Origin: Clostridia bacterium
Lineage (GTDB): Bacteria; Bacillota; Peptococcia; DRI-13; UBA5745
NCBI GenBank assembly: GCA_018434325.1
Contig: JAHDPO010000044.1
Span: forward strand, 53,711-117,710
Length of the DNA: 64,000 bases
Reading direction: 5' to 3'
The notes below the pieces were generated by a model. It was not told where the DNA came from. It searched no databases and saw only the letters and a program-made list of their open reading frames with translations. Numbering within the stretch: position 1 is the first letter of the stretch; the number at the start of each line of letters is the position of its first letter. Positions 1-64,000 of the stretch are shown here, piece after piece. Position numbers and translations under genes: made by a program.

Positions 1-160
1 AGTTTTCACCAAAAAATTATTTTTAAACAAGACTATAAACGAAACCAAAATCCCTTTTGTACCGGCCCTTTCCGGCAACCGTCTTTTTAAAAAAGGCGCT
101 GGATGGACATCCGTTATCGATTTTCTAGCTTCAGTTAGCGCTTTTAACGCATAATAGAGG

Positions 161-189
161 TATTATAACATAAGTACGCTTAACAGTCT
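161..189 (-). promoter_or_regulatory. putative sigmaA promoter for a gene left of the window
   Basis: Minus strand TAGACT-17 bp-TATAAT with extended -10 TG. Confidence 0.5.
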
Positions 190-381
190 AATACAACCTC
201 AATTCAACTGTCAACGCTTGATTTCCATCATTTTCAACCTAATTTTCCCTATTTTTTTCTCTATAATCTTCCCTTTAATCTTTTTACTCTCCATTCCAAT
301 TATTGTCCCGATTATCACTTTAATTATCGTTTGAATCTTAACATTGGCTAAGAAACAGTCAAGAAACCCAACATAAACCTC

Positions 382-410
382 TTGTATTCATTGAAGGAAA
401 AGAATATAAT
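382..410 (+). promoter_or_regulatory. sigmaA promoter of the V-ATPase operon
   Basis: TTGTAT-17 bp-TATAAT, implying a ~170-nt 5' leader. Confidence 0.6.
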
Positions 411-450
411 AGTAAGTAAATCTTTTCACAAGGATAAAATAGGGGAACTA

Positions 451-587
451 TTCTCATCTATCTACGTTTCAACGAGGCAGCGGTTCCGGCTCATCGCCTG
501 CTTACGCGTTATTCGCCACCTGCCCCCGGTGGACGGTAGCCATTGCCTCGTGATCAATAAAAATTCATGGATAAGGCAGGTGAGAAC
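451..587 (+). promoter_or_regulatory. structured 5' leader, candidate cis-regulatory RNA
   Basis: Stem 472-488/534-551; inner hairpin CCACC/GGTGG; CACCTGCC (517-524) complementary to the RBS region GGCAGGTG (575-582). Confidence 0.45.
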
Positions 588-901
588 ATGTCACTGGAAG
601 CAATTAAGGTTATTGCGGCAGCTGAAACTGATGCAGAAAAACAACGGCTTGACGCTTTGGCGGAAGCCAAGCGGATCATTGCAGCAGCAGAAGCAGCCGG
701 CAAGGATGAGGTGCAGAAAGCCAAAGATGCAGCAGAATCCCAGGTGTTGAGCCTCTGTCAAGAGGCGGAGGCCCAAGGAAAAGCAGCTTTGGCCCAAGCC
801 ACTCAAGAGATCCAGGCTAATTGCCGCTCCCTTGAAGAAGGAGCAGGCGACAAGATGGATCAGGCAGTAGCGATTATTGTGGAAAGGGTAGTGAGCGGCT
901 G

Positions 902-902
<1 letters not shown>
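588..902 (+). CDS. ntpF: V/A-type ATPase peripheral stalk subunit (G/H)
   Basis: Ala/Glu/Lys-rich coiled coil, first gene of operon; start moved to ATG 588 after AGGCAGGTG. Confidence 0.8.
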
Positions 903-3354
<2,452 letters not shown>

Positions 3355-3400
3355 TGGGAAACAGCAGCCTGTGGAACCAATATGTAAGGGAGATGGTCCT

Positions 3401-4000
3401 ATGAACGGAATCGATAAAATCGCCGGCAAAATCGCTGAGGACGCCCAGAAGGAAATGGACTCCATTCTGGCCCAGGCCCGGTCGGAAGCCGCCGCCATTG
3501 CGGAAAAATACGCCGCGCAAGCCAAGGCCGAAAGCGATAAAATCCTGGCCGCCGGTCAGGAGCAAGCCAAAGAAATCCGCCGCCGGGCCGATTCTGCCGC
3601 CGATCAGGAGGCCAAGCAGCAGCTTTTGGCCACGAAGCAGAAAATGCTGGCCCGGGCCTTCGATGAGGCTTTACAAAGGCTGCTGGCTTTGCCGGCAGAG
3701 GAATACGCCGCCCTTTTAGCCGGCCTGGCTGCCAAGGCTGCCGCCAGCGGCAGCGAAGAAATCATCCTGTCGCCAAAGGACAGGGAGGCCCTGGGCCAGA
3801 AGGTACTGACCGGCGCCAACCAGCTTCTGGAGAAGGCCGGCAAAAAAGCCGCCCTGACCCTGTCTGCAGAAACGAGACCCTTTGTCGGCGGTTTATTGCT
3901 GAAATCCGGCGATGTGGAAGTAAACTGTACCCTGGACACCATCCTGCGCCTGTCAAAAGAGGATCTGGCTCTTGAGGTGGCGGCGGCGTTATTCGCGTAA
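3401..4000 (+). CDS. ntpE: V-type ATPase subunit E
   Basis: MNGIDKI N-terminus, GGLLL...VNCT C-terminus; RBS GGGAG. Confidence 0.92.
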   Translation: MNGIDKIAGKIAEDAQKEMDSILAQARSEAAAIAEKYAAQAKAESDKILAAGQEQAKEIRRRADSAADQEAKQQLLATKQKMLARAFDEALQRLLALPAEEYAALLAGLAAKAAASGSEEIILSPKDREALGQKVLTGANQLLEKAGKKAALTLSAETRPFVGGLLLKSGDVEVNCTLDTILRLSKEDLALEVAAALFA

Positions 4001-4026
4001 ACGCTGTTTGCGCAAAGCGGAAGGAA

Positions 4027-5040
4027 GTGCGTAACTTGGCGAAACATACGATAAAGGATACCGATTATTTGTATGCCAGCGCACGTATCAAAAGCATGGA
4101 AAAAAACTTGCTGTCCCGGGATAAGCTGGAGCGTATGAGCGAGGCCAAAACCCTGGAAGATGCTCTGAAGCTGCTGGGAGAGTCCGGCTGGCCGGAAATC
4201 GCCAGCCCCACCATGGCAGCTGTTGAAGAGGTCTTGGCAAGCCGCCGCAGTGAAGCCTTTGCATTGGTACGAAGCCTGGCGCCGGATAAGCGGCTGCCCG
4301 ATGTATTTCTGATTAAGTACGATTACCACAATTTAAAGGTCTTGTTAAAAAGCGAGGTTACCGGTGAAAATGCCGACGCTTTATTGATCGATGCCGGCCG
4401 GTTTTCCTGCCGCCAGCTGAAAACCATGCTGGCCGAGGATAGCTTCTCCGCCATGAACAAAAACATGGCCCAAAGCATCGAGGAGGCCAGGGATGTACTG
4501 GCCCGCACCCAGGATCCTCAGCTTTTGGATCTGATCCTGGATAAAGCCATGTTTGCCGACATGCTGGAAATGGCGGATGCTCTTGGCCTGCGCTACCTTC
4601 GCAATTATGTGATCCTGATGATTGACAGCGTCAATCTGCGGCTGACTGTGCGCTTACGGCGAATGGGCAAGGGCCTGGAGGTGCTGCGCTATGCTTTGAT
4701 TCCCGGCGGTGACATCGCTATTTCCCGGCTTTTAGGAGACGTGACCCCTGATATCATCGAAAATGTTTATCACACTTCTCCTTTGGCTGCGGCAGCTCAA
4801 GCCGGGGCTCAGGCTCTTCGGGGCGAGGCTTCTTTATCCGCTGTGGATTTGGCCTGCGACGACGTCCTGCTGAATTATCTAAAAAGCGCGAGATATATAG
4901 CCTTTGGCGCCGAACCCCTCATCGGTTATCTGGCGGCGGTGGAAGCGGAGCTGACGGCGGTGCGGACGGTAATCACCGGCCGGCTGGCAGGTCTGGCCCC
5001 GGAAATGATTACGGAAAGGCTGAGGGAAACTTATGTATAA
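4027..5040 (+). CDS. ntpC: V-type ATPase subunit C (d)
   Basis: YASARIK, YDYHNLKVLLK, ERLRETYV; start may be TTG 4036. Confidence 0.93.
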   Translation: MRNLAKHTIKDTDYLYASARIKSMEKNLLSRDKLERMSEAKTLEDALKLLGESGWPEIASPTMAAVEEVLASRRSEAFALVRSLAPDKRLPDVFLIKYDYHNLKVLLKSEVTGENADALLIDAGRFSCRQLKTMLAEDSFSAMNKNMAQSIEEARDVLARTQDPQLLDLILDKAMFADMLEMADALGLRYLRNYVILMIDSVNLRLTVRLRRMGKGLEVLRYALIPGGDIAISRLLGDVTPDIIENVYHTSPLAAAAQAGAQALRGEASLSAVDLACDDVLLNYLKSARYIAFGAEPLIGYLAAVEAELTAVRTVITGRLAGLAPEMITERLRETYV

Positions 5041-5350
5041 GATTGCTGTTATCGGCGACCGGGACAGTGCCCTCGGTTTTAAAGCCTTAGGTCTGGAAAC
5101 GATTTTTGCCGACACTCCTGAAGAAGCTAAGGCAGCCATTCACCGCCTGGCGGCGGAGGATTGCGCCGTGATCTATCTGACAGAGCAGCTGGCCCAGGAA
5201 ATTCCCGGCGATATTGACCGCTATGCCAATGCCGTCCGGCCTGCCATCATCCTGATCCCCGGCAAAACCGGTTCTTTGGGCATCGGTATTGAAAATGTTA
5301 ACAAGGCTGTAGAAAAAGCCGTGGGCTCCAATATATTAAAGAACGAATAG
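5033..5350 (+). CDS. ntpG: V-type ATPase subunit F
   Basis: KIAVIGDRDSALGFKALG...VEKAVG. Confidence 0.94.
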   Translation: MYKIAVIGDRDSALGFKALGLETIFADTPEEAKAAIHRLAAEDCAVIYLTEQLAQEIPGDIDRYANAVRPAIILIPGKTGSLGIGIENVNKAVEKAVGSNILKNE

Positions 5351-5365
5351 GTGGGTGATAACGAT

Positions 5366-7141
5366 ATGCAAACAGGCAGAATACTCAAGGTGGCCGGTCC
5401 GCTGATCACTGCCACAGGCCTGAAAGACGCCAATATGTTTGACGTGGTTCATGTGGGCAGCCAAAAGCTGATCGGTGAAATCCTGGAAATGCGCGGCGAT
5501 CAGGCCGCCATCCAGGTATATGAAGAAACTGCCGGTATTGGCCCCGGCGACGTGGTAGCCACCACCGGTTTTCCTCTGTCCGTGGAATTGGGCCCCGGCA
5601 TGATCGAAACCATTTATGACGGCATCCAGAGACCTCTGGAAGCCATCCGGGCAATAGCCGGTTCCAACATCACCAGAGGCATCCAGGTGCCCCCCATCAG
5701 CTACACCAAGCTGTGGAAGTTTGAGCCGACGGTACAGGCCGGCGCCAAAGTGGTGGGCGGCGACATTATCGGCGAGGTTCAGGAAACCACGATCATACGC
5801 CATAAGGTGATGGTTCCCCCCAAAATGGCCGGCACCATCAAGGAAATTAAGGAAGGGGAGTTTACGGTTAAAGATACCGTGGCCACTTTGACCTTGGCCG
5901 ACGGTTCGGAAGCCCCCTTGACGATGATGCAAAAATGGCCCGTCCGTGTAGGCCGTCCCTACAAGGAAAAGCTGCCTCCCAATGTGCCGATGAATACAGG
6001 CCAGCGGGTCATCGATACTTTATTCCCCATCGCCAAAGGCGGCACCGCCGCTGTTCCCGGCCCCTTCGGCTCCGGCAAGACCGTAGTGCAGCATCAGCTG
6101 GCCAAGTGGTCCGACGTGGAGATTGTGGTCTACATCGGCTGCGGCGAGCGGGGCAATGAAATGACCGACGTGCTGCGGGAATTTCCGGAGCTGAAAGACC
6201 CCCGTACCGGCGAAAGCTTAATGAAGCGTACAGTTTTGATCGCCAACACCTCCGACATGCCGGTGGCAGCCCGGGAGGCTTCCGTTTATACCGGTATTAC
6301 CATCGCCGAATACTTCCGGGATATGGGCTATTCCGTAGCCGTAATCGCCGACTCCACTTCCCGCTGGGCCGAGGCATTGCGTGAAATGTCCGGCCGCTTG
6401 GAAGAGATGCCCGGTGAGGAAGGCTATCCCGCCTACCTGTCCTCCCGTCTGGCTCAGTTCTATGAACGGGCCGGCTACGTCCGTTGCCTGGGCAGCGATG
6501 ACCGCCGGGCCGCCTTGAGCGCCATCGGCGCCGTTTCACCCCCCGGCGGCGATATCTCCGAGCCTGTTTCCCAGGCTACCTTGCGTATTGTTAAGGTTTT
6601 CTGGGGCTTGGACGCCAGTTTGGCTTATGCCCGTCATTTTCCGGCCATCAACTGGCTGAACAGCTATTCCCTGTATGAAGACCGGCTGGCCGGTTGGTTT
6701 AACGAAAACGTCCACAAAGACTTTATGGCGCAGCGGGGCGAAACCATGCGGCTGCTGCAGCAGGAAAGCGAGCTCAATGAAATCGTCCGTCTGGTCGGTA
6801 TCGACGCTTTATCAGCTCAGGACCGTCTGACCATGGAAACGGCCAGGATGATCCGAGAAGACTTCCTCCAGCAAAACGCCTTTGTGGATACCGATGCTTA
6901 TACTCCCTTCGGCAAGCAGTTCGGCCTCCTCCATATGATCCTGGACTACCATCGTCAGGGCAAGGCCGCTTTGGCTGCCGGCGCCGATATGAACGGACTC
7001 TTTTCCATCCCTGCCCGGGATAAGATCAGCCGGGCCAAAGACGTGGATCAGGCCGAATATGAGAAGATCTACGGCTTTATCATGGAAGAGATGACAGCTC
7101 AGATCGACGCTCTCATCGAAGCAGGAGGTGACGCCCAGTGA
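5366..7141 (+). CDS. ntpA: V-type ATPase subunit A
   Basis: Walker [26 protein letters not shown]. Confidence 0.98.
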
Positions 7142-8514
7142 TTAAAGAATATCGTACTATACAGGAAGTAGCCGGTCCCCTGATGCTGATCAGGGACGTG
7201 GAAAACGTCACCTACGACGAATTAGGGGAAATCCAGCTGCAAAACGGCGAAACCCGCCGCTGCCGGGTTCTGGAAATCAACGGCAGCAACGCCTTGGTTC
7301 AGCTTTTTGAAAGCTCCTCCGGCATCAATCTGGCCGGCTCCAAGGTGCGTTTTCTGGGCCACGGCATCGAGCTGGCCGTTTCCGGCGATATGCTGGGCCG
7401 GGTTTTTGACGGCATGGGCAACCCCATTGACGGCGGTCCGGAAATTCTGGCCGAAAAGAAAATGGATATCAACGGCCTGCCCACCAACCCCGCCGCCCGC
7501 GACTATCCCAACGAGTTTATTCAGACAGGTATTTCCGCCATCGACGGCTTAAACACCCTGGTTCGCGGCCAGAAGCTGCCGGTATTCTCCGGCTCCGGTC
7601 TGCCCCACGCCAATCTGGGCGCTCAGATCGCCCGTCAGGCCAAGGTGCTGTCCGGGGATTCCAAGTTTGCCGTTGTCTTTGCCGCCGTCGGCATCACCTT
7701 TGAAGAAGCCGATTTTTTCATCTCCGACTTCAAACGTACCGGCGCTATCGACCGTACCGTATTGTTCATGAACCTGGCCAACGACCCGGCCATCGAGCGT
7801 ATCGCCACCCCCCGTATGGCTTTGACTGCCGCGGAGTATTTGGCTTACGAAAAGAAGATGCAGGTGCTGGTCATCATCACCGATATTACCAACTACGCCG
7901 AGGCTCTGCGTGAGGTTTCCGCCGCCCGCAAAGAAGTACCGGGCCGCCGGGGCTATCCGGGTTACCTCTACACCGACTTGGCCACCATGTACGAAAGAGC
8001 CGGCCGCCGCCTGGACAACGAGGGCTCCATTACCATGATCCCCATCCTGTCCATGCCGGAAGACGATAAGACCCATCCCATTCCCGACCTTACCGGCTAC
8101 ATTACCGAAGGTCAGATCATCCTCTCCCGGGAGCTTTACCGCAAGGGCCTGACGCCGCCCATCGACGTGCTGCCTTCTCTGTCCCGTTTGAAGGACAAAG
8201 GCATCGGCGCCGGCAAGACCAGGGAAGACCATGCCGGCACCATGAACCAGCTGTTTGCGGCTTACGCCAAGGGCAAGGACGCCAAAGAGCTGATGACCAT
8301 TTTAGGTGAAGCGGCTCTGACGGAAGTGGACAAAAAGTACGCTCAATTTGCCGAGGCTTTTGAAAGACGCTACGTTTCCCAGGGCTATGATACCAACCGC
8401 ACCATCGAGGAGACGTTGGATCTAGGCTGGGAACTGCTGACCATCCTGCCGAAAAACGAACTGAAGCGTATTAAGCCGGAGATCATCGAAAAATACTGGC
8501 CCATCAAAGATTAA
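7138..8514 (+). CDS. ntpB: V-type ATPase subunit B
   Basis: [27 protein letters not shown]; GTG start. Confidence 0.98.
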
Positions 8515-8527
8515 GGAGGGGTTTTAA

Positions 8528-9235
8528 ATGGCGCGCCTTAATGTGAACCCCACCCGGATGGAGCAAACCCGGTTAAAACGGCGGCTGGCCACGGCTAAAC
8601 GCGGCCATAAGCTTTTGAAGGATAAACGGGATGAGCTGATGCGGCAGTTTTTGGAGATTGTCCGCCACAACCTGCAGCTCCGCAAAAAAGTGGAGGGGGC
8701 CCTGAGCAAAGCACACCGCAGCTTCACCATTGCCAGCGCCGTCATGTCGCCGGAGATGCTGGAGGAAGCGTTGATGTATCCCAAGCAAAGCGTGGCTCTG
8801 GAACTGTCCACCAAAAACATCATGTCCGTCAACGTGCCGGTCTATCAGTTTAAGATGAAAAGCGATGATCCGGCCGAGATTTTTCCCTACGGCTTTGCCA
8901 CCACCTCCGGGGAACTGGACGACGCCGTCCTGGCTTTATCCCAAACCCTTCAGGATATGCTGGAGCTGGCCCAGTCGGAGAAGACTGCCCAAATGCTGGC
9001 CCAGGAAATCGAGAAGACCCGACGCCGGGTCAACGCTCTGGAATACGTGATGATTCCCCAGCTGGTGGAGACCATCAAGTACATCCGGATGAAGCTGGAG
9101 GAAAATGAGCGAGGCAACACTTCCCGGCTCATGAAGGTGAAGGATATGATGCTGGAAGAACAGCGTCAGAAAAATATCCGGCAGGACCAGGAAGCTTACG
9201 AAGCTCACTGCCTCAACTTTGAACCAAAGCAATAG
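8528..9235 (+). CDS. ntpD: V-type ATPase subunit D
   Basis: [24 protein letters not shown]. Confidence 0.97.
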
Positions 9236-9314
9236 GCAGGAAAATAACCAGATAAATACCCCGGCCGATACCCGGTATCCGCCAGCTGATTTAACATCAC
9301 CGCTAAAAAGACCA

Positions 9315-9345
9315 GGAGCTGTCTCAAATGAGACAGCTCCCTTTT
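9315..9345. terminator. palindrome GGAGCTGTCTCA-aa-TGAGACAGCTCC; likely operon terminator, resembles fused IS ends
   Basis: Perfect 12-bp stem followed by CTTTT; related palindrome at 48561-48605. Confidence 0.6.
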
Positions 9346-9367
9346 ATTACGCGTTGCTCCCCGATTT

Positions 9368-9589
9368 TGTTCAATTTTTTCGGTTGTGTGGCGATCTTCG
9401 CCACAGCCTGTGCAAATTTTTCGCTTGTGGGTGAATTGCCGCCCTCGAAATGCTGTTTAGTCGCCAATTCTGTGCGTTTTTTTCGGTTGTGTCTGGATTT
9501 AAGGCTGAATCAGGCTTGCATTTTACATACAAACGCAATTTTTGCTCACCCAACCCTGTGACTTTACCTACAGACGCAATTTTTGCACA
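9368..9589. repeat. dispersed repeat family C, copy 1 (five ~20-bp boxes: 3 forward, 2 reverse)
   Basis: Boxes at 9368, 9409, 9471 and reverse at 9529, 9570; homologous to 42298-42520. Confidence 0.8.
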
Positions 9590-9671
9590 AGGGGGCAGGG
9601 AATACGGGCCGGACAACGCCGCACAGCGCAGGTCAGCGCTGGGTACCGCCACCGGCGGCACCCACTATCCC

Positions 9672-10544
9672 TTATTTCTTTTTAGCGGCAGCCTTCTTGG
9701 GCTTGCTCTGCCTCAAGGTAAACTTGCCGATGGGCTTGGCCGGTTTTGCCGGGGCCGGGGCGGCTTCCCCATCCTTATTGCGTATATAAGTATGCTTGAC
9801 GCTGGGGTTATTGGTAGCCCGGTGCTCAATATCGAAGGCCCCCAGGGATTTAACGAACTGGGTCAGCTTGGGATAGCCGTAGTTGCGGGAGTCAAAGTCC
9901 GGCTGCTGTTTATTGAGGACGCTGCCTACCATACCCAGGAAAGCCCAGCCATCCTCTTCCGAGGTATCTTCCACGATTTTTTTGATAACCTTAATGATCT
10001 CCTCGCGGCTGGCAATATTGGATTGGGGGACGGCTTCCGCCAAAGCCGAGCTTTTGTTTTCTTTAGCTCCGCCGCCGGCTTCCTCTTCGTCCGCCGCCAA
10101 TATGCCGTCGGAAACCAGCACCTCTAAATACTTGAACACCTCGCAGGCGGAGATAAAAGGCTGGGGCGTCTTTTTCTCCCCCATACCGATGACCTGCCTG
10201 CCGGCTTCCCGCAGCCGGGCCGCCAATCTGGTGAAGTCGCTGTCGCTGGAAACGATGCAAAAGCTGTCCACATGACCCGTATACAAAATATCCATGGCAT
10301 CGATGATCAGGGCAGAGTCGGTGGCGTTCTTGCCGCTGGTGTAGCTATATTGCTGCACCGGGGTGATCGAGTACGTCAAAAGCAGGCTTTTCCAGCTGCC
10401 CATCTCCGGCTTCGTCCAATCGCTGTAAATCCTCTTATAAGTGGGTATGCCGTATTTCGACAGCTCGTTCAAAATCGGCTTAATGTATTTGTAGGATACA
10501 TTGTCGGCGTCGATCAGTACGGCGATCCTTTTTTCAATATCCAT
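9672..10544 (-). CDS. NYN (LabA/DUF88) domain protein with OST-HTH/LOTUS domain
   Basis: IDADN, GKNATD, SSDSDF, PDFDSRNYGY; start at ATG 10544 after GGAGG. Confidence 0.92.
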   Translation of the reverse strand: MDIEKRIAVLIDADNVSYKYIKPILNELSKYGIPTYKRIYSDWTKPEMGSWKSLLLTYSITPVQQYSYTSGKNATDSALIIDAMDILYTGHVDSFCIVSSDSDFTRLAARLREAGRQVIGMGEKKTPQPFISACEVFKYLEVLVSDGILAADEEEAGGGAKENKSSALAEAVPQSNIASREEIIKVIKKIVEDTSEEDGWAFLGMVGSVLNKQQPDFDSRNYGYPKLTQFVKSLGAFDIEHRATNNPSVKHTYIRNKDGEAAPAPAKPAKPIGKFTLRQSKPKKAAAKKK

Positions 10545-10668
10545 AATTCCTCCTTGGCCATTGCAATTTTTGCACATTTCAATTAACCTAAATGATATAG
10601 CCTTTGCTCCCAAAATACAAGCAGGGAGTTTCGACTGATTCTCTTATCGATAAATTGGAGGTAGCGCC

Positions 10669-11538
10669 ATGTTCTATGAAGGTACCGTATACCGGCCTCC
10701 CAGCGAGGCTTACAGTCTGATCATCCAGCTGACCATCGGCTGCGCCCGCAATAATTGCACCTTTTGTTCGATGTATAAGGATAAAAGCTTTCGCATCCGG
10801 CCTCTGGATGAGGTGCTGCAGGATTTTTATTATATCAAAGAAAAAAGCGGCCAGCCCGTAAAGCGTATCTTCCTGGCCGACGGCGACGCTCTGATCGTTA
10901 AAACCGCCGACCTGCTGCAAGTGCTGAAGGCTGCCAAAACCATTTTTCCGGAATGCCAGCGGATCACTATTTATGGCGCTCCCGCCGATGTGCTGGCCAA
11001 AAGCGTCGAAGAGCTAAGGTCCTTGCGGCAGGCCGGCCTGGAAATGGTCTATATCGGCGCTGAGTCCGGCGACGACCATGTGCTGCTTGATGTGCAAAAA
11101 GGGGCTGCCGCCGCGGAAATCATTGAAGCGGGCCTTCGCTTAAAGGCTGCCGGCATCAAGGTCTCCCTGACGCTGATCTCCGGCCTGGGCGGCCAAAAAC
11201 GCCTGCGGGAGCATGCGGTAAACTCAGCCAAATTGGTCAGCGCCATTAAGCCGGAATACGTGGGCCTTTTGACCCTGATGATCCATGAGGGCACGCCTTT
11301 GGCCGAGGCTATTGCCAACGGCAGCTTCACGCTGCTGACCCCCCGGGAGGTTCTGGAAGAAACCCGCTTATTCCTGTCGGAGGTGGACAGCGAAGGCACC
11401 GTGCTCCGTTCTAATCACGCCTCCAACTACGTCACGCTGGCCGGCACCCTCAATGCCGACCGGCAGCGGCTGCTGGCCCAGCTGGAGGCAGCAAGCAGCC
11501 AAAACAGCTTCCGGCCGGAAGGCTACCGGGGTTTTTAA
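10669..11538 (+). CDS. radical SAM protein
   Basis: YRPPSEA, CARNNCTFC (CxxxxCxxC), SNHASNY. Confidence 0.9.
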   Translation: MFYEGTVYRPPSEAYSLIIQLTIGCARNNCTFCSMYKDKSFRIRPLDEVLQDFYYIKEKSGQPVKRIFLADGDALIVKTADLLQVLKAAKTIFPECQRITIYGAPADVLAKSVEELRSLRQAGLEMVYIGAESGDDHVLLDVQKGAAAAEIIEAGLRLKAAGIKVSLTLISGLGGQKRLREHAVNSAKLVSAIKPEYVGLLTLMIHEGTPLAEAIANGSFTLLTPREVLEETRLFLSEVDSEGTVLRSNHASNYVTLAGTLNADRQRLLAQLEAASSQNSFRPEGYRGF

Positions 11539-11540
11539 TA

Positions 11541-11948
11541 ATGAAAGACAGGCTAAACTCCGGCATTGGCTTTGGAAGCGCTGCCAGCTGCCCCGACTCG
11601 GCAGACGCCGCAAATGATGCAGACGCCGCAGATACTGCAAGCACCGGCGGCTTTTTTCGGCAGGTCTACGCTATCGTCGGCCAAATCCCTGCCGGCAGGG
11701 TGGCCACTTACGGCCAAATCGCCGCCCTCCTGGGCCGCCCCCTGGCTGCCAAAATGGTGGGCTTTGCCATGAGCCAGGCGCCGGCCGGCCTGCCATGCCA
11801 CCGGGTGGTCAACCGCCTGGGTGAAATGGCCCCCCGTGACATTTTTGGCAGCCCTGCCTTCCAGCAACGGCTGCTGGAGGATGAAGGCATTGTTTTTTTG
11901 CCTAACGGCCGCATCGACATGAAAAAGTGCTTGTGGGATCCGCGATAG
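11541..11948 (+). CDS. MGMT/alkyltransferase-family protein
   Basis: IPAGRVATYGQIA, PCHRVV; low-complexity N-terminus. Confidence 0.88.
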   Translation: MKDRLNSGIGFGSAASCPDSADAANDADAADTASTGGFFRQVYAIVGQIPAGRVATYGQIAALLGRPLAAKMVGFAMSQAPAGLPCHRVVNRLGEMAPRDIFGSPAFQQRLLEDEGIVFLPNGRIDMKKCLWDPR

Positions 11949-11974
11949 GCGGCTTCCGCTATGGTCTGCTTTCG

Positions 11975-12805
11975 TTATTGGGTTTGCGCTTCATGCTCCG
12001 GCAGCAGCGGATTATACATCATCAAGCTATGATTCTCCGTAATGTACTGATCCTCCACCAGATTGCCCGCTTCGTCAAAAATCCTTCTGCGCAGCACGTT
12101 ATGCCGGCTGTAGCCGCCCCAAAACTCCTGCTCTATCCGGTGCTCCCCTTCATATACCTCATACTTGTATTTATTCTCCGCCGCCGAAACCCAGCGGCCC
12201 TCCAAATGATCCTCCGTCACCTCGACAAGCAATTGAAAAGGATGAACGGTATCATTGCGGATGATCAGATCCAGGTAATTGTAATGGCAGGTGGCGCCGC
12301 TGCCAAAAGGCTGCCGGCGGTCGACGTCGGGAAATACGTCGTAGCTGTGGCGGTGGCGCTCCACTACCGTCAAAGGGGTATGAAGGGTCATCCAATAAAT
12401 CAAATTGGAAAGCTGGCAAAGACCGCCGCCGATACCCGGTTGAAAGCCGCCGTTTTTCAATATCATGCCCGGCAGATAGCCTTTACGCCGGCTGGGCCTG
12501 CCGATCAAACGCCAATAAGAAAAGGTTTCGCCAGGATAAAGAATCACCTGGTTAACCTTTTCTACAGCGATTTTTAAGTTGGTAATTTTATTATGCTGAA
12601 GGTACATCTCCACGTCCTTTAGCTGCCGCAAAAGAGGAGTGGCGTGGTAAACCCAGGGCTGCCCCGGAATCAATTGCTTATGTTGTTCGGCAAATTTATA
12701 TCTGCCGGACCACCAAACCAAATAGCGCCGCAGACAATAATAAGCTGATCCCACGATCACCCTTAATTTACTGCGGCGCCGGCTTTTTAGCAGGGTTTTT
12801 TCCAT
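11975..12805 (-). CDS. VanW family protein
   Basis: PGETFS, GGGLCQLS, ERHRHS. Confidence 0.9.
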   Translation of the reverse strand: MEKTLLKSRRRSKLRVIVGSAYYCLRRYLVWWSGRYKFAEQHKQLIPGQPWVYHATPLLRQLKDVEMYLQHNKITNLKIAVEKVNQVILYPGETFSYWRLIGRPSRRKGYLPGMILKNGGFQPGIGGGLCQLSNLIYWMTLHTPLTVVERHRHSYDVFPDVDRRQPFGSGATCHYNYLDLIIRNDTVHPFQLLVEVTEDHLEGRWVSAAENKYKYEVYEGEHRIEQEFWGGYSRHNVLRRRIFDEAGNLVEDQYITENHSLMMYNPLLPEHEAQTQ

Positions 12806-12865
12806 GAAGGGAACACCTCAGCTTTCTGCCCTCAATTATACCATAATAAGGGAGGGCCGTCAGCC

Positions 12866-14200
12866 TCAGCTCTCGGCAACCACGGTGATCCTGCTGCGGA
12901 TCATCCCCATCCAACAGGAATAGACAATAGTCCCCTCCTCCTCAGGGGTAAAAACAATCTCATTGTATCCCGGCGCTAAAGTCTTGGTAATGTTGTATTG
13001 AGGAATAACCAGGGTTCTGTTGCAGCCGTTTAATGCCCCTTCGCCGGCCTGAATGATCCACTTTACCGGCACCCCTTTTTGCACGGTAATCGGCGGATAG
13101 CTGCCGGGCCGCAATGCAGTGGTGACCTCTTGCCTGTCGCCTGTAAGCTGAGCCACATTGCCTGTGGCCGCCGACGCTGCCGGAGCCGTCAGGCTCAGGC
13201 CGGAAAGGGCGGCACCCCTGCTCAGCATCACCGCCCCCAGCAGGATTACCAGGACCCCGCCGGCCTTCATCATTTTATGGGTAAACTTACCGCTCAAAAA
13301 GGCGCTGACGGCGCCCAGGCCAAACATCAAAGGCACGGTTCCCAAACTGAAAACAAACATGGCAGCGGCGCCGGCGGCCACACTGCCCGTGCCCAGGGCG
13401 TAAATCTGCATAGCCTGCAAGGGGCCGCAGGGCATCAGGCCATTGAGCATGCCCACATAAAAGGGCCTATACTTGCCGGCACTGCCGGCTTCTTGAGAGA
13501 CACTCCTGCTGAAAAACCCGGGCAGCCGGGGATTAAGCCGGCGAAGCCTGGGAAATAGGTTCAGCATATTCAACCCCATAACCACCATAAAAAATCCTGA
13601 TAAAATGGCCACAGCCCCCTTGGCCGCCCCGGAAAAGCTCAAAACCGAGCCCAGACCGCCGACAACGCCGCCAACGAGAGTATAGGAAAGCACCCGGCCT
13701 GCGTTATAAAAAAGACTGGGCAGCAGGTTCTGCCCCCCGTCCCTTGCTTTTGCGGGGGAAGAGTAAGCCAGGCATTGGGAAAGATTAATGCCGCCGCACA
13801 TGGCAATACAGTGAAATGAGGTAATCAGCCCCACGGCAAACAAGATACCGTAGCCCATATTTTGCGATAGGGCAGGTATGTAGTTAACGCCTACGGTGCT
13901 TTTGATTATCAGATAACCGGCCAATAGGATCAGGCCGATACCGATCAGCTGGCGGGAAGAAAATTTATCCTCAGCCTCTTCATCCTTCACCACATAATCC
14001 AGCTTCTCTATTTTGCCAATAATATTGCGGATAGAGATTACAGCAGGATCATAAGCTATCTCTACCGAGGCCCGGGAAAAGCTGGCTTTTACGCTTTTCA
14101 CTCCCGGCCGGCCCCGCAGTCCGGCTTCAATTCTCCTCTCGCAGCCGGAACAGGTCATGCCCTCGATTTTTAAAACCTTGCGAATCAAATTTTGCTTCAT
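12866..14200 (-). CDS. HMA + DsbD_2/TauE-like membrane + cupredoxin-like domain protein
   Basis: GMTCSGC, HCIAMCGG, LMPCGPLQ, YSCWMGM. Confidence 0.88.
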   Translation of the reverse strand: MKQNLIRKVLKIEGMTCSGCERRIEAGLRGRPGVKSVKASFSRASVEIAYDPAVISIRNIIGKIEKLDYVVKDEEAEDKFSSRQLIGIGLILLAGYLIIKSTVGVNYIPALSQNMGYGILFAVGLITSFHCIAMCGGINLSQCLAYSSPAKARDGGQNLLPSLFYNAGRVLSYTLVGGVVGGLGSVLSFSGAAKGAVAILSGFFMVVMGLNMLNLFPRLRRLNPRLPGFFSRSVSQEAGSAGKYRPFYVGMLNGLMPCGPLQAMQIYALGTGSVAAGAAAMFVFSLGTVPLMFGLGAVSAFLSGKFTHKMMKAGGVLVILLGAVMLSRGAALSGLSLTAPAASAATGNVAQLTGDRQEVTTALRPGSYPPITVQKGVPVKWIIQAGEGALNGCNRTLVIPQYNITKTLAPGYNEIVFTPEEEGTIVYSCWMGMIRSRITVVAES

Positions 14201-14228
14201 CGGCTGCTCCTATGCTGATTCCTGCTGC

Positions 14229-14765
14229 TTAACCGCCAAACAAACCTTTGTTGGCCAGCAGAAAGCCTTCCGAAATGGTAATGGTTTCCCCCTCAACCTG
14301 CTTATCCTCTGCCGAGATTGGCACAGGATTGCAGCCGTTCCTTTCTTTTTCGATCTGGCTTATTTTGAAACGGTTGCCGCAATTTTGACAAACCAGTTCA
14401 TCCCCTGCCTGCGTGTAATAGCCCTGGCCGGAATCATAACAGATCTGACAGGTATTAAAAGCCGTTCTTACGGTTCCGTCAGGAGCCCTCACCGCCAACA
14501 GCTCCATATAAGTTCCTTCAGCATTGTAGGGAATAAAACTGGCCGTGCCCGTAATCTCAGCGCCGGCGATCTGTACGTTGCCTCCCTGCTGGGCTTCTTT
14601 GGCCGCAGCAGCATCAGCCGGCAGGTTGCCCGCCGGATTGCCTTTAACCATAAAGAACACGGCCATTAAAAGGGCTGCTCCGCCAACCGCCATCAGCATA
14701 TTGCCGCTTTTCCCCTTTGCCGGGACGGCGGTATTATTGCGCTGTTGCTTCTTCGTCTTTGTCAT
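14229..14765 (-). CDS. DUF2318-type membrane-anchored Fe-S protein
   Basis: AFNTCQICY, LVCQNCG, GCNPVP; N-terminal TM. Confidence 0.8.
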   Translation of the reverse strand: MTKTKKQQRNNTAVPAKGKSGNMLMAVGGAALLMAVFFMVKGNPAGNLPADAAAAKEAQQGGNVQIAGAEITGTASFIPYNAEGTYMELLAVRAPDGTVRTAFNTCQICYDSGQGYYTQAGDELVCQNCGNRFKISQIEKERNGCNPVPISAEDKQVEGETITISEGFLLANKGLFGG

Positions 14766-14854
14766 ATTTGCGCTCCTTTTTCTCAGCATTTTAATCGCAA
14801 AAATCCTATTTCAAGCTTCGCTGTTAAATCTCATACTTATTTAGTATGGATTAA

Positions 14855-14883
14855 ATACTAATGTATTAACAAGCCTTTGTCAA
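14855..14883 (-). promoter_or_regulatory. sigmaA promoter of the DUF2318-HMA operon
   Basis: TTGACA-17 bp-TAGTAT; palindrome CATACT/AGTATG at 14832-14848 just downstream. Confidence 0.55.
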
Positions 14884-14890
14884 TGGCAAT

Positions 14891-14943
14891 AAAACCTATA
14901 GATTTAATATGCTATTGACAAAAATAGGCTTCCACTATATGAT
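14891..14943 (+). promoter_or_regulatory. cysK promoter with adjacent CymR/Rrf2-like box
   Basis: TTGACA(14915)-17 bp-TATGAT; AAAACCTATAGATTTAATATGCTA abuts the -35. Confidence 0.6.
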
Positions 14944-15013
14944 GACCATCATATAAAACATATAAAATTTATTTTATTGCACCGAACTGTTTAAGATAAT
15001 GGAGGGTTTTATT

Positions 15014-15946
15014 ATGTCTAAGATTTACAAAAGCTTAACGGATCTGATCGGCAAAACTCCTCTGCTGGAGCTTGCCAATTATGAGAAAATCCAGGGCTTG
15101 GAGGCGACTATCCTTGCAAAGCTGGAGTACTTCAATCCTGCCGGCAGCGTCAAGGACAGAATCGCTAAAGCAATGGTGGATGACGCCGAGGCCAAGGGCC
15201 TTTTACAGCCGGGCTCCGTTATCATTGAGCCTACCAGCGGCAATACGGGTATCGGCCTGGCCTCTGTTGCAGCGGCCCGGGGCTACCGCATTATTTTGAC
15301 CATGCCCGAAACCATGAGTATCGAGCGCAGAACTCTTTTGAAGGCTTACGGCGCCGAGCTGGTGCTGACCGAAGGCGCCCTGGGCATGAAAGGCGCCATC
15401 GCCAAGGCTGAGGAGCTGGCTAAAGAAATATCCCATTCCTTTATTCCCGGCCAGTTTGTCAATCCGGCCAATCCTGCCGTTCACCAGGCTACAACCGGCC
15501 CGGAAATCTGGGAGGATACGGCGGGAACTGTCGACATTTTTGTAGCCGGCGTCGGTACCGGGGGTACCATTACGGGAGTAGGCACATTTTTAAAATCGAA
15601 AAATCCTACTATAAAAATCGTCGCCGTCGAGCCGGCGGATTCGCCGATGCTTTCAAAAGGCAAGGCCGGCCCCCATAAAATCCAAGGCATCGGAGCAGGT
15701 TTTGTGCCCGAGGTTTTGAATACCGGGATTTATGATGAAATTATACCCGTAGAAAATGAGGCTGCCTTTGCAGTAGTCCGGGAACTGGCCAAAAGGGAAG
15801 GCCTCCTTGTGGGCATCTCCGCCGGCGCCGCCCTCTGGGCCGCCACTCAACTGGCCAAGCAGCCGGAAAATGCCGGAAAAACCATCGTCGTTTTGCTGCC
15901 GGATACCGGCGAGCGTTACCTTTCCACTCCTCTTTTCTCTGAATAA
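15014..15946 (+). CDS. cysK: cysteine synthase A
   Basis: [30 protein letters not shown]. Confidence 0.97.
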
Positions 15947-15960
15947 GGCCTGGTGACGCC

Positions 15961-16377
15961 ATGAAAATATCGACAAAGGGCCGCTATGCCTTGCGTTTAA
16001 TGCTGGATCTGGCATTAAACGATGAGACAGGCTACATTCCCATAAGAAGTATTTCTCAAAGGCAAGAAATATCTTATAAATACCTGGAGCAGATTATTAC
16101 CCTCCTCAGCAGGGCGGGGTTCGTAAAAAGCAGCCGGGGAGTTCGTGGCGGCTACAAGCTGGCAAAAAATCCGGAAGAGTATACGGTAGGTATGATCTTA
16201 CGGCTGATTGAAGGCAATCTTGTTCCCGTTGCCTGCCTGGAAAACCAGCCCAACCAATGCCCGAGATGCCATCATTGCGTCACCCTTGACGTTTGGCAGC
16301 AGCTTGAAGAAGCCATCAGCGGCGTTATCGACCATATAACTCTGGCGGATTTAGTAAAAAAGCATCGGGAAAAATAA
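15961..16377 (+). CDS. Rrf2-family regulator (CymR/IscR-like)
   Basis: STKGRYALR, SRGVRGGY, Cys cluster CLENQPNQCPRCHHC. Confidence 0.92.
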   Translation: MKISTKGRYALRLMLDLALNDETGYIPIRSISQRQEISYKYLEQIITLLSRAGFVKSSRGVRGGYKLAKNPEEYTVGMILRLIEGNLVPVACLENQPNQCPRCHHCVTLDVWQQLEEAISGVIDHITLADLVKKHREK

Positions 16378-16401
16378 TAATGTGGTATAATAAGAGGAGT
16401 A

Positions 16402-17454
16402 ATGCAAGTGGACCTGCAGCATGAGATTTATCAAGAGGCACTGGCGGAGCTGAGAAGCGGGAGCCGGGCCGTGGTTTTGACAACACTTAATAGCCGGTGC
16501 CCCGATGCACCGGCTAAGTTTCTTTTCAAGGAAGCTGACCTTGCCTCTAAAGCAGAGCCCGCAAGCCTCCGGGAAAAACTGGTCTGGACCGCCTGGCAAA
16601 AGGGCAGCCTCCAATACAGTGAAGATAAGGCGGGCAATCTGCTTATTGCCGAGCCCTACGTTCCTGAATCCCGTCTGATTATTTTAGGCGGCGGCCATAT
16701 TGCCCTGCCCCTGGCTGAATTCGCCGCCAAATGCGGCTTCGCCGTCACCGTCACCGACGACCGGCCCTCTTTTGCCAATGAGCAGCGCTTTCCCCTGGCC
16801 CGCAGCGTATTCTGCGAGAGCTTTGAACGTTGTTTCTCCCTTTTAAATATTGATAAATCTGCCTTTGTGGTCATCGTCACCCGAGGCCACCGGCATGATA
16901 TGGATTGCCTGCGGCAGGTGCTGAAGTTGGATACGGCCTACACGGGCATGATCGGCTCCAGGAGGCGGGTTCAGGCCATCATGAGGCAGCTGGCCGACGA
17001 GGGCTATCCCGCCGAAAAGCTGGCGGCCGTTTGCTCCCCCATCGGTCTGGATATCGGAGCGGTGACGCCGGAGGAAATTGCCGTCTCCATCCTTTCCGAG
17101 GTAATCCGCTATAAGCGGAAATCCCCCTATGCCAATTGGACTCAATTGGATAAAGAAGTCCTTGCCGAAATGGAAAAGGAAAAAGCTGAGCCCCGGGCCT
17201 TGGTGACCATTATTGAGACGAAGGGCTCCGTCCCCAGAGAGGCCGGCGCCAAAATGATTCTCTGGCCCTACGGCAAAACCCTGGGCAGCATCGGCGGCGG
17301 CTGCAGCGAAAGCGACGTCATTAAGCAGGCTTACGACGTTATCCGCCATGGCGGCTACAAAATCATCGACGTCGATATGACGGGTGAAGTAGCGGAAAAT
17401 GAAGGCATGGTCTGCGGCGGCACAATGAAGGTTATCGTTGAACAATTACTGTAA
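16402..17454 (+). CDS. XdhC/CoxI-family molybdoenzyme accessory protein
   Basis: GGGHIA, TRGHRHD, PIGLDIGAVTPEEIA; C-terminal KGSVPREAGAKM, GMVCGG. Confidence 0.88.
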   Translation: MQVDLQHEIYQEALAELRSGSRAVVLTTLNSRCPDAPAKFLFKEADLASKAEPASLREKLVWTAWQKGSLQYSEDKAGNLLIAEPYVPESRLIILGGGHIALPLAEFAAKCGFAVTVTDDRPSFANEQRFPLARSVFCESFERCFSLLNIDKSAFVVIVTRGHRHDMDCLRQVLKLDTAYTGMIGSRRRVQAIMRQLADEGYPAEKLAAVCSPIGLDIGAVTPEEIAVSILSEVIRYKRKSPYANWTQLDKEVLAEMEKEKAEPRALVTIIETKGSVPREAGAKMILWPYGKTLGSIGGGCSESDVIKQAYDVIRHGGYKIIDVDMTGEVAENEGMVCGGTMKVIVEQLL

Positions 17455-17519
17455 ACTTTTGCGCTTAGGCTACATAGTCTATGGATATTGCATGCTGTTT
17501 GATTTTTAGGAGGTGTTTT

Positions 17520-18428
17520 ATGGACAACGCAGAGTACCGCCATTTTAATGAATTAGTTGCCGGAATTATTAATGAATTGGCTGAGAACGCCGATGAGCAT
17601 ATGATTCATCCCAACCACTTGCCCGACAGAAATGTGGTCATCGAAATTATTGATACGCTGAGGGAAATACTGTTTCCGGGATTTTACCGAAAGCTCAGCA
17701 CGGCTAAGGCCAGCCTGGGCTATTATATAGGCCTGCTGCTTTTTGAGGTGCAGGATAAACTTCAGCAGCAAATCTGCCTGGCCCTGCTCCATGAGCATGC
17801 CCAAGGCAAGGGCTGCACGCCGGAAATTGAGGAACGGGCCCGGCAAATCACCCGGGCTTTCATCGGCAAGCTGCCTTCTTTGCGAAAAACCCTGTATATG
17901 GATGTGGACGCCGCTTTGGACGGCGATCCGGCAGCCCGCAGCAAACAGGAAATTATCTTTGCTTACCCCGGCATCTATGCCATAACCGTATACCGCATAG
18001 CCCATGAGTTCTATCTGCTGGGCGTCCCCTTGATCCCACGAATCATGACCGAATATGCCCACGGCCTAACCGGCATCGACATTCATCCCGGCGCCGCAAT
18101 CGGCCACCATTTCTTTATTGATCACGGCACCGGCATCGTTGTCGGCGAGACGACGGAAATCGGCAATCATGTCAAGATCTATCAGGGCGTAACCTTAGGA
18201 GCCCTGTCCACCAGAGGCGGCCAGAGCTTGCAAGGCAAAAAACGCCATCCCACCATCGAGGATGAAGTGACCATATATTCTTCAACCTCTATCTTAGGCG
18301 GGGAGACCATTATCGGCAAAGGCGCCGTCATCGGCAGCAATGCCTTTTTAACGAAATCCGTACCGCCGGGCACCAGGGTCAGCATAAAAACCCCGGAGCT
18401 GGACTTCAAAGAGCTGAAAACTCCTTAA
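17520..18428 (+). CDS. cysE: serine O-acetyltransferase
   Basis: GDPAA, GIDIHPGA, FFIDHGTG, KRHPTI; RBS AGGAGG. Confidence 0.93.
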   Translation: MDNAEYRHFNELVAGIINELAENADEHMIHPNHLPDRNVVIEIIDTLREILFPGFYRKLSTAKASLGYYIGLLLFEVQDKLQQQICLALLHEHAQGKGCTPEIEERARQITRAFIGKLPSLRKTLYMDVDAALDGDPAARSKQEIIFAYPGIYAITVYRIAHEFYLLGVPLIPRIMTEYAHGLTGIDIHPGAAIGHHFFIDHGTGIVVGETTEIGNHVKIYQGVTLGALSTRGGQSLQGKKRHPTIEDEVTIYSSTSILGGETIIGKGAVIGSNAFLTKSVPPGTRVSIKTPELDFKELKTP

Positions 18429-18441
18429 AGCTGAAAACTCC

Positions 18442-18606
18442 TTAGAATTGGAAGGACAAAAGCACTCCCAGCACACCGCCATAGATAATGGACGTATAGG
18501 GGTTTGATGTTATCGGGCAGCTGCCGCCGCTGCAGCCAATCAGCCGGTAAAAAACAAAATAGCCCAGGACAGCGCCCACCGCAGCGCCAATTATATATTT
18601 TATCAT
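18442..18606 (-). CDS. 54-aa membrane protein, DUF6132-like (not in ORF track)
   Basis: MIKYIIGAAVGAVLGYFVFYRLIGCSGGSCPITSNPYTSIIYGGVLGVLLSFQF; RBS GGAGG. Confidence 0.85.
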   Translation of the reverse strand: MIKYIIGAAVGAVLGYFVFYRLIGCSGGSCPITSNPYTSIIYGGVLGVLLSFQF

Positions 18607-18697
18607 ACCAACCCTCCGTTCTTTTCCGTATTCCGGTATCTCTGCTTGTTATTTTACTGCCTTTCTTCCCTGATTACCGTGACCATATCACCATAAG

Positions 18698-18746
18698 AAA
18701 AAGGCTAAGCTGCCCTGCTCACCGCCGGGACTGCTTAGCCTTTTTT
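18698..18746. terminator. intrinsic terminator (bidirectional form)
   Basis: AAAAAGGCTAAGC...GCTTAGCCTTTTTT. Confidence 0.75.
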
Positions 18747-18797
18747 GTTATTATTGCCGTTATTATTGCCGCCCTTGCTGCAATACTTGGTGTTTGC

Positions 18798-19151
18798 TTA
18801 TTCTTCCGTATCGGCCATCAGCCGGGCCGGCTGATTGAGCACACCGGTCATATAGCCCTTTTGGTGCATTTTAGCCACGTGAGCTCTTAAGGTCTGCTCG
18901 ATATCCACCTCGTACTCTTTTTCCAGAACATACATCATGGTCACTGCGGTCTGGGCCACATCCACCAGCTCTTCCACGATCAGCTGCACCACCCGCTGCT
19001 GTTCCAGCCGGCTGGGCTCGCCGCTCATGCCCCTGTATTTGCCGATGACCTGGGCCAGCTCACCGGTTTCCTCCATCAGCTTCAAGGCTGTGGATTCAAG
19101 GGTAGGATTCAGCCCGTCCAGACAGGGTAAAGAAATAGTCTTTCCTTTCAT
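18798..19151 (-). CDS. MazG-like nucleotide pyrophosphohydrolase
   Basis: KLMEETGELAQ, EELVDVAQ. Confidence 0.8.
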   Translation of the reverse strand: MKGKTISLPCLDGLNPTLESTALKLMEETGELAQVIGKYRGMSGEPSRLEQQRVVQLIVEELVDVAQTAVTMMYVLEKEYEVDIEQTLRAHVAKMHQKGYMTGVLNQPARLMADTEE

Positions 19152-19152
19152 C

Positions 19153-19629
19153 TCAAACACCTTTTTCCGGAATACTCGGGGCTTTTTTATACTTATGGCA
19201 GAAAACGCCGGCTTCTTTTAATAAAAGGCGAGACATCTCATCGGGATAATCCCCTTCAAAGATGATCTCCTCGATGCCGGCATTGATCAGCATTTTGGTG
19301 CAGATACTGCAAGGCTGGGTCGTAATATAGGCCGTGGCTCCCTGAAGGATAATACCGTGGCGGGCGCCCTGAATGATGGCGTTTTGCTCGGCGTGAACCC
19401 CCCGGCACATTTCATGGCGCTGGCCGGAAGGAATTCCTTCTTTTTCCCGGCGGCAGCCGGTCTCCGAACAATGGCTTACGCCGCTGGGAGCTCCGTTATA
19501 TCCCGTGGACAAAATCCGGCGGTCTTTGACAACCACACAGCCCACCTGCCTGCGCAGGCAAGTGGACCGGCTGGCTACCATGCCGGCAATTTCCATGAAA
19601 TAATCATCCCAACCGGGCCGCGTATCCAT
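19153..19629 (-). CDS. dCMP deaminase (ComEB family)
   Basis: [21 protein letters not shown]. Confidence 0.93.
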
Positions 19630-20891
19630 TATAACCTCCACTGTTCGGCAAAGATAGGAAAGCCGCCGGTCAAATCGCTGACCATGATTCTGGCCTTGCT
19701 TAAGACGCCGCTATCTTCGGGGTTGCTGAGAACCAAATCAATGATTTCGGCAATGGTGGCCATATCGGTCTCTCTCATGCCTCTGGTGGTGGTGGCGGGA
19801 GTGCCGATTCTGACGCCGCTGGTAACAAAGGGGCTTTCGGGATCGAAGGGGATGGCATTTTTATTGACGGTAATGCCGGCTTCATCCAGCAGTTTTTCGG
19901 CTACTTTGCCCGTCAGCTTCTTCGGCCGCAAATCCACCAGCATCAAATGGTTGTCGGTGCCGCCGGAGACCAGGCGGAAGCCTTTAGCCGTCAGCTCTTT
20001 GGCCAGTACCTGAGCGTTGTTGATGATCTGCTGCTGATAGACTTTGAACTGAGGCGACAGAGCTTCTTTGAAGGACATGGCCTTGGCGGCAATCACATGC
20101 ATGAGGGGACCGCCCTGGATGCCGGGGAAGATGGCCTTATCGATGGCCTTGGCCAACTCCTCCCTGCAGAGAATAAGACCGCCTCTGGGACCCCGTAATG
20201 TCTTATGGGTGGTGGAAGTCACCACATCGGCATAAGGCACGGGATTAGGATGAAGGCCGGCAGCCACTAAACCGGCAATGTGGGCCATATCCACCATGAA
20301 GAGTGAGCCGGCTTCTTTGGCAATAGCCGACATTTTGGCAAAATCGATGGTTCTGGGGTAGGCGCTGGCTCCTGCCACCATCAGCTTGGGCCGGGTCTTC
20401 AGCATCAGCTCTCTTAAAGCGTCATAATCAATGATTTCGCTGTCCTCAGTCACGCCATAGGGAACAAAATTATAGTACTTGCCGGAAATATTAACCGGTG
20501 AACCATGGGTCAAGTGACCGCCGTGAGCCAAGCTCATTCCCACAATGGTATCGCCGGGCTCCACCAGGGCAAAATAAACAGCCGTATTGGCCTGGGCGCC
20601 GGAATGGGCCTGGACATTGGCATGCTCCGCGCCAAACAAGGCCTTAGCCCGGTCGATGGCCAGATTTTCGACGATATCCACGTACTCGCAGCCGCCATAA
20701 TAGCGTTTGCCGGGATAACCTTCGGCATATTTGTTGGTCAATACCGAACCTTGGGCTGCCATCACCGCGGGACTGACGTAGTTCTCCGATGCAATCAGCT
20801 CAATTTTTTCACTTTGTCTGGTCTTTTCCTGCTCCATTGCCGCCGCCAATTCAGAATCGGCCTTGGTCAGAAGCTCCGCAACATAATCCAT
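19629..20891 (-). CDS. glyA: serine hydroxymethyltransferase
   Basis: [28 protein letters not shown]. Confidence 0.98.
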
Positions 20892-20976
20892 GGTATTCTG
20901 CCCCCTTGCTAATATATTGATCATTGCTTATTGCCTAATAACGGGAAAGCCGGATATACCCTCCGTCTCCCTTGTC

Positions 20977-21525
20977 TTATTTGTACTGAGCCCGCTCGCC
21001 GCCGATCAGCTTCGGCCTGGTCCGCACCATGGTTACCCGGGCTTCGCCGATCCAGGGCTCCGCCGGCCGCACCATAACGGCCACCGGCCGCAGATGCATG
21101 CCAATGCAGGTCTCACCGATATCAATACCGGCAGCGGCTTTGTGGCAATCCAGGCTTTCCACTACCACCGGCTCTTTCATATGGCGGTAAGCCCAGGCAG
21201 CCCAACTGCCCCCCGCTTTCCTCACCGGCACTACCGTCACCGGCGGCAAGCCAAAGCGCAGAGCAGCTTCTTTTTCCATTACCAAGGCCCGGTTTAAATG
21301 CTCGCAGCACTGAGCAGCCAGCCAAATCCCCTTTGCTTCCAGCTGAGGCTGAATAGCGGCAAATATGGCTTCGCCCACTTCTTCCGCAGGATCGCTGCCG
21401 ATTTTTTTGCCCATGACCTCGCTGGTGCTGCAGCCTACTACTAGGATATCTCCGGCTTCCAGCCCTGCCGCCGCCAATAAGGCTTCCAGGCAGGCTGCCG
21501 TCTGATTTTTGATCTTATCCAGCAT
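20977..21525 (-). CDS. ywlG: YwlG/TIGR01440 family protein
   Basis: GCSTSEV, QCCEHLNRAL, TRPKLIGG; synteny rpiB-glyA. Confidence 0.9.
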   Translation of the reverse strand: MLDKIKNQTAACLEALLAAAGLEAGDILVVGCSTSEVMGKKIGSDPAEEVGEAIFAAIQPQLEAKGIWLAAQCCEHLNRALVMEKEAALRFGLPPVTVVPVRKAGGSWAAWAYRHMKEPVVVESLDCHKAAAGIDIGETCIGMHLRPVAVMVRPAEPWIGEARVTMVRTRPKLIGGERAQYK

Positions 21526-21537
21526 CCTGATCCCTCC

Positions 21538-21621
21538 TTAACGCCGATATAGCAAAAAAGCTCCCACTAACAAGACGATCACAATAACCGCTACAATAAA
21601 AACCATCAAGCTTACTAACAT
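21538..21621 (-). CDS. putative 27-aa single-TM peptide (not in ORF track)
   Basis: MLVSLMVFIVAVIVIVLLVGAFLLYRR; start overlaps rpiB end, GGAG upstream, stop overlaps the ywlG RBS. Confidence 0.6.
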   Translation of the reverse strand: MLVSLMVFIVAVIVIVLLVGAFLLYRR

Positions 21622-22055
21622 TGTTCGATCTCCATCAGCTTGTCCACCCGGGTACTGTGCCGGCCGCCTTCAAAAGAGGTGCTCAGCCAGATTTCCACAA
21701 TATCCAGGGCCAGACCGGCGCCAACCACCCTTTGGCCCAGGGCCAGGACATTGGCGTCATTATGCAGCCTGCTCATCCTGGCGGAAAAAGTATCCCCGCA
21801 TAACGCTGCCCGTATACCTCGGACCTTATTGGCTGCAATGCTTACGCCAATACCGGTGCCGCAGACCAGAATTCCCCTGTCTGATTGGCCGGCAGCCACA
21901 TCCAGGGCTACAGCCTTGGCATAATCGGGGTAATCACAGGACTCGAGGCTATGGGTGCCCTTGTCCTCCACTTCGTGGCCTTTTTCCAGAAGACGGGCTT
22001 TAATAGCTTCTTTTAATTCAAAGCCGCCGTGATCGGCGCCCAGAGCGATTTTCAT
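21615..22055 (-). CDS. rpiB: ribose-5-phosphate isomerase B
   Basis: DHGG, CGTGIG, HNDANVL, FEGGRH. Confidence 0.96.
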   Translation of the reverse strand: MKIALGADHGGFELKEAIKARLLEKGHEVEDKGTHSLESCDYPDYAKAVALDVAAGQSDRGILVCGTGIGVSIAANKVRGIRAALCGDTFSARMSRLHNDANVLALGQRVVGAGLALDIVEIWLSTSFEGGRHSTRVDKLMEIEQC

Positions 22056-22161
22056 CTCAGCATCCTCCGCATGTTTCACTATTTCAGACTTTATTTTACC
22101 ATATTCCCCTGCTCAGTAAAACCGCTGCCGGAAATATACATGGGGAATTTAGGGAAATAAC

Positions 22162-24495
22162 TTAATAGGGCAGGCCTTCTTTGTCCAGCCTCCAAATACG
22201 GTTGCCGGCAGCCTTTTGCAGGCGGTTCATTACCGCCGCTCCCCGGCCTTTAGCACTGCAGGCTTCCACAAATATGCGGCCTACATCCTCTTTGTCGCAG
22301 GCCCTTAAAGCATCGTAGAGCAATACGCCCATCTCCCTGGGCCGGCTGTGGCTGCCCATTTTGCGGCAGTAATAAAGCTCCGTCTCTTTTTCCGGCTGCA
22401 AAGCCCGGCCTAAAAGGAGCCGCCAGGTTTCTTCGCTGAGCAAAAGACCGGTCTTGCGCTGTTCCTCGCCGGCTTCTTTTGACAGCGGCGAATGCCAGCC
22501 GTCTGCCAGCTTGTCCTCAAGATCCTTGAGGCTAGCCGGCTGCAGCATCAGGCGGGCGACGAAAGCCGCCACCGCATGGGGATTACCCTGCAAGACGGTG
22601 ACCAGAGCCTGGGGTGCATAATGGCGGTATTTCATGCCCGGCGCCTTAGGCGCTGAGCTAAGGGCGTGGGCGGCGGCGCCGGCGCATTTTTGGTTGCCAC
22701 TACCGCCGCTATCAGCGCCATCAGAGCCGTCAGCGCAGCTCTGGCCGCCGGTTTGCTCTTGCTCACCCTCGCCGCCTTGGACGTGGCCCAAAATCCGGTT
22801 CAACGACGCCAGCGTGATATCGCCGGGCCGCAAAACCACCGGCGGCTCCACCGACAGGTCCAAAATCGTAGACTCAAAGCCTACCTGGCAAGGACCGCCG
22901 TCGATAATCACTTCGATTTTACCATCCAGATCCTCAAGAACATGGGACGCCTTAGTGGGACTGGGCCGGCCGCTGGTATTGGCGCTGGGGGCCGCTATCG
23001 GCCCGCCGCAAGCCTCAATCAAGGCCTGGGCTATGGGCTCGGACGGAAAGCGTATGGCCACCGTATCCAGGCCCGCTGTGACGATAGAGGGGATATGCTC
23101 TGCCGCCGGCATCACCATAGTTAGCGGACCGGGCCAAAGCTTATTGGCTGCCCTCTGAGCCTTCTCAGGCCAGTCTTTCGTCAGCTCCTTGGCTTCTGCC
23201 AGGGAAGCAACATGAAGAATCAGGGGATTATCGCTGGGCCGCCCCTTAGCCTCGTATATTCTGGCCACGGCCTGTTCATCCAGACCGTAAGCGCCTAAGC
23301 CATAAACCGTTTCTGTGGGAAAGGCTACCAGACCGCCTTCCCGCAAAATCCGGCCGGCCTCTTTAATCCGGGGATCATTGCTGTCCTTGATCCGCCAAAA
23401 CTGCGTCTTTTTGATTCGTTTGCCATTGCTCGGGGCAGGAGCGCTTGCCTCAAGCGAAGCAGCAGCGTTGGCAGTGTCATCTGAAACCGCGGCATCGTCT
23501 GAGCCGGCAGCCTCGCCTGCGTCGGCAACTTCGTCTGCTGCAGCGGCGGCATCGCCTATCGTTTCGCCAGCTTTGCCTGCCGCTTCGGCAACTTCACCTG
23601 AGTCAGCAACTTCGCCCTCGCCTTTGCGGCAGCCCAGCACCACCCTGTCCCGGTCGCCTTCGTCCTGCAGGACCTCCACATCGCTAAAGCCCGCTTCCGC
23701 AAACAGCTCTTTGACTGCCGGCCCCTGCCGCCAGCCTATTTCCACCAGGCACCAGCCCTCATCCTCAAGATGCGCATAGGCTGCCGGCAATATTTGGCGA
23801 TAGCAGTCCAGGCCGTCTTCGCCGCCCCACAAGGCTTTCACCGGCTCTTTTTTTACGTTCTCCGGCAGCTCCGCCATTTCCTCCGTGGAAATATAGGGGG
23901 GATTGGCCAGGATCAGCCGGAATTTATCTCCGGGAGCTAAAGGCTCAAACCAGGAGCCTTCTGCCACCTGAACCCGCTGCGCCAGTTGATTCTGGCGGAG
24001 ATTCTTCCTTGTGGTTTCTGCGGCCAGGGGATCGATATCCACCGCCGTTCCTTGCAGCAAGGGCCTGGCTAAAGCCAGCGATGTAATCACGGCGCCGCTG
24101 CCGCTGCCCAGCTCCAGCACCCGGGCCGCTTCCTGCTCAGGAAAACGATTCAAAGCGGCATTGACCAGGATCAAGGTGTCCCGGCGGGGAATCAGCACCC
24201 CGGGCGCAACGCAACAATCCAAACCGCCGAAATCCTGGCGGCCGGTAAGGTAAGCCATCGGTTCATTAGCGGCCAAACGTTCTACGGCCTCCGCATAAGC
24301 TTGCTGCCGTTCCGGCTCCAAAAGTGCATCGAAATCCAACAGCAGCTGCAGACCTTCTTTTTCCCAGCAAAAAGCAAGAAGCTCCTTTGCCTCCCGGCAG
24401 GCAGCTTCTTCGGAAAATCCCGCTTTTTTTAATTGTCGGCAAGCCCGGGCATAAGCTTCCCTGCCCGAAATCCTGCCATAGCCTATCTCTGGCAT
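22162..24495 (-). CDS. prmC: fusion of release-factor glutamine methyltransferase PrmC and threonylcarbamoyl-AMP synthase Sua5
   Basis: N-half: VLIPR, GSGSG, NPPY; C-half: FPTETVYGL, KGRPSDNP, PSANTSG, PGMKYRHY; ~70-aa Ala/Asp/Glu linker with no stop. Confidence 0.9.
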   Translation of the reverse strand: MPEIGYGRISGREAYARACRQLKKAGFSEEAACREAKELLAFCWEKEGLQLLLDFDALLEPERQQAYAEAVERLAANEPMAYLTGRQDFGGLDCCVAPGVLIPRRDTLILVNAALNRFPEQEAARVLELGSGSGAVITSLALARPLLQGTAVDIDPLAAETTRKNLRQNQLAQRVQVAEGSWFEPLAPGDKFRLILANPPYISTEEMAELPENVKKEPVKALWGGEDGLDCYRQILPAAYAHLEDEGWCLVEIGWRQGPAVKELFAEAGFSDVEVLQDEGDRDRVVLGCRKGEGEVADSGEVAEAAGKAGETIGDAAAAADEVADAGEAAGSDDAAVSDDTANAAASLEASAPAPSNGKRIKKTQFWRIKDSNDPRIKEAGRILREGGLVAFPTETVYGLGAYGLDEQAVARIYEAKGRPSDNPLILHVASLAEAKELTKDWPEKAQRAANKLWPGPLTMVMPAAEHIPSIVTAGLDTVAIRFPSEPIAQALIEACGGPIAAPSANTSGRPSPTKASHVLEDLDGKIEVIIDGGPCQVGFESTILDLSVEPPVVLRPGDITLASLNRILGHVQGGEGEQEQTGGQSCADGSDGADSGGSGNQKCAGAAAHALSSAPKAPGMKYRHYAPQALVTVLQGNPHAVAAFVARLMLQPASLKDLEDKLADGWHSPLSKEAGEEQRKTGLLLSEETWRLLLGRALQPEKETELYYCRKMGSHSRPREMGVLLYDALRACDKEDVGRIFVEACSAKGRGAAVMNRLQKAAGNRIWRLDKEGLPY

Positions 24496-24554
24496 AAATT
24501 GCCCTACTCCCGTTTAATATTCTTGCAGCTAAGAGGCGGCCTGACATTGCCGCC

Positions 24555-25628
24555 TTATTCCTGGCTGCTTTTCAGCTGCTCCGCCTGGTCGGCGTTGGTC
24601 AGCGCTTCAATGAATTCCGCCAGCTCGCCTTGCAGCACGTATTCCAGCTTATAAGAAGTCAAGCCGATACGATGGTCCGTCACCCGGCCCTGGGGAAAAT
24701 TATACGTACGTATCCGTTCACTGCGATCCCCGGAGCCAACCATGCTTTTGCGGGTGCTGGCCTGCTGGCCCTGCTGCTCCTCCATGGCCTTCTCCATCAG
24801 CCGGGAACGCAGCACCTTCATGGCTTTATCCTTATTTTTAATCTGGGATTTTTCGTCCTGGCAGCTGACGACCAGACCGGTGGGGATATGGGTTAAGCGA
24901 ATAGCCGATTTTGTGGTGTTCACCGACTGGCCCCCGGGGCCGCTGGAGCAGAAAATATCTACCCGGACATCCGCTTCTTTGATGTCGATGTCCACTTCTT
25001 CAGCCTCCGGCAATACGGCCACCGTAGCGGCAGAGGTATGGATACGACCGCCGGACTCTGTCTCCGGCACCCGCTGCACCCGATGAACGCCGCTTTCGTA
25101 TTTCAGCCGGCTGTAAGCCCCCCGGCCCTCGATCAGCAGCACAACTTCCTTGACGCCGCCGATATCCGTAATATTGGAGGACATGATATCGATGCGCCAG
25201 CCTTGGTTTTCGGCATAACGGCTATACATCCGCATCAGATCGCCGGCAAACAGGGCGGCTTCTTCGCCGCCGGTACCGCCCCGGACTTCCAGCAGCACGT
25301 TTTTGTCATCATTGGGGTCTTTCGGCAGCAACAATATCTGCAAACGGGTCTTTAATACTTCTTCTTTATCTTCCAGATCGGTCAAATCAGCCTTGATCAG
25401 CTCTTCCATTTCATGGTCCAGGCCGCCGGCCTCCAGCAGCTCCCGATTATCTTTGATCTGCTGCAAAACTTGCTTATATTCGCTATAGGCCTCAACAGTC
25501 TCCTGCATACCGGCATGTTTTTTTGTGTATTCCCGCCAGGAGTTTTGATCGGCAATGATATTGGGATCGCTTATTTTCTCCGTCAATTCATTGAAAACGG
25601 TTTCCATTTTATTTAATCTGTCCAGCAT
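24555..25628 (-). CDS. prfA: peptide chain release factor 1
   Basis: PET motif, [12 protein letters not shown]. Confidence 0.97.
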
Positions 25629-25741
25629 TGATGAACCCCTTTCCTGATCAGCATAGTATTGGCAAATAATACCCCTCTGCGGGCCAAGCCCAGGCAGAAT
25701 GGTATACGTCGGCAAAAATTAATACAACGTCAGCCGACTGC

Positions 25742-26830
25742 CTACGTCTCAGGAGCCGTCTCCGGAGCCGGGGTCAACGTCTCCGCCTTGGCCATCGTAA
25801 TCTCGGTAATCATAGCTTCCGCTTCCGTCTCCGCCATCACTGCTGTCGCCGTCGGCCCTGTCATGACGGCAGACTGGTCCGCTGCTGCTATGGTTTCGGC
25901 GGCAGCCACTGTTTCCGCCTCTTGAATCTGGGGCGCCTCTTCCACAGGCAAAACACCGTCGTCCTGCAGCACCTTGGTCAAGGCGGCAATAGCCACTTCC
26001 AGCTGGCTGTCGTCAGGCTCCCGGGTCGTCAGCCGCTGCAGCTGCAGGCCCGGCCAGCTGATGGCCGCCACAATAGGATTATCCAGCCTTTTGCCGGCTA
26101 AGCGGATCAATTCGTAGGCGATGCCGGCAATCACCGGCAGCAAAACCACCCGGCTCAACAGCCGTTGGGCCATGGTCATAGCCGGCAGCAAGGAATACAG
26201 CAAAATACTGACCACCATCACCAGCAATAAGAAGCTGGTGCCGCAGCGGGGATGGAGGCGGCTCATGGACCTGGTGTTTTCCAGATTCAGCGTCTTGCCG
26301 GATTCATAAGCGTAAATCGACTTATGCTCCGCTCCGTGGTATTGAAAAACCCGCTGCACGTCTTTCACCTGAGATATGCCGACGATATACAGCAGAAAAA
26401 TGACTATCCGCATCAGGCCCTCCAGCACATTCTGCAGGCCGTGGCTGGGCACCCAGGTTTTAATGACCTGAGCCAAAAAAGCCGGCAAAATAAAGAACAG
26501 CAGGACGCCTAAGCTTAAAGAAACGGCCACCGTAATGGCAATCTCCTTATTTGACAGCGTCTCCTCCTCTTCGCCTTCCTCCAAAGCCTGGTTGGCGGAA
26601 AATACCAGGGTTTTTACACCCATCACCAGGGAATCCACCAGATTAACGGTACCCCGAATAAAAGGCCAGCGCAGAAAAGCCGGTCTGTTGGCGGACTGGT
26701 TAATGGCCCAGCCCTCTACACCTATGCAGTCGGGGCCTTTACGAAAGGCGATAGCCAGGCTGTTTTTGCCTCGCATCATTACGCCTTCGATGACGGCCTG
26801 ACCGCCGTAATTGAATTTCGTCTCGCTCAT
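25742..26830 (-). CDS. DUF1385 membrane protein
   Basis: GGQAVIEGVMMR, YHGAEHK, HPRCGTSF; low-complexity tail. Confidence 0.92.
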   Translation of the reverse strand: MSETKFNYGGQAVIEGVMMRGKNSLAIAFRKGPDCIGVEGWAINQSANRPAFLRWPFIRGTVNLVDSLVMGVKTLVFSANQALEEGEEEETLSNKEIAITVAVSLSLGVLLFFILPAFLAQVIKTWVPSHGLQNVLEGLMRIVIFLLYIVGISQVKDVQRVFQYHGAEHKSIYAYESGKTLNLENTRSMSRLHPRCGTSFLLLVMVVSILLYSLLPAMTMAQRLLSRVVLLPVIAGIAYELIRLAGKRLDNPIVAAISWPGLQLQRLTTREPDDSQLEVAIAALTKVLQDDGVLPVEEAPQIQEAETVAAAETIAAADQSAVMTGPTATAVMAETEAEAMITEITMAKAETLTPAPETAPET

Positions 26831-26963
26831 GATAACTCCTTAACTGCTTCTCGAATCACTTTATTAATAGTTTTTCGTGTTCTAACATAATATTTTACCA
26901 CAGATCGAGAAAAATAAAAAGAAGCAGGGCGCTGCCGCCCTGCCATTTTCTTTGCAATATCTA

Positions 26964-27164
26964 TTACTGCATACCGTACTTGTTTTTAAACCGCTCAACC
27001 CGGCCCTTCGTAAATACTGTCCTCTGCTTTCCTGTGTAAAAGGGGTGGCACTGGGAACAAATTTCCACTTTAATCTCCGGGCTGGTGGAACCGGTCTCGA
27101 AGGTATTGCCACAGGCACAGGTCACTTTGGCGGTGTGATACTTGGGATGAATGTCTTGTTTCAT
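26964..27164 (-). CDS. rpmE: 50S ribosomal protein L31 (Zn-binding type)
   Basis: [19 protein letters not shown]. Confidence 0.97.
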
Positions 27165-27217
27165 AACTCTCTTTCACCTCTTTCCAAGGGGTCCGCCGAC
27201 CCACATTACAGTTATTC

Positions 27218-27246
27218 AGTATAGCACTATCCCTTTGTTATTGCAA
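27218..27246 (-). promoter_or_regulatory. rpmE sigmaA promoter
   Basis: TTGCAA-17 bp-TATACT with TG extension. Confidence 0.7.
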
Positions 27247-27333
27247 GAGCGCGGGCGAAAAAAAGCCCTGCTGCGTCATGATAAATACCAGGAAAATTTA
27301 GGAACACTCAGTTAACGTCTGCAGACTGGAAAA

Positions 27334-27473
27334 TGAGCAAAATTGCAAGTTTAAAGTGTGCTGTCCATGTAGAATAGCGGGCACATCCTTAACGCCACAC
27401 TAAATACAGACAAATGAAGCGCAATACAGCCGATAAATGGTGTTCGGACACTTTAAACTTGCAATTTTGCGTA
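27334..27473. repeat. MITE/REP-like family B, copy 1
   Basis: 23-bp perfect IR GCAAAATTGCAAGTTTAAAGTGT; homologs at 48394 and 56181. Confidence 0.85.
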
Positions 27474-27544
27474 AAAAATGAACCAGCGAGTGAGAGAGCG
27501 TACACAACCTCGTTTTTTGAACAGTCGCCCATAATTCCAGGCCT

Positions 27545-28018
27545 TTACAGCAAAAACCAGGGTTCCTCGCCGCCTTTAGCCGGCAGCTCAATCTCCGGCA
27601 TCAGCTCCGTCGAAATGATTTGCAGCATCTCCTCCAGCCGCTCCACGTCCTCGGCGGCAAAGCGCTCCTTAATGCGGCTCATGACGATGGCCAAATAGCT
27701 GTAGCTGACGTTGTAGTAGTCGATATATTTTTGTGTGGGCTCAAGATGATACTCCCGGCGGTCATCCTTGGAACGGATCTTTCGCAAATAACCTTTTTGG
27801 ATCAGGCTGTTCACCTTATAAGCAGCGTTGGGCGACGATATCTGCACAAAACCGGCAAACTCATTCACCGTAGGCTTACCCAGGGCCTGGATAATCTCCA
27901 TACAAAAGGTTTCCACCGTGGTCAGACTGGCCTCTCTATCCTGAAAATGGCCGAAGACCTTGCGGTAGAAATGCAGTTTGAATTTAGAATACACGGTAGC
28001 AAACTGATAATCCAGCAT
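27545..28018 (-). CDS. MarR-family regulator
   Basis: wHTH ISSPNAAYKVNSLIQKGYL, DRRE wing. Confidence 0.88.
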   Translation of the reverse strand: MLDYQFATVYSKFKLHFYRKVFGHFQDREASLTTVETFCMEIIQALGKPTVNEFAGFVQISSPNAAYKVNSLIQKGYLRKIRSKDDRREYHLEPTQKYIDYYNVSYSYLAIVMSRIKERFAAEDVERLEEMLQIISTELMPEIELPAKGGEEPWFLL

Positions 28019-28176
28019 AGGAACCGGATTCCTCCTCTCTGGCATGCAGCCTGGCTCGACTTCCGGCGAAGGACATATTGCTTGCGGCGAAAGGCCTCTT
28101 GCTGCCGTCTCGCAGCTTCACCGCTACGCCCGCTACGCCGTTTTGCCGTTTTGCCGCTTCGCCTTTCTGCATCTTG

Positions 28177-29337
28177 CTATAGCTGGGATTGAGCCGCAAT
28201 CCATTCAGCCATAATCGATTTTAACACATCGGCTGTATGCTGCATACCCTCCAGCCGCCAGGCATTGGCGCCGCAGAAGAATAAGCCGTTTTCCAAATCG
28301 CCCCGGACTGCGGCAATCAAAGCATCCGAGATGCAATAAGGCGCCTTGCCGCGGGGGCAAGGTACCAGGCAGCCGATACAACCGGCTGACAAAACAGCCT
28401 CTCCCGCCTCCAGCCGCCGGATCAAAGGGGTTCTCAGAGCCCGGCCCGGCATACCCACCGGGCTTTGCACCAGCTGAATATCCTCTTTTTGGGCGGCAAT
28501 CAAGATATCCTTAAATCTTTGGGAGGCGTCACATTCATAAGTAGCAATCAGCCGGGTAGCAATCTGTATTCCCGCCGCACCGCAGGCGGCAACACGGGCG
28601 GCATCGACACCATCCCAGACGCCGCCGGCGGCAAATACGGGAATCCGCCGACCTGTCCGCTCCTCAAAAGGAACCAAGGCAGCCGTCACCTCAGTCACCA
28701 GGGTTTCCAGGGAAGCGGTACTACCCGCCAATAAGTCTTCTTTAGCAAAACCAAGATGGCCACCGGCTTCGCTACCTTCCACCACCACAAAGCCGGGCAA
28801 AACATGATAGCGTTTTTCCCAGAGACGGCAAAGCGTAGCTGCCGCCCGGCCGCTTGATACGATAGGAGCCAAAGCCGCACCGCTCCCTTCCGCCGCCGCC
28901 GCAATAGCCGGCAGATCCAGAGGCAGCCCGGCGCCGCAAACAATAGCATCGGCGCCGGCAGCTATGGCAGCCCTCACACTGTCGGCATACAGAGCTGAGG
29001 CCACCATGACATTAACAGCCACCAGGCCCCGGCCGCCGGCCAGCTCCTTGGCCCGGCGGATCTCCCGGGCCAGGGCTCTCAAGTTAGCCTCTTGCGGATC
29101 TGCGTCAAAATCCGGCTCATTAAAGCCGGGCACTGCGGCGCTAATCGTGCCCATGCCGCCGCAAGCGGCCACCGCCCCGGCCAGAGATCCCAGGGAAACG
29201 CCAATCCCCATGCCACCCTGCACAATCGGCAGCTCTAAAACTTTGCCGCCAATGGTTACGCTCATCGGCAAACCTCGATTCTCATGTTGGTTTTCATGTT
29301 GACTTTCATGTTGGTTTTCATTTGCGTTTTCGCTCAT
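28177..29337 (-). CDS. FabK/nitronate monooxygenase-family flavoprotein, probable enoyl-ACP reductase
   Basis: [34 protein letters not shown]; in acc operon. Confidence 0.85.
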
Positions 29338-30260
29338 ATTGTCTCCTTCGCCGCAACCTGCAAAAAGCCGTTGCCCATCTCCCTAAACTTCTGATAACGG
29401 GTCCGTGCGGGATTAGACTGTTTTTGCAGTTCTGCCAGATGCCTTTGCAGAGCTCTGTCTACTGTGCGGAAAATCTCTTTGGCCGCCGGCCCTGCGGATC
29501 GGGCGCCGCCGGCAGGCTCCGGCAAAATCTCATCGATGACCCCCAGCTCCAACAGATCGGCTGCTGTCAGCTTCATCACCTCGCAGGCCTCGCCGGCCCG
29601 GCTTTTATCTTTCCACAAAATCGAAGCGAAGCCTTCCGGCGAAAGGATAGAGTACACCGCGTTTTCCAGCATCAGCACCCGATTGCCCATGGCTAAAGCC
29701 AAGGCGCCGCCGGAGCCGCCCTCGCCGACCACTACGGTCAAAAGCGGGGTTTGCAGCGTGCTCATCAATGCCAGGCAGCGGGCAATAGCCTCCCCCTGAC
29801 CCCGGGCTTCCGCTTCCAGGCCGGGATAGGCCCCCGGCGTATCGATAAAGGTAATGACGGGACGGCGGAATTTTTCAGCCGCCCGCAATAGACGCTGTAC
29901 CTTGCGGTAACCCTCCGGCGAAGGCATGCCAAAACGGCAGTGCAGATTCTCCTCCAGGCTTTTGCCCTTGCGATGGCCCAGCACCGTTACCGGCTGGCCG
30001 TGAAACAAGGCTACTCCGCCAAGGATTGCAGGATCTTCGCCGCCCAGCCGATCGCCCTTTTGCTCGAAGAAATCCGTAAACAACGCTTTGATAAACTGCA
30101 GCGTGCCGGGACGGCTGACCGACCGGGCCAAGGCCACCCGCTGAGCTGCGGTGAGAATTTCCGGCTTCTCATTTTCCGTCTGATCCGCTTTAACCGCCTG
30201 CTCCGCCTTAATCGGCAGGTCGGCTTTTACGCTCTCTATTCTTTTCTCTGTATTATCCAC
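29334..30260 (-). CDS. accA: acetyl-CoA carboxylase carboxyltransferase alpha
   Basis: [19 protein letters not shown]. Confidence 0.95.
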
Positions 30261-31134
30261 GGTGGCCCCCTCCTTTCCGGTGCAGCCGCAGCAGCTGCCC
30301 CAGCGTTGCCTTCATGGCCGCCCGGGGTACTACGGCATCAATAAAGCCATGCTCCTCAAGGTACTCCGCCCGCTGAAAGCCTTCCGGCAGCTCCTGGCCT
30401 ATGGTTTGCTCAATGACCCGGGGCCCGGCAAAGCCAATCAAAGCATTAGGCTCAGCTAAGGTGAAATCTCCCAGGGAAGCAAAGCTGGCGGTAACGCCGC
30501 CGGTGGTGGGATGGGTCAGGCAGGCGATATAAAGTCCGCCGTTTTGCTGAAACTTCTCAATGGCGGCCGCGGTTTTTGCCATCTGCATCAGTGAAAGAAT
30601 ACCTTCCTGCATGCGGGCGCCGCCGGAGGCACAGAAAATAATCAGCGGCAGCTTTTCTTTGGCTGCCGTCTCCGCCGCCCGGGCCACTTTCTCACCCACG
30701 GCAATGCCCATGCTGCCCATTAGAAACCGGCCGTCCATCACCGCCACAATAGCAGTAATCCCTTCAATCTGCCCCTTGGCCGTCACAATAGCCTCCTGCA
30801 GGCCGCTGCGCTTTTGCAGGCTCTTTTTCTTCTCCGCATAACCCTCAAAAGTCAAGGGGTCGCCGGAGACCAGATTCTCGTTCAACTCCCGAAAACTGCC
30901 CTGATCCAGCAGCAGTGCCAGCCGCTGATAAGCGCCCAGCGGCCGGTGATGGCCGCATTCCGGGCAGACGGAGAGGTTTTTTGTCCAATCAGCCTTGGCC
31001 GCCACCCCATTGCATTCGGGGCATTGTTCAAAGACGTCCTGGGCAGAAGGGGCGTTCTTTTTTTGTACGGCGTTTTCCCGCCAGACTTTAAGCTGCAGCA
31101 GCTTCTGGCGCCGCCCCTTGAAAAAGTCAATCAT
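30253..31134 (-). CDS. accD: acetyl-CoA carboxylase carboxyltransferase beta
   Basis: CPEC..CPEC Zn finger, [18 protein letters not shown]. Confidence 0.96.
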
Positions 31135-32518
31135 CAGCCTTCTCCTTTATTTCTTCCGCCTTGCTCACCTGCAGCAGCCCTTCAAGGTGCTGCTCCAAAA
31201 AACTGGTATCATAATTGCCCCGCAAAAAATCCGGGTGATAGGTAATCAGGTGAGCCAGCTCGGCTACGGTAGGATAGCCTTCCACCACCAGTTCCTCCAA
31301 GGCCCGGCGCATCCGGCGAATAGCCTGTAAGCGGCTCTGACCATGTACGATGATTTTGGCCACCATGGAATCGTAATAAGGGCTTAGCATGCTGCCGGAA
31401 TAAAGGGCCGAGTCCACCCGCACGCCGCAGCCGCCGGGGAAATGCAAAAATCCGGTTTTGCCCGGCGTGGGCCGGAAATCCTTGGTTGGATCTTCGGCGT
31501 TGATACGCACTTCAATAGCATGGCCTCTGAAGGTCACCTCGTCCTGAGTGAAGGGCAGGGGCAAACCTGCCGCAATGCGCAGCTGCTCCTGAATCAGGTC
31601 CAGGCCGGTGAGCATTTCCGTTACGGGATGCTCCACCTGGATTCGGGTATTCATCTCAATAAAGTAATAATGACCCTCTTTGTCCAGCACAAATTCGATG
31701 GTGCCGGCGCCCAGATAGCCGCAGGCTTTGGCGGCCTGCACGGCAGCTTCCCCCATTTGACGGCGTAGCTGGTCCGTCAGGGCCCGGGAGGGCGATTCTT
31801 CAATCAGCTTCTGATTCTTGCGCTGAATGGAACAATCCCGCTCGCCAAGGTGAACGACATTGCCGGCGCTATCGGCCAAAATCTGAAATTCAATGTGGCG
31901 GGGCCGCAGAATCAGCTTTTCCACATACATTTCGCCGTTGCCGAAGCAGCTCACCGCCTCAGCCTGAGCGGCGGCAAAGCTGGCCGCCATCTGGCCGGCC
32001 TCAAAGACCCGGCGCATGCCCCGGCCGCCGCCGCCGGCGCTGGCCTTCAGCAGCACAGGGTAGCCGATGGCCTCTGCCACCGCCGCAGCCTCCGCGGCAT
32101 CCGCCACTGTGCCGTCGGAGCCGGGCACCACCGGCACGCCGGCCTGCTGCATCAGCTCCCGGGCCGCCGCCTTATTGCCCATGCGGCGAATAACATCCCC
32201 CGCCGGGCCGATAAAGACTATGCCGTGTTTAGCGCAGAGATCGGCAAATTCGGCGTTTTCCGATAAAAAGCCGTAGCCGGGATGAATAGCCTGGCAGCCG
32301 CTGCCTAAGGCGGCGCTGAGAATAGCCTGCCGGTTTAAATAACTGTCCGCCGCTTTCGGCGGTCCGATGCAAACGGCTTTGTCCGCCAGCTGCACATGCA
32401 GGGCATTTTCATCGGCTGTAGAATAAACCGCCACCGTTTCAATGCCTAACTCATTGCAGGTACGCAATATGCGCACCGCTATTTCGCCCCGGTTGGCAAT
32501 CAGGATTCGTTTAAACAT
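31127..32518 (-). CDS. accC: biotin carboxylase
   Basis: ANRGEIA, GGGGRGM, EMNTRIQVEH. Confidence 0.97.
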   Translation of the reverse strand: MFKRILIANRGEIAVRILRTCNELGIETVAVYSTADENALHVQLADKAVCIGPPKAADSYLNRQAILSAALGSGCQAIHPGYGFLSENAEFADLCAKHGIVFIGPAGDVIRRMGNKAAARELMQQAGVPVVPGSDGTVADAAEAAAVAEAIGYPVLLKASAGGGGRGMRRVFEAGQMAASFAAAQAEAVSCFGNGEMYVEKLILRPRHIEFQILADSAGNVVHLGERDCSIQRKNQKLIEESPSRALTDQLRRQMGEAAVQAAKACGYLGAGTIEFVLDKEGHYYFIEMNTRIQVEHPVTEMLTGLDLIQEQLRIAAGLPLPFTQDEVTFRGHAIEVRINAEDPTKDFRPTPGKTGFLHFPGGCGVRVDSALYSGSMLSPYYDSMVAKIIVHGQSRLQAIRRMRRALEELVVEGYPTVAELAHLITYHPDFLRGNYDTSFLEQHLEGLLQVSKAEEIKEKADD

Positions 32519-32521
32519 AAC

Positions 32522-33022
32522 TTACAGCTCCCGTATGCGGAACAGGCCGTCGTCAAAGCCCGCCAGGGCCCCGTCGGCCAGCAGCACTTCTTCAATCATG
32601 CAATCGCAGGGAGCCGGCACCTCGTTGATCATTTTCATAGCTTCAAGTATGCATACGATATCGCCCTTTTTCACGGAACTGCCTACGGTGACGAAAGGCG
32701 CCGACTCCGGTGAAGGAGCCGCATAAAAGGTGCCTACCACCGGCGCCTTAATGTAGCTGCCGGAGGCGGGGGCAGCGGCATTGGCGGAAGAGCTCGCAGC
32801 GCTGTTGGCAGGGGAGGGCGCGGCGGCAATTGCCGATGCCGGTATCGCCGCCGCAGCAGCCGGCGCTGCCGCTATAGGGAGGAACGCCGCCGGGTTTGCC
32901 GGCCCTTGAGGCCAGGCTGCCCTTTCCAGCACCAGGCGGACGCCATTTTCTTCATATTCCAAACGGGTAAGAGTTGTCGCTTCAAAGCTCTGCATCAGAG
33001 CTTGCAGTTCCTGCTGGTTCAT
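32522..33022 (-). CDS. accB: biotin carboxyl carrier protein
   Basis: EAMKM biotinylation motif, Ala/Pro linker. Confidence 0.95.
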   Translation of the reverse strand: MNQQELQALMQSFEATTLTRLEYEENGVRLVLERAAWPQGPANPAAFLPIAAAPAAAAAIPASAIAAAPSPANSAASSSANAAAPASGSYIKAPVVGTFYAAPSPESAPFVTVGSSVKKGDIVCILEAMKMINEVPAPCDCMIEEVLLADGALAGFDDGLFRIREL

Positions 33023-33115
33023 CAGCAAAAACCTCCTTTCATCATAAAAAGCGGCCGAGGCCGCTTTTGTACAATTGGGCCGGCAAGGCGAAAAATAATG
33101 GCATCGTCATCCGGC

Positions 33116-33340
33116 TCAGGCGTTATTCTCCAGGTAAGTCACCAAGTCTCCCACGGTCTTCAGATCAGCCAGTACATCGTCGGGGATCGTTACCTTGAGG
33201 GCCTCTTCAAGGGCCATGGCCATCTCCACCGCATCAAGGCTGTCAATATCCAGATCTTCGGCCAGGCGGGCTTCCGGCGTTATGTCTGAAATCTCACAAT
33301 TCAAGGTATCCACTATCACATTACGCACTTTTTCAAACAT
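33116..33340 (-). CDS. acpP: acyl carrier protein
   Basis: DLDIDSLDAVE. Confidence 0.96.
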   Translation of the reverse strand: MFEKVRNVIVDTLNCEISDITPEARLAEDLDIDSLDAVEMAMALEEALKVTIPDDVLADLKTVGDLVTYLENNA

Positions 33341-33382
33341 TGTTTTTATTCCTTTATCGTTTATTTGCTAGCCTTCATTTCG

Positions 33383-33451
33383 ATAATTTATCTAAAAAAT
33401 TTTAGGTAAATTATTTTAAGCATATTATAGACTTTCTCACTGATTTGTCAA
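33383..33451 (-). promoter_or_regulatory. acpP-acc promoter and palindromic operator
   Basis: TTGACA-16 bp-TATAAT; 15-bp IR ATAATTTATCTAAAA/TTTTAGGTAAATTAT (1 mismatch) at 33383-33414. Confidence 0.75.
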
Positions 33452-33637
33452 GGGGAAAAAGGAAGAAATTTACGTGCCGCAACCAGGCCTGATTGAAGCA
33501 AATTCCCCATGGCGGCTTGGCTTTTCAGCAGAGTGAAAATTCTCCTGGAAAAGCCAGGGCTCAGAAAAACCTCCGCTGACGAGATTCTTCCGAGCCCTAT
33601 TTTTAAGTCTTCTATTATCCGGTTATCACGCTTATCA

Positions 33638-34828
33638 TTAATTGGATATCAGGTAGTCATAGGCAACTTTGGCATGAACGGCGCTTAAAATAGGCAGAAC
33701 ATCTTCATCCACATTAAACCGACTGTTGTGCAGGGGGACTACGGTGAACTTCTCCGGATTGGCCACCCCCGCCTGGTAAAAGGTGCCGGGTGCATGATCC
33801 AGGAAGAGGCCGAAATCCTCGCTACCCATAACAGGCTGCTCAATGGCAAAGAGCTTATCCTGGCCTAAAAGCTGACCGATGGATTGACGGGCAAACTCTG
33901 TCATGGCCGGATCATTGACTATGCCGGGATAGCTTTCCCGGATATCAATTTCAGCTTTGGCGCCGAAGGCCTGAACAACGCCCTCCGTGATACGGCGGAC
34001 TGCGGCAACGGTTTTTTGGCGCATCTCGGGGCCTAAGGTACGGATAGTGCCGGCAAGCTTGACCTCGTCACAAAGCGCATTGCTCTGGGCGCCGCCATGG
34101 AAGGTGCCTACGGTAATGACCACCGAATCCAGGGGATTCGTCTCCCGGCTGACATAGATCTGTAAAGCATTGACCACCTCGCAGGCAACCACAATAGCAT
34201 CAACGCCTTTGTGAGGCCGGGCGCCGTGGCTGCCAATGCCCTGAATGGTGATATTAAAGGGATTAGCGGCGGCATAATGTTTGCCGGGCCGGGTGCCGAT
34301 ATAGCCGGCGGGGATCTCCGGATTAACGTGGGCGCCAAACATGGCCGTCACTTTGGGGTTTTCCATAGCGCCTTCGTCGATCATCCGCTGGGCGCCGCCA
34401 TCGTTCTCCTCATCAGGCTGGAAGAAGAATTTCACATTTCCCGGCAATTCCTGACGGTGGGCAGCCAGGATCTTTGCCGCACCCAGCAGGGTTGCGGTAT
34501 GACAATCATGGCCACAGGCGTGCATAAGGCCGGGACACTCGGAAGCAAAGGGCAGTCCGGTCTTTTCTTCGATCCGCAGGGCGTCAATATCGGCCCTGAA
34601 GCCCACGGTGGTACCGGGCCGCCCCCCCTCGAGGAGACCTAAGACGCCGGTGTCGGCTATTTTTCTCGTTTGTATACCCAGGCTTTGCAAGTATTCCTCC
34701 ACCAGCTTTTGGGTCACCACCTCCGTCCTGCCGATTTCCGGATGGCGATGGATTCTCCTGCGCAAGTCAATGATTTCGTCCTTGATGGCCAGGGCATCCT
34801 TCATAAAGTCAATTGGCTGCAATAGCAT
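33638..34828 (-). CDS. M20D amidohydrolase
   Basis: RADIDAL, HACGHD, QPDEE, GSEDF. Confidence 0.93.
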   Translation of the reverse strand: MLLQPIDFMKDALAIKDEIIDLRRRIHRHPEIGRTEVVTQKLVEEYLQSLGIQTRKIADTGVLGLLEGGRPGTTVGFRADIDALRIEEKTGLPFASECPGLMHACGHDCHTATLLGAAKILAAHRQELPGNVKFFFQPDEENDGGAQRMIDEGAMENPKVTAMFGAHVNPEIPAGYIGTRPGKHYAAANPFNITIQGIGSHGARPHKGVDAIVVACEVVNALQIYVSRETNPLDSVVITVGTFHGGAQSNALCDEVKLAGTIRTLGPEMRQKTVAAVRRITEGVVQAFGAKAEIDIRESYPGIVNDPAMTEFARQSIGQLLGQDKLFAIEQPVMGSEDFGLFLDHAPGTFYQAGVANPEKFTVVPLHNSRFNVDEDVLPILSAVHAKVAYDYLISN

Positions 34829-34868
34829 TACCACCTTTCGATATATCAATAGCAAAAGGAATCTGCGG

Positions 34869-35348
34869 TCAAACGATAAGCTTCATTAAAAACATGGCGA
34901 TTACAGCATTGATAATGCAAATTAGAAACAGGTGGGGATAATACTTTGATTTAATACCTATAGTAGCCAGCAATCTGCCCATGTACTGAATAGTAGCGCC
35001 TACAAGATATATTCCCGGCAGGAGGATAGCTAATTCCCGGGCTGTCAGAGTCCCGTTTGTCACCAGGCCCATAGCTACGCCGGCGCCGCCGCCCATTGAG
35101 AAAAAGCCGGCAGCCAATGCGGTGGCAGCGATACCCGGCAGGTCAAATATCAGCATAACCGGATTAAATATAATACCGATTGCCTTTGATAAGCCGGTCA
35201 ACTCCAAAATATTGATCAGCACAAAGGCAAAGCATATATTGGGGAGCATTGTGTTTATGCCCGTGGCCCAGCCCTTTCTGCCGCCTTCAACAAAAAGGTC
35301 AAGGATATTCTTTTTGGTTTTTTTAACTTCCGGTTGTGTTACCGCCAT
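34869..35348 (-). CDS. YjiG-like Gate-domain membrane protein
   Basis: DLFVEGGRKGW, SMGGGAG, QYMGR. Confidence 0.8.
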   Translation of the reverse strand: MAVTQPEVKKTKKNILDLFVEGGRKGWATGINTMLPNICFAFVLINILELTGLSKAIGIIFNPVMLIFDLPGIAATALAAGFFSMGGGAGVAMGLVTNGTLTARELAILLPGIYLVGATIQYMGRLLATIGIKSKYYPHLFLICIINAVIAMFLMKLIV

Positions 35349-35349
35349 T

Positions 35350-36036
35350 TTACTTTTCCTCCTTCACAAATTTAGCAGCATATATTCTCATTAAATTTGC
35401 GCCGATAAACTTGGCTAAAAATACAACGCCCAAGAGCTTTCCTAAGGGAATCCCCCCCAGCATCGTCAGCCACATAGCGGCTCCCGCACTAACCATGTTG
35501 CCAATGGGAGCCCCGCAGGAAAACTGGAATGCCGCAAAGGTTAAAAGCTGTCTTTCGTTAAGCTGGCCTCTCTGATACAGGTCATTGGTAAGCACCGCAC
35601 CCGTATCCGTTGATTGCAGGCTGCCTACTAAAGCGACGCCGGCATTGCCCGGCAGACCCAGCAACGGCTTCAGCAATGGTGTCAGCAATTTTCTGGCAGC
35701 ATCAATGCCGCCATAATACACGATATTTTCCATGATGCCCTGGGAGAGAATTACGCCGGGTACAAGAGTCAGTGTAAACATAAATCCGTCTCTGATGCCA
35801 TTGCCGCCGGTACCCCTGAAATTGGCGGCCAGCGATCCGCCGCCCTCGGCAAGCTTGCCAAGCTTACCAAAAGCGCCCAAAAGATTTGTGTAATCGAGAG
35901 CCTTTAACGGCCCGGCCGCGTTTTGGAATATGCCTGAGAAGAAGGCTATAATTACAGCAAGAGCAATATACCCCCCAATCCCAACCTTCACTGTATCCTG
36001 ATTTAATTCTACTGGATTTTTGTCTTTGGATATCAT
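35350..36036 (-). CDS. YjiH-like nucleoside-recognition Gate-domain protein
   Basis: FRGTGGNGIRDGF, LLTPLLKPLLG, SLQSTD. Confidence 0.8.
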   Translation of the reverse strand: MISKDKNPVELNQDTVKVGIGGYIALAVIIAFFSGIFQNAAGPLKALDYTNLLGAFGKLGKLAEGGGSLAANFRGTGGNGIRDGFMFTLTLVPGVILSQGIMENIVYYGGIDAARKLLTPLLKPLLGLPGNAGVALVGSLQSTDTGAVLTNDLYQRGQLNERQLLTFAAFQFSCGAPIGNMVSAGAAMWLTMLGGIPLGKLLGVVFLAKFIGANLMRIYAAKFVKEEK

Positions 36037-36092
36037 TCCGGTAACCCCTTCCGTTTTTCTATTTTGTTCACGTTTTTATTTAACCTGTTTTA

Positions 36093-37064
36093 CTAGCCCT
36101 GCAAGACCTCTTTGTTGACAATCCGGGTTTTAGGGGGTTCTCCTTTGATTACCGCCAGCACGTCCTGAGCCGATAGCAGCGACATTCTGTTGATGCTGTC
36201 TACCGCATTGGCTCCGATATGGGGTGTAGTGATCACCGCCGGCAGCGTAAACAAAGGATTGTCTTTTGCCGGCGGTTCCGGATCATACACGTCCAGGCCG
36301 GCTCCGGCAATCCTGCCCTTTTGTATCGCTTGATAGAGCGCCTGTTCGTCAAGAAGCTGGCCCCGGGCACAGTTGATCAGAAAAGCTGCGGGCTTCATCA
36401 AAGCCAGCCTGCGCCCGTCGATCAGGTGATGAGATTCGGGGGTATAGGGACAGTTGAGGGAGACAAAATCTGCAGCCGGCAGCATTTCATCCACGGTTTC
36501 GGCCTTGACCGCACCCAGCTTAGCCATTTGCTCGCTACTGACATAAGGATCAAATCCCAAAACCTTCATGCCAAACCCATCGAGGCATATTTTGGCCAGC
36601 TTCTGTCCGATCAGGCCCATGCCGATTATGGCAATGGTCTTCCCGTTGATATCCTGGCCCAGGCACTGGTTGCGGGCATAATAATCCTTCTTAATGCGCA
36701 GGGCATTGTCGGCAGGGATTAATTTGCGGCTCAAGGCCAGCATCATCGATACAACCAATTCAGCTACCGACTGAGCATTGGCCCCCGGCGTATTGACCAC
36801 GCAGACGCCGTGCCTGGTGGCGGCATCGACATCAATATGGTCATAGCCGACGCCGTGGCTGGCCACTGCCTTGAGCTTGGGCGCTTTTTCAAAAATCCGC
36901 TTATCAATTTTAGTATTGCGGGAGATAATACCGTCCACATCATTCACTAATTGTAAGACCGCTTCCATACTGGGATCCTTAGCCTGTATAATTTCCGCCT
37001 CTTTTTTCAGGGCTTCTATACCGGCAGGCATGATTTCATCGGTCAACAGCACCTTAATTACCAT
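36093..37064 (-). CDS. D-2-hydroxyacid dehydrogenase (SerA-like)
   Basis: HGVGYD, GMGLIG, NCARG, TPHIG. Confidence 0.92.
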   Translation of the reverse strand: MVIKVLLTDEIMPAGIEALKKEAEIIQAKDPSMEAVLQLVNDVDGIISRNTKIDKRIFEKAPKLKAVASHGVGYDHIDVDAATRHGVCVVNTPGANAQSVAELVVSMMLALSRKLIPADNALRIKKDYYARNQCLGQDINGKTIAIIGMGLIGQKLAKICLDGFGMKVLGFDPYVSSEQMAKLGAVKAETVDEMLPAADFVSLNCPYTPESHHLIDGRRLALMKPAAFLINCARGQLLDEQALYQAIQKGRIAGAGLDVYDPEPPAKDNPLFTLPAVITTPHIGANAVDSINRMSLLSAQDVLAVIKGEPPKTRIVNKEVLQG

Positions 37065-37174
37065 GATTTTATTCTCCTAAAGTGATATTACATAAATGCC
37101 GCAATCAATTAAGCAGGGTATCAAATCAAGCAAAATTCCCGACTACCCCTCCTTTCCTTTTCCTTTATTTCTGA

Positions 37175-38377
37175 TTATTTACCCTTTGCTTCTGCTAAAT
37201 AATCAAAAACAACCTGGACATGGAGCGCGCTTAAAAGCGGCAGAGCATCCTCATCCACCATGAATTGGTCGCTATGCAGGGGATGCACCGCTCCCTTTTC
37301 GGGATTTCGGATACCCATTTGGAAAAAACTGCCGGGAGCTAATTCCAGATAGGAACCAAAGTCTTCGGTGCCCATGGTGGGATTATCCATATGGATCAGG
37401 CTCTTTTCGCCCAGAAGCTTCTTGACAGAATTGCCTACCAGCTCCGTCCTTGCAGCATCGTTGAAGACACCGGAAGAGGATACAATAATATTGATGCTGG
37501 CTTCGCCGCCCATAGCTTTGGCAATGCCGCCGATAATTTCCGGCAGTGTCTCCACCGTTTTTTTGCGGAGGGCGGGATCCAGCGTGCGGATAATACCGGC
37601 CATCTTTACTTCCTGGGCCAGAATATTGCGACCGGTGCCGCCCTGAATGGTTCCGACGGTAACCAGTGCGTTGTCCAGGGGGTCCACTTGCCTGCTGACA
37701 TAGGCCTGAATGCCATTAATTATCTGGGCAGCTATGACGATGGCGTCGATGCCAAGATGGGGTTTAGCCCCGTGACTGCTTTTGCCCTTGACTGTAATTT
37801 CAAACGGGTTAGATGCGGCGTAAGCCTTGCCCGGCATTATACCGACGCTGCCCACGGGCAGCAACGGGTTCATATGGGCGCCGAAGGTGGCATCGACTTT
37901 GGGGTTTTCCATTACCCCTCCCGCAATCATGTGCTTGGCGCCGCCGCCCTGCTCCTCGTCGGGCTGAAAGATCAGCTTGACGTTTCCTTGCAGATACTGG
38001 CGGTATTTGACCAGTATTTTGGCGGCGCCCATCAAAGCTGCCGTATGGCAATCATGGCCGCAGGCATGCATGACATTGGGGTTTTGGGAACGAAAGGGCA
38101 GGTCCGTTGCTTCCATAATCGACAGGGCGTCGATGTCTGCCCGCAGACCTACCGTGGGGCCGGGTTCCTGGCCTTCGATGAGAGCCACAACGCCGGTATC
38201 CTGAATCTTTTTGGCATCCAAGCCCAGACCGATGAGATAGGATTGGATATAATCAGTGGTTTCATATTCTTTTTTGCTCAACTCCGGGTGTTGGTGAAGG
38301 TGTCTGCGAATTTCAATGATTTCATCCTGAATATCCTTGGCGGCTTGCAGAAAATCTAAATGCATAGGCTGATTCAT
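37175..38377 (-). CDS. M20D amidohydrolase (paralog of 33638-34828)
   Basis: RADIDAL, HACGHD, QPDEE, GTEDF. Confidence 0.93.
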   Translation of the reverse strand: MNQPMHLDFLQAAKDIQDEIIEIRRHLHQHPELSKKEYETTDYIQSYLIGLGLDAKKIQDTGVVALIEGQEPGPTVGLRADIDALSIMEATDLPFRSQNPNVMHACGHDCHTAALMGAAKILVKYRQYLQGNVKLIFQPDEEQGGGAKHMIAGGVMENPKVDATFGAHMNPLLPVGSVGIMPGKAYAASNPFEITVKGKSSHGAKPHLGIDAIVIAAQIINGIQAYVSRQVDPLDNALVTVGTIQGGTGRNILAQEVKMAGIIRTLDPALRKKTVETLPEIIGGIAKAMGGEASINIIVSSSGVFNDAARTELVGNSVKKLLGEKSLIHMDNPTMGTEDFGSYLELAPGSFFQMGIRNPEKGAVHPLHSDQFMVDEDALPLLSALHVQVVFDYLAEAKGK

Positions 38378-38406
38378 CCTTTCCCTGTGTTTTGCACCCC
38401 TACTAC

Positions 38407-38422
38407 TGCAAATACTGTGCCA
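38407..38422 (-). promoter_or_regulatory. sigma54 -24/-12 promoter
   Basis: TGGCACAGTATTTGCA, consensus spacing, ~30 bp upstream of start. Confidence 0.9.
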
Positions 38423-38600
38423 AAATTAAAAACGATAAAAAACCCGCTAAATAAGCGGCCTTTTTTATCGTTTTTTCGTCAAATTATATGAAATACTTGC
38501 AATCACTCTTATTAACAACTATAATTCTTATACCCGTCTTACATCTCACATATGTTCGATATAAGTACGATATAAGTTCAAGGCAAGGAGGAAGACGAAA

Positions 38601-40727
38601 TTGGCTTCATTGGCAATTGTCACCGTCCGGGAAGAATTAACCCAAAGCGAGTGTGAGCTTGCGCGGTACCTTTTTGGACCGACCATTACGGTTAACGGCT
38701 ATACGGTCGCCAGAGATAATACGGAGACGCTGGATCTGCCGGAAGATCTGGTGCTGGTTGTGGGCCCCATTGCCCTGGCCCGCCACTTTGCTTCCTGCCT
38801 GCCCGCCGGCAAAGACTATGTGATCAAGCGCCGTATTTTGGATCCGGGAAACCTGCATCTTATCTTTCAGATCCCGGAAAACTCCGATGTGCTTTTGGTC
38901 AACGATACCTATGGCAACGCCTGTGAGCTGACTCATTTATTAACCGACTTGAATCTCCATCCTTTGCGTTATTTTGCCTATAATTCGCAATACTCCTGGG
39001 CGGAGGATATTTTGCACCCGGGCAGCGCCGACTCCAGCAAGCTTCTTTCTTCCTTCACCTATGCGATCACCTCCGGGCAAAGAGCGCTGGTACCCGAGAA
39101 CATATCGCAGGTCATCGATATCGGCATGAGAAAAATCAGCATGATGACTGTGGTGGATGTGCTGCGCCGCCTGGTGAAAAATGATTCTTTGGACGAGCAG
39201 GTAACCATGCGCTATATGAAAAATATCGTGGATCTAAATGTCAGCATGGCTCAAAAGAATCAGCAGAATCTTTTCCTCCAGGAACAGCTGACTTCGGTTA
39301 TCGCCAATATGAAAAATGGTATTTTGGTTGTTAATGAGCATAACGACATTATCATGTGCAATGAAGCGGCTAAGGAAATTATCGGCAGCGAACACCTGGA
39401 AGGCGCAAATCTTTGCAGTGTTTCTCCCGGTCAATCCCTTGAAAATTTTATGGACAGGGAGTTTCTTCAACTGCAGAACAGAACGGTGCATATAAATGTG
39501 GTAAAAATAAGCAACCCTCTCGATAAAGCGGTTCGCTATTTGATCCATCTGGATCCTTTGGAGCAAATACGGGATATCGATAATCGCTACCGGAAACAGG
39601 CGGGAAAAGAGCATAGAGCCAAATACCAATTCCAGGACATTGTGCATTACTGCAATGCCATGAAGGAAACCATTGACCGGGCTAAAGTCTTCGCCCGGTC
39701 CGATTCTTCCGTCATGATCACTGGCGAGAGCGGCACCGGCAAGGAATTGCTGGCTCAAGCCATCCACAATGGCTCCCGGAGACAGAATGCTCCCTTCGTG
39801 GCCATCAACTGCGGCGCCTTGACCGAAAGCTTGCTGGAAAGCGAATTATTTGGTTATGAGGACGGCGCCTTCACCGGGGCAAAAAAGGGAGGAAAGTGCG
39901 GTTTATTTGAAATCGCTCACGGCGGCACTATTTTCTTAGATGAAATCGGCGATATGTCCCCCAATATACAGGTAAAGCTTTTACGGGCTTTGCAGGAACG
40001 GGTAATCTTGCGGTTGGGCGGCTACCGCCTCATCCCGGTGGATACCCGCATAATTGCCGCCACCAACAAAAATTTACAGGAATTGCAGCAAAAGGGTCTA
40101 TTTCGGAAGGACCTGTATTACCGGCTCAATGTATTGCCACTGACGCTGCCTCCTCTGCGGCAGCGCCCGGAAGATATTATCCCCCTCTTCCGCCATCTTT
40201 TGAGTATCACGGCCCAAAAAGAACAGATCACGCCAAAGGAAATCAGCCCCGGAATTATTGCCTTGCTTAAGCAGCATACCTGGCCGGGCAATGTCCGGGA
40301 AATACAAAATATAGTAAATTTCTATCTGTACATGAGCGTATTATCCGACGATATCGAAAAGGATTTATCCTCTTTGCTGGAAACGGAACGCACGGAACAT
40401 GTGTCTGAAACCAGAAAGCCGCCAAATACTCATTCTCCCGGAAAGCTGTCCCGTCAAAACTGTCCCGTGCATTTTCCCAGCAATGCCGCCAGGGAAGAAT
40501 CCTATGCCATCATGAGGATACTGCAAAAGGCCGGTGAACAAAAACTGCTTTTTGTAGGGCGCGGCGATTTGCAGCGGCAGCTGCATGATGATTTTGGGAT
40601 GACTCTGTCATTCATCCAAATAAAACGCAGGCTGGATCAATTACGGTCCTTCGGCCTGATCAGCGCCCAAAAAGGCAAAGGCCATCATTTATTGCCTGCC
40701 GGCAACGATTATCTGAAGCAGGATTGA
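38601..40727 (+). CDS. sigma54-dependent transcriptional activator
   Basis: GESGTGKE, ESELFG, GAFTGA, WPGNVRE; PAS-like region; TTG start after GGAGG. Confidence 0.94.
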   Translation: MASLAIVTVREELTQSECELARYLFGPTITVNGYTVARDNTETLDLPEDLVLVVGPIALARHFASCLPAGKDYVIKRRILDPGNLHLIFQIPENSDVLLVNDTYGNACELTHLLTDLNLHPLRYFAYNSQYSWAEDILHPGSADSSKLLSSFTYAITSGQRALVPENISQVIDIGMRKISMMTVVDVLRRLVKNDSLDEQVTMRYMKNIVDLNVSMAQKNQQNLFLQEQLTSVIANMKNGILVVNEHNDIIMCNEAAKEIIGSEHLEGANLCSVSPGQSLENFMDREFLQLQNRTVHINVVKISNPLDKAVRYLIHLDPLEQIRDIDNRYRKQAGKEHRAKYQFQDIVHYCNAMKETIDRAKVFARSDSSVMITGESGTGKELLAQAIHNGSRRQNAPFVAINCGALTESLLESELFGYEDGAFTGAKKGGKCGLFEIAHGGTIFLDEIGDMSPNIQVKLLRALQERVILRLGGYRLIPVDTRIIAATNKNLQELQQKGLFRKDLYYRLNVLPLTLPPLRQRPEDIIPLFRHLLSITAQKEQITPKEISPGIIALLKQHTWPGNVREIQNIVNFYLYMSVLSDDIEKDLSSLLETERTEHVSETRKPPNTHSPGKLSRQNCPVHFPSNAAREESYAIMRILQKAGEQKLLFVGRGDLQRQLHDDFGMTLSFIQIKRRLDQLRSFGLISAQKGKGHHLLPAGNDYLKQD

Positions 40728-40790
40728 TCCGCTTGCGGATATAATACCGCAATGGTAAAATACACCTATCACAAGGCTGGAGGCTCGCTT

Positions 40791-41699
40791 ATGAAAATCG
40801 GAATATTTGGCATCGGCGGCGTTGGCGGCATAGTCGGCGGCGCTCTGGCAAGAAACCATGCGGAAACCTATTTCTATGTCCGGGGTGAAAACCTTAAAGC
40901 CATCCGGCAAAAGGGACTGAAAGTAGAATCCGCCTCGCTGGGTGATTTCGTGGCCCATCCCAAGCTGGCTTCAGACAATGCGGCAGAGCTGGGAATCATG
41001 GACGTGATTATCCTGTCCTGCAAAGGCTACAACCTCAAAGAGGCCTGTGCTGCCATCGGCCCCATGACAGGGCCCGGCACAATAGTCATCTCCTTGCTTA
41101 ACGGCGTTATCGTCTCCGACATCATGGAGCCCCTGCTGCCCCCCTGCATCCTCGCCGACGGCGCCATCCGGGTATTCAGCTGGCTGACAGAGCCCGGCCA
41201 TATCCTGCAGAGAGGCTTATGCAGCATTACCTTCGGCATGAAAGACGGCAGCAGGCCGCCTCAGTTTGAAGAAATAGCCGCCCTCCTCAACCGGGCCGGC
41301 ATACCGACCACGCTGTCCGCCGATATTTTGACGGACAGCTGGATTAAGTACGTCCTGATGGGCAGCAGCAGCACATTGTATTGTTACTATGACGGCCCGG
41401 CGGGCAAAGTCAAGGAGGACCCAAACCACGAAGCGGTGCTGCGGGCCATCGTCGGCGAAATGACCGCGGCAGCCGCGGCCAAAGGCATCGCTCTTCCTGA
41501 AGATTTAGCGGACTTTTGCGTGGAGCAGTTTGCCAAGGTGCCGCCGGATACCATGACCTCTCTTTACCGGGATCTTAGCGGCGGCAAAGCGGCAAAAGAT
41601 ACCGAGCTGGATCACATCATCGGCCGGATGGTTGAATTTGGTGAGCAAACCGGCGTAGCCACTCCCTATCACAAGGCCGCCTATACTCGCTTTGCCTGA
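40791..41699 (+). CDS. ketopantoate reductase-family protein
   Basis: GIGGVGG, LLNG, SLYRDL..TELD. Confidence 0.9.
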   Translation: MKIGIFGIGGVGGIVGGALARNHAETYFYVRGENLKAIRQKGLKVESASLGDFVAHPKLASDNAAELGIMDVIILSCKGYNLKEACAAIGPMTGPGTIVISLLNGVIVSDIMEPLLPPCILADGAIRVFSWLTEPGHILQRGLCSITFGMKDGSRPPQFEEIAALLNRAGIPTTLSADILTDSWIKYVLMGSSSTLYCYYDGPAGKVKEDPNHEAVLRAIVGEMTAAAAAKGIALPEDLADFCVEQFAKVPPDTMTSLYRDLSGGKAAKDTELDHIIGRMVEFGEQTGVATPYHKAAYTRFA

Positions 41700-41932
41700 A
41701 GCGCCGGCTTCAGTCCGCCTGCGTAAAAAAATAGAGGATGTCTCTTCATGAATCGATCATGTTGAGGCATCCTCTTTCTCATTGTATTGTTTCCCCATTA
41801 CCCCGCCAACAACCCGTTTGTACCCGACATCTGAATATCCGTATTTCCGCGCAAACTGCGTAAGCCTGTTTTCGCATATAGCTGCTTGCTCTGTACAGTT
41901 GTCGCATATAAAAAATGATGTGTCTGTAGCCC

Positions 41933-42078
41933 AATGTCATGATTCGGGTGTCAAAAGTCATGTTTTATAAATTTTGATGAACAAGCATACTATACATAGT
42001 GTCTGGCATTTTTATAAACCATCATATATAGTATGCTTGCTGTTGCTTCGTACCTTTTGACACCCGAATCATGTCATT
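41933..42078. mobile_element. MITE family A, copy 1 (146 bp)
   Basis: 25-bp TIR AATGWCATGATTCGGGTGTCAAAAG; inner IR AAGCATACTATA/TATAGTATGCTT. Confidence 0.85.
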
Positions 42079-42160
42079 TAGATAAGGGTCAAATGAAAAA
42101 GCGAAAGTGGCAGGGTAGTTACCGTCTGTGGCTGGGAGCAGTGATCCTTAGGCGATTCTG

Positions 42161-42297
42161 TCCTACGGACACAATCCTACGGATACAATACTGCAGATTC
42201 AATCTGCTATCCGCAGATCCTGGGGCGCAGATGTTCCGCTATCCTGAGATATTTAGCACGCGAATGCTCTGCTATCCTGAGATAATTGGGGCACAGC
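42161..42297. repeat. degenerate tandem repeats (3 x 14 bp, then 3 x ~33 bp)
   Basis: TCCTACGGAYACAA units; CYGCTATCC at 42204, 42236, 42269. Confidence 0.65.
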
Positions 42298-42520
42298 TGT
42301 ACAATTTTTGCGTTTGTATGCGTTTCCCGGGTTTGGCCTGTACAATTTTTTCGTTTGTAGGTGAATTGCAGCAGCTGCCGAGCCTATTTTAGCCAAATCG
42401 AGGCCTATTTTGCGCAATTTTCTTCGGTTGTGGCCGAATACTTGCCCTGCATTTTACATACAAACGCAATTTTTGTACACCCAGCCCCTGCCAATTGACC
42501 ACAACCGCAATTTTTGTACA
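42298..42520. repeat. dispersed repeat family C, copy 2
   Basis: Boxes at 42298, 42339, 42411 and reverse at 42460, 42501; TGTACAA...TTGTACA ends. Confidence 0.8.
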
Positions 42521-42630
42521 AGCTACCCCGCCAAGGGTCCTAACAGCAGTAGCGGGAGTCATCGCTGCATTGTTCTATTGACGCAGTATCGGCTAATGCT
42601 CCATGAATTCGCCAACTTTTTGCTTATCTT

Positions 42631-42776
42631 AATGACATGATTCGGGTGTCAAAAGTCACGTTTTATAAATTTGGATGAATAAGCATACTATACATAGTGG
42701 ATGGGCTTTGTATAAACCATCATATATAGTATGCTTGCTGTTGCTTCGTACCTTTTGACACCCGAATCATGACATT
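42631..42776. mobile_element. MITE family A, copy 2 (146 bp, direct orientation)
   Basis: 136/146 identical to copy 1 by manual alignment. Confidence 0.85.
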
Positions 42777-43013
42777 GGTCTGTAGTCTTATTACAAACCT
42801 TCTTTTTTTCGTTATTAAAGAAGAGTCCGGGAATTTTCGTATCGAGAAAAGGGCGATTTAGGACAATTTCAAACCCAACTCTGATTTAGAAAGCTATTAT
42901 AAGTTATCCCTATGTAAAAGCCCAATCTCTGCATGGGCGGATCAAATAATCCATAGGTATATTTTTTAGAGCAAATCCGGTGCGTATGCATCCTATTCGG
43001 AGGTAAGTAGAAA

Positions 43014-43445
43014 ATGCAGCTAAAAATGATGACGGACTATGCGATTCGAATCCTAATCTACATGCAGACAAAAGGGGCGACCGTAACGCGTCAGGAGATT
43101 TCAGCGGCGATGAGGATTACGGAGGGACCTTTAATCATGGCGCTGCGCAGGCTGCGGGATACGGGCTGGATTGAATCCTCCATAGGCTCAGAGGGCGGCT
43201 GGCGGCTGGCCAAAGCGGCGGAGAATTTATCCCTGTTGGATTTGATGAAGATTACGGAGGATACGATACGAATTAATCGCTGTTTAGAAAACGATCAATT
43301 CTGCAGCCGCAACGCAGTGGGCGTCTGTCCCGTGCATGATGTGTATAAACGCTATCAGGAAATAACGGAGGATTATTTTTCCCTCGTTACAATCGGTGAT
43401 CTGATAAAACCGTATCCGGAGAAAGAAGGAAATCAACAAACATGA
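43014..43445 (+). CDS. Rrf2-family regulator with three Cys
   Basis: TDYAIRIL, GSEGGWRL, CLENDQFCSRNAVGVC. Confidence 0.9.
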   Translation: MQLKMMTDYAIRILIYMQTKGATVTRQEISAAMRITEGPLIMALRRLRDTGWIESSIGSEGGWRLAKAAENLSLLDLMKITEDTIRINRCLENDQFCSRNAVGVCPVHDVYKRYQEITEDYFSLVTIGDLIKPYPEKEGNQQT

Positions 43446-46400
43446 AAATAAAAATGATGAAATCAAAAAAAATGATGGCCCTGCTCTTGGCTGTTATGAT
43501 GCTTCTGCCTTTTGGCACCGGCGCCACAGCCAGCTTGCAGGCTTTAAACGCCGAAGGCTCCGCGGTGACCACTCAGAATGCGACGGAGCCAATAGACGCG
43601 GAAGATCAACTTGCCGCCGGCAACGCCGGAGACTCCGAAAAAGCCCTCGAAACGGAAGCGCCTCCTGAAACAGAAGAGCCGGCAGACACGGAAGAGCCGG
43701 CAGATACAAACGAATCGACAGACACGGAGGAGCCTGATGAGGCGCTGGCGGCGAATCCGGTGGCCGCAGAAGAAGCATTCGGCCTGTTGGGCATCGGCGG
43801 GCCTGTGCCCGCTACCTTTGAGCTGCAGTGGACCAGCCCTGCAGCCGCCGGCCGCACCTATGACAGTAACGGCGTATGCCAGCTGACGCCGGATTACAAC
43901 AGCGCCGCTACCGCCGTCGGCACCATCGCCCAGTGCACCGTCACCTTTGCCCTCGGCGGCGACACCCCAGCGCAGCCCGGCGAAGTGGAAATCCGCCTGC
44001 CCCAGTATGTGTTCCAAGACCGGAATGGAAATTTCCAAGGGACATTGAAGATGGGTGTCTCCGATAAGGAGGAGGGCGTCACTGATTTTTACTACTACCT
44101 GGATACCGCCAAACAAGAGATCGTCATCATTAATTACGCCGTTATCGAACCGGCCTCTGTCTTTAAGTGCGACGTGGAGTATCGGAGCAACGGCGAGGCT
44201 TCCATGCTGCCCTCCAAGATCAAGGACAAGTACCGTCATGAATTTGACGCCAAAGCGACCATCGCCCTGGGCGATAATGAACCCGTAACGGCCTCTACCG
44301 GCGCTATCGCCCTGCAGCATAACACCAGGGCCAGTTTGGGGACCCTTACCAAAAGCACGGTTTCGAATCTGCCGGTCAAGTATGAACTCTGGCAGAGCAC
44401 ATGGGGAGCCCGGCCGGCCGATGCGGACGACTACTTCTATGTTGTGTGGACCGTCATGCAGAGTCTCAACGCAAGCACTCAACCTTATAGCGTCAGCTTT
44501 ACCGATACTCCCGATGCAAACGGGGCGGTGGTTGGCGTCGGCACGTCCAAAAGCTTGCCAAACTGTGCAGGCGTCACCTCCATCCCTTTTATTTACAATA
44601 TCCCCTCCGCCAGCGGCAGCATCAGCCTTTATGTGCTGACCCGGCACCCCCGCACGGCTCTTGATCAGGGCGCAAAGGCCTTCACCAACAATATCCAGGC
44701 CACCTTGACCGGTGTGGATGGGGCGACGGACACAAAAAATGCACAGGCTTCTTATACCTATGTGGGCAAGGGTTTTCAATATCCCGGAAATAACTATAAC
44801 ATTTATAAGACCTATATCAACGGACATTCCTACCGCAGTTGGATCAACAAGCTTGAGGCCGGCCAGACGGCCGATATTGAAAACTTTTCACCGTATACCA
44901 TCACGACCGGCTGGGACCTGACCCTCGGAGAGGGTGCCGACCCCACTGTCTATGAGAATTACGGAAAGGCGCCCTATACCATTGAGTTGACCGACGACCT
45001 GATGACACTCAATTACGTCCGGCTGCTTGATGGGGACTATGCTTTTACCTCATTTTATCTCACCTTCAGCGAGCTGAACTATGTACAGAACGCTCAGACC
45101 GGCGCCTGGGCCACCGCCAACGACACAAATTATGAAGTATGGAAGCCAGTAACCATCCAGTACCAGACTGGGATAAACGGTTCCTGGCAGACCCTTGGCG
45201 CCGTAAAGCGGACGGGGACCAGCTATACCTTTACCTCTTCCGACGGTGTTTCGGCGGCCCAACCGGTCAGCGCCGCCAGCGAAATTCCCATCCCCGCCGG
45301 GGCCACCGGTGTGCGGGCCCTGCATGACACGACCTATTATAGTACGCAGATCAACCTTTACCTCAGAACAGTGCTCTATCCAAGTATGCACCTGCTCTCT
45401 CTGCTGGAGGGGTTGGCTGCCGTTGATATTTGGAACGTAGACACCCTGCGGGTGTTTGATGCGCAAGGCAACTGGGTCAATGAGCAAAGCAGCGTCAATC
45501 TCAACGCCACCATTACTGCCAATGCCAAAACCAAACTTCTTCCCGTGATCAGGGCCCGGGATCAGGGCCTTTTTACGCAGCACTCCGCGGCCCTTAAAAC
45601 AATTACAAGAGCCGCTAACAGCACCATTATGGAAAAGTCCGCCGCCTATACCAACGATGTTGACAACGGCTGGGTCAAAACCCGATATAAAGCTACGCTG
45701 AGAGAAACGTTCAGCAATAGCGGCTCCGGCTGGACCCTTGAGGAAGTTTTGGATTGGGGTTTCCTGACGGTGCAGACCGAGGGAACCTTCTATGACCTGC
45801 TCCCTTCCGGCATGAACGTGGACGCCGCCTCCCTCAAGGTTTGGACTTTCCGGGGCGTAACAAATATGGATACCCCTTCTTGTGACCAGTATCGCTGCGG
45901 GCACACGATTGATCTTGTGCCAAACTGGAGGGGCAGCGGCCGGACCATGATGATCATCCATGTGACGGCGCCCACCGACGCGGTCAATGTCTACAAGCAC
46001 ATGAACAGCTATGAGAGCGGCTTTCATCTGCAATATGATGCCTATTATCCCTGGGACAGCATCGTCGACTTCGGCATGTCCCCCCGCAACAGCATCGCCT
46101 ATAAATCCGGCGTAGGGGCCTTGGGCAACGGATACCCCGACAATGGCGGAGGAATTGTCGACAGGCTTCTCATGGCGGATCTGGACGGCGACGGAAACCC
46201 TGCGGGTACGCTGAGCGATACGGTTTACGGACAGATTGCCACAGCCTTTACCTTCCCTGTTTCCGCGGAGCTATCCTTCGCCAAGCGGGTCAAGGCGGCG
46301 GCCGATCCCAAATATGTGCTGGAAACCTCCACCGTGGGCGGCGGAGATTACAGCTACCGCCTGCGCCTTGCTTCACAGAAAAATATGACAACCAAAGGCA

Positions 46401-48370
46401 TCATCCTCTATGACGTGCTGGAGGCTTACAATCCGGATAACCCCAATCGCTGGAGCGGCGCCCTCAAAGGTGTGGACGTCAGCCAGCCCCTTGGCAAGGG
46501 CGTGAAGGTGGTGACATACTATTCCACCCAACCGGGGCTGGACATAGCCAATGCTGCCGGCGACCGTGACCTGACGGCTGCGGCCAAATGGTCCTCCACG
46601 CCCCCTGGTGATCTTTCCACGGTAACTGCTCTGGCCTTTGACCTGCGCACGGCAACCAACGGGCAGCCCTATGTACTTCCGTCCGAACAGACCCTTTCGG
46701 TAGTCATCCACATGAATGCGCCGATGGAGAACATAAAGGCCCTTGAAACGGCGGATGCCCGCGCCTACAACAGCTCTTGGTTTGCGGGGACCACCACCTC
46801 CATTTCCTCAAGTGATTCCAACGATAATCTGCTGGAAACCCAAAATACGGCGGTGGGCATCCGGGGACCGGAGCTGGAGCTCCATAAAAAATCCGACCCC
46901 CTAAGCGGTACGGACGCAGCCCCTGCGGAGGTAGGCGAGAGCGACGGTCTTGTATACGATGTTTATGTGACCAACAAGGAAACAGCTTTATCCATAGAGG
47001 CTATCAAAATCGTGGATACTATTCCCACGGGGCTGACCATCGATTTTGAAAATATCAAATGGTATGCCGGCTCCGACCCGGCAAACGCTGCCCTGGTGAA
47101 GGGTTCCTCCCAGGTGACAGCCAGCCGCGACGAGCAGATACTGACCTTCACGGTGGATAGGCTGGCGGCTGGTGAGACCATCCATTTCCTGATCCCCACA
47201 ACGGTAGACGAGAATGGCAAAACTATGCAGTATGCGAATACAGCCGAGATTACGGAAATCGGCGGCGCAGCCTATGTGCTGGAAAGTGAAACTACCTACC
47301 ATAAAAAAGCAGGCAAATCCACCGGCGACTTAACGGTAAGCAAGACAGTTTCCGGCAAAGGTGCGGACGCTGCTAAGGACTTCACCTTCACCGTGACTCT
47401 GGGCGATACCGCCATCAGCGGTACATATGGGGATATGGCCTTTGAAAATGGCGCGGCGGCCTTCACTCTCAAGCACGGCGAGGGCAAGACCGCAAGCGGT
47501 CTGCCTGCGGGCATTGCCTATACCGTTGCGGAAAGCGGCAACGACGGGTATACCGTCACTGTAAACAGAGGCAGCGAAGCCGAAGCCACTGGTGCGATCC
47601 TTGAAAATGAAACGGTTGCCGCCGCCTTCAACAACGATAAGCCCGACTCTTCCGGCCCCGGAAATCCCGACCCTGACCCCGCCTCAGTGAGCCTCACCGC
47701 CCAAAAAACGCTGGACGGCGCCGCTCCGGAGGGAAAGACCTTTTCCTTCTACTTGAAGGATAAAGGCGGAAATATTCTTCAATCCAAGCAAAACAGCAGC
47801 GACGGAACCGTCAGCTTCGATACCCTCTCCTTCAACCGTGTTGGAACCTATACTTATACACTGGCAGAAGCCGCCGGCGCTGATTCCACCATTACCTATG
47901 ACACCGCCGTCTATACCATCACGGTCAAGGTGAGCTTGCAGGGTAATGCATTGGAGGCAGACCTAAGCTATCTCAAAAATGACGTAGATCATACCGGCAC
48001 TTTAACCTTCGCTAATACCACTGTGTCAACTACGCCCCCGAACCCCGAAGGCCCCGGTAACCCCGACGGCCCCGGCGAGTCCGGCACACCTGACGAACCC
48101 GGCACACCTGACGAACCCGACGAGCCCGGCGAGCCCAGTAATCCTGACCAACCCGGCACATTAGAGATTGAAGATCCCGACTTGCCGTCCGGCGGAAGGC
48201 CCGGCAATCCCACAGATCCACAAAGGCCTATTGATCCCGGCGTTCCCAAAACCGGCGATAATTCCAGTAACGGGCTGCTGACTGCACTCATGGTCCTCTC
48301 CCTGCTTGGCATGGGCCTTACCGGACTGCTATTGAGCGGATCAGGCAAGCCCAAAACCGAGCAAAGGTAA
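43442..48370 (+). CDS. 1642-aa cell-wall-anchored surface protein (DUF11-like, Ig-like and FctA/Spy0128-like domains)
   Basis: Signal peptide, TEEPAD repeats, Pro-rich stalk, VPKTG + TM + basic tail. Confidence 0.9.
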   Translation: MKIKMMKSKKMMALLLAVMMLLPFGTGATASLQALNAEGSAVTTQNATEPIDAEDQLAAGNAGDSEKALETEAPPETEEPADTEEPADTNESTDTEEPDEALAANPVAAEEAFGLLGIGGPVPATFELQWTSPAAAGRTYDSNGVCQLTPDYNSAATAVGTIAQCTVTFALGGDTPAQPGEVEIRLPQYVFQDRNGNFQGTLKMGVSDKEEGVTDFYYYLDTAKQEIVIINYAVIEPASVFKCDVEYRSNGEASMLPSKIKDKYRHEFDAKATIALGDNEPVTASTGAIALQHNTRASLGTLTKSTVSNLPVKYELWQSTWGARPADADDYFYVVWTVMQSLNASTQPYSVSFTDTPDANGAVVGVGTSKSLPNCAGVTSIPFIYNIPSASGSISLYVLTRHPRTALDQGAKAFTNNIQATLTGVDGATDTKNAQASYTYVGKGFQYPGNNYNIYKTYINGHSYRSWINKLEAGQTADIENFSPYTITTGWDLTLGEGADPTVYENYGKAPYTIELTDDLMTLNYVRLLDGDYAFTSFYLTFSELNYVQNAQTGAWATANDTNYEVWKPVTIQYQTGINGSWQTLGAVKRTGTSYTFTSSDGVSAAQPVSAASEIPIPAGATGVRALHDTTYYSTQINLYLRTVLYPSMHLLSLLEGLAAVDIWNVDTLRVFDAQGNWVNEQSSVNLNATITANAKTKLLPVIRARDQGLFTQHSAALKTITRAANSTIMEKSAAYTNDVDNGWVKTRYKATLRETFSNSGSGWTLEEVLDWGFLTVQTEGTFYDLLPSGMNVDAASLKVWTFRGVTNMDTPSCDQYRCGHTIDLVPNWRGSGRTMMIIHVTAPTDAVNVYKHMNSYESGFHLQYDAYYPWDSIVDFGMSPRNSIAYKSGVGALGNGYPDNGGGIVDRLLMADLDGDGNPAGTLSDTVYGQIATAFTFPVSAELSFAKRVKAAADPKYVLETSTVGGGDYSYRLRLASQKNMTTKGIILYDVLEAYNPDNPNRWSGALKGVDVSQPLGKGVKVVTYYSTQPGLDIANAAGDRDLTAAAKWSSTPPGDLSTVTALAFDLRTATNGQPYVLPSEQTLSVVIHMNAPMENIKALETADARAYNSSWFAGTTTSISSSDSNDNLLETQNTAVGIRGPELELHKKSDPLSGTDAAPAEVGESDGLVYDVYVTNKETALSIEAIKIVDTIPTGLTIDFENIKWYAGSDPANAALVKGSSQVTASRDEQILTFTVDRLAAGETIHFLIPTTVDENGKTMQYANTAEITEIGGAAYVLESETTYHKKAGKSTGDLTVSKTVSGKGADAAKDFTFTVTLGDTAISGTYGDMAFENGAAAFTLKHGEGKTASGLPAGIAYTVAESGNDGYTVTVNRGSEAEATGAILENETVAAAFNNDKPDSSGPGNPDPDPASVSLTAQKTLDGAAPEGKTFSFYLKDKGGNILQSKQNSSDGTVSFDTLSFNRVGTYTYTLAEAAGADSTITYDTAVYTITVKVSLQGNALEADLSYLKNDVDHTGTLTFANTTVSTTPPNPEGPGNPDGPGESGTPDEPGTPDEPDEPGEPSNPDQPGTLEIEDPDLPSGGRPGNPTDPQRPIDPGVPKTGDNSSNGLLTALMVLSLLGMGLTGLLLSGSGKPKTEQR

Positions 48371-48393
48371 ACCCCAAAGGGGCAGACGAAAAA

Positions 48394-48532
48394 TGAGCAA
48401 AATTGCAAGTTTAAAGTGTCCAAATATTATTGTTGGCTGTATTAGGCTGTATTTGCCTTTATTTAGTGTCGCGCTCAGACGTCAACCGCTATTTTTGAGG
48501 AGCAGCGCACTTTAAACCTGCAATTTTGCGCA
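48394..48532. repeat. MITE/REP-like family B, copy 2
   Basis: Same IR as 27334 copy; interior is its reverse complement. Confidence 0.85.
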
Positions 48533-48560
48533 AAGTGATCTAGCGCAAAAAAAGAACAAC

Positions 48561-48605
48561 AAGGAGCTATCTCAATTTTTGAAAACCAATTTGAGACAGC
48601 CCCTT
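48561..48605. repeat. palindrome related to 9315-9340
   Basis: AAGGAGCTATCTCAA...TTGAGACAGCCCCTT. Confidence 0.55.
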
Positions 48606-48627
48606 TAACATTATCGGAGAATTCAAG

Positions 48628-49452
48628 ATGATGGGAAAAACCCTTTGGGAAAAAATACGAAATCAAAAACAAATTATTGGGGGCGTGCTGTCCATCGGAT
48701 TTGCGGCGGTATTTCTCTGCTCAACCTATCTTCTGCTTTCCAGCAAGCTGGCTGAAAAGCGTGAGGAGACGGCTTTCGACCAGTTGATCGAACAGATTTA
48801 TGCAGACTCCGGCGATGAGACCACGGCGATTGCGCCCTCGGCTCAGGAGGGCCTGGCTGAGAAGGAAGCGGATACCGAGAATAAATATCAGGCACTTTTT
48901 GAAAAAAATAGAGACTTTGCCGGCTGGCTTTGTATAAATGACACAAAGATCAACTATCCCGTGATGCGCTCGCCCGACGACGACCCTGAATACTACCTGC
49001 ACCGGGCATTTGACGGCAGCAAATCGAAAAGCGGCATCCCTTTCCTGGGTAAAGGCTCCCCCCCTGATGCCAATAACATCCTGGTCTACGGCCACAACAT
49101 GAAAAACGGTACGATGTTTGCGGACCTTCTCCAATATGCGGACGCGGACTTTGCCGCGACGCATTCCGTCATCCGTTTTGATACCCTTACGGCAGAGGCA
49201 GCATACGAGCTTGTGGCAGCCTTTTATTCCCGGGTCTATGCCGTAGATGAATCCGGCGTTTTCCGCTACTACAACTATGGCGGCGAGCTGGATGAGGATA
49301 CTTTTACGCAATACATTGAAAATGTTCGCCAATCCGCGCTCTACGATACGGGCATAAGCCCATCCTATGGGGATAAGCTGCTCACCCTTTCCACCTGCTC
49401 CTATCATACGGGCGACGGCCGATTTGTCGTGGTTGCACGGAAGGTTCGGTAG
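48628..49452 (+). CDS. srtB: class B sortase
   Basis: INYPV, YGHNMKNGTMF, TLSTC, RFVV. Confidence 0.93.
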   Translation: MMGKTLWEKIRNQKQIIGGVLSIGFAAVFLCSTYLLLSSKLAEKREETAFDQLIEQIYADSGDETTAIAPSAQEGLAEKEADTENKYQALFEKNRDFAGWLCINDTKINYPVMRSPDDDPEYYLHRAFDGSKSKSGIPFLGKGSPPDANNILVYGHNMKNGTMFADLLQYADADFAATHSVIRFDTLTAEAAYELVAAFYSRVYAVDESGVFRYYNYGGELDEDTFTQYIENVRQSALYDTGISPSYGDKLLTLSTCSYHTGDGRFVVVARKVR

Positions 49453-49495
49453 TCAATCCGGCAAGCTCCGGTATTTTCTATATCTCTGTTTTCTG

Positions 49496-50581
49496 CTATA
49501 CCACCGCTAATTCCTTCGGCGCTTTGTTTAAGACCTCCACGCCGGTTGCCGTCACCAAAACTAAATCCTCTATCCGCACCCCGAAGCGGCCCGGCAGATA
49601 AATGCCCGGTTCAATGGAAAAAACCATGCCCGGCTGGGCGACGGCCTCCGAAGCCGCGCTGCAATCCGGCGGTTCGTGGCAATCGATGCCGCAGCCGTGG
49701 CCCAGGCGGTGGATAAAGTAAGGTCCGTAACCGGCAGCCTCGATGACTTTGCGGGCCGCCCCATCAATATCCCTAAGAGGCACACCGGGCTTCACCGCAG
49801 CAATTCCTGCCAAATTGGCAGCCTTTACCGCCTTGTAGACCTGCTGCTGCTCCTCACTGGCCTCCTGATAAAATACGGTTCTCGTCATGTCACACCAATA
49901 TCGGGATATCGGCGTAAAAATATCCAGCAGCACCGAGTCCCCCCGCTGCAATCGGCGATTCACCGGCTCATGATGGGGGTCGGCGCCGTTTTCACCGAAA
50001 CAGACTAAAGCGGCGCCGCTGCCGAAATCCGCCCCCCGCTGCCGGTAGCGCTCCATAATATAAGCGGCTAATTCGCTTTCGGTGATATCTTCTCTGATGG
50101 CTGCCAGGGCCAGCTCCATCACCTGATCGTTGATTTGAGAAGCCTGCCTCATGAGGCTGATTTCCTTTTCGTCCTTTTGCATCCGGGCTAAGTCCACAGG
50201 CTCCGAACCCAGGCAGCAGCGGACATCTTTCCTGGTCTCCATCAGGGGCAGCAGATATCTGGCAGCCCAGGATTTATCTACCCCCAGCTGTCCCGCTTTA
50301 ATCGTCCGGGCCAGGCCGGCGATGGCATTGTCACTATCTTTATGGGTCGCTATCTGTATATCTGAGCCGCTATCCTGGCCGGCCAACAATTGCTCCAGGC
50401 AAAACAGCTCATTGCCGAACAAAAAAGCTTCTTCCTCATTAAGATACAGAGCCAGCATCCGTTCATGGGGATTCACATAACAGCTGGTAAGATAATATAC
50501 TGATGAGGGGTTAGTCACAACAATCTGCCTCAAACCGGCTTTCTCCATATGCTGCCTTACCTTATTAATCCGTTCCTTCAT
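49496..50581 (-). CDS. Xaa-Pro dipeptidase (M24)
   Basis: DMTRT, HRLGHG, SIEPGIY, GVRIED. Confidence 0.93.
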   Translation of the reverse strand: MKERINKVRQHMEKAGLRQIVVTNPSSVYYLTSCYVNPHERMLALYLNEEEAFLFGNELFCLEQLLAGQDSGSDIQIATHKDSDNAIAGLARTIKAGQLGVDKSWAARYLLPLMETRKDVRCCLGSEPVDLARMQKDEKEISLMRQASQINDQVMELALAAIREDITESELAAYIMERYRQRGADFGSGAALVCFGENGADPHHEPVNRRLQRGDSVLLDIFTPISRYWCDMTRTVFYQEASEEQQQVYKAVKAANLAGIAAVKPGVPLRDIDGAARKVIEAAGYGPYFIHRLGHGCGIDCHEPPDCSAASEAVAQPGMVFSIEPGIYLPGRFGVRIEDLVLVTATGVEVLNKAPKELAVV

Positions 50582-50724
50582 GGCTTTGCTCCTCTTTCAG
50601 CTTTCTATTATTCTTGATTATATCATTTTTTAACGAAAAAAGACGGGATTTCCTTGATTGCAAAGGGAATTCCGCCTTTTTGTTTACACTTTTGTTTTAC
50701 CGCTTTATTTTCACCGGCGCCTTC

Positions 50725-53073
50725 TTACGCTATATTTCTTTTGCCCACCCGGGCCACCTGCACGCACATATCGTCCCGGCCGCCTTCGTCCTTGCCGTTT
50801 TTAGCCAGATAAAGCAGATACTCGGCAATTTTGCCCGGCTCTTCCATGGCCAGCTGGCGCATCAGCTCCTCCAGCCAATTGCCCCGGCCCTCCAGGCCCT
50901 CCAAAGCCTCCCAGGCGCCGTCGCTCATGGTCACCACCACATCCTGAGGATAAAGCACCTTGACGAAGCTTTGAGGCTCCAGCTGATCCAATATCCCTGC
51001 CGGCGGCACGCCGGCGGTAATTACCTGGAAATCTCCTTTCGTCCAGATCAGAGAAGGAGCTCCGCCGGCCTTGATGAATTCCGCCCGGCCGCTGACCTGG
51101 TTAATGATCACCAGATCCAAGGTGGCAAAGCTGTCCTGGTTATTGCGCAAAACCATGGCCGTATTGACGGTTTTTACCGCCATTTTAGCCGATAAGCCGG
51201 TGCGCAGAAAACGCTCCAGCAGCCGCAGGGCCAAATCACTTTCACTGTGGGCTCCCGGGCCGCTGCCCATGCCGTCGCTGACTACCAGAGCCAATTCCCG
51301 GCCCGGCAGCTGCAGGCTGATGGCAGCGTCGCCGGATACGGTCTGGCCTTTTTTGGGGCACTGGGCCTTGCCTACCTCCACCTCCAGCACCGCTTTGGGC
51401 GCGATGGCGCAAATACAGGTATTGCCTCCCAAAACGGGACAGCTTAACTCTTTGATTTCATGGGGCAAGCCCAGGCTCTTGTCTGCCAACGGGAGCAGCT
51501 GCTCCCGGCAGCGCTGCCGGTCTTTGCAGGGCTCCTGAATAATTTTGATCTGGCTGCGGTCCTGGCGGCTGTCAATGATGATCCTCTGCACCGGCAGGCC
51601 GTGGGCTTTCAGCTCTTCCTCCAGGACTTCCCGGCTTTCCTGGCAAATCTGACTATCCTCCCCTACCTCTTCTGCCATCTCATGAAGAAGCTGGCCCAGG
51701 CCCGACAGCTGCTGAGCCACCATATTGCGGCTGCCGGAGAGCCGCCGCTCATAGTAGCTCATCATCATGAAACGCTCGACTTCACAACCGATGGTCCCTG
51801 CCAGTTCCCGGCTTCTGGGACAGCGGCGCAAGAGCTCAGCGTCCAAATCTTTTTCGCTGACCGCTCCCTGCTTGTGATAACGGCGCCCGCAATTCAAAAC
51901 AGTGATGCCTGTCTTGATCTTATTTTCCCGCCAGCAAACAGGCCAGACATTGCAGCCTTCACAAACCCGCTTACAGATGCTCTCAATCAGCTGATCCCCC
52001 TCGGGCTCCGGCGCCTTGGCTTCTTCCGTATCCTCCATCAGCTCCTGAATTTCCATGAAGGCTTCGCCCAGGCTGGCCAGCCTTTCCTGGTTAAACATTT
52101 CCGCACCGTCGCTGTCAAAGGTCAGGGATATTTTCTCCTCCTGCCTTTGCAGCAGGGGCCCAATGGGTAAAAGGAGGAAGAAGGCGGCGGCCATTGATGT
52201 TTCCATCAGGCTTTGCAGCAATACCGCCGGTTCGGAAAAATAGAAGGCCAGCATCATATTGCCCAGGAAAAAGCCCACCACCACCCCGGCCCGGCGAAAG
52301 AGGCGAAAACAGCCGCTAAGCAGTCCTGCCGCCGCATAGAAAGTAACGGAGCCCAAGGGCAAATCACCCTGAAATACCGGCAGAAGCCCCATGGCCACAC
52401 CGGCGGCGGCGCCGGCGCCGGGACCGCCCAAATAAGCGGCCCACATCAGCAAATAGCGGCAAAGCATGCTTTGTATACCCAGACCGCAAAAGCTCATGCC
52501 CTCCACGCCCAGCAGCAGTCCCAGAATCAACAGCACGGCGCCGCAGCGGCTTTCATAGCCGGGCTGACGGTGGCTGCGCCATTGGCTGATGCCCTGGGCA
52601 CTGTGCCATAAAGCTACGGCCAGCACGAAGATGAAGATGCTTTCCAGCAGCAGGGCCACCGTTTGATAAATGGTGGCTTGTCCCATCAACAACACCGCTC
52701 CCCGGATCAGGCAATGGAAAGCGGCGGCAAAGGCGGCAGCCAAAAAAGGCTTGTCCTGGTAGCCGCCCATCCGGCACAGGAACAGATAGGCGCATAGAGG
52801 CGGCAAGCTATAGACTGCCGCTTGCTGCCAGTCCATAAATGTAAAAAAACCCACCGCGGCGCCAACGGCCGCCCCCAGGCTCCAGACAGGCCAGGCCAGA
52901 CAAACACCGGCGGCAAAGCCGGTTCCAAAAGGATACAGCTCTTTCAGCAATACTCCCCGGGAAAAAAGCAGTCCGCACAGGAAAGACAGGGCCCAGGGCC
53001 AAAGACTTACGGCCTTTTGCCAGCGCTGCCGCAGATCTTCATTTCTTCCCGGTAATGTCAGGTTTTTCAGCAT
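50725..53073 (-). CDS. spoIIE: stage II sporulation protein E
   Basis: Multi-TM N-terminus, CxxCxxxxxCW, PP2C motifs SGD, SDGMGSG, SDG, DD; synteny. Confidence 0.92.
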   Translation of the reverse strand: MLKNLTLPGRNEDLRQRWQKAVSLWPWALSFLCGLLFSRGVLLKELYPFGTGFAAGVCLAWPVWSLGAAVGAAVGFFTFMDWQQAAVYSLPPLCAYLFLCRMGGYQDKPFLAAAFAAAFHCLIRGAVLLMGQATIYQTVALLLESIFIFVLAVALWHSAQGISQWRSHRQPGYESRCGAVLLILGLLLGVEGMSFCGLGIQSMLCRYLLMWAAYLGGPGAGAAAGVAMGLLPVFQGDLPLGSVTFYAAAGLLSGCFRLFRRAGVVVGFFLGNMMLAFYFSEPAVLLQSLMETSMAAAFFLLLPIGPLLQRQEEKISLTFDSDGAEMFNQERLASLGEAFMEIQELMEDTEEAKAPEPEGDQLIESICKRVCEGCNVWPVCWRENKIKTGITVLNCGRRYHKQGAVSEKDLDAELLRRCPRSRELAGTIGCEVERFMMMSYYERRLSGSRNMVAQQLSGLGQLLHEMAEEVGEDSQICQESREVLEEELKAHGLPVQRIIIDSRQDRSQIKIIQEPCKDRQRCREQLLPLADKSLGLPHEIKELSCPVLGGNTCICAIAPKAVLEVEVGKAQCPKKGQTVSGDAAISLQLPGRELALVVSDGMGSGPGAHSESDLALRLLERFLRTGLSAKMAVKTVNTAMVLRNNQDSFATLDLVIINQVSGRAEFIKAGGAPSLIWTKGDFQVITAGVPPAGILDQLEPQSFVKVLYPQDVVVTMSDGAWEALEGLEGRGNWLEELMRQLAMEEPGKIAEYLLYLAKNGKDEGGRDDMCVQVARVGKRNIA

Positions 53074-53149
53074 GAGCATTCCTCTTTTTTCTGTGGAATA
53101 GAATATGGGCTTTGAGAGCCCATAAAAGAATAAGTATACGTTCACGCTA

Positions 53150-53195
53150 ATTATACCTTTTTTTACTGGAAATTTTTGCCGTTTTATGTCTTGAT
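53150..53195 (-). promoter_or_regulatory. possible Spo0A-dependent spoIIE promoter
   Basis: TATAAT with degenerate reversed 0A-like boxes (AACGGCA, CAAGACA) 21 bp upstream. Confidence 0.4.
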
Positions 53196-53223
53196 TTTTT
53201 AAAAAGTTCCTGCAATTCTCTGC

Positions 53224-54207
53224 CTATTCCGACAGATCCTCCGCTAAAAATTGCACATACATACCATACCGACATAACAGCCGGTCGGGCCGCAAAACCC
53301 GTACCTCAATATCTCGTCGGGCCGGTAAAAAGATCAGCTTTACGGCCTGATCCAGGGAAAGCTGACGAATCTCCGATAAAGCTGTACCTTTGTCGCAAAA
53401 GAATGAGGCCATACCGATGCGGCCGCCGCCGCTGGGAGCCCGCAGATAAAATAAGGTCAGACGGGAAAGCCAGCGCAGCTGCAGGCAATGGACATCCCGG
53501 TCATAGCCCGTTTCCATCGGGTGATCCATAAAACCGATACCCAGGACCTCATTAACGGCGTCATCTTCCAGCTCCAGCATGATTTCCTCCTGGCCCTGCC
53601 AATAGCTGCCCAGCAATTCCTTCTCCGCCGTCATCTGCACCGGCACCCGGATCAGCGCCTCCAAAAGCACTGTCCGCAAACCAGTTCTCACGCCGTGGAG
53701 GCAAACCAGCTCGCTGTGCTCCGGCTCCATACCGGGCCGGCAGTTGGCCTGCCACTCCATGGTGACTTCCGTTACGCTTTGCCCTTGGTTCTTTTCTTTT
53801 TCCTGGCCTTCCTGCCACAGGCAGCCCTGAAACCGGCTGATGCCAAAAAGCGAGGAGGTTCTGGCTAAAGCCGGCCGGCCCCCGTCATGGGGTTCCAAAA
53901 AGAAGCCCCGCCGCAGGTAGGTTTCCTCGCCGTCCTCTTCACCTTGCAATGATGTTTTCCGATTTTCTTCCTCCCAGAATATCTGCACCTGCAAGCTGCC
54001 ATGACAAAAGCCCTCTTTTTCTTGCCAGCAGCCCGGCGACATAGCGGCCGTCAGCTCAATCTTTTCTTTAATATGATCCTTGGGCAGCACCACATTTTCC
54101 CGCAGCAAAATCCAGGTTTCATCACAGCTTATGCAGCGACGCCATACCATATCCTGATAATTTCCTGCCGTCTTCAACTGGACAGTTTCTGCCATTATCA
54201 TGATCAT
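53224..54207 (-). CDS. hypothetical protein, possibly divergent SPOCS-domain spore coat protein
   Basis: ATGA overlap with upstream gene; two beta-rich repeats. Confidence 0.6.
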   Translation of the reverse strand: MIMIMAETVQLKTAGNYQDMVWRRCISCDETWILLRENVVLPKDHIKEKIELTAAMSPGCWQEKEGFCHGSLQVQIFWEEENRKTSLQGEEDGEETYLRRGFFLEPHDGGRPALARTSSLFGISRFQGCLWQEGQEKEKNQGQSVTEVTMEWQANCRPGMEPEHSELVCLHGVRTGLRTVLLEALIRVPVQMTAEKELLGSYWQGQEEIMLELEDDAVNEVLGIGFMDHPMETGYDRDVHCLQLRWLSRLTLFYLRAPSGGGRIGMASFFCDKGTALSEIRQLSLDQAVKLIFLPARRDIEVRVLRPDRLLCRYGMYVQFLAEDLSE

Positions 54208-55193
54208 CCCTTCTTCCACTGCCGGTCGAAGAGTGCCAGCAGCCGCTTTTCTTTTAACAGGCTGGCTTCCCAATAGTGAAATTCCTGCTTCATGGCGGTC
54301 TGGTCAGGCCATTCCTGCCGCAGAAAATATTGCCTGGCATAATACCAATAACCTTCCGGGAACAGCCACTGAGCCTGCAAGGAGCTTTCGTCGGCCGCCG
54401 ACAGCGGGCCCTTTTCCCGGCAATAGGCCTGGATCAGCCCCGGTAAATCCCCGCATCTTTCCCCTTTAAGAGAAAAAAGGGTCTTCAGCAACAGGCTGAG
54501 ATCCATCATTTCCAAACCGCAATAAGGCCAGATACCGTAAAAATAGGGTTTATCCTCCTGCCACAGAACTTCCTTACCGGAAAGTCCCCAAAAAGCCCAG
54601 CCTTTGCCGGACTGCTCCAGTTGCTGCCGGTCTATATAGAGAAGGTGGTTTACCGCCTCTTGCCCCCGCTGATAACATTGCTCAAAGTTTTCCATGAACA
54701 GGCCTTCGATATCTGTGCGGCAGCCCCGGCGGCGTACGATGCCCCGGTAAAGCAGCAGTTCGCCCAGGCGTTCCTGCAAGGCCCGGCACCAATATTCCAC
54801 CGCTCCTTCCGGCAAATAGGCCGGCCAGCCGGCAGCCTGCCGCTGCAGCCGGCCCAGCTCCGCCGCCAGACGCAGCCTTTGCTTTTTCGTCAAACGGCTG
54901 CCGGCTATGCTCTTGCCCCTTGGCGGCGCATCAAAAGCCAGCCAGCAGGCGCCGTTTTGAAAGACCGGCCCTTCTACCGGCGCCGGCAGCATATCGCAGC
55001 CCTGCTCAACGCTTTCCTGCCACCAACGAAAGAGCTCCTGGCCCACGATCTCCTGACCCGGCACAGCCAGCAAAACCAGGTCGCCCCCTGAGGACCGCCA
55101 GTTGTGGCCCCAGGCTAACCACCTGCCCCGCTCCGGTAAAAAAGCCCTCCGAATCCCTTCGGAAGGCTCCAATCCCCGACTACCCTCAACCAT
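54204..55193 (-). CDS. CotS/YsxE-like spore coat protein (kinase-like fold)
   Basis: LAAELGRLQ, DLSLLL, YCRE..LS..E, FPEGYW pattern; SigE promoter. Confidence 0.7.
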   Translation of the reverse strand: MVEGSRGLEPSEGIRRAFLPERGRWLAWGHNWRSSGGDLVLLAVPGQEIVGQELFRWWQESVEQGCDMLPAPVEGPVFQNGACWLAFDAPPRGKSIAGSRLTKKQRLRLAAELGRLQRQAAGWPAYLPEGAVEYWCRALQERLGELLLYRGIVRRRGCRTDIEGLFMENFEQCYQRGQEAVNHLLYIDRQQLEQSGKGWAFWGLSGKEVLWQEDKPYFYGIWPYCGLEMMDLSLLLKTLFSLKGERCGDLPGLIQAYCREKGPLSAADESSLQAQWLFPEGYWYYARQYFLRQEWPDQTAMKQEFHYWEASLLKEKRLLALFDRQWKKG

Positions 55194-55209
55194 ACCCTCA
55201 CCTCGTTAC

Positions 55210-55238
55210 AGCCTATGCTTGAAAGGCCTCAATTATGA
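55210..55238 (-). promoter_or_regulatory. SigE promoter
   Basis: TCATAAT-14 bp-CATAGGCT. Confidence 0.7.
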
Positions 55239-55351
55239 CGTCTTCCGGTTCACGTCTTCCGGTTCACAGGATTTTCATATTACAGCGGCTGATTTTTATG
55301 ATAGAATTAGGCCATAGATACGATAACTATAGAAATGCGAGGATGTTTTCC

Positions 55352-55882
55352 GTGACACGTACCAGACCTTTGACCAAAATCATTGCTTCCCTGCTGCTCC
55401 TTTACGGCATCGCTCTATTTGCCGCCGGCTGCGGCGGCTCTCAAGGCGGTACTCAGGGCGGCTCCCAAACCCCTTCTGAGGCCGGTGAAACCGATGCTCT
55501 GCTCATCACTGAAGTGAATCTGGAAGAGCTGCTGTCCCAAGGCTTGCCGGTGATTCTCAACTTCGGTGACGACAGCCGGGAAGCTAAAGGGACTCTAGCT
55601 AATCTTGAACGAATCAATAAGCTCTACGGCGATAAAATCCTGATCCGCTCCGTGGACCTGGCGGCCAATCCCGAGGCAAAAGAAGGCTTCCCCGTTCAGG
55701 TCATACCCAGCCAGTTCTTTTATACGGCAGAAGGCAAGGCCATTACCCTGCCCGGCGATCTGGGCATCCTCATGAGTAGCTTTCAATCCCTGGAGACTCA
55801 GGAAATCATCTTTACCGTCCATGAAGGCACACTCACCGAGCAGGAGCTGCTGAAGATCCTGGCTTATATGGACGTGAAATAG
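55352..55882 (+). CDS. thioredoxin-fold lipoprotein lacking CxxC
   Basis: Lipobox AAGC; LPVILNFG, VDL, FPVQVIPSQFFY. Confidence 0.75.
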   Translation: MTRTRPLTKIIASLLLLYGIALFAAGCGGSQGGTQGGSQTPSEAGETDALLITEVNLEELLSQGLPVILNFGDDSREAKGTLANLERINKLYGDKILIRSVDLAANPEAKEGFPVQVIPSQFFYTAEGKAITLPGDLGILMSSFQSLETQEIIFTVHEGTLTEQELLKILAYMDVK

Positions 55883-56180
55883 TCGTTGAGGCGGCTGTAA
55901 TTCTGCTCCGGCAGGCACTGCGGGGGAATCTCTTTAAATTAAAAAGGCCCCGGCACAGCGAAAAACTGCACCGGCGTCTCTTTATTTTTTGCTTTCCGAA
56001 AAATCATAAGCCTGGCCGACCCAACTCATCAACTCCCCATCCAGCTCACTTTCATCAAACCGAGGGTCACGTCCATCGTACCCCTCCTACTTTATTTCTT
56101 CGCCCTCTTCTTATTCAACTCAATAACTGCTCAATTTTGCAGCTTTTTAGGGACCCCCCGGGGTAAGGCGGGGTAGAAAA

Positions 56181-56320
56181 TATGCAGAATTCAAGTTTAA
56201 AGTGTCCAGTGCCTGCTTCAATAAGGCTAAACGCTGCTTTTCGACTATATCTAGTGCCGTTCTTGCAGGGGAAACGCTATTTCAAACGAGTGACACACTT
56301 TAAACTTGCAAAATTGAGCA
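56181..56320. repeat. MITE/REP-like family B, copy 3 (more diverged)
   Basis: CAAGTTTAAAGTGT...ACACTTTAAACTTG. Confidence 0.8.
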
Positions 56321-56391
56321 ACGGTGGCTCTTCAACAGACCTATCACCCCTCACCGGTGAGGTAATCCGGACTCTCCCCCTCAGCTTTTTC

Positions 56392-57372
56392 CTATTGCAG
56401 AATACCGTACAACAGATCCCTGTCGCAAATTACTACGCTGTCCCGGCGGCAGTAAGTCATGGCTGCCAGCAAGATCCGCAGCCCCCAGGGCAGTACATCC
56501 TCCCGCCCCGGCATCATGCCCGGCAAGGCCAGCCGTTCAGCCGAGGACAAACCTTCCAGCAGGGCCAGCACCGCCTCCACCTGGCTGCGGCTCATCTCTA
56601 GGCCCAGCAAGGCCTCCGGGTCGTACTCCTTCATATTGAGATGAATAGCCCCCAAGGTGGTGGCTGTACCGCCGACGCCTACCAAAGGTCCCGTCCCGCC
56701 AGCAGCGGCAGCATTGGCCTCCATCTCCATTGCCCGAGCCGGCACCGCTATGCCCTGCCAGCCTGTCCTCAATGCCTCAAGGATGCCTTGACTGTCCAAA
56801 GGCTTTTCCAGAAGCCGCAAACTGCCGATAGGAGCGCTGACCGCCCTTATTCGGCCCTTAATTGCGCCTGTATTCCTGTCAGCATCATCCCCCCTGCCTC
56901 CAACCCCTACAGCCGCCTCCAGCCACATCAGCTCCGTGCTGCCGGCGCCGATATCCAGCACCAGCGGCTGGGCCAAAGCCGGATCATTCAGGCCGGTGGC
57001 TGCCCCCAGGTAGCTGAGGTAGGCCTCCCTCTCGCCGCTGATGATCTGCAGGTCAAAGCCTGTCCGCTCTTTAACCTCTGTCACAAAGCCGCTGCTGTTG
57101 GCCGCTTCCCGCAGGGCTTGCGTACCCAAAAGCCAAGCCTTCTCCACAGGATAGTCCGCCAGCATTTCTTTATACTCAATAAGAGCGGCTAAGGTTCTGT
57201 CCATGGCCTGCCGGCTCAGGCGGAGATTGCCCTGGCCCAGACCTTCCCCAATCCTGGTGATCCTTACCTGCCGCAAATGGGTGAAATCCCCTGCCCCTTG
57301 TTTTTCCACAATAATCAACCGGCAGGAATTGGTGCCGATATCCATAGCCCCCAGATAGATGCCCATTTTCAT
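56392..57372 (-). CDS. Ppx/GppA family phosphatase
   Basis: DIGTNS, ALREAAN, DIGAGSTE, GVGGT. Confidence 0.93.
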   Translation of the reverse strand: MKMGIYLGAMDIGTNSCRLIIVEKQGAGDFTHLRQVRITRIGEGLGQGNLRLSRQAMDRTLAALIEYKEMLADYPVEKAWLLGTQALREAANSSGFVTEVKERTGFDLQIISGEREAYLSYLGAATGLNDPALAQPLVLDIGAGSTELMWLEAAVGVGGRGDDADRNTGAIKGRIRAVSAPIGSLRLLEKPLDSQGILEALRTGWQGIAVPARAMEMEANAAAAGGTGPLVGVGGTATTLGAIHLNMKEYDPEALLGLEMSRSQVEAVLALLEGLSSAERLALPGMMPGREDVLPWGLRILLAAMTYCRRDSVVICDRDLLYGILQ

Positions 57373-57507
57373 GTTCTCCTTTCATTTGTACCCAAAAAGA
57401 AAAGGCTCAGGACGCGGCGCCGCAGCGCCATCATCCAAAGCCTGGTTTTTCTGTCTAACGACTGCCTGAGCAATACGCAATAGCCGCATGAAGCCGTAGC
57501 TGAGGTA

Positions 57508-57954
57508 TTAACCCCTGCCGGCGCCCCGGCCACCCCGCTTGGCGTCGGTGCTGCGGCGGAACTCCAGTTGTTTTTGCTCGCTTTCTTTAATAAACTTGGA
57601 AAGCTTATCCTCGAAAGTCTCCGGTGCGGGAGCGCGAGGAGGGGTAAAGCCGGCGCTGCGCATGGGTGGCCGGTCTTTCTTAAATACGGGCCTGGGAGCT
57701 GCCGGTGCTACTGGAGCAGGAGGCTTAGCTTGTTTGATGGAAAGGCCGATTTTGCCTTTGGGATCCACATTGATTATCTTCACCATGACCTTGTCTTGCT
57801 CTTTGAGATAATCTTTGACATCCTTAACATAGGCGTCGGCCACCTCAGAAATGTGTACCAGACCGGTAACATTACCGGGCAAGCTAATAAAGGCGCCAAA
57901 ATTCGTAATACCGGATACTACCCCTTCAACTATGGTTCCAACTTCGATTGTCAT
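57508..57954 (-). CDS. S1-domain RNA-binding protein (YabR-like)
   Basis: FGAF, GLVHISE, FEDKLSKF. Confidence 0.92.
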   Translation of the reverse strand: MTIEVGTIVEGVVSGITNFGAFISLPGNVTGLVHISEVADAYVKDVKDYLKEQDKVMVKIINVDPKGKIGLSIKQAKPPAPVAPAAPRPVFKKDRPPMRSAGFTPPRAPAPETFEDKLSKFIKESEQKQLEFRRSTDAKRGGRGAGRG

Positions 57955-58014
57955 GAACAAAAACTTCCTCCTGACTCCTTTTAATCTCCTATTAATATTT
58001 ATATTAAAAAATAA

Positions 58015-58476
58015 TTAATGAAGAAAACGTTCTTCGCCTTGCTTTAGCTCTTCCCTTTGGGGAATATCATTGGTGGGAATAGTCTGGTAAACCTTGCTTT
58101 CTCCGGGCTTAACCATATCCAGGTCTTCCCGAGCCAGCTTCTCCACCATCTCAGGCGTATTCAGCGATTGCATCTCATTCTCTAATTGCTGCTTAAGGCC
58201 TGTCAGCTCTTGATTGCGCTGCTGTAAAACCTGCAGCTCCCGGCTCATTTTCACGTAATTCATGCCATCCCTAATCATGGGAAAGAGCATAAGAAACATT
58301 ACCACAAAGAAAAAAGCGGCAAATCGTTTTTGCCTTTTTCGCTTTGTGGCCGAAAGGTTGCGCTTAACTTCCACCCGGATATCCTGACTTCCCGGTGACG
58401 GTGGAACCACAGTGAGGGATATCCGTTTTTCAACAGCTTCTTCCTCTGCTGCTTTATTGATCAATGTCTCTGCCAT
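58015..58476 (-). CDS. divIC: septum formation initiator DivIC/FtsB family
   Basis: TM + coiled coil, EKLAREDLDMVKPGE; synteny. Confidence 0.88.
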   Translation of the reverse strand: MAETLINKAAEEEAVEKRISLTVVPPSPGSQDIRVEVKRNLSATKRKRQKRFAAFFFVVMFLMLFPMIRDGMNYVKMSRELQVLQQRNQELTGLKQQLENEMQSLNTPEMVEKLAREDLDMVKPGESKVYQTIPTNDIPQREELKQGEERFLH

Positions 58477-58500
58477 GATTCCCCCTGAAAATTTAGGTGA

Positions 58501-58848
58501 TTACTGTAATTTATCCTTATTCGCCGGTTTCTTTAGTAATCCTGCCAACTTACGGCGCCAGGATAAGATTTTTTTATTGGTCCGCCATGCTTTGTGGTAA
58601 ATCAGCTGACCGGATCCCAGAGCCAACAGAACCCAAAGACGGAAATCACCGCCGAGAATTCGCATCAAAAAATAGTATACCAGAATAAAAATAAAAATCC
58701 AGAAGGAAATATCCCAAAGCCAGCGGAAAAAGCCTCTCGGTTTGCGCCAATGAAACAGCAAAGCATAAATATCATAAATCAGCCCCGTCAAGATCCCCAG
58801 GGCTGCGGTCAGGAAAACATAGGCCAGCTGCAAATGGATAGGAAGCAC
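58501..58848 (-). CDS. yabQ: spore cortex protein YabQ
   Basis: GLIYD, WDISFW, GDFR; follows yabP. Confidence 0.82.
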   Translation of the reverse strand: MLPIHLQLAYVFLTAALGILTGLIYDIYALLFHWRKPRGFFRWLWDISFWIFIFILVYYFLMRILGGDFRLWVLLALGSGQLIYHKAWRTNKKILSWRRKLAGLLKKPANKDKLQ

Positions 58849-58852
58849 GGCT

Positions 58853-59119
58853 CTATCCGATCAATTTCTTCAGAAGACTTTTGCTGCGCTCACCGGTTTT
58901 TTTCTCGCTGTAAGTAAGGCTGGCTATTTTCCCTTCTACCGTCAGTTCTTCCGCTTCCTGATCCAACTTGGTGATTTTCAGCTGTTTGCCCCGCAGTTCC
59001 ACCATGCCTAAGCTGCTTTCCGCAATAATCTGCTGATCGTCAAATTCGTTAATTTCTTTTACGCCGGCAAGAATGATTTTTTCCCGGCCGGTTATGGTAG
59101 ATACGTATTGCTTATCCAT
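58853..59119 (-). CDS. yabP: sporulation protein YabP
   Basis: GVKEINEFDD, VEGKIASLTY. Confidence 0.88.
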   Translation of the reverse strand: MDKQYVSTITGREKIILAGVKEINEFDDQQIIAESSLGMVELRGKQLKITKLDQEAEELTVEGKIASLTYSEKKTGERSKSLLKKLIG

Positions 59120-59141
59120 ATCACTACCCCCTTTTGCTTAC

Positions 59142-59170
59142 AGTGTATGGGCAATTTAGTTCTCCTATGA
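59142..59170 (-). promoter_or_regulatory. SigE promoter of yabPQ
   Basis: TCATAGG-14 bp-CATACACT. Confidence 0.75.
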
Positions 59171-59202
59171 CGGAATTATCACCTTGTCGCGGCAAAAAAA
59201 AT

Positions 59203-59261
59203 AAAAGAACCGTTCTCCCTGTCGCCGGTATGTTGTCCGGACCAAGGAAAACGGTTCTTTT
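59203..59261 (-). terminator. intrinsic terminator
   Basis: AAAAGAACCGTT...AACGGTTCTTTT with T-tract on the minus strand. Confidence 0.65.
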
Positions 59262-59267
59262 TAAGCA

Positions 59268-60350
59268 TTATTGATAAAGCTGCTCGATTTCCACATCTTT
59301 AAAGAAGTAGCTGACAATCTCCTGGCTGGATTTACCCTCTTCCGCCATGGCTCTGGCCCCCCATTGACTCATGCCTACGCCGTGACCGTAGCCTTTGCCG
59401 GCAACGACTAATTTGCCGCCTTCCACCGCCAGCTTGGTCAGAAGGGCCGATTTGACCTCCGTGCTGCCCAGAGCCAGCCGCATCGCCGGCCCGCCGGTAG
59501 TCAGCTCCCCGATCTTAACCTTCGTGGCCCGGCCGCTTTCGCCTTTTTCCAGGATCTTAGCTTCGCGAATCTCACCGGGATCATTGCCGGTAAAGCTCTT
59601 TAACCGTTCTCGAGCCTCGCCCACGGGAATAGCAGCAGACCATTGCTTATTGCTTTCTTCCGTAATAGCGGCGCCTGGGTCCTCCACCGAATGGATATAG
59701 GGCGTTTCCTCTTTATCGTAGGCCAACCCTTCCGACGCCGAAGCGGCCGTTTTACCGCCGCCATCGGCAAAAAACCAGGCTTTGATCAGTTTGCCCTGCC
59801 AGGTGGCTACCTGGCCTCTGGTATTTTCTACGGCCTTTTTGACACCGTCATTAATCCGGCTGGCGTCATAGGCTTGAAACTCCTCCACATCAGTGGAAGC
59901 GTCGGTGCCCCGTTTCGGCACTCCGCCCAGGGATTCGATGCGCTCCAGGGTAAATGTCCTGGCCAGTATAGCCTGCGCCTCCAAAGCTGCCTCAGGCCAT
60001 TGCGGATCCATTTCGGCTGCCACCACGCCCTGCAGGTATTCCTCCAAAGGCATTTCCTTCGTTTCTTCGGTTTCGTGCATATAAAGAGTGATATTGGGCT
60101 CTTCCTGCCATTTGCTGCCGGCAGCCCCGCCTGCTTGTCCCGATTGGCTGGCCTTGCCATTCTTACCGTTCTCCCCCGGCTCATTCTCCAAAGGGCGGGC
60201 CATACCGCAAGCCGTCAGGCTAACGATTAAAACCGCCAGCAGTACCAGCAGAGCCACGGTCCAAATCAGAGGGTTCATCCTTTTTGCTTGAATAAAACTA
60301 TACAACTTGCCTTGCCGCGATTGTTTGATTTCGGCTTCATGATTATTCAT
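59268..60350 (-). CDS. SpoIID/LytB-domain lipoprotein
   Basis: LEEYLQGVVAAEM, AQAILART, GYGHGVGMSQWGA; lipobox LTAC. Confidence 0.9.
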   Translation of the reverse strand: MNNHEAEIKQSRQGKLYSFIQAKRMNPLIWTVALLVLLAVLIVSLTACGMARPLENEPGENGKNGKASQSGQAGGAAGSKWQEEPNITLYMHETEETKEMPLEEYLQGVVAAEMDPQWPEAALEAQAILARTFTLERIESLGGVPKRGTDASTDVEEFQAYDASRINDGVKKAVENTRGQVATWQGKLIKAWFFADGGGKTAASASEGLAYDKEETPYIHSVEDPGAAITEESNKQWSAAIPVGEARERLKSFTGNDPGEIREAKILEKGESGRATKVKIGELTTGGPAMRLALGSTEVKSALLTKLAVEGGKLVVAGKGYGHGVGMSQWGARAMAEEGKSSQEIVSYFFKDVEIEQLYQ

Positions 60351-60408
60351 AAAAAAACACCTGCCTTTGGCCATAGTATATCCAAAGTCCAGGGTTTCAT
60401 TTATTGCA

Positions 60409-60666
60409 TTAATCGATTGGCTGGCCTTCCATCAGTTTATACAAATTAGCCGCCTCTTCAGCCCGGACAGTTTCCCTGATCTCTAAAATCTCCGCCCTGA
60501 CCTGGCGCTGACCAAAGCCAATTTCCAGTAAATCTCCCACTTTAACTTCGCTGCCGGGCTTAGCTACCTTGCCGTTGATCTTTACCCGTCCGGCATCCAC
60601 CATTTCTTTAGCCACCGTGCGGCGCTTAATCAGGCGGGAGACCTTAAGATATTTATCCAGTCGCAT
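60409..60666 (-). CDS. yabO: S4-domain RNA-binding protein YabO/RqcP
   Basis: MRLDKYLKVSRLIKRRTVAK. Confidence 0.93.
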   Translation of the reverse strand: MRLDKYLKVSRLIKRRTVAKEMVDAGRVKINGKVAKPGSEVKVGDLLEIGFGQRQVRAEILEIRETVRAEEAANLYKLMEGQPID

Positions 60667-60732
60667 CCTGATGTTTCCTTTCTTCCTCTTCCTTTACCAT
60701 TGGGCTTAGGGCCCGGGCCGGATTCCTACGGA

Positions 60733-60763
60733 AAATGGCTTTGGGATATACCCAAAGCCATTT
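60733..60763. terminator. terminator after hup
   Basis: Perfect 13-bp stem AAATGGCTTTGGG/CCCAAAGCCATTT. Confidence 0.75.
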
Positions 60764-60792
60764 AATCAATCCGTGATCCTAAAAAGTGCCGT

Positions 60793-61065
60793 CTAGCAGA
60801 TAGCGTCCTTCAATGCTTTACCAGCTTTGAAAGCGGGCACTTTGGAGGCAGGAATCTCAATAGTCTCACCACTGCGAGGATTACGTCCTGTGCGGGCGCC
60901 TCTCTCACGAGTCTCAAAAGTGCCGAAGCCTACCAACTGAACTTTGTCCCCAGCTTTCAACGTATCCTGAATGCTATCGAACACTGCAGCTACAGCTTTC
61001 TCTGCATCTTTTTTGGATAAGCCGGCTTTCTCTGCAACTTTAGATACAAGCTCTGCTTTATTCAA
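60793..61065 (-). CDS. hup: DNA-binding protein HU
   Basis: GFGTFE, GRNP, PAFKAGK; TTG start after GGGAGG. Confidence 0.97.
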
Positions 61066-61251
61066 ATTAATCCCTCCCGTTAAAATTTCGGATTTCCTGT
61101 ACTTATGTTCGATATGCTTGGCCAAAATCCTGCTTAATATACCGCGGGAATATTGATTTTTAAGGATTTTTTGTGATTTTCCCTACTATTTGCCCCTTAT
61201 ACAGGCTTATGAACGGGAATTTGCAGCTGTTTTTCGATTGTCTATTGCTAA

Positions 61252-62451
61252 TTACTTATTTACTTCATCTGCTTTTTTGCGCTTTTCTTCCGCCTTGATT
61301 TTTTGCCAAAGGACCGCTACTTCCTCCGGATTAGCCGCCTTTTCCTCCCCAAAAACATGAGGATGACGGCGGATCATTTTCTGTGTAATGCCCTCAATAA
61401 CATCGTTGATGTTGAAGTCCTGCCGCCGGCGGGCCAAAGCGCTATGGAAAACGATTTGCATGAGAACGTCGCCCAGCTCTTCCTTCAAATGGTTCATATC
61501 CTTCTCATCAATCGCCTCCAGAACCTCGCTTGCCTCTTCCAGTAAATAAGGCTTCAAGCTTTCATGGGTCTGCTTTTGGTCCCAGGGGCAGCCTCCGGGC
61601 CCCAGAAGGCGCTCAAAGACCTCCACCAATCCATCCAGGGGATAATCACGGCCAGGCTTGTCCTGACTGTCCAGAGCCTGGCTCCCGACCGTATGCCTGT
61701 TGGTCCCGCCGTCACTGGCTGTAGCGGGGAAATAGACGGAAGTAAGATGATCGAAACCTTTAAAATGATCCAATTCCGCTAAGGGGCAAAGAATCAACTC
61801 TTCCTCACCGGCCACACCGGCATGGTAAAGAATCAATATCTCCGCTTCCGGCGCCGCCGACTCCAGCAAAAATAATTTTAGTTCTCCGGCAACAAACCGG
61901 TTATAGACCTGGGTAAAAAGACAAGGCCCTGCCGGCAGGCAGGGATAAGCCTCTTGGCCCAGAGCAGCGGCGTCCAGAAGGGTTAGGCCTTCCTCGATAG
62001 GATCGAGGCCCAGAAGCAGAAATACGGCGTCCAGGAAGCTAAGAGCCGGCAGCAGAGCAATCTTCTCCGGCCCCGAGGCAGCCTGGCCGCTATCCTTAAC
62101 GGCTGAACCGCCAGACCCACCGGCCAGGGAAGCCCTTTTTAGCAGCAGCCTTACCGTCTCCTCCGCCACCAGAGGATGCCCCGGCACACAATAGCAGACT
62201 TTTTGCCCCTTCATCGCTTCCCCCCAAACGAAATCGGCAATATTCTCATAGATTTCCCGGAAGCTGCCGCCTTTATCATAAAAATGGTCGCAACTGATAA
62301 AAGCCTGGCCCTCATCCTTAAGATCGGCGGCTGCAGGATGAATTTCCGTCCGCAAAATCACTTTATCCGCATCTTTAATCAGCTGCCGGGTTTCCAGCGT
62401 CATTTTGCCCAAACCTGCCGGACCCAGACCGGCAATCCATAATTCGCCCAT
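61252..62451 (-). CDS. mazG: YabN-type tetrapyrrole methylase-MazG protein with only one MazG domain
   Basis: GLGP, VPGHP, GCPWD, EELGD, RRHPHVF. Confidence 0.88.
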   Translation of the reverse strand: MGELWIAGLGPAGLGKMTLETRQLIKDADKVILRTEIHPAAADLKDEGQAFISCDHFYDKGGSFREIYENIADFVWGEAMKGQKVCYCVPGHPLVAEETVRLLLKRASLAGGSGGSAVKDSGQAASGPEKIALLPALSFLDAVFLLLGLDPIEEGLTLLDAAALGQEAYPCLPAGPCLFTQVYNRFVAGELKLFLLESAAPEAEILILYHAGVAGEEELILCPLAELDHFKGFDHLTSVYFPATASDGGTNRHTVGSQALDSQDKPGRDYPLDGLVEVFERLLGPGGCPWDQKQTHESLKPYLLEEASEVLEAIDEKDMNHLKEELGDVLMQIVFHSALARRRQDFNINDVIEGITQKMIRRHPHVFGEEKAANPEEVAVLWQKIKAEEKRKKADEVNK

Positions 62452-62491
62452 GGCCGTCCTCTTTCCTTTGCTCTGTTATTTCAATAAAGAA

Positions 62492-62519
62492 AGCTTTACA
62501 GAGAGTTTTCTGTAAAGCT
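62492..62519. terminator. hairpin, probable terminator
   Basis: AGCTTTACAGA/TCTGTAAAGCT. Confidence 0.6.
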
Positions 62520-62561
62520 AATCATACCTCCTTTTATTATCTTTTGCAATTTTAACTGATC

Positions 62562-63689
62562 TTAGCCAATGTGATGGAAGGGAGCTCTTTGATACCGCCG
62601 GATTTTATCCTCACGCATAGTGATGCCAAAGCCTGGCTTAGGCTCATCCAGACAGATATGGCCATCCTTGAAGATGGATTGTTCCTCGGTGAGGCTATCC
62701 GCCAAAAGAATAGGTCCAAATAGCTCGCAGCCCATGGTCACCACCGGCGTAGAGCAGGCAAAGTGCAGATGAGCCGCATTACAAAGAGGCGATTCCATCA
62801 TGCTGCCCACATAGCAAGGGAAGGCAGCGCCTTCGGCGATGGCAGCCAGGCGCTTGGCGCCTAAAAGACCCCCGGCCTTACTGAGCTTGATACCGAACAT
62901 GCCCACTGCGTCCCGCTTCACCAGCTGAGTAGCTGCTTGGAGAGATTCCAGGCTCTCGTCAGCCAGCAGAGGAATGCTGGTGCTTCCGGCAATAGCAACT
63001 AAGCTGTCTATGTCGGATTTAGGTACCGGCTGTTCTACAAAATCCATATTATATTCCTCAAAAAGCCGGATGGCCCGGATAGCAGTGAAACGGTCCCAGC
63101 CCTGATTGGCGTCAGCCCTAAGCCAGGCTTTGGGGAAGGCCTGCCGGATATTTTTGATGCGGGCCGCATCCTCTTCCGGTTTCATCAGGCCGGTTTTGAA
63201 TTTGAAAATAAACCCGCCCTGGGCCGCCCGTTCTTCTGCCTCCTTCAACTCGGCCTCCAGGGTACCGGAGGCCAGAGACCAGCTTAAGGGCACCTTATCC
63301 CGAACCTTGCCGCCTAGCAAGTCGTAAACCGGCAAGCCTCTCAGCTTGCCTAGAAGATCCCACAAGGCCAGCTCCACAGCCGCCTGGGCAAAATGATTGC
63401 CCCGAACCAGGCTTCCCATCAGATGGCGAAGCCCTTCGATTTCCTCCGCCTCTTTGCCGATCAAAAAAGGCCCCATATAGGTATTAACTACGGCCTGGGC
63501 AGATTCTACGCTTTCCTCAGACCAGGTAGGCCCCCCAAGGAAAGAGGTTTCCCCCCAGCCTGCGGCTCCGTTTTCCGCTTCGATCCTTACAAAGAGATAG
63601 TTTACTACTTCTACCGTCATCAAGGACATTACATGAGGCCTAATCAGCGGCATATCTACAATTATTGTCGAAATCCTTTTGATTTTCAT
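62562..63689 (-). CDS. muconate cycloisomerase-like enolase superfamily enzyme
   Basis: FKFK, DANQ, EQP, DES, CELFGP. Confidence 0.88.
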   Translation of the reverse strand: MKIKRISTIIVDMPLIRPHVMSLMTVEVVNYLFVRIEAENGAAGWGETSFLGGPTWSEESVESAQAVVNTYMGPFLIGKEAEEIEGLRHLMGSLVRGNHFAQAAVELALWDLLGKLRGLPVYDLLGGKVRDKVPLSWSLASGTLEAELKEAEERAAQGGFIFKFKTGLMKPEEDAARIKNIRQAFPKAWLRADANQGWDRFTAIRAIRLFEEYNMDFVEQPVPKSDIDSLVAIAGSTSIPLLADESLESLQAATQLVKRDAVGMFGIKLSKAGGLLGAKRLAAIAEGAAFPCYVGSMMESPLCNAAHLHFACSTPVVTMGCELFGPILLADSLTEEQSIFKDGHICLDEPKPGFGITMREDKIRRYQRAPFHHIG

Positions 63690-63719
63690 TTTGATCCTCC
63701 CGTATCTTTTTTGCTCGCT

Positions 63720-63998
63720 TCAGGCTTTTTCCGCTGCCGTATTATCTCGGTAATAAGCGCCGCCGCAGACACTCTTGGTTGTCAGGCTGACGATGATCAT
63801 GCACAGGCATCCTACAATACAGGCCGGAATTGCGCCGCCGCTGAAGTAGATCTTTAGAGACGGGATGAACTCAAAGGCGATGCCGGTGAGGGCCCCCACC
63901 GGAATGGTGATGACGGCCGCTTGAAGAGTAGCTTTCTTCCAGTACATACCCAGGATAATAGGCCAGAAAATACCGCCTACAATGCAGACCTGGGCGCC
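63720..63998 (-). CDS. C-terminus of a sodium:solute symporter (partial)
   Basis: PIILGMYWKKAT...IIVSLTT; frame open to window edge. Confidence 0.75.
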   Translation of the reverse strand, partial: GAQVCIVGGIFWPIILGMYWKKATLQAAVITIPVGALTGIAFEFIPSLKIYFSGGAIPACIVGCLCMIIVSLTTKSVCGGAYYRDNTAAEKA

Positions 63999-64000
63999 CT

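Follow-up and report, generated by a model that had tools for sequence, protein, structure and literature searches.

Organisation of the locus

The window, by which is meant the whole 64,000-nt stretch of Clostridia bacterium DNA that was analysed, belongs to a 3.83-Mb draft genome of 70 contigs that is 98% complete. Within it, a ketopantoate-reductase-like (panE-like) gene is separated from the genes of an Rrf2-family regulator and a 1642-aa surface protein by an element made up of repeats, the components of which are listed in Table 1. The flanks on both sides of this element are unique in the genome, and 226 nt lie between its end and the ATG of the Rrf2 gene (43014). A previous interpretation made from the sequence alone (the sequence-only reading) had placed it some 240 bp upstream of an adhesin operon; the first gene encountered is that of the Rrf2 regulator, with the surface protein gene following it.

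Table 1. Components and neighbours of the element (positions are those of the window)
Feature	Position	Strand	Evidence or remark
ketopantoate-reductase-like gene (ApbA/PanE domains), upstream neighbour	40752..41699	+	domain match
B target duplication, left copy (GTCTGTAGCC)	41922..41931		9/10 against 42778-42787; 9-10 bp in other B copies and IS4-type relatives
B left terminal repeat, outermost 9 nt (CAATGTCAT)	41932..41940	+	final 7 nt (41934-41940) are the first ATGTCAT of A-left
A-left, 130-bp MITE, likely IS1182-type, ends GATTCGGGTGTCAAAAG / CTTTTGACACCCGAATC	41941..42070	+	hairpin fold z = -7.8
A-left duplication ATGTCAT, second copy	42071..42077		7/7 identical to 41934-41940
B body	42078..42638	+	rest of left repeat (TTAGATAAG...), short tandem repeats, 225-bp core, right repeat to ...CTTATCTTAATGACAT
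core module inside B, inverted sets of a ~22-nt motif (TGTACAATTTTTGCGTTTGTA)	42297..42521		also dispersed by itself
A-right duplication ATGACAT, first copy	42632..42638		inside B right repeat
A-right, second 130-bp MITE, likely IS1182-type	42639..42768	+	same orientation as A-left; hairpin fold z = -7.8
A-right duplication ATGACAT, second copy	42769..42775		7/7 identical to 42632-42638
B right terminal repeat, final 2 nt (TG)	42776..42777	+	comparison with B copies of the same genome
B target duplication, right copy (GTCTGTAGTC)	42778..42787		sequence read directly
Rrf2-family regulator gene, downstream neighbour	43014-43445	+	domain match
1642-aa surface protein gene, DUF7601 and FctA isopeptide domains	43442-48370	+	domain match

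Repeat comparison revealed two direct copies of 146 nt each (41933-42078 and 42631-42776), identical at 136 of 146 positions (93%), with a start-to-start distance of 698 nt and an interval of 552 nt (42079-42630) between them. Directly outside the bounding CAATG...CATTG, GTCTGTAGCC and GTCTGTAGTC match at 9 of 10 positions, for which our own arithmetic gives a chance of about 3e-5 (at least 9/10 at a fixed position), and the inner ends of the 146-nt copies are without any such 10-bp duplication. The outermost 25 nt on the left and right are perfect complements of one another, as are the 25 nt at the two inner ends, and the inner inverted repeat extends into AGATAAG/CTTATCT (I1, 38 nt, 92%; I2, 30 nt, 97%). 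The direct copies, the outer 10-bp duplication and the two pairings had been described in the sequence-only reading, and each was confirmed here.

Element B and its IS4-type ends

The sequence-only reading had regarded the 552 bp between the direct copies as non-coding DNA carried as cargo. Only short overlapping ORFs were found in it, in keeping with the first half of that description; the second half did not survive, as BLAST searches against the 3.83-Mb genome demonstrated that the interval is a repeat with many copies, whilst the 146-nt unit has only three copies (two in the window and one at contig C30). Matches of the 552 nt consistently reached 8 nt into each 146-nt unit. When both inserts (designated A) were excised, each taken as an A core plus one duplication copy per end, the remaining element (designated B; 41932-42777 in the window) was 572 bp long, with ends that pair at 17 of 18 positions. 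At least 50% of B was covered at 16 loci of this genome, the window included, with 72-88% identity and with three of them covering all of it, and the inner 225-bp module was present alone at a further 27 loci. B is thus short, non-coding and multicopy.

Uninterrupted copies of B in this genome start with CAATGTCATTTAGATAAG and finish with its complement, and in those at C70 and C41 the outermost CAATGTCAT runs straight into TTAGATAAG. Target duplications were evident at C39 (GGACTGGCGG/GGACTGGCAG, 9/10), C41 (AGCTCCTGGT/AGCTCCTTGT, 9/10) and C70 (8/9). In a public collection holding one genome per species, the exact 18-mer CAATGTCATTTAGATAAG was found in at least 119 stretches, and among the matches listed most were from Lachnospiraceae and many lay at contig ends. 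Among 28 paired ends at the listed loci, a perfect 10-bp duplication was present at six and a perfect 9-bp duplication at five (for instance GCAAAATCAC at L251 and GGTTGTACAC at L198); the remaining pairs had weaker duplications or represented one element recurring across several genomes.

The nearest sequenced relative of B is an insertion sequence from a Blautia sp. MAG (L162:2164-3775), a 1612-bp element bounded by inverted 18-nt ends identical to CAATGTCATTTAGATAAG, in which CAATGTCAT likewise continues directly into TTAGATAAG and with which B has in common duplications of 9-10 bp. Its 444-aa ORF matched PF01609 (1.9e-26) and the NCBIfam model IS4_1 (NF033592; 176 bits, cut-off 115), and is accordingly a transposase of the DDE_Tnp_1/IS4_1 type. 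Unlike this insertion sequence, B is 572 bp long and non-coding, with an unrelated body that includes the 225-bp module of repeated 22-mers. Judged by its ends, the length of its target duplication and its non-coding, multicopy nature, B is an IS4-family-derived MITE, and the 10-bp duplication is its own. The IS4-family ends and target duplications of about 10 bp recognised in the sequence-only reading therefore apply to B, as the ends of the L162 insertion sequence demonstrate, and not to the 146-bp repeats to which they had been ascribed.

Element A and its 7-bp target duplications

The two A cores each lie within a perfect 7/7 duplication, ATGTCAT on the left and ATGACAT on the right. The 146-bp units are consequently not MITEs with mismatched ends, as had been proposed, each instead comprising a 130-bp A together with its own 7-bp duplication inside the terminal repeat of B. 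Searches of Rfam with the element retrieved only sub-threshold hairpin look-alikes, the best of which reached 30 bits where the gathering score is 65.

A public genome scan located the 19-mer of the A end, ATGATTCGGGTGTCAAAAG, in at least 117 stretches. Among the matches listed, the upstream flanks were unrelated to one another and were not CAATGTC, save at three sister-species loci, and inverted pairs of the A end lay 62-315 bp apart, as expected of MITEs. The unrelated flanks elsewhere also rule out that the repeat of A, counted from CAATG, is a diverged homologue of that of B. From the listed matches, 58 distinct A-type elements outside the genus were assembled for a test of target duplication, with the three sister-species loci dropped. 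At exactly 7 nt outside GATTC...GAATC, the left and right flanks were identical at all seven positions in 22 of the 58 and at six or more in 33, the other 25 being less alike than 6/7. None was perfect at 8 nt, and only five were perfect at 6 nt. When left and right flanks of different elements were paired as a control, 1.0% were perfect and 5.8% matched at six or more positions, and windows displaced by 7 nt gave no perfect match at all. The flanking dinucleotides also covary (AG with AG, AT with AT and CT with CT), which indicates that they belong to the duplication and not to the A-type element. On these flank comparisons, the A family, which is widespread in Clostridia, makes 7-bp target duplications. 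The target consensus of the family is approximately ATWWTAK with an A/T-rich centre, from which the ATGTCAT of the window differs in that centre.

Amongst the ORFs beside solo A-type ends in the listed matches, a transposase was encountered in only 1 of 29 (L125). This is a partial protein of 421 aa on a 1.6-kb contig, with a match to PF13751 (DDE_Tnp_1_6) of 58 bits (cut-off 25); its best NCBIfam match was IS1182 (NF033551), at 93 bits and thus below the cut-off of 270. The ORF stops 36 nt before the right end of the contig, ...CTTTTGACACCCGAATCAT, which matches the A end exactly. Relatives of this protein (39% identity) are flanked by ends that are similar, though not identical, to those of A, namely CTTTTGACACCTTAATCAT at L144 and L145, and ATGATGTTGGGGTCAAAAGG at both ends of L143. 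No complete insertion sequence with both exact A-type ends was recovered among the public loci examined. A is nevertheless likely to belong to an IS1182-type family, given the end that it has in common with the partial transposase contig. Other loci considered as autonomous partners were rejected: the end pairs of L121 and L122 are 1.1 kb apart and enclose ordinary genes with no transposase, L024 and L053 proved to be short elements adjoining housekeeping genes, and the sequence at L198 is masked.

The absence of a transposase, claimed in the sequence-only reading for the window, was found to extend to the cognate transposases of both elements throughout the genome. A profile search of the draft gave no match to PF01609, and no relatives of the L162 transposase were detected in this genome or in those of two sister species of the same genus (G004 and G005), all of them drafts in which repeats are possibly unassembled. 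Neither PF13751 matches nor relatives of the L125-type transposase were present in the 98% complete draft, and G005 has only a distant IS1182-like insertion sequence with different ends (GAGGGCACTGAAAAAG).

The sequence-only reading had offered two origins for the structure, in the first of which two 146-bp MITEs captured the 552 bp and moved with it as a non-autonomous composite by means of their outer ends, making the 10-bp duplication. That the duplication is confined to the outer ends, and that these pair perfectly, would suit such a composite. The middle, however, is itself a full member of a MITE family with 16 copies, the canonical ends of which are restored by joining the outer nucleotides to the sequence just inside each A, whilst each A core is enclosed by its own perfect 7-bp duplication, the hallmark of the A family. 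Moreover, this genome has no second A-B-A copy, a free-standing unit of 146/148 bp was seen in none of the ten A copies or relics of the three genus genomes, and among the matches listed from outside the genus the A end does not follow CAATGTC. We consequently regard movement as a composite as extremely unlikely, and this part of the earlier proposal was discarded.

Nor does the reverse relationship, in which A-B-A is the ancestral long form and the common B arose from it when the hairpin between the 7-bp repeats was lost by slippage, agree with the family data. Hairpins between short direct repeats are classic deletion substrates, and the hybrid or eroded ends at C66, C60 and C69 of this genome and at G005:C86 could be read as products of that process. 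The uninterrupted 18-nt end, however, bounds transposase-bearing IS4 elements in many other taxa, which implies that the uninterrupted state is ancestral, and A is a family apart, which makes 7-bp duplications of its own at unrelated sites. An ancestral A-B-A is, on this evidence, barely credible.

Probable nesting of A in the ends of B

Within the 61 related genomes searched, A was found only in the present genome and in G004 and G005. The junction between the two elements (...CCCGAATC ATGTCAT TTAGATAAG...) is repeated at C30 of this genome, where A has its interior in the opposite orientation to that of A-left. All ten A copies or relics in the three genus genomes occupy the same B-type end site. 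In G004, A copies lie at B-type ends at C4, C21, C34 (truncated) and C2 (a 59-bp short form), and in G005 at C24 and C44, the host element at C44 carrying A at one end only; eroded or hybrid relics of A at B ends were identified at G005:C86 and at C66, C60 and C69 of the present genome. The genus copies are located in either arm, in both orientations and in at least three different B bodies. The public genome scan found no A-B junction outside the genus, the two stretches retrieved being a sister species and a chance match in a coding region.

The second origin that had been offered, namely that a circle carrying B and one A recombined into a resident A to give A-B-A, is likewise scarcely tenable. 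Homologous integration would leave the A copies as direct repeats, as they are here; however, it requires a free A with IS4-type tips to be already resident, and the three genomes contain no such copy. The A-B junction is also found with A on one side only, at G005:C44 and at C30 of this genome, which signifies that the junction can arise without integration. Furthermore, A-left and A-right are 91.9% alike, no more so than each of them is with the C30 copy (91.9-93.9%), the three copies of this genome being 92-94% alike overall. As the two are no closer to one another than to C30, two separate insertions and a single insertion copied across to the other end would be indistinguishable by this measure.

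The same junctions bear upon whether the structure could be an artefact, created when short reads of a metagenome were assembled into a bin and repeats of separate loci were fused. In favour of this, B copies lie at many contig ends of the 70-contig draft, and contigs from public runs break inside the element; none of those listed spans the whole of it or bridges the inner-left junction, and stretches without cover in these runs are uninformative. Set against this, A-left and A-right can be told apart at 10 positions, and the element has unique sequence on either side; with zero differences, a contig from one public run covers the left outer junction (41500-41996) and another, from a different study, runs from the right arm of B into A-right (42448-42711); and the same junction sequence is present in two sister species. 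An assembly artefact is accordingly very unlikely.

The arrangement is, with high probability, one of nested and now fossil MITEs, in which a single B was hit twice by A, once in each end repeat. B, a 572-bp non-autonomous IS4-family derivative, would have inserted between the panE-like and Rrf2 genes by means of a transposase supplied in trans, and its anatomy suggests that 10 bp (GTCTGTAGYC) were duplicated in doing so. The 130-bp hairpin A would then have inserted into nt 3-9 of the terminal repeat of B, once at each end, each event probably duplicating the 7-bp target, which reads ATGTCAT on the left and as the complement ATGACAT on the right; the same target was available at both ends because the ends of B are inverted copies of one sequence. 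Each peculiarity of the locus follows from this nesting. The outer ends pair perfectly because both are the tips of B itself, and the inner ends pair further because the duplicated tip is followed there by the rest of the repeat of B. The one base at which the ends of each 146-nt unit fail to pair is the T/A in the middle of the target, of which the two ends show opposite strands, and the duplication of 10 bp is found only on the outside because it belongs to B. What had appeared to be a composite with swapped ends is thus ordinary nested MITEs, the product of two known kinds of event.

Whilst the identities between sequences, both kinds of target duplication and the links of each end to its family can be read directly from the sequences compared, the order of the events and the separateness of the two A insertions are deduced, as is the present immobility of B. 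IS4-type transposases such as that of Tn5 read approximately 19 nt of the end, and as only 9 nt per end still adjoin the tip, B is probably immobile. The sequence-only reading had held that the unit could excise; as the genome yielded no cognate transposase, neither transposition nor transposase-driven excision is expected today. Taken together, the missing transposases, the 8% divergence between the A copies and the mismatch in the duplication of B suggest that the element is a fossil, although the body of B could be lost if the direct A copies recombined.

Comparison of the orthologous locus, which had been proposed alongside the sequence-only reading, did not provide a readable empty, B-only or single-A allele in G004 or G005, where conservation (81%) is confined to the upstream panE-like gene and the DNA beyond it is different. 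In public runs from two related strains, the flanks of which are 94-97% alike, the contig skips 41788-42829 and has 57-59 other letters instead. These two strains are without the element and also without 176 nt of its flank, and hence do not represent a clean empty site; the element is nonetheless not fixed in the wider lineage. A scan for promoters and terminators gave seven weak promoter-like sites against 3.2 expected, none of them informative, and there was no indication that the element affects the downstream genes of the regulator and the surface protein.

The recurrence of A at a single site may reflect a preference for that site. The target ATGTCAT lies inside a small palindrome, CAATGTCATT. 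There are 310 ATGTCAT sites in this genome, of which 11 are in intact B tips and six in tips followed by A-type sequence, and approximately 9,400 sites that resemble the A consensus. It is possible, although less likely than not, that A homes on the palindrome at the tip of the IS4-type repeat (CA|ATGTCAT|T) and so disables a rival MITE by splitting its repeat 9 nt from the end. The location of 10 of 10 genus copies at one site, despite many alternative sites, speaks for such homing; against it, copies that share descent do not count as independent events, and outside the genus the A family displays no preference for B tips.

Nested transposons and MITEs are commonplace. Composite transposons of the Tn5/Tn10 type owe their outer ends to the flanking elements. 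The present structure resembles these in that two like elements enclose DNA and only the outside bears a target duplication, and differs in that the outer ends and the duplication are those of the middle element, with each flanking A having a target duplication of its own. Insertion sequences such as IS30 and IS911 aim at the ends of related elements, and here too one element lies inside another and one terminal-repeat site has been used repeatedly, as in nested insertions generally. Unlike in the IS30 and IS911 case, the invader (A, likely IS1182-type) comes from another family than its target (B, IS4-type), and neither is autonomous.

The main value of the analysis is one of correction, the composite giving way to the insertion of a MITE followed by that of a second MITE into each of its end repeats. 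In addition, the end motifs CAATGTCATTTAGATAAG (IS4-type) and GATTCGGGTGTCAAAAG (probably IS1182-type, with 7-bp duplications) mark families that are very widespread in Clostridia, and both may aid the annotation of repeats in metagenome bins from the gut and from wastewater. No description of either motif was found in the literature searched, which returned three unrelated primer matches.

With regard to the IS1182 family, IS1272 of staphylococci is reported (PMC5678879) to target palindromic or stem-loop sequences and to replace the target stem-loop without a duplication. The end of A is matched exactly by the right end of the partial L125 transposase contig, and the location of its target in the palindrome would fit the preference reported for some members of the family. 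It is unlike IS1272 in that the A family makes clean 7-bp duplications and that A itself is a 130-bp non-coding hairpin and not an insertion sequence. The repeated use of one 7-bp site in the tip of another element offers a small, testable case of target choice by what is probably an IS1182-type element.

Variation at the insertion locus and within the B body

The intergenic region between the panE-like gene and the Rrf2-family regulator gene is variable within the lineage, since contigs of related strains from two public metagenome runs carry 57-59 other letters in place of window positions 41788-42829, between flanks that are 94-97% alike to those of the window. Within B, the 572-bp non-coding IS4-family MITE, the tandem repeats of the left arm differ in copy number among copies, with more units in that of contig C30, for example. 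The B body also contains a 225-bp module built on a ~22-nt motif, TGTACAATTTTTGCGTTTGTA, present as two direct, one central and two inverted copies. This module alone is common to 27 other loci of the same genome, where it is set in different repeat contexts, and it may be another nested element, the third and an older one, or else a group of sites for protein binding.

Coordinates of repeat features and element copies
Feature	Location	Detail
Short tandem repeats, B left arm	window 42161-42290	TCCTACGGAYACAA x2; CGCTATCCTGAGATA-like x3
Module with inverted sets of ~22-nt motif	window 42297-42521	inside B body
B copy with hybrid end	own-genome C66:~24500-24526	
B copy with hybrid end	own-genome C60:~18790-18816	
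B copy with hybrid end	own-genome C69:~43260-43282	
B copy with hybrid end	L267 (G005:C86) ~300-328	
B copies with palindromic repeats in flanks	own-genome C70, C30, C41, C9, C1, C66; L002, L005, L008	
IS1182-like IS, G005 copies	L140 = G005:C58, L141 = G005:C34, L142 = G005:C19	
A-family loci with TTTCCTAT(G/A) flank	L033, L034, L043, L046, L053, L085, L102 and others	

Hybrid ends and surroundings of B copies

At the hybrid ends of B, an A-type end (A being the 130-bp hairpin MITE, probably IS1182-type) was either fused straight onto the B body or A was reduced to AATC. These ends look like former A insertions that were subsequently eroded via deletion at short repeats. Other palindromic repeats often enclose B copies, including GAGGGCNCCTCTCC...GTTTTCTTCGCTGTTTTGAGAC and CAATTGGTTTTCGAAAACCAATTG hairpins with the look of terminators. 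Nested small repeats are dense in this genome.

An IS1182-like element and the occurrence of end motifs

The sister species G005 harbours an IS1182-like IS of ~1.65 kb, with an ORF of 500-551 aa, ends of GAGGGCACTGAAAAAG and flanking 9-bp duplications (AGTTTATAG, CTACAAACC, GGTTTGTAA). All three copies were inserted within TGCAAAATTGCAGGTTTGTA-type motifs; these target motifs are similar to the 225-bp module of B.

Among the matches listed, the end motifs of A (L023-L139) and B (L146-L264) were carried by many Lachnospiraceae, and were exactly conserved also in records whose titles point to distant phyla (Alistipes, Tannerella, Anaerolineaceae, Spirillospora, Saprospiraceae and Flavobacterium). 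Either the motifs have spread horizontally over a very wide range or the bins are contaminated. Many of the listed Lachnospiraceae A-family copies were preceded by a recurrent flank, TTTCCTAT(G/A), which hints at a longer preferred target or a larger repeat around them.
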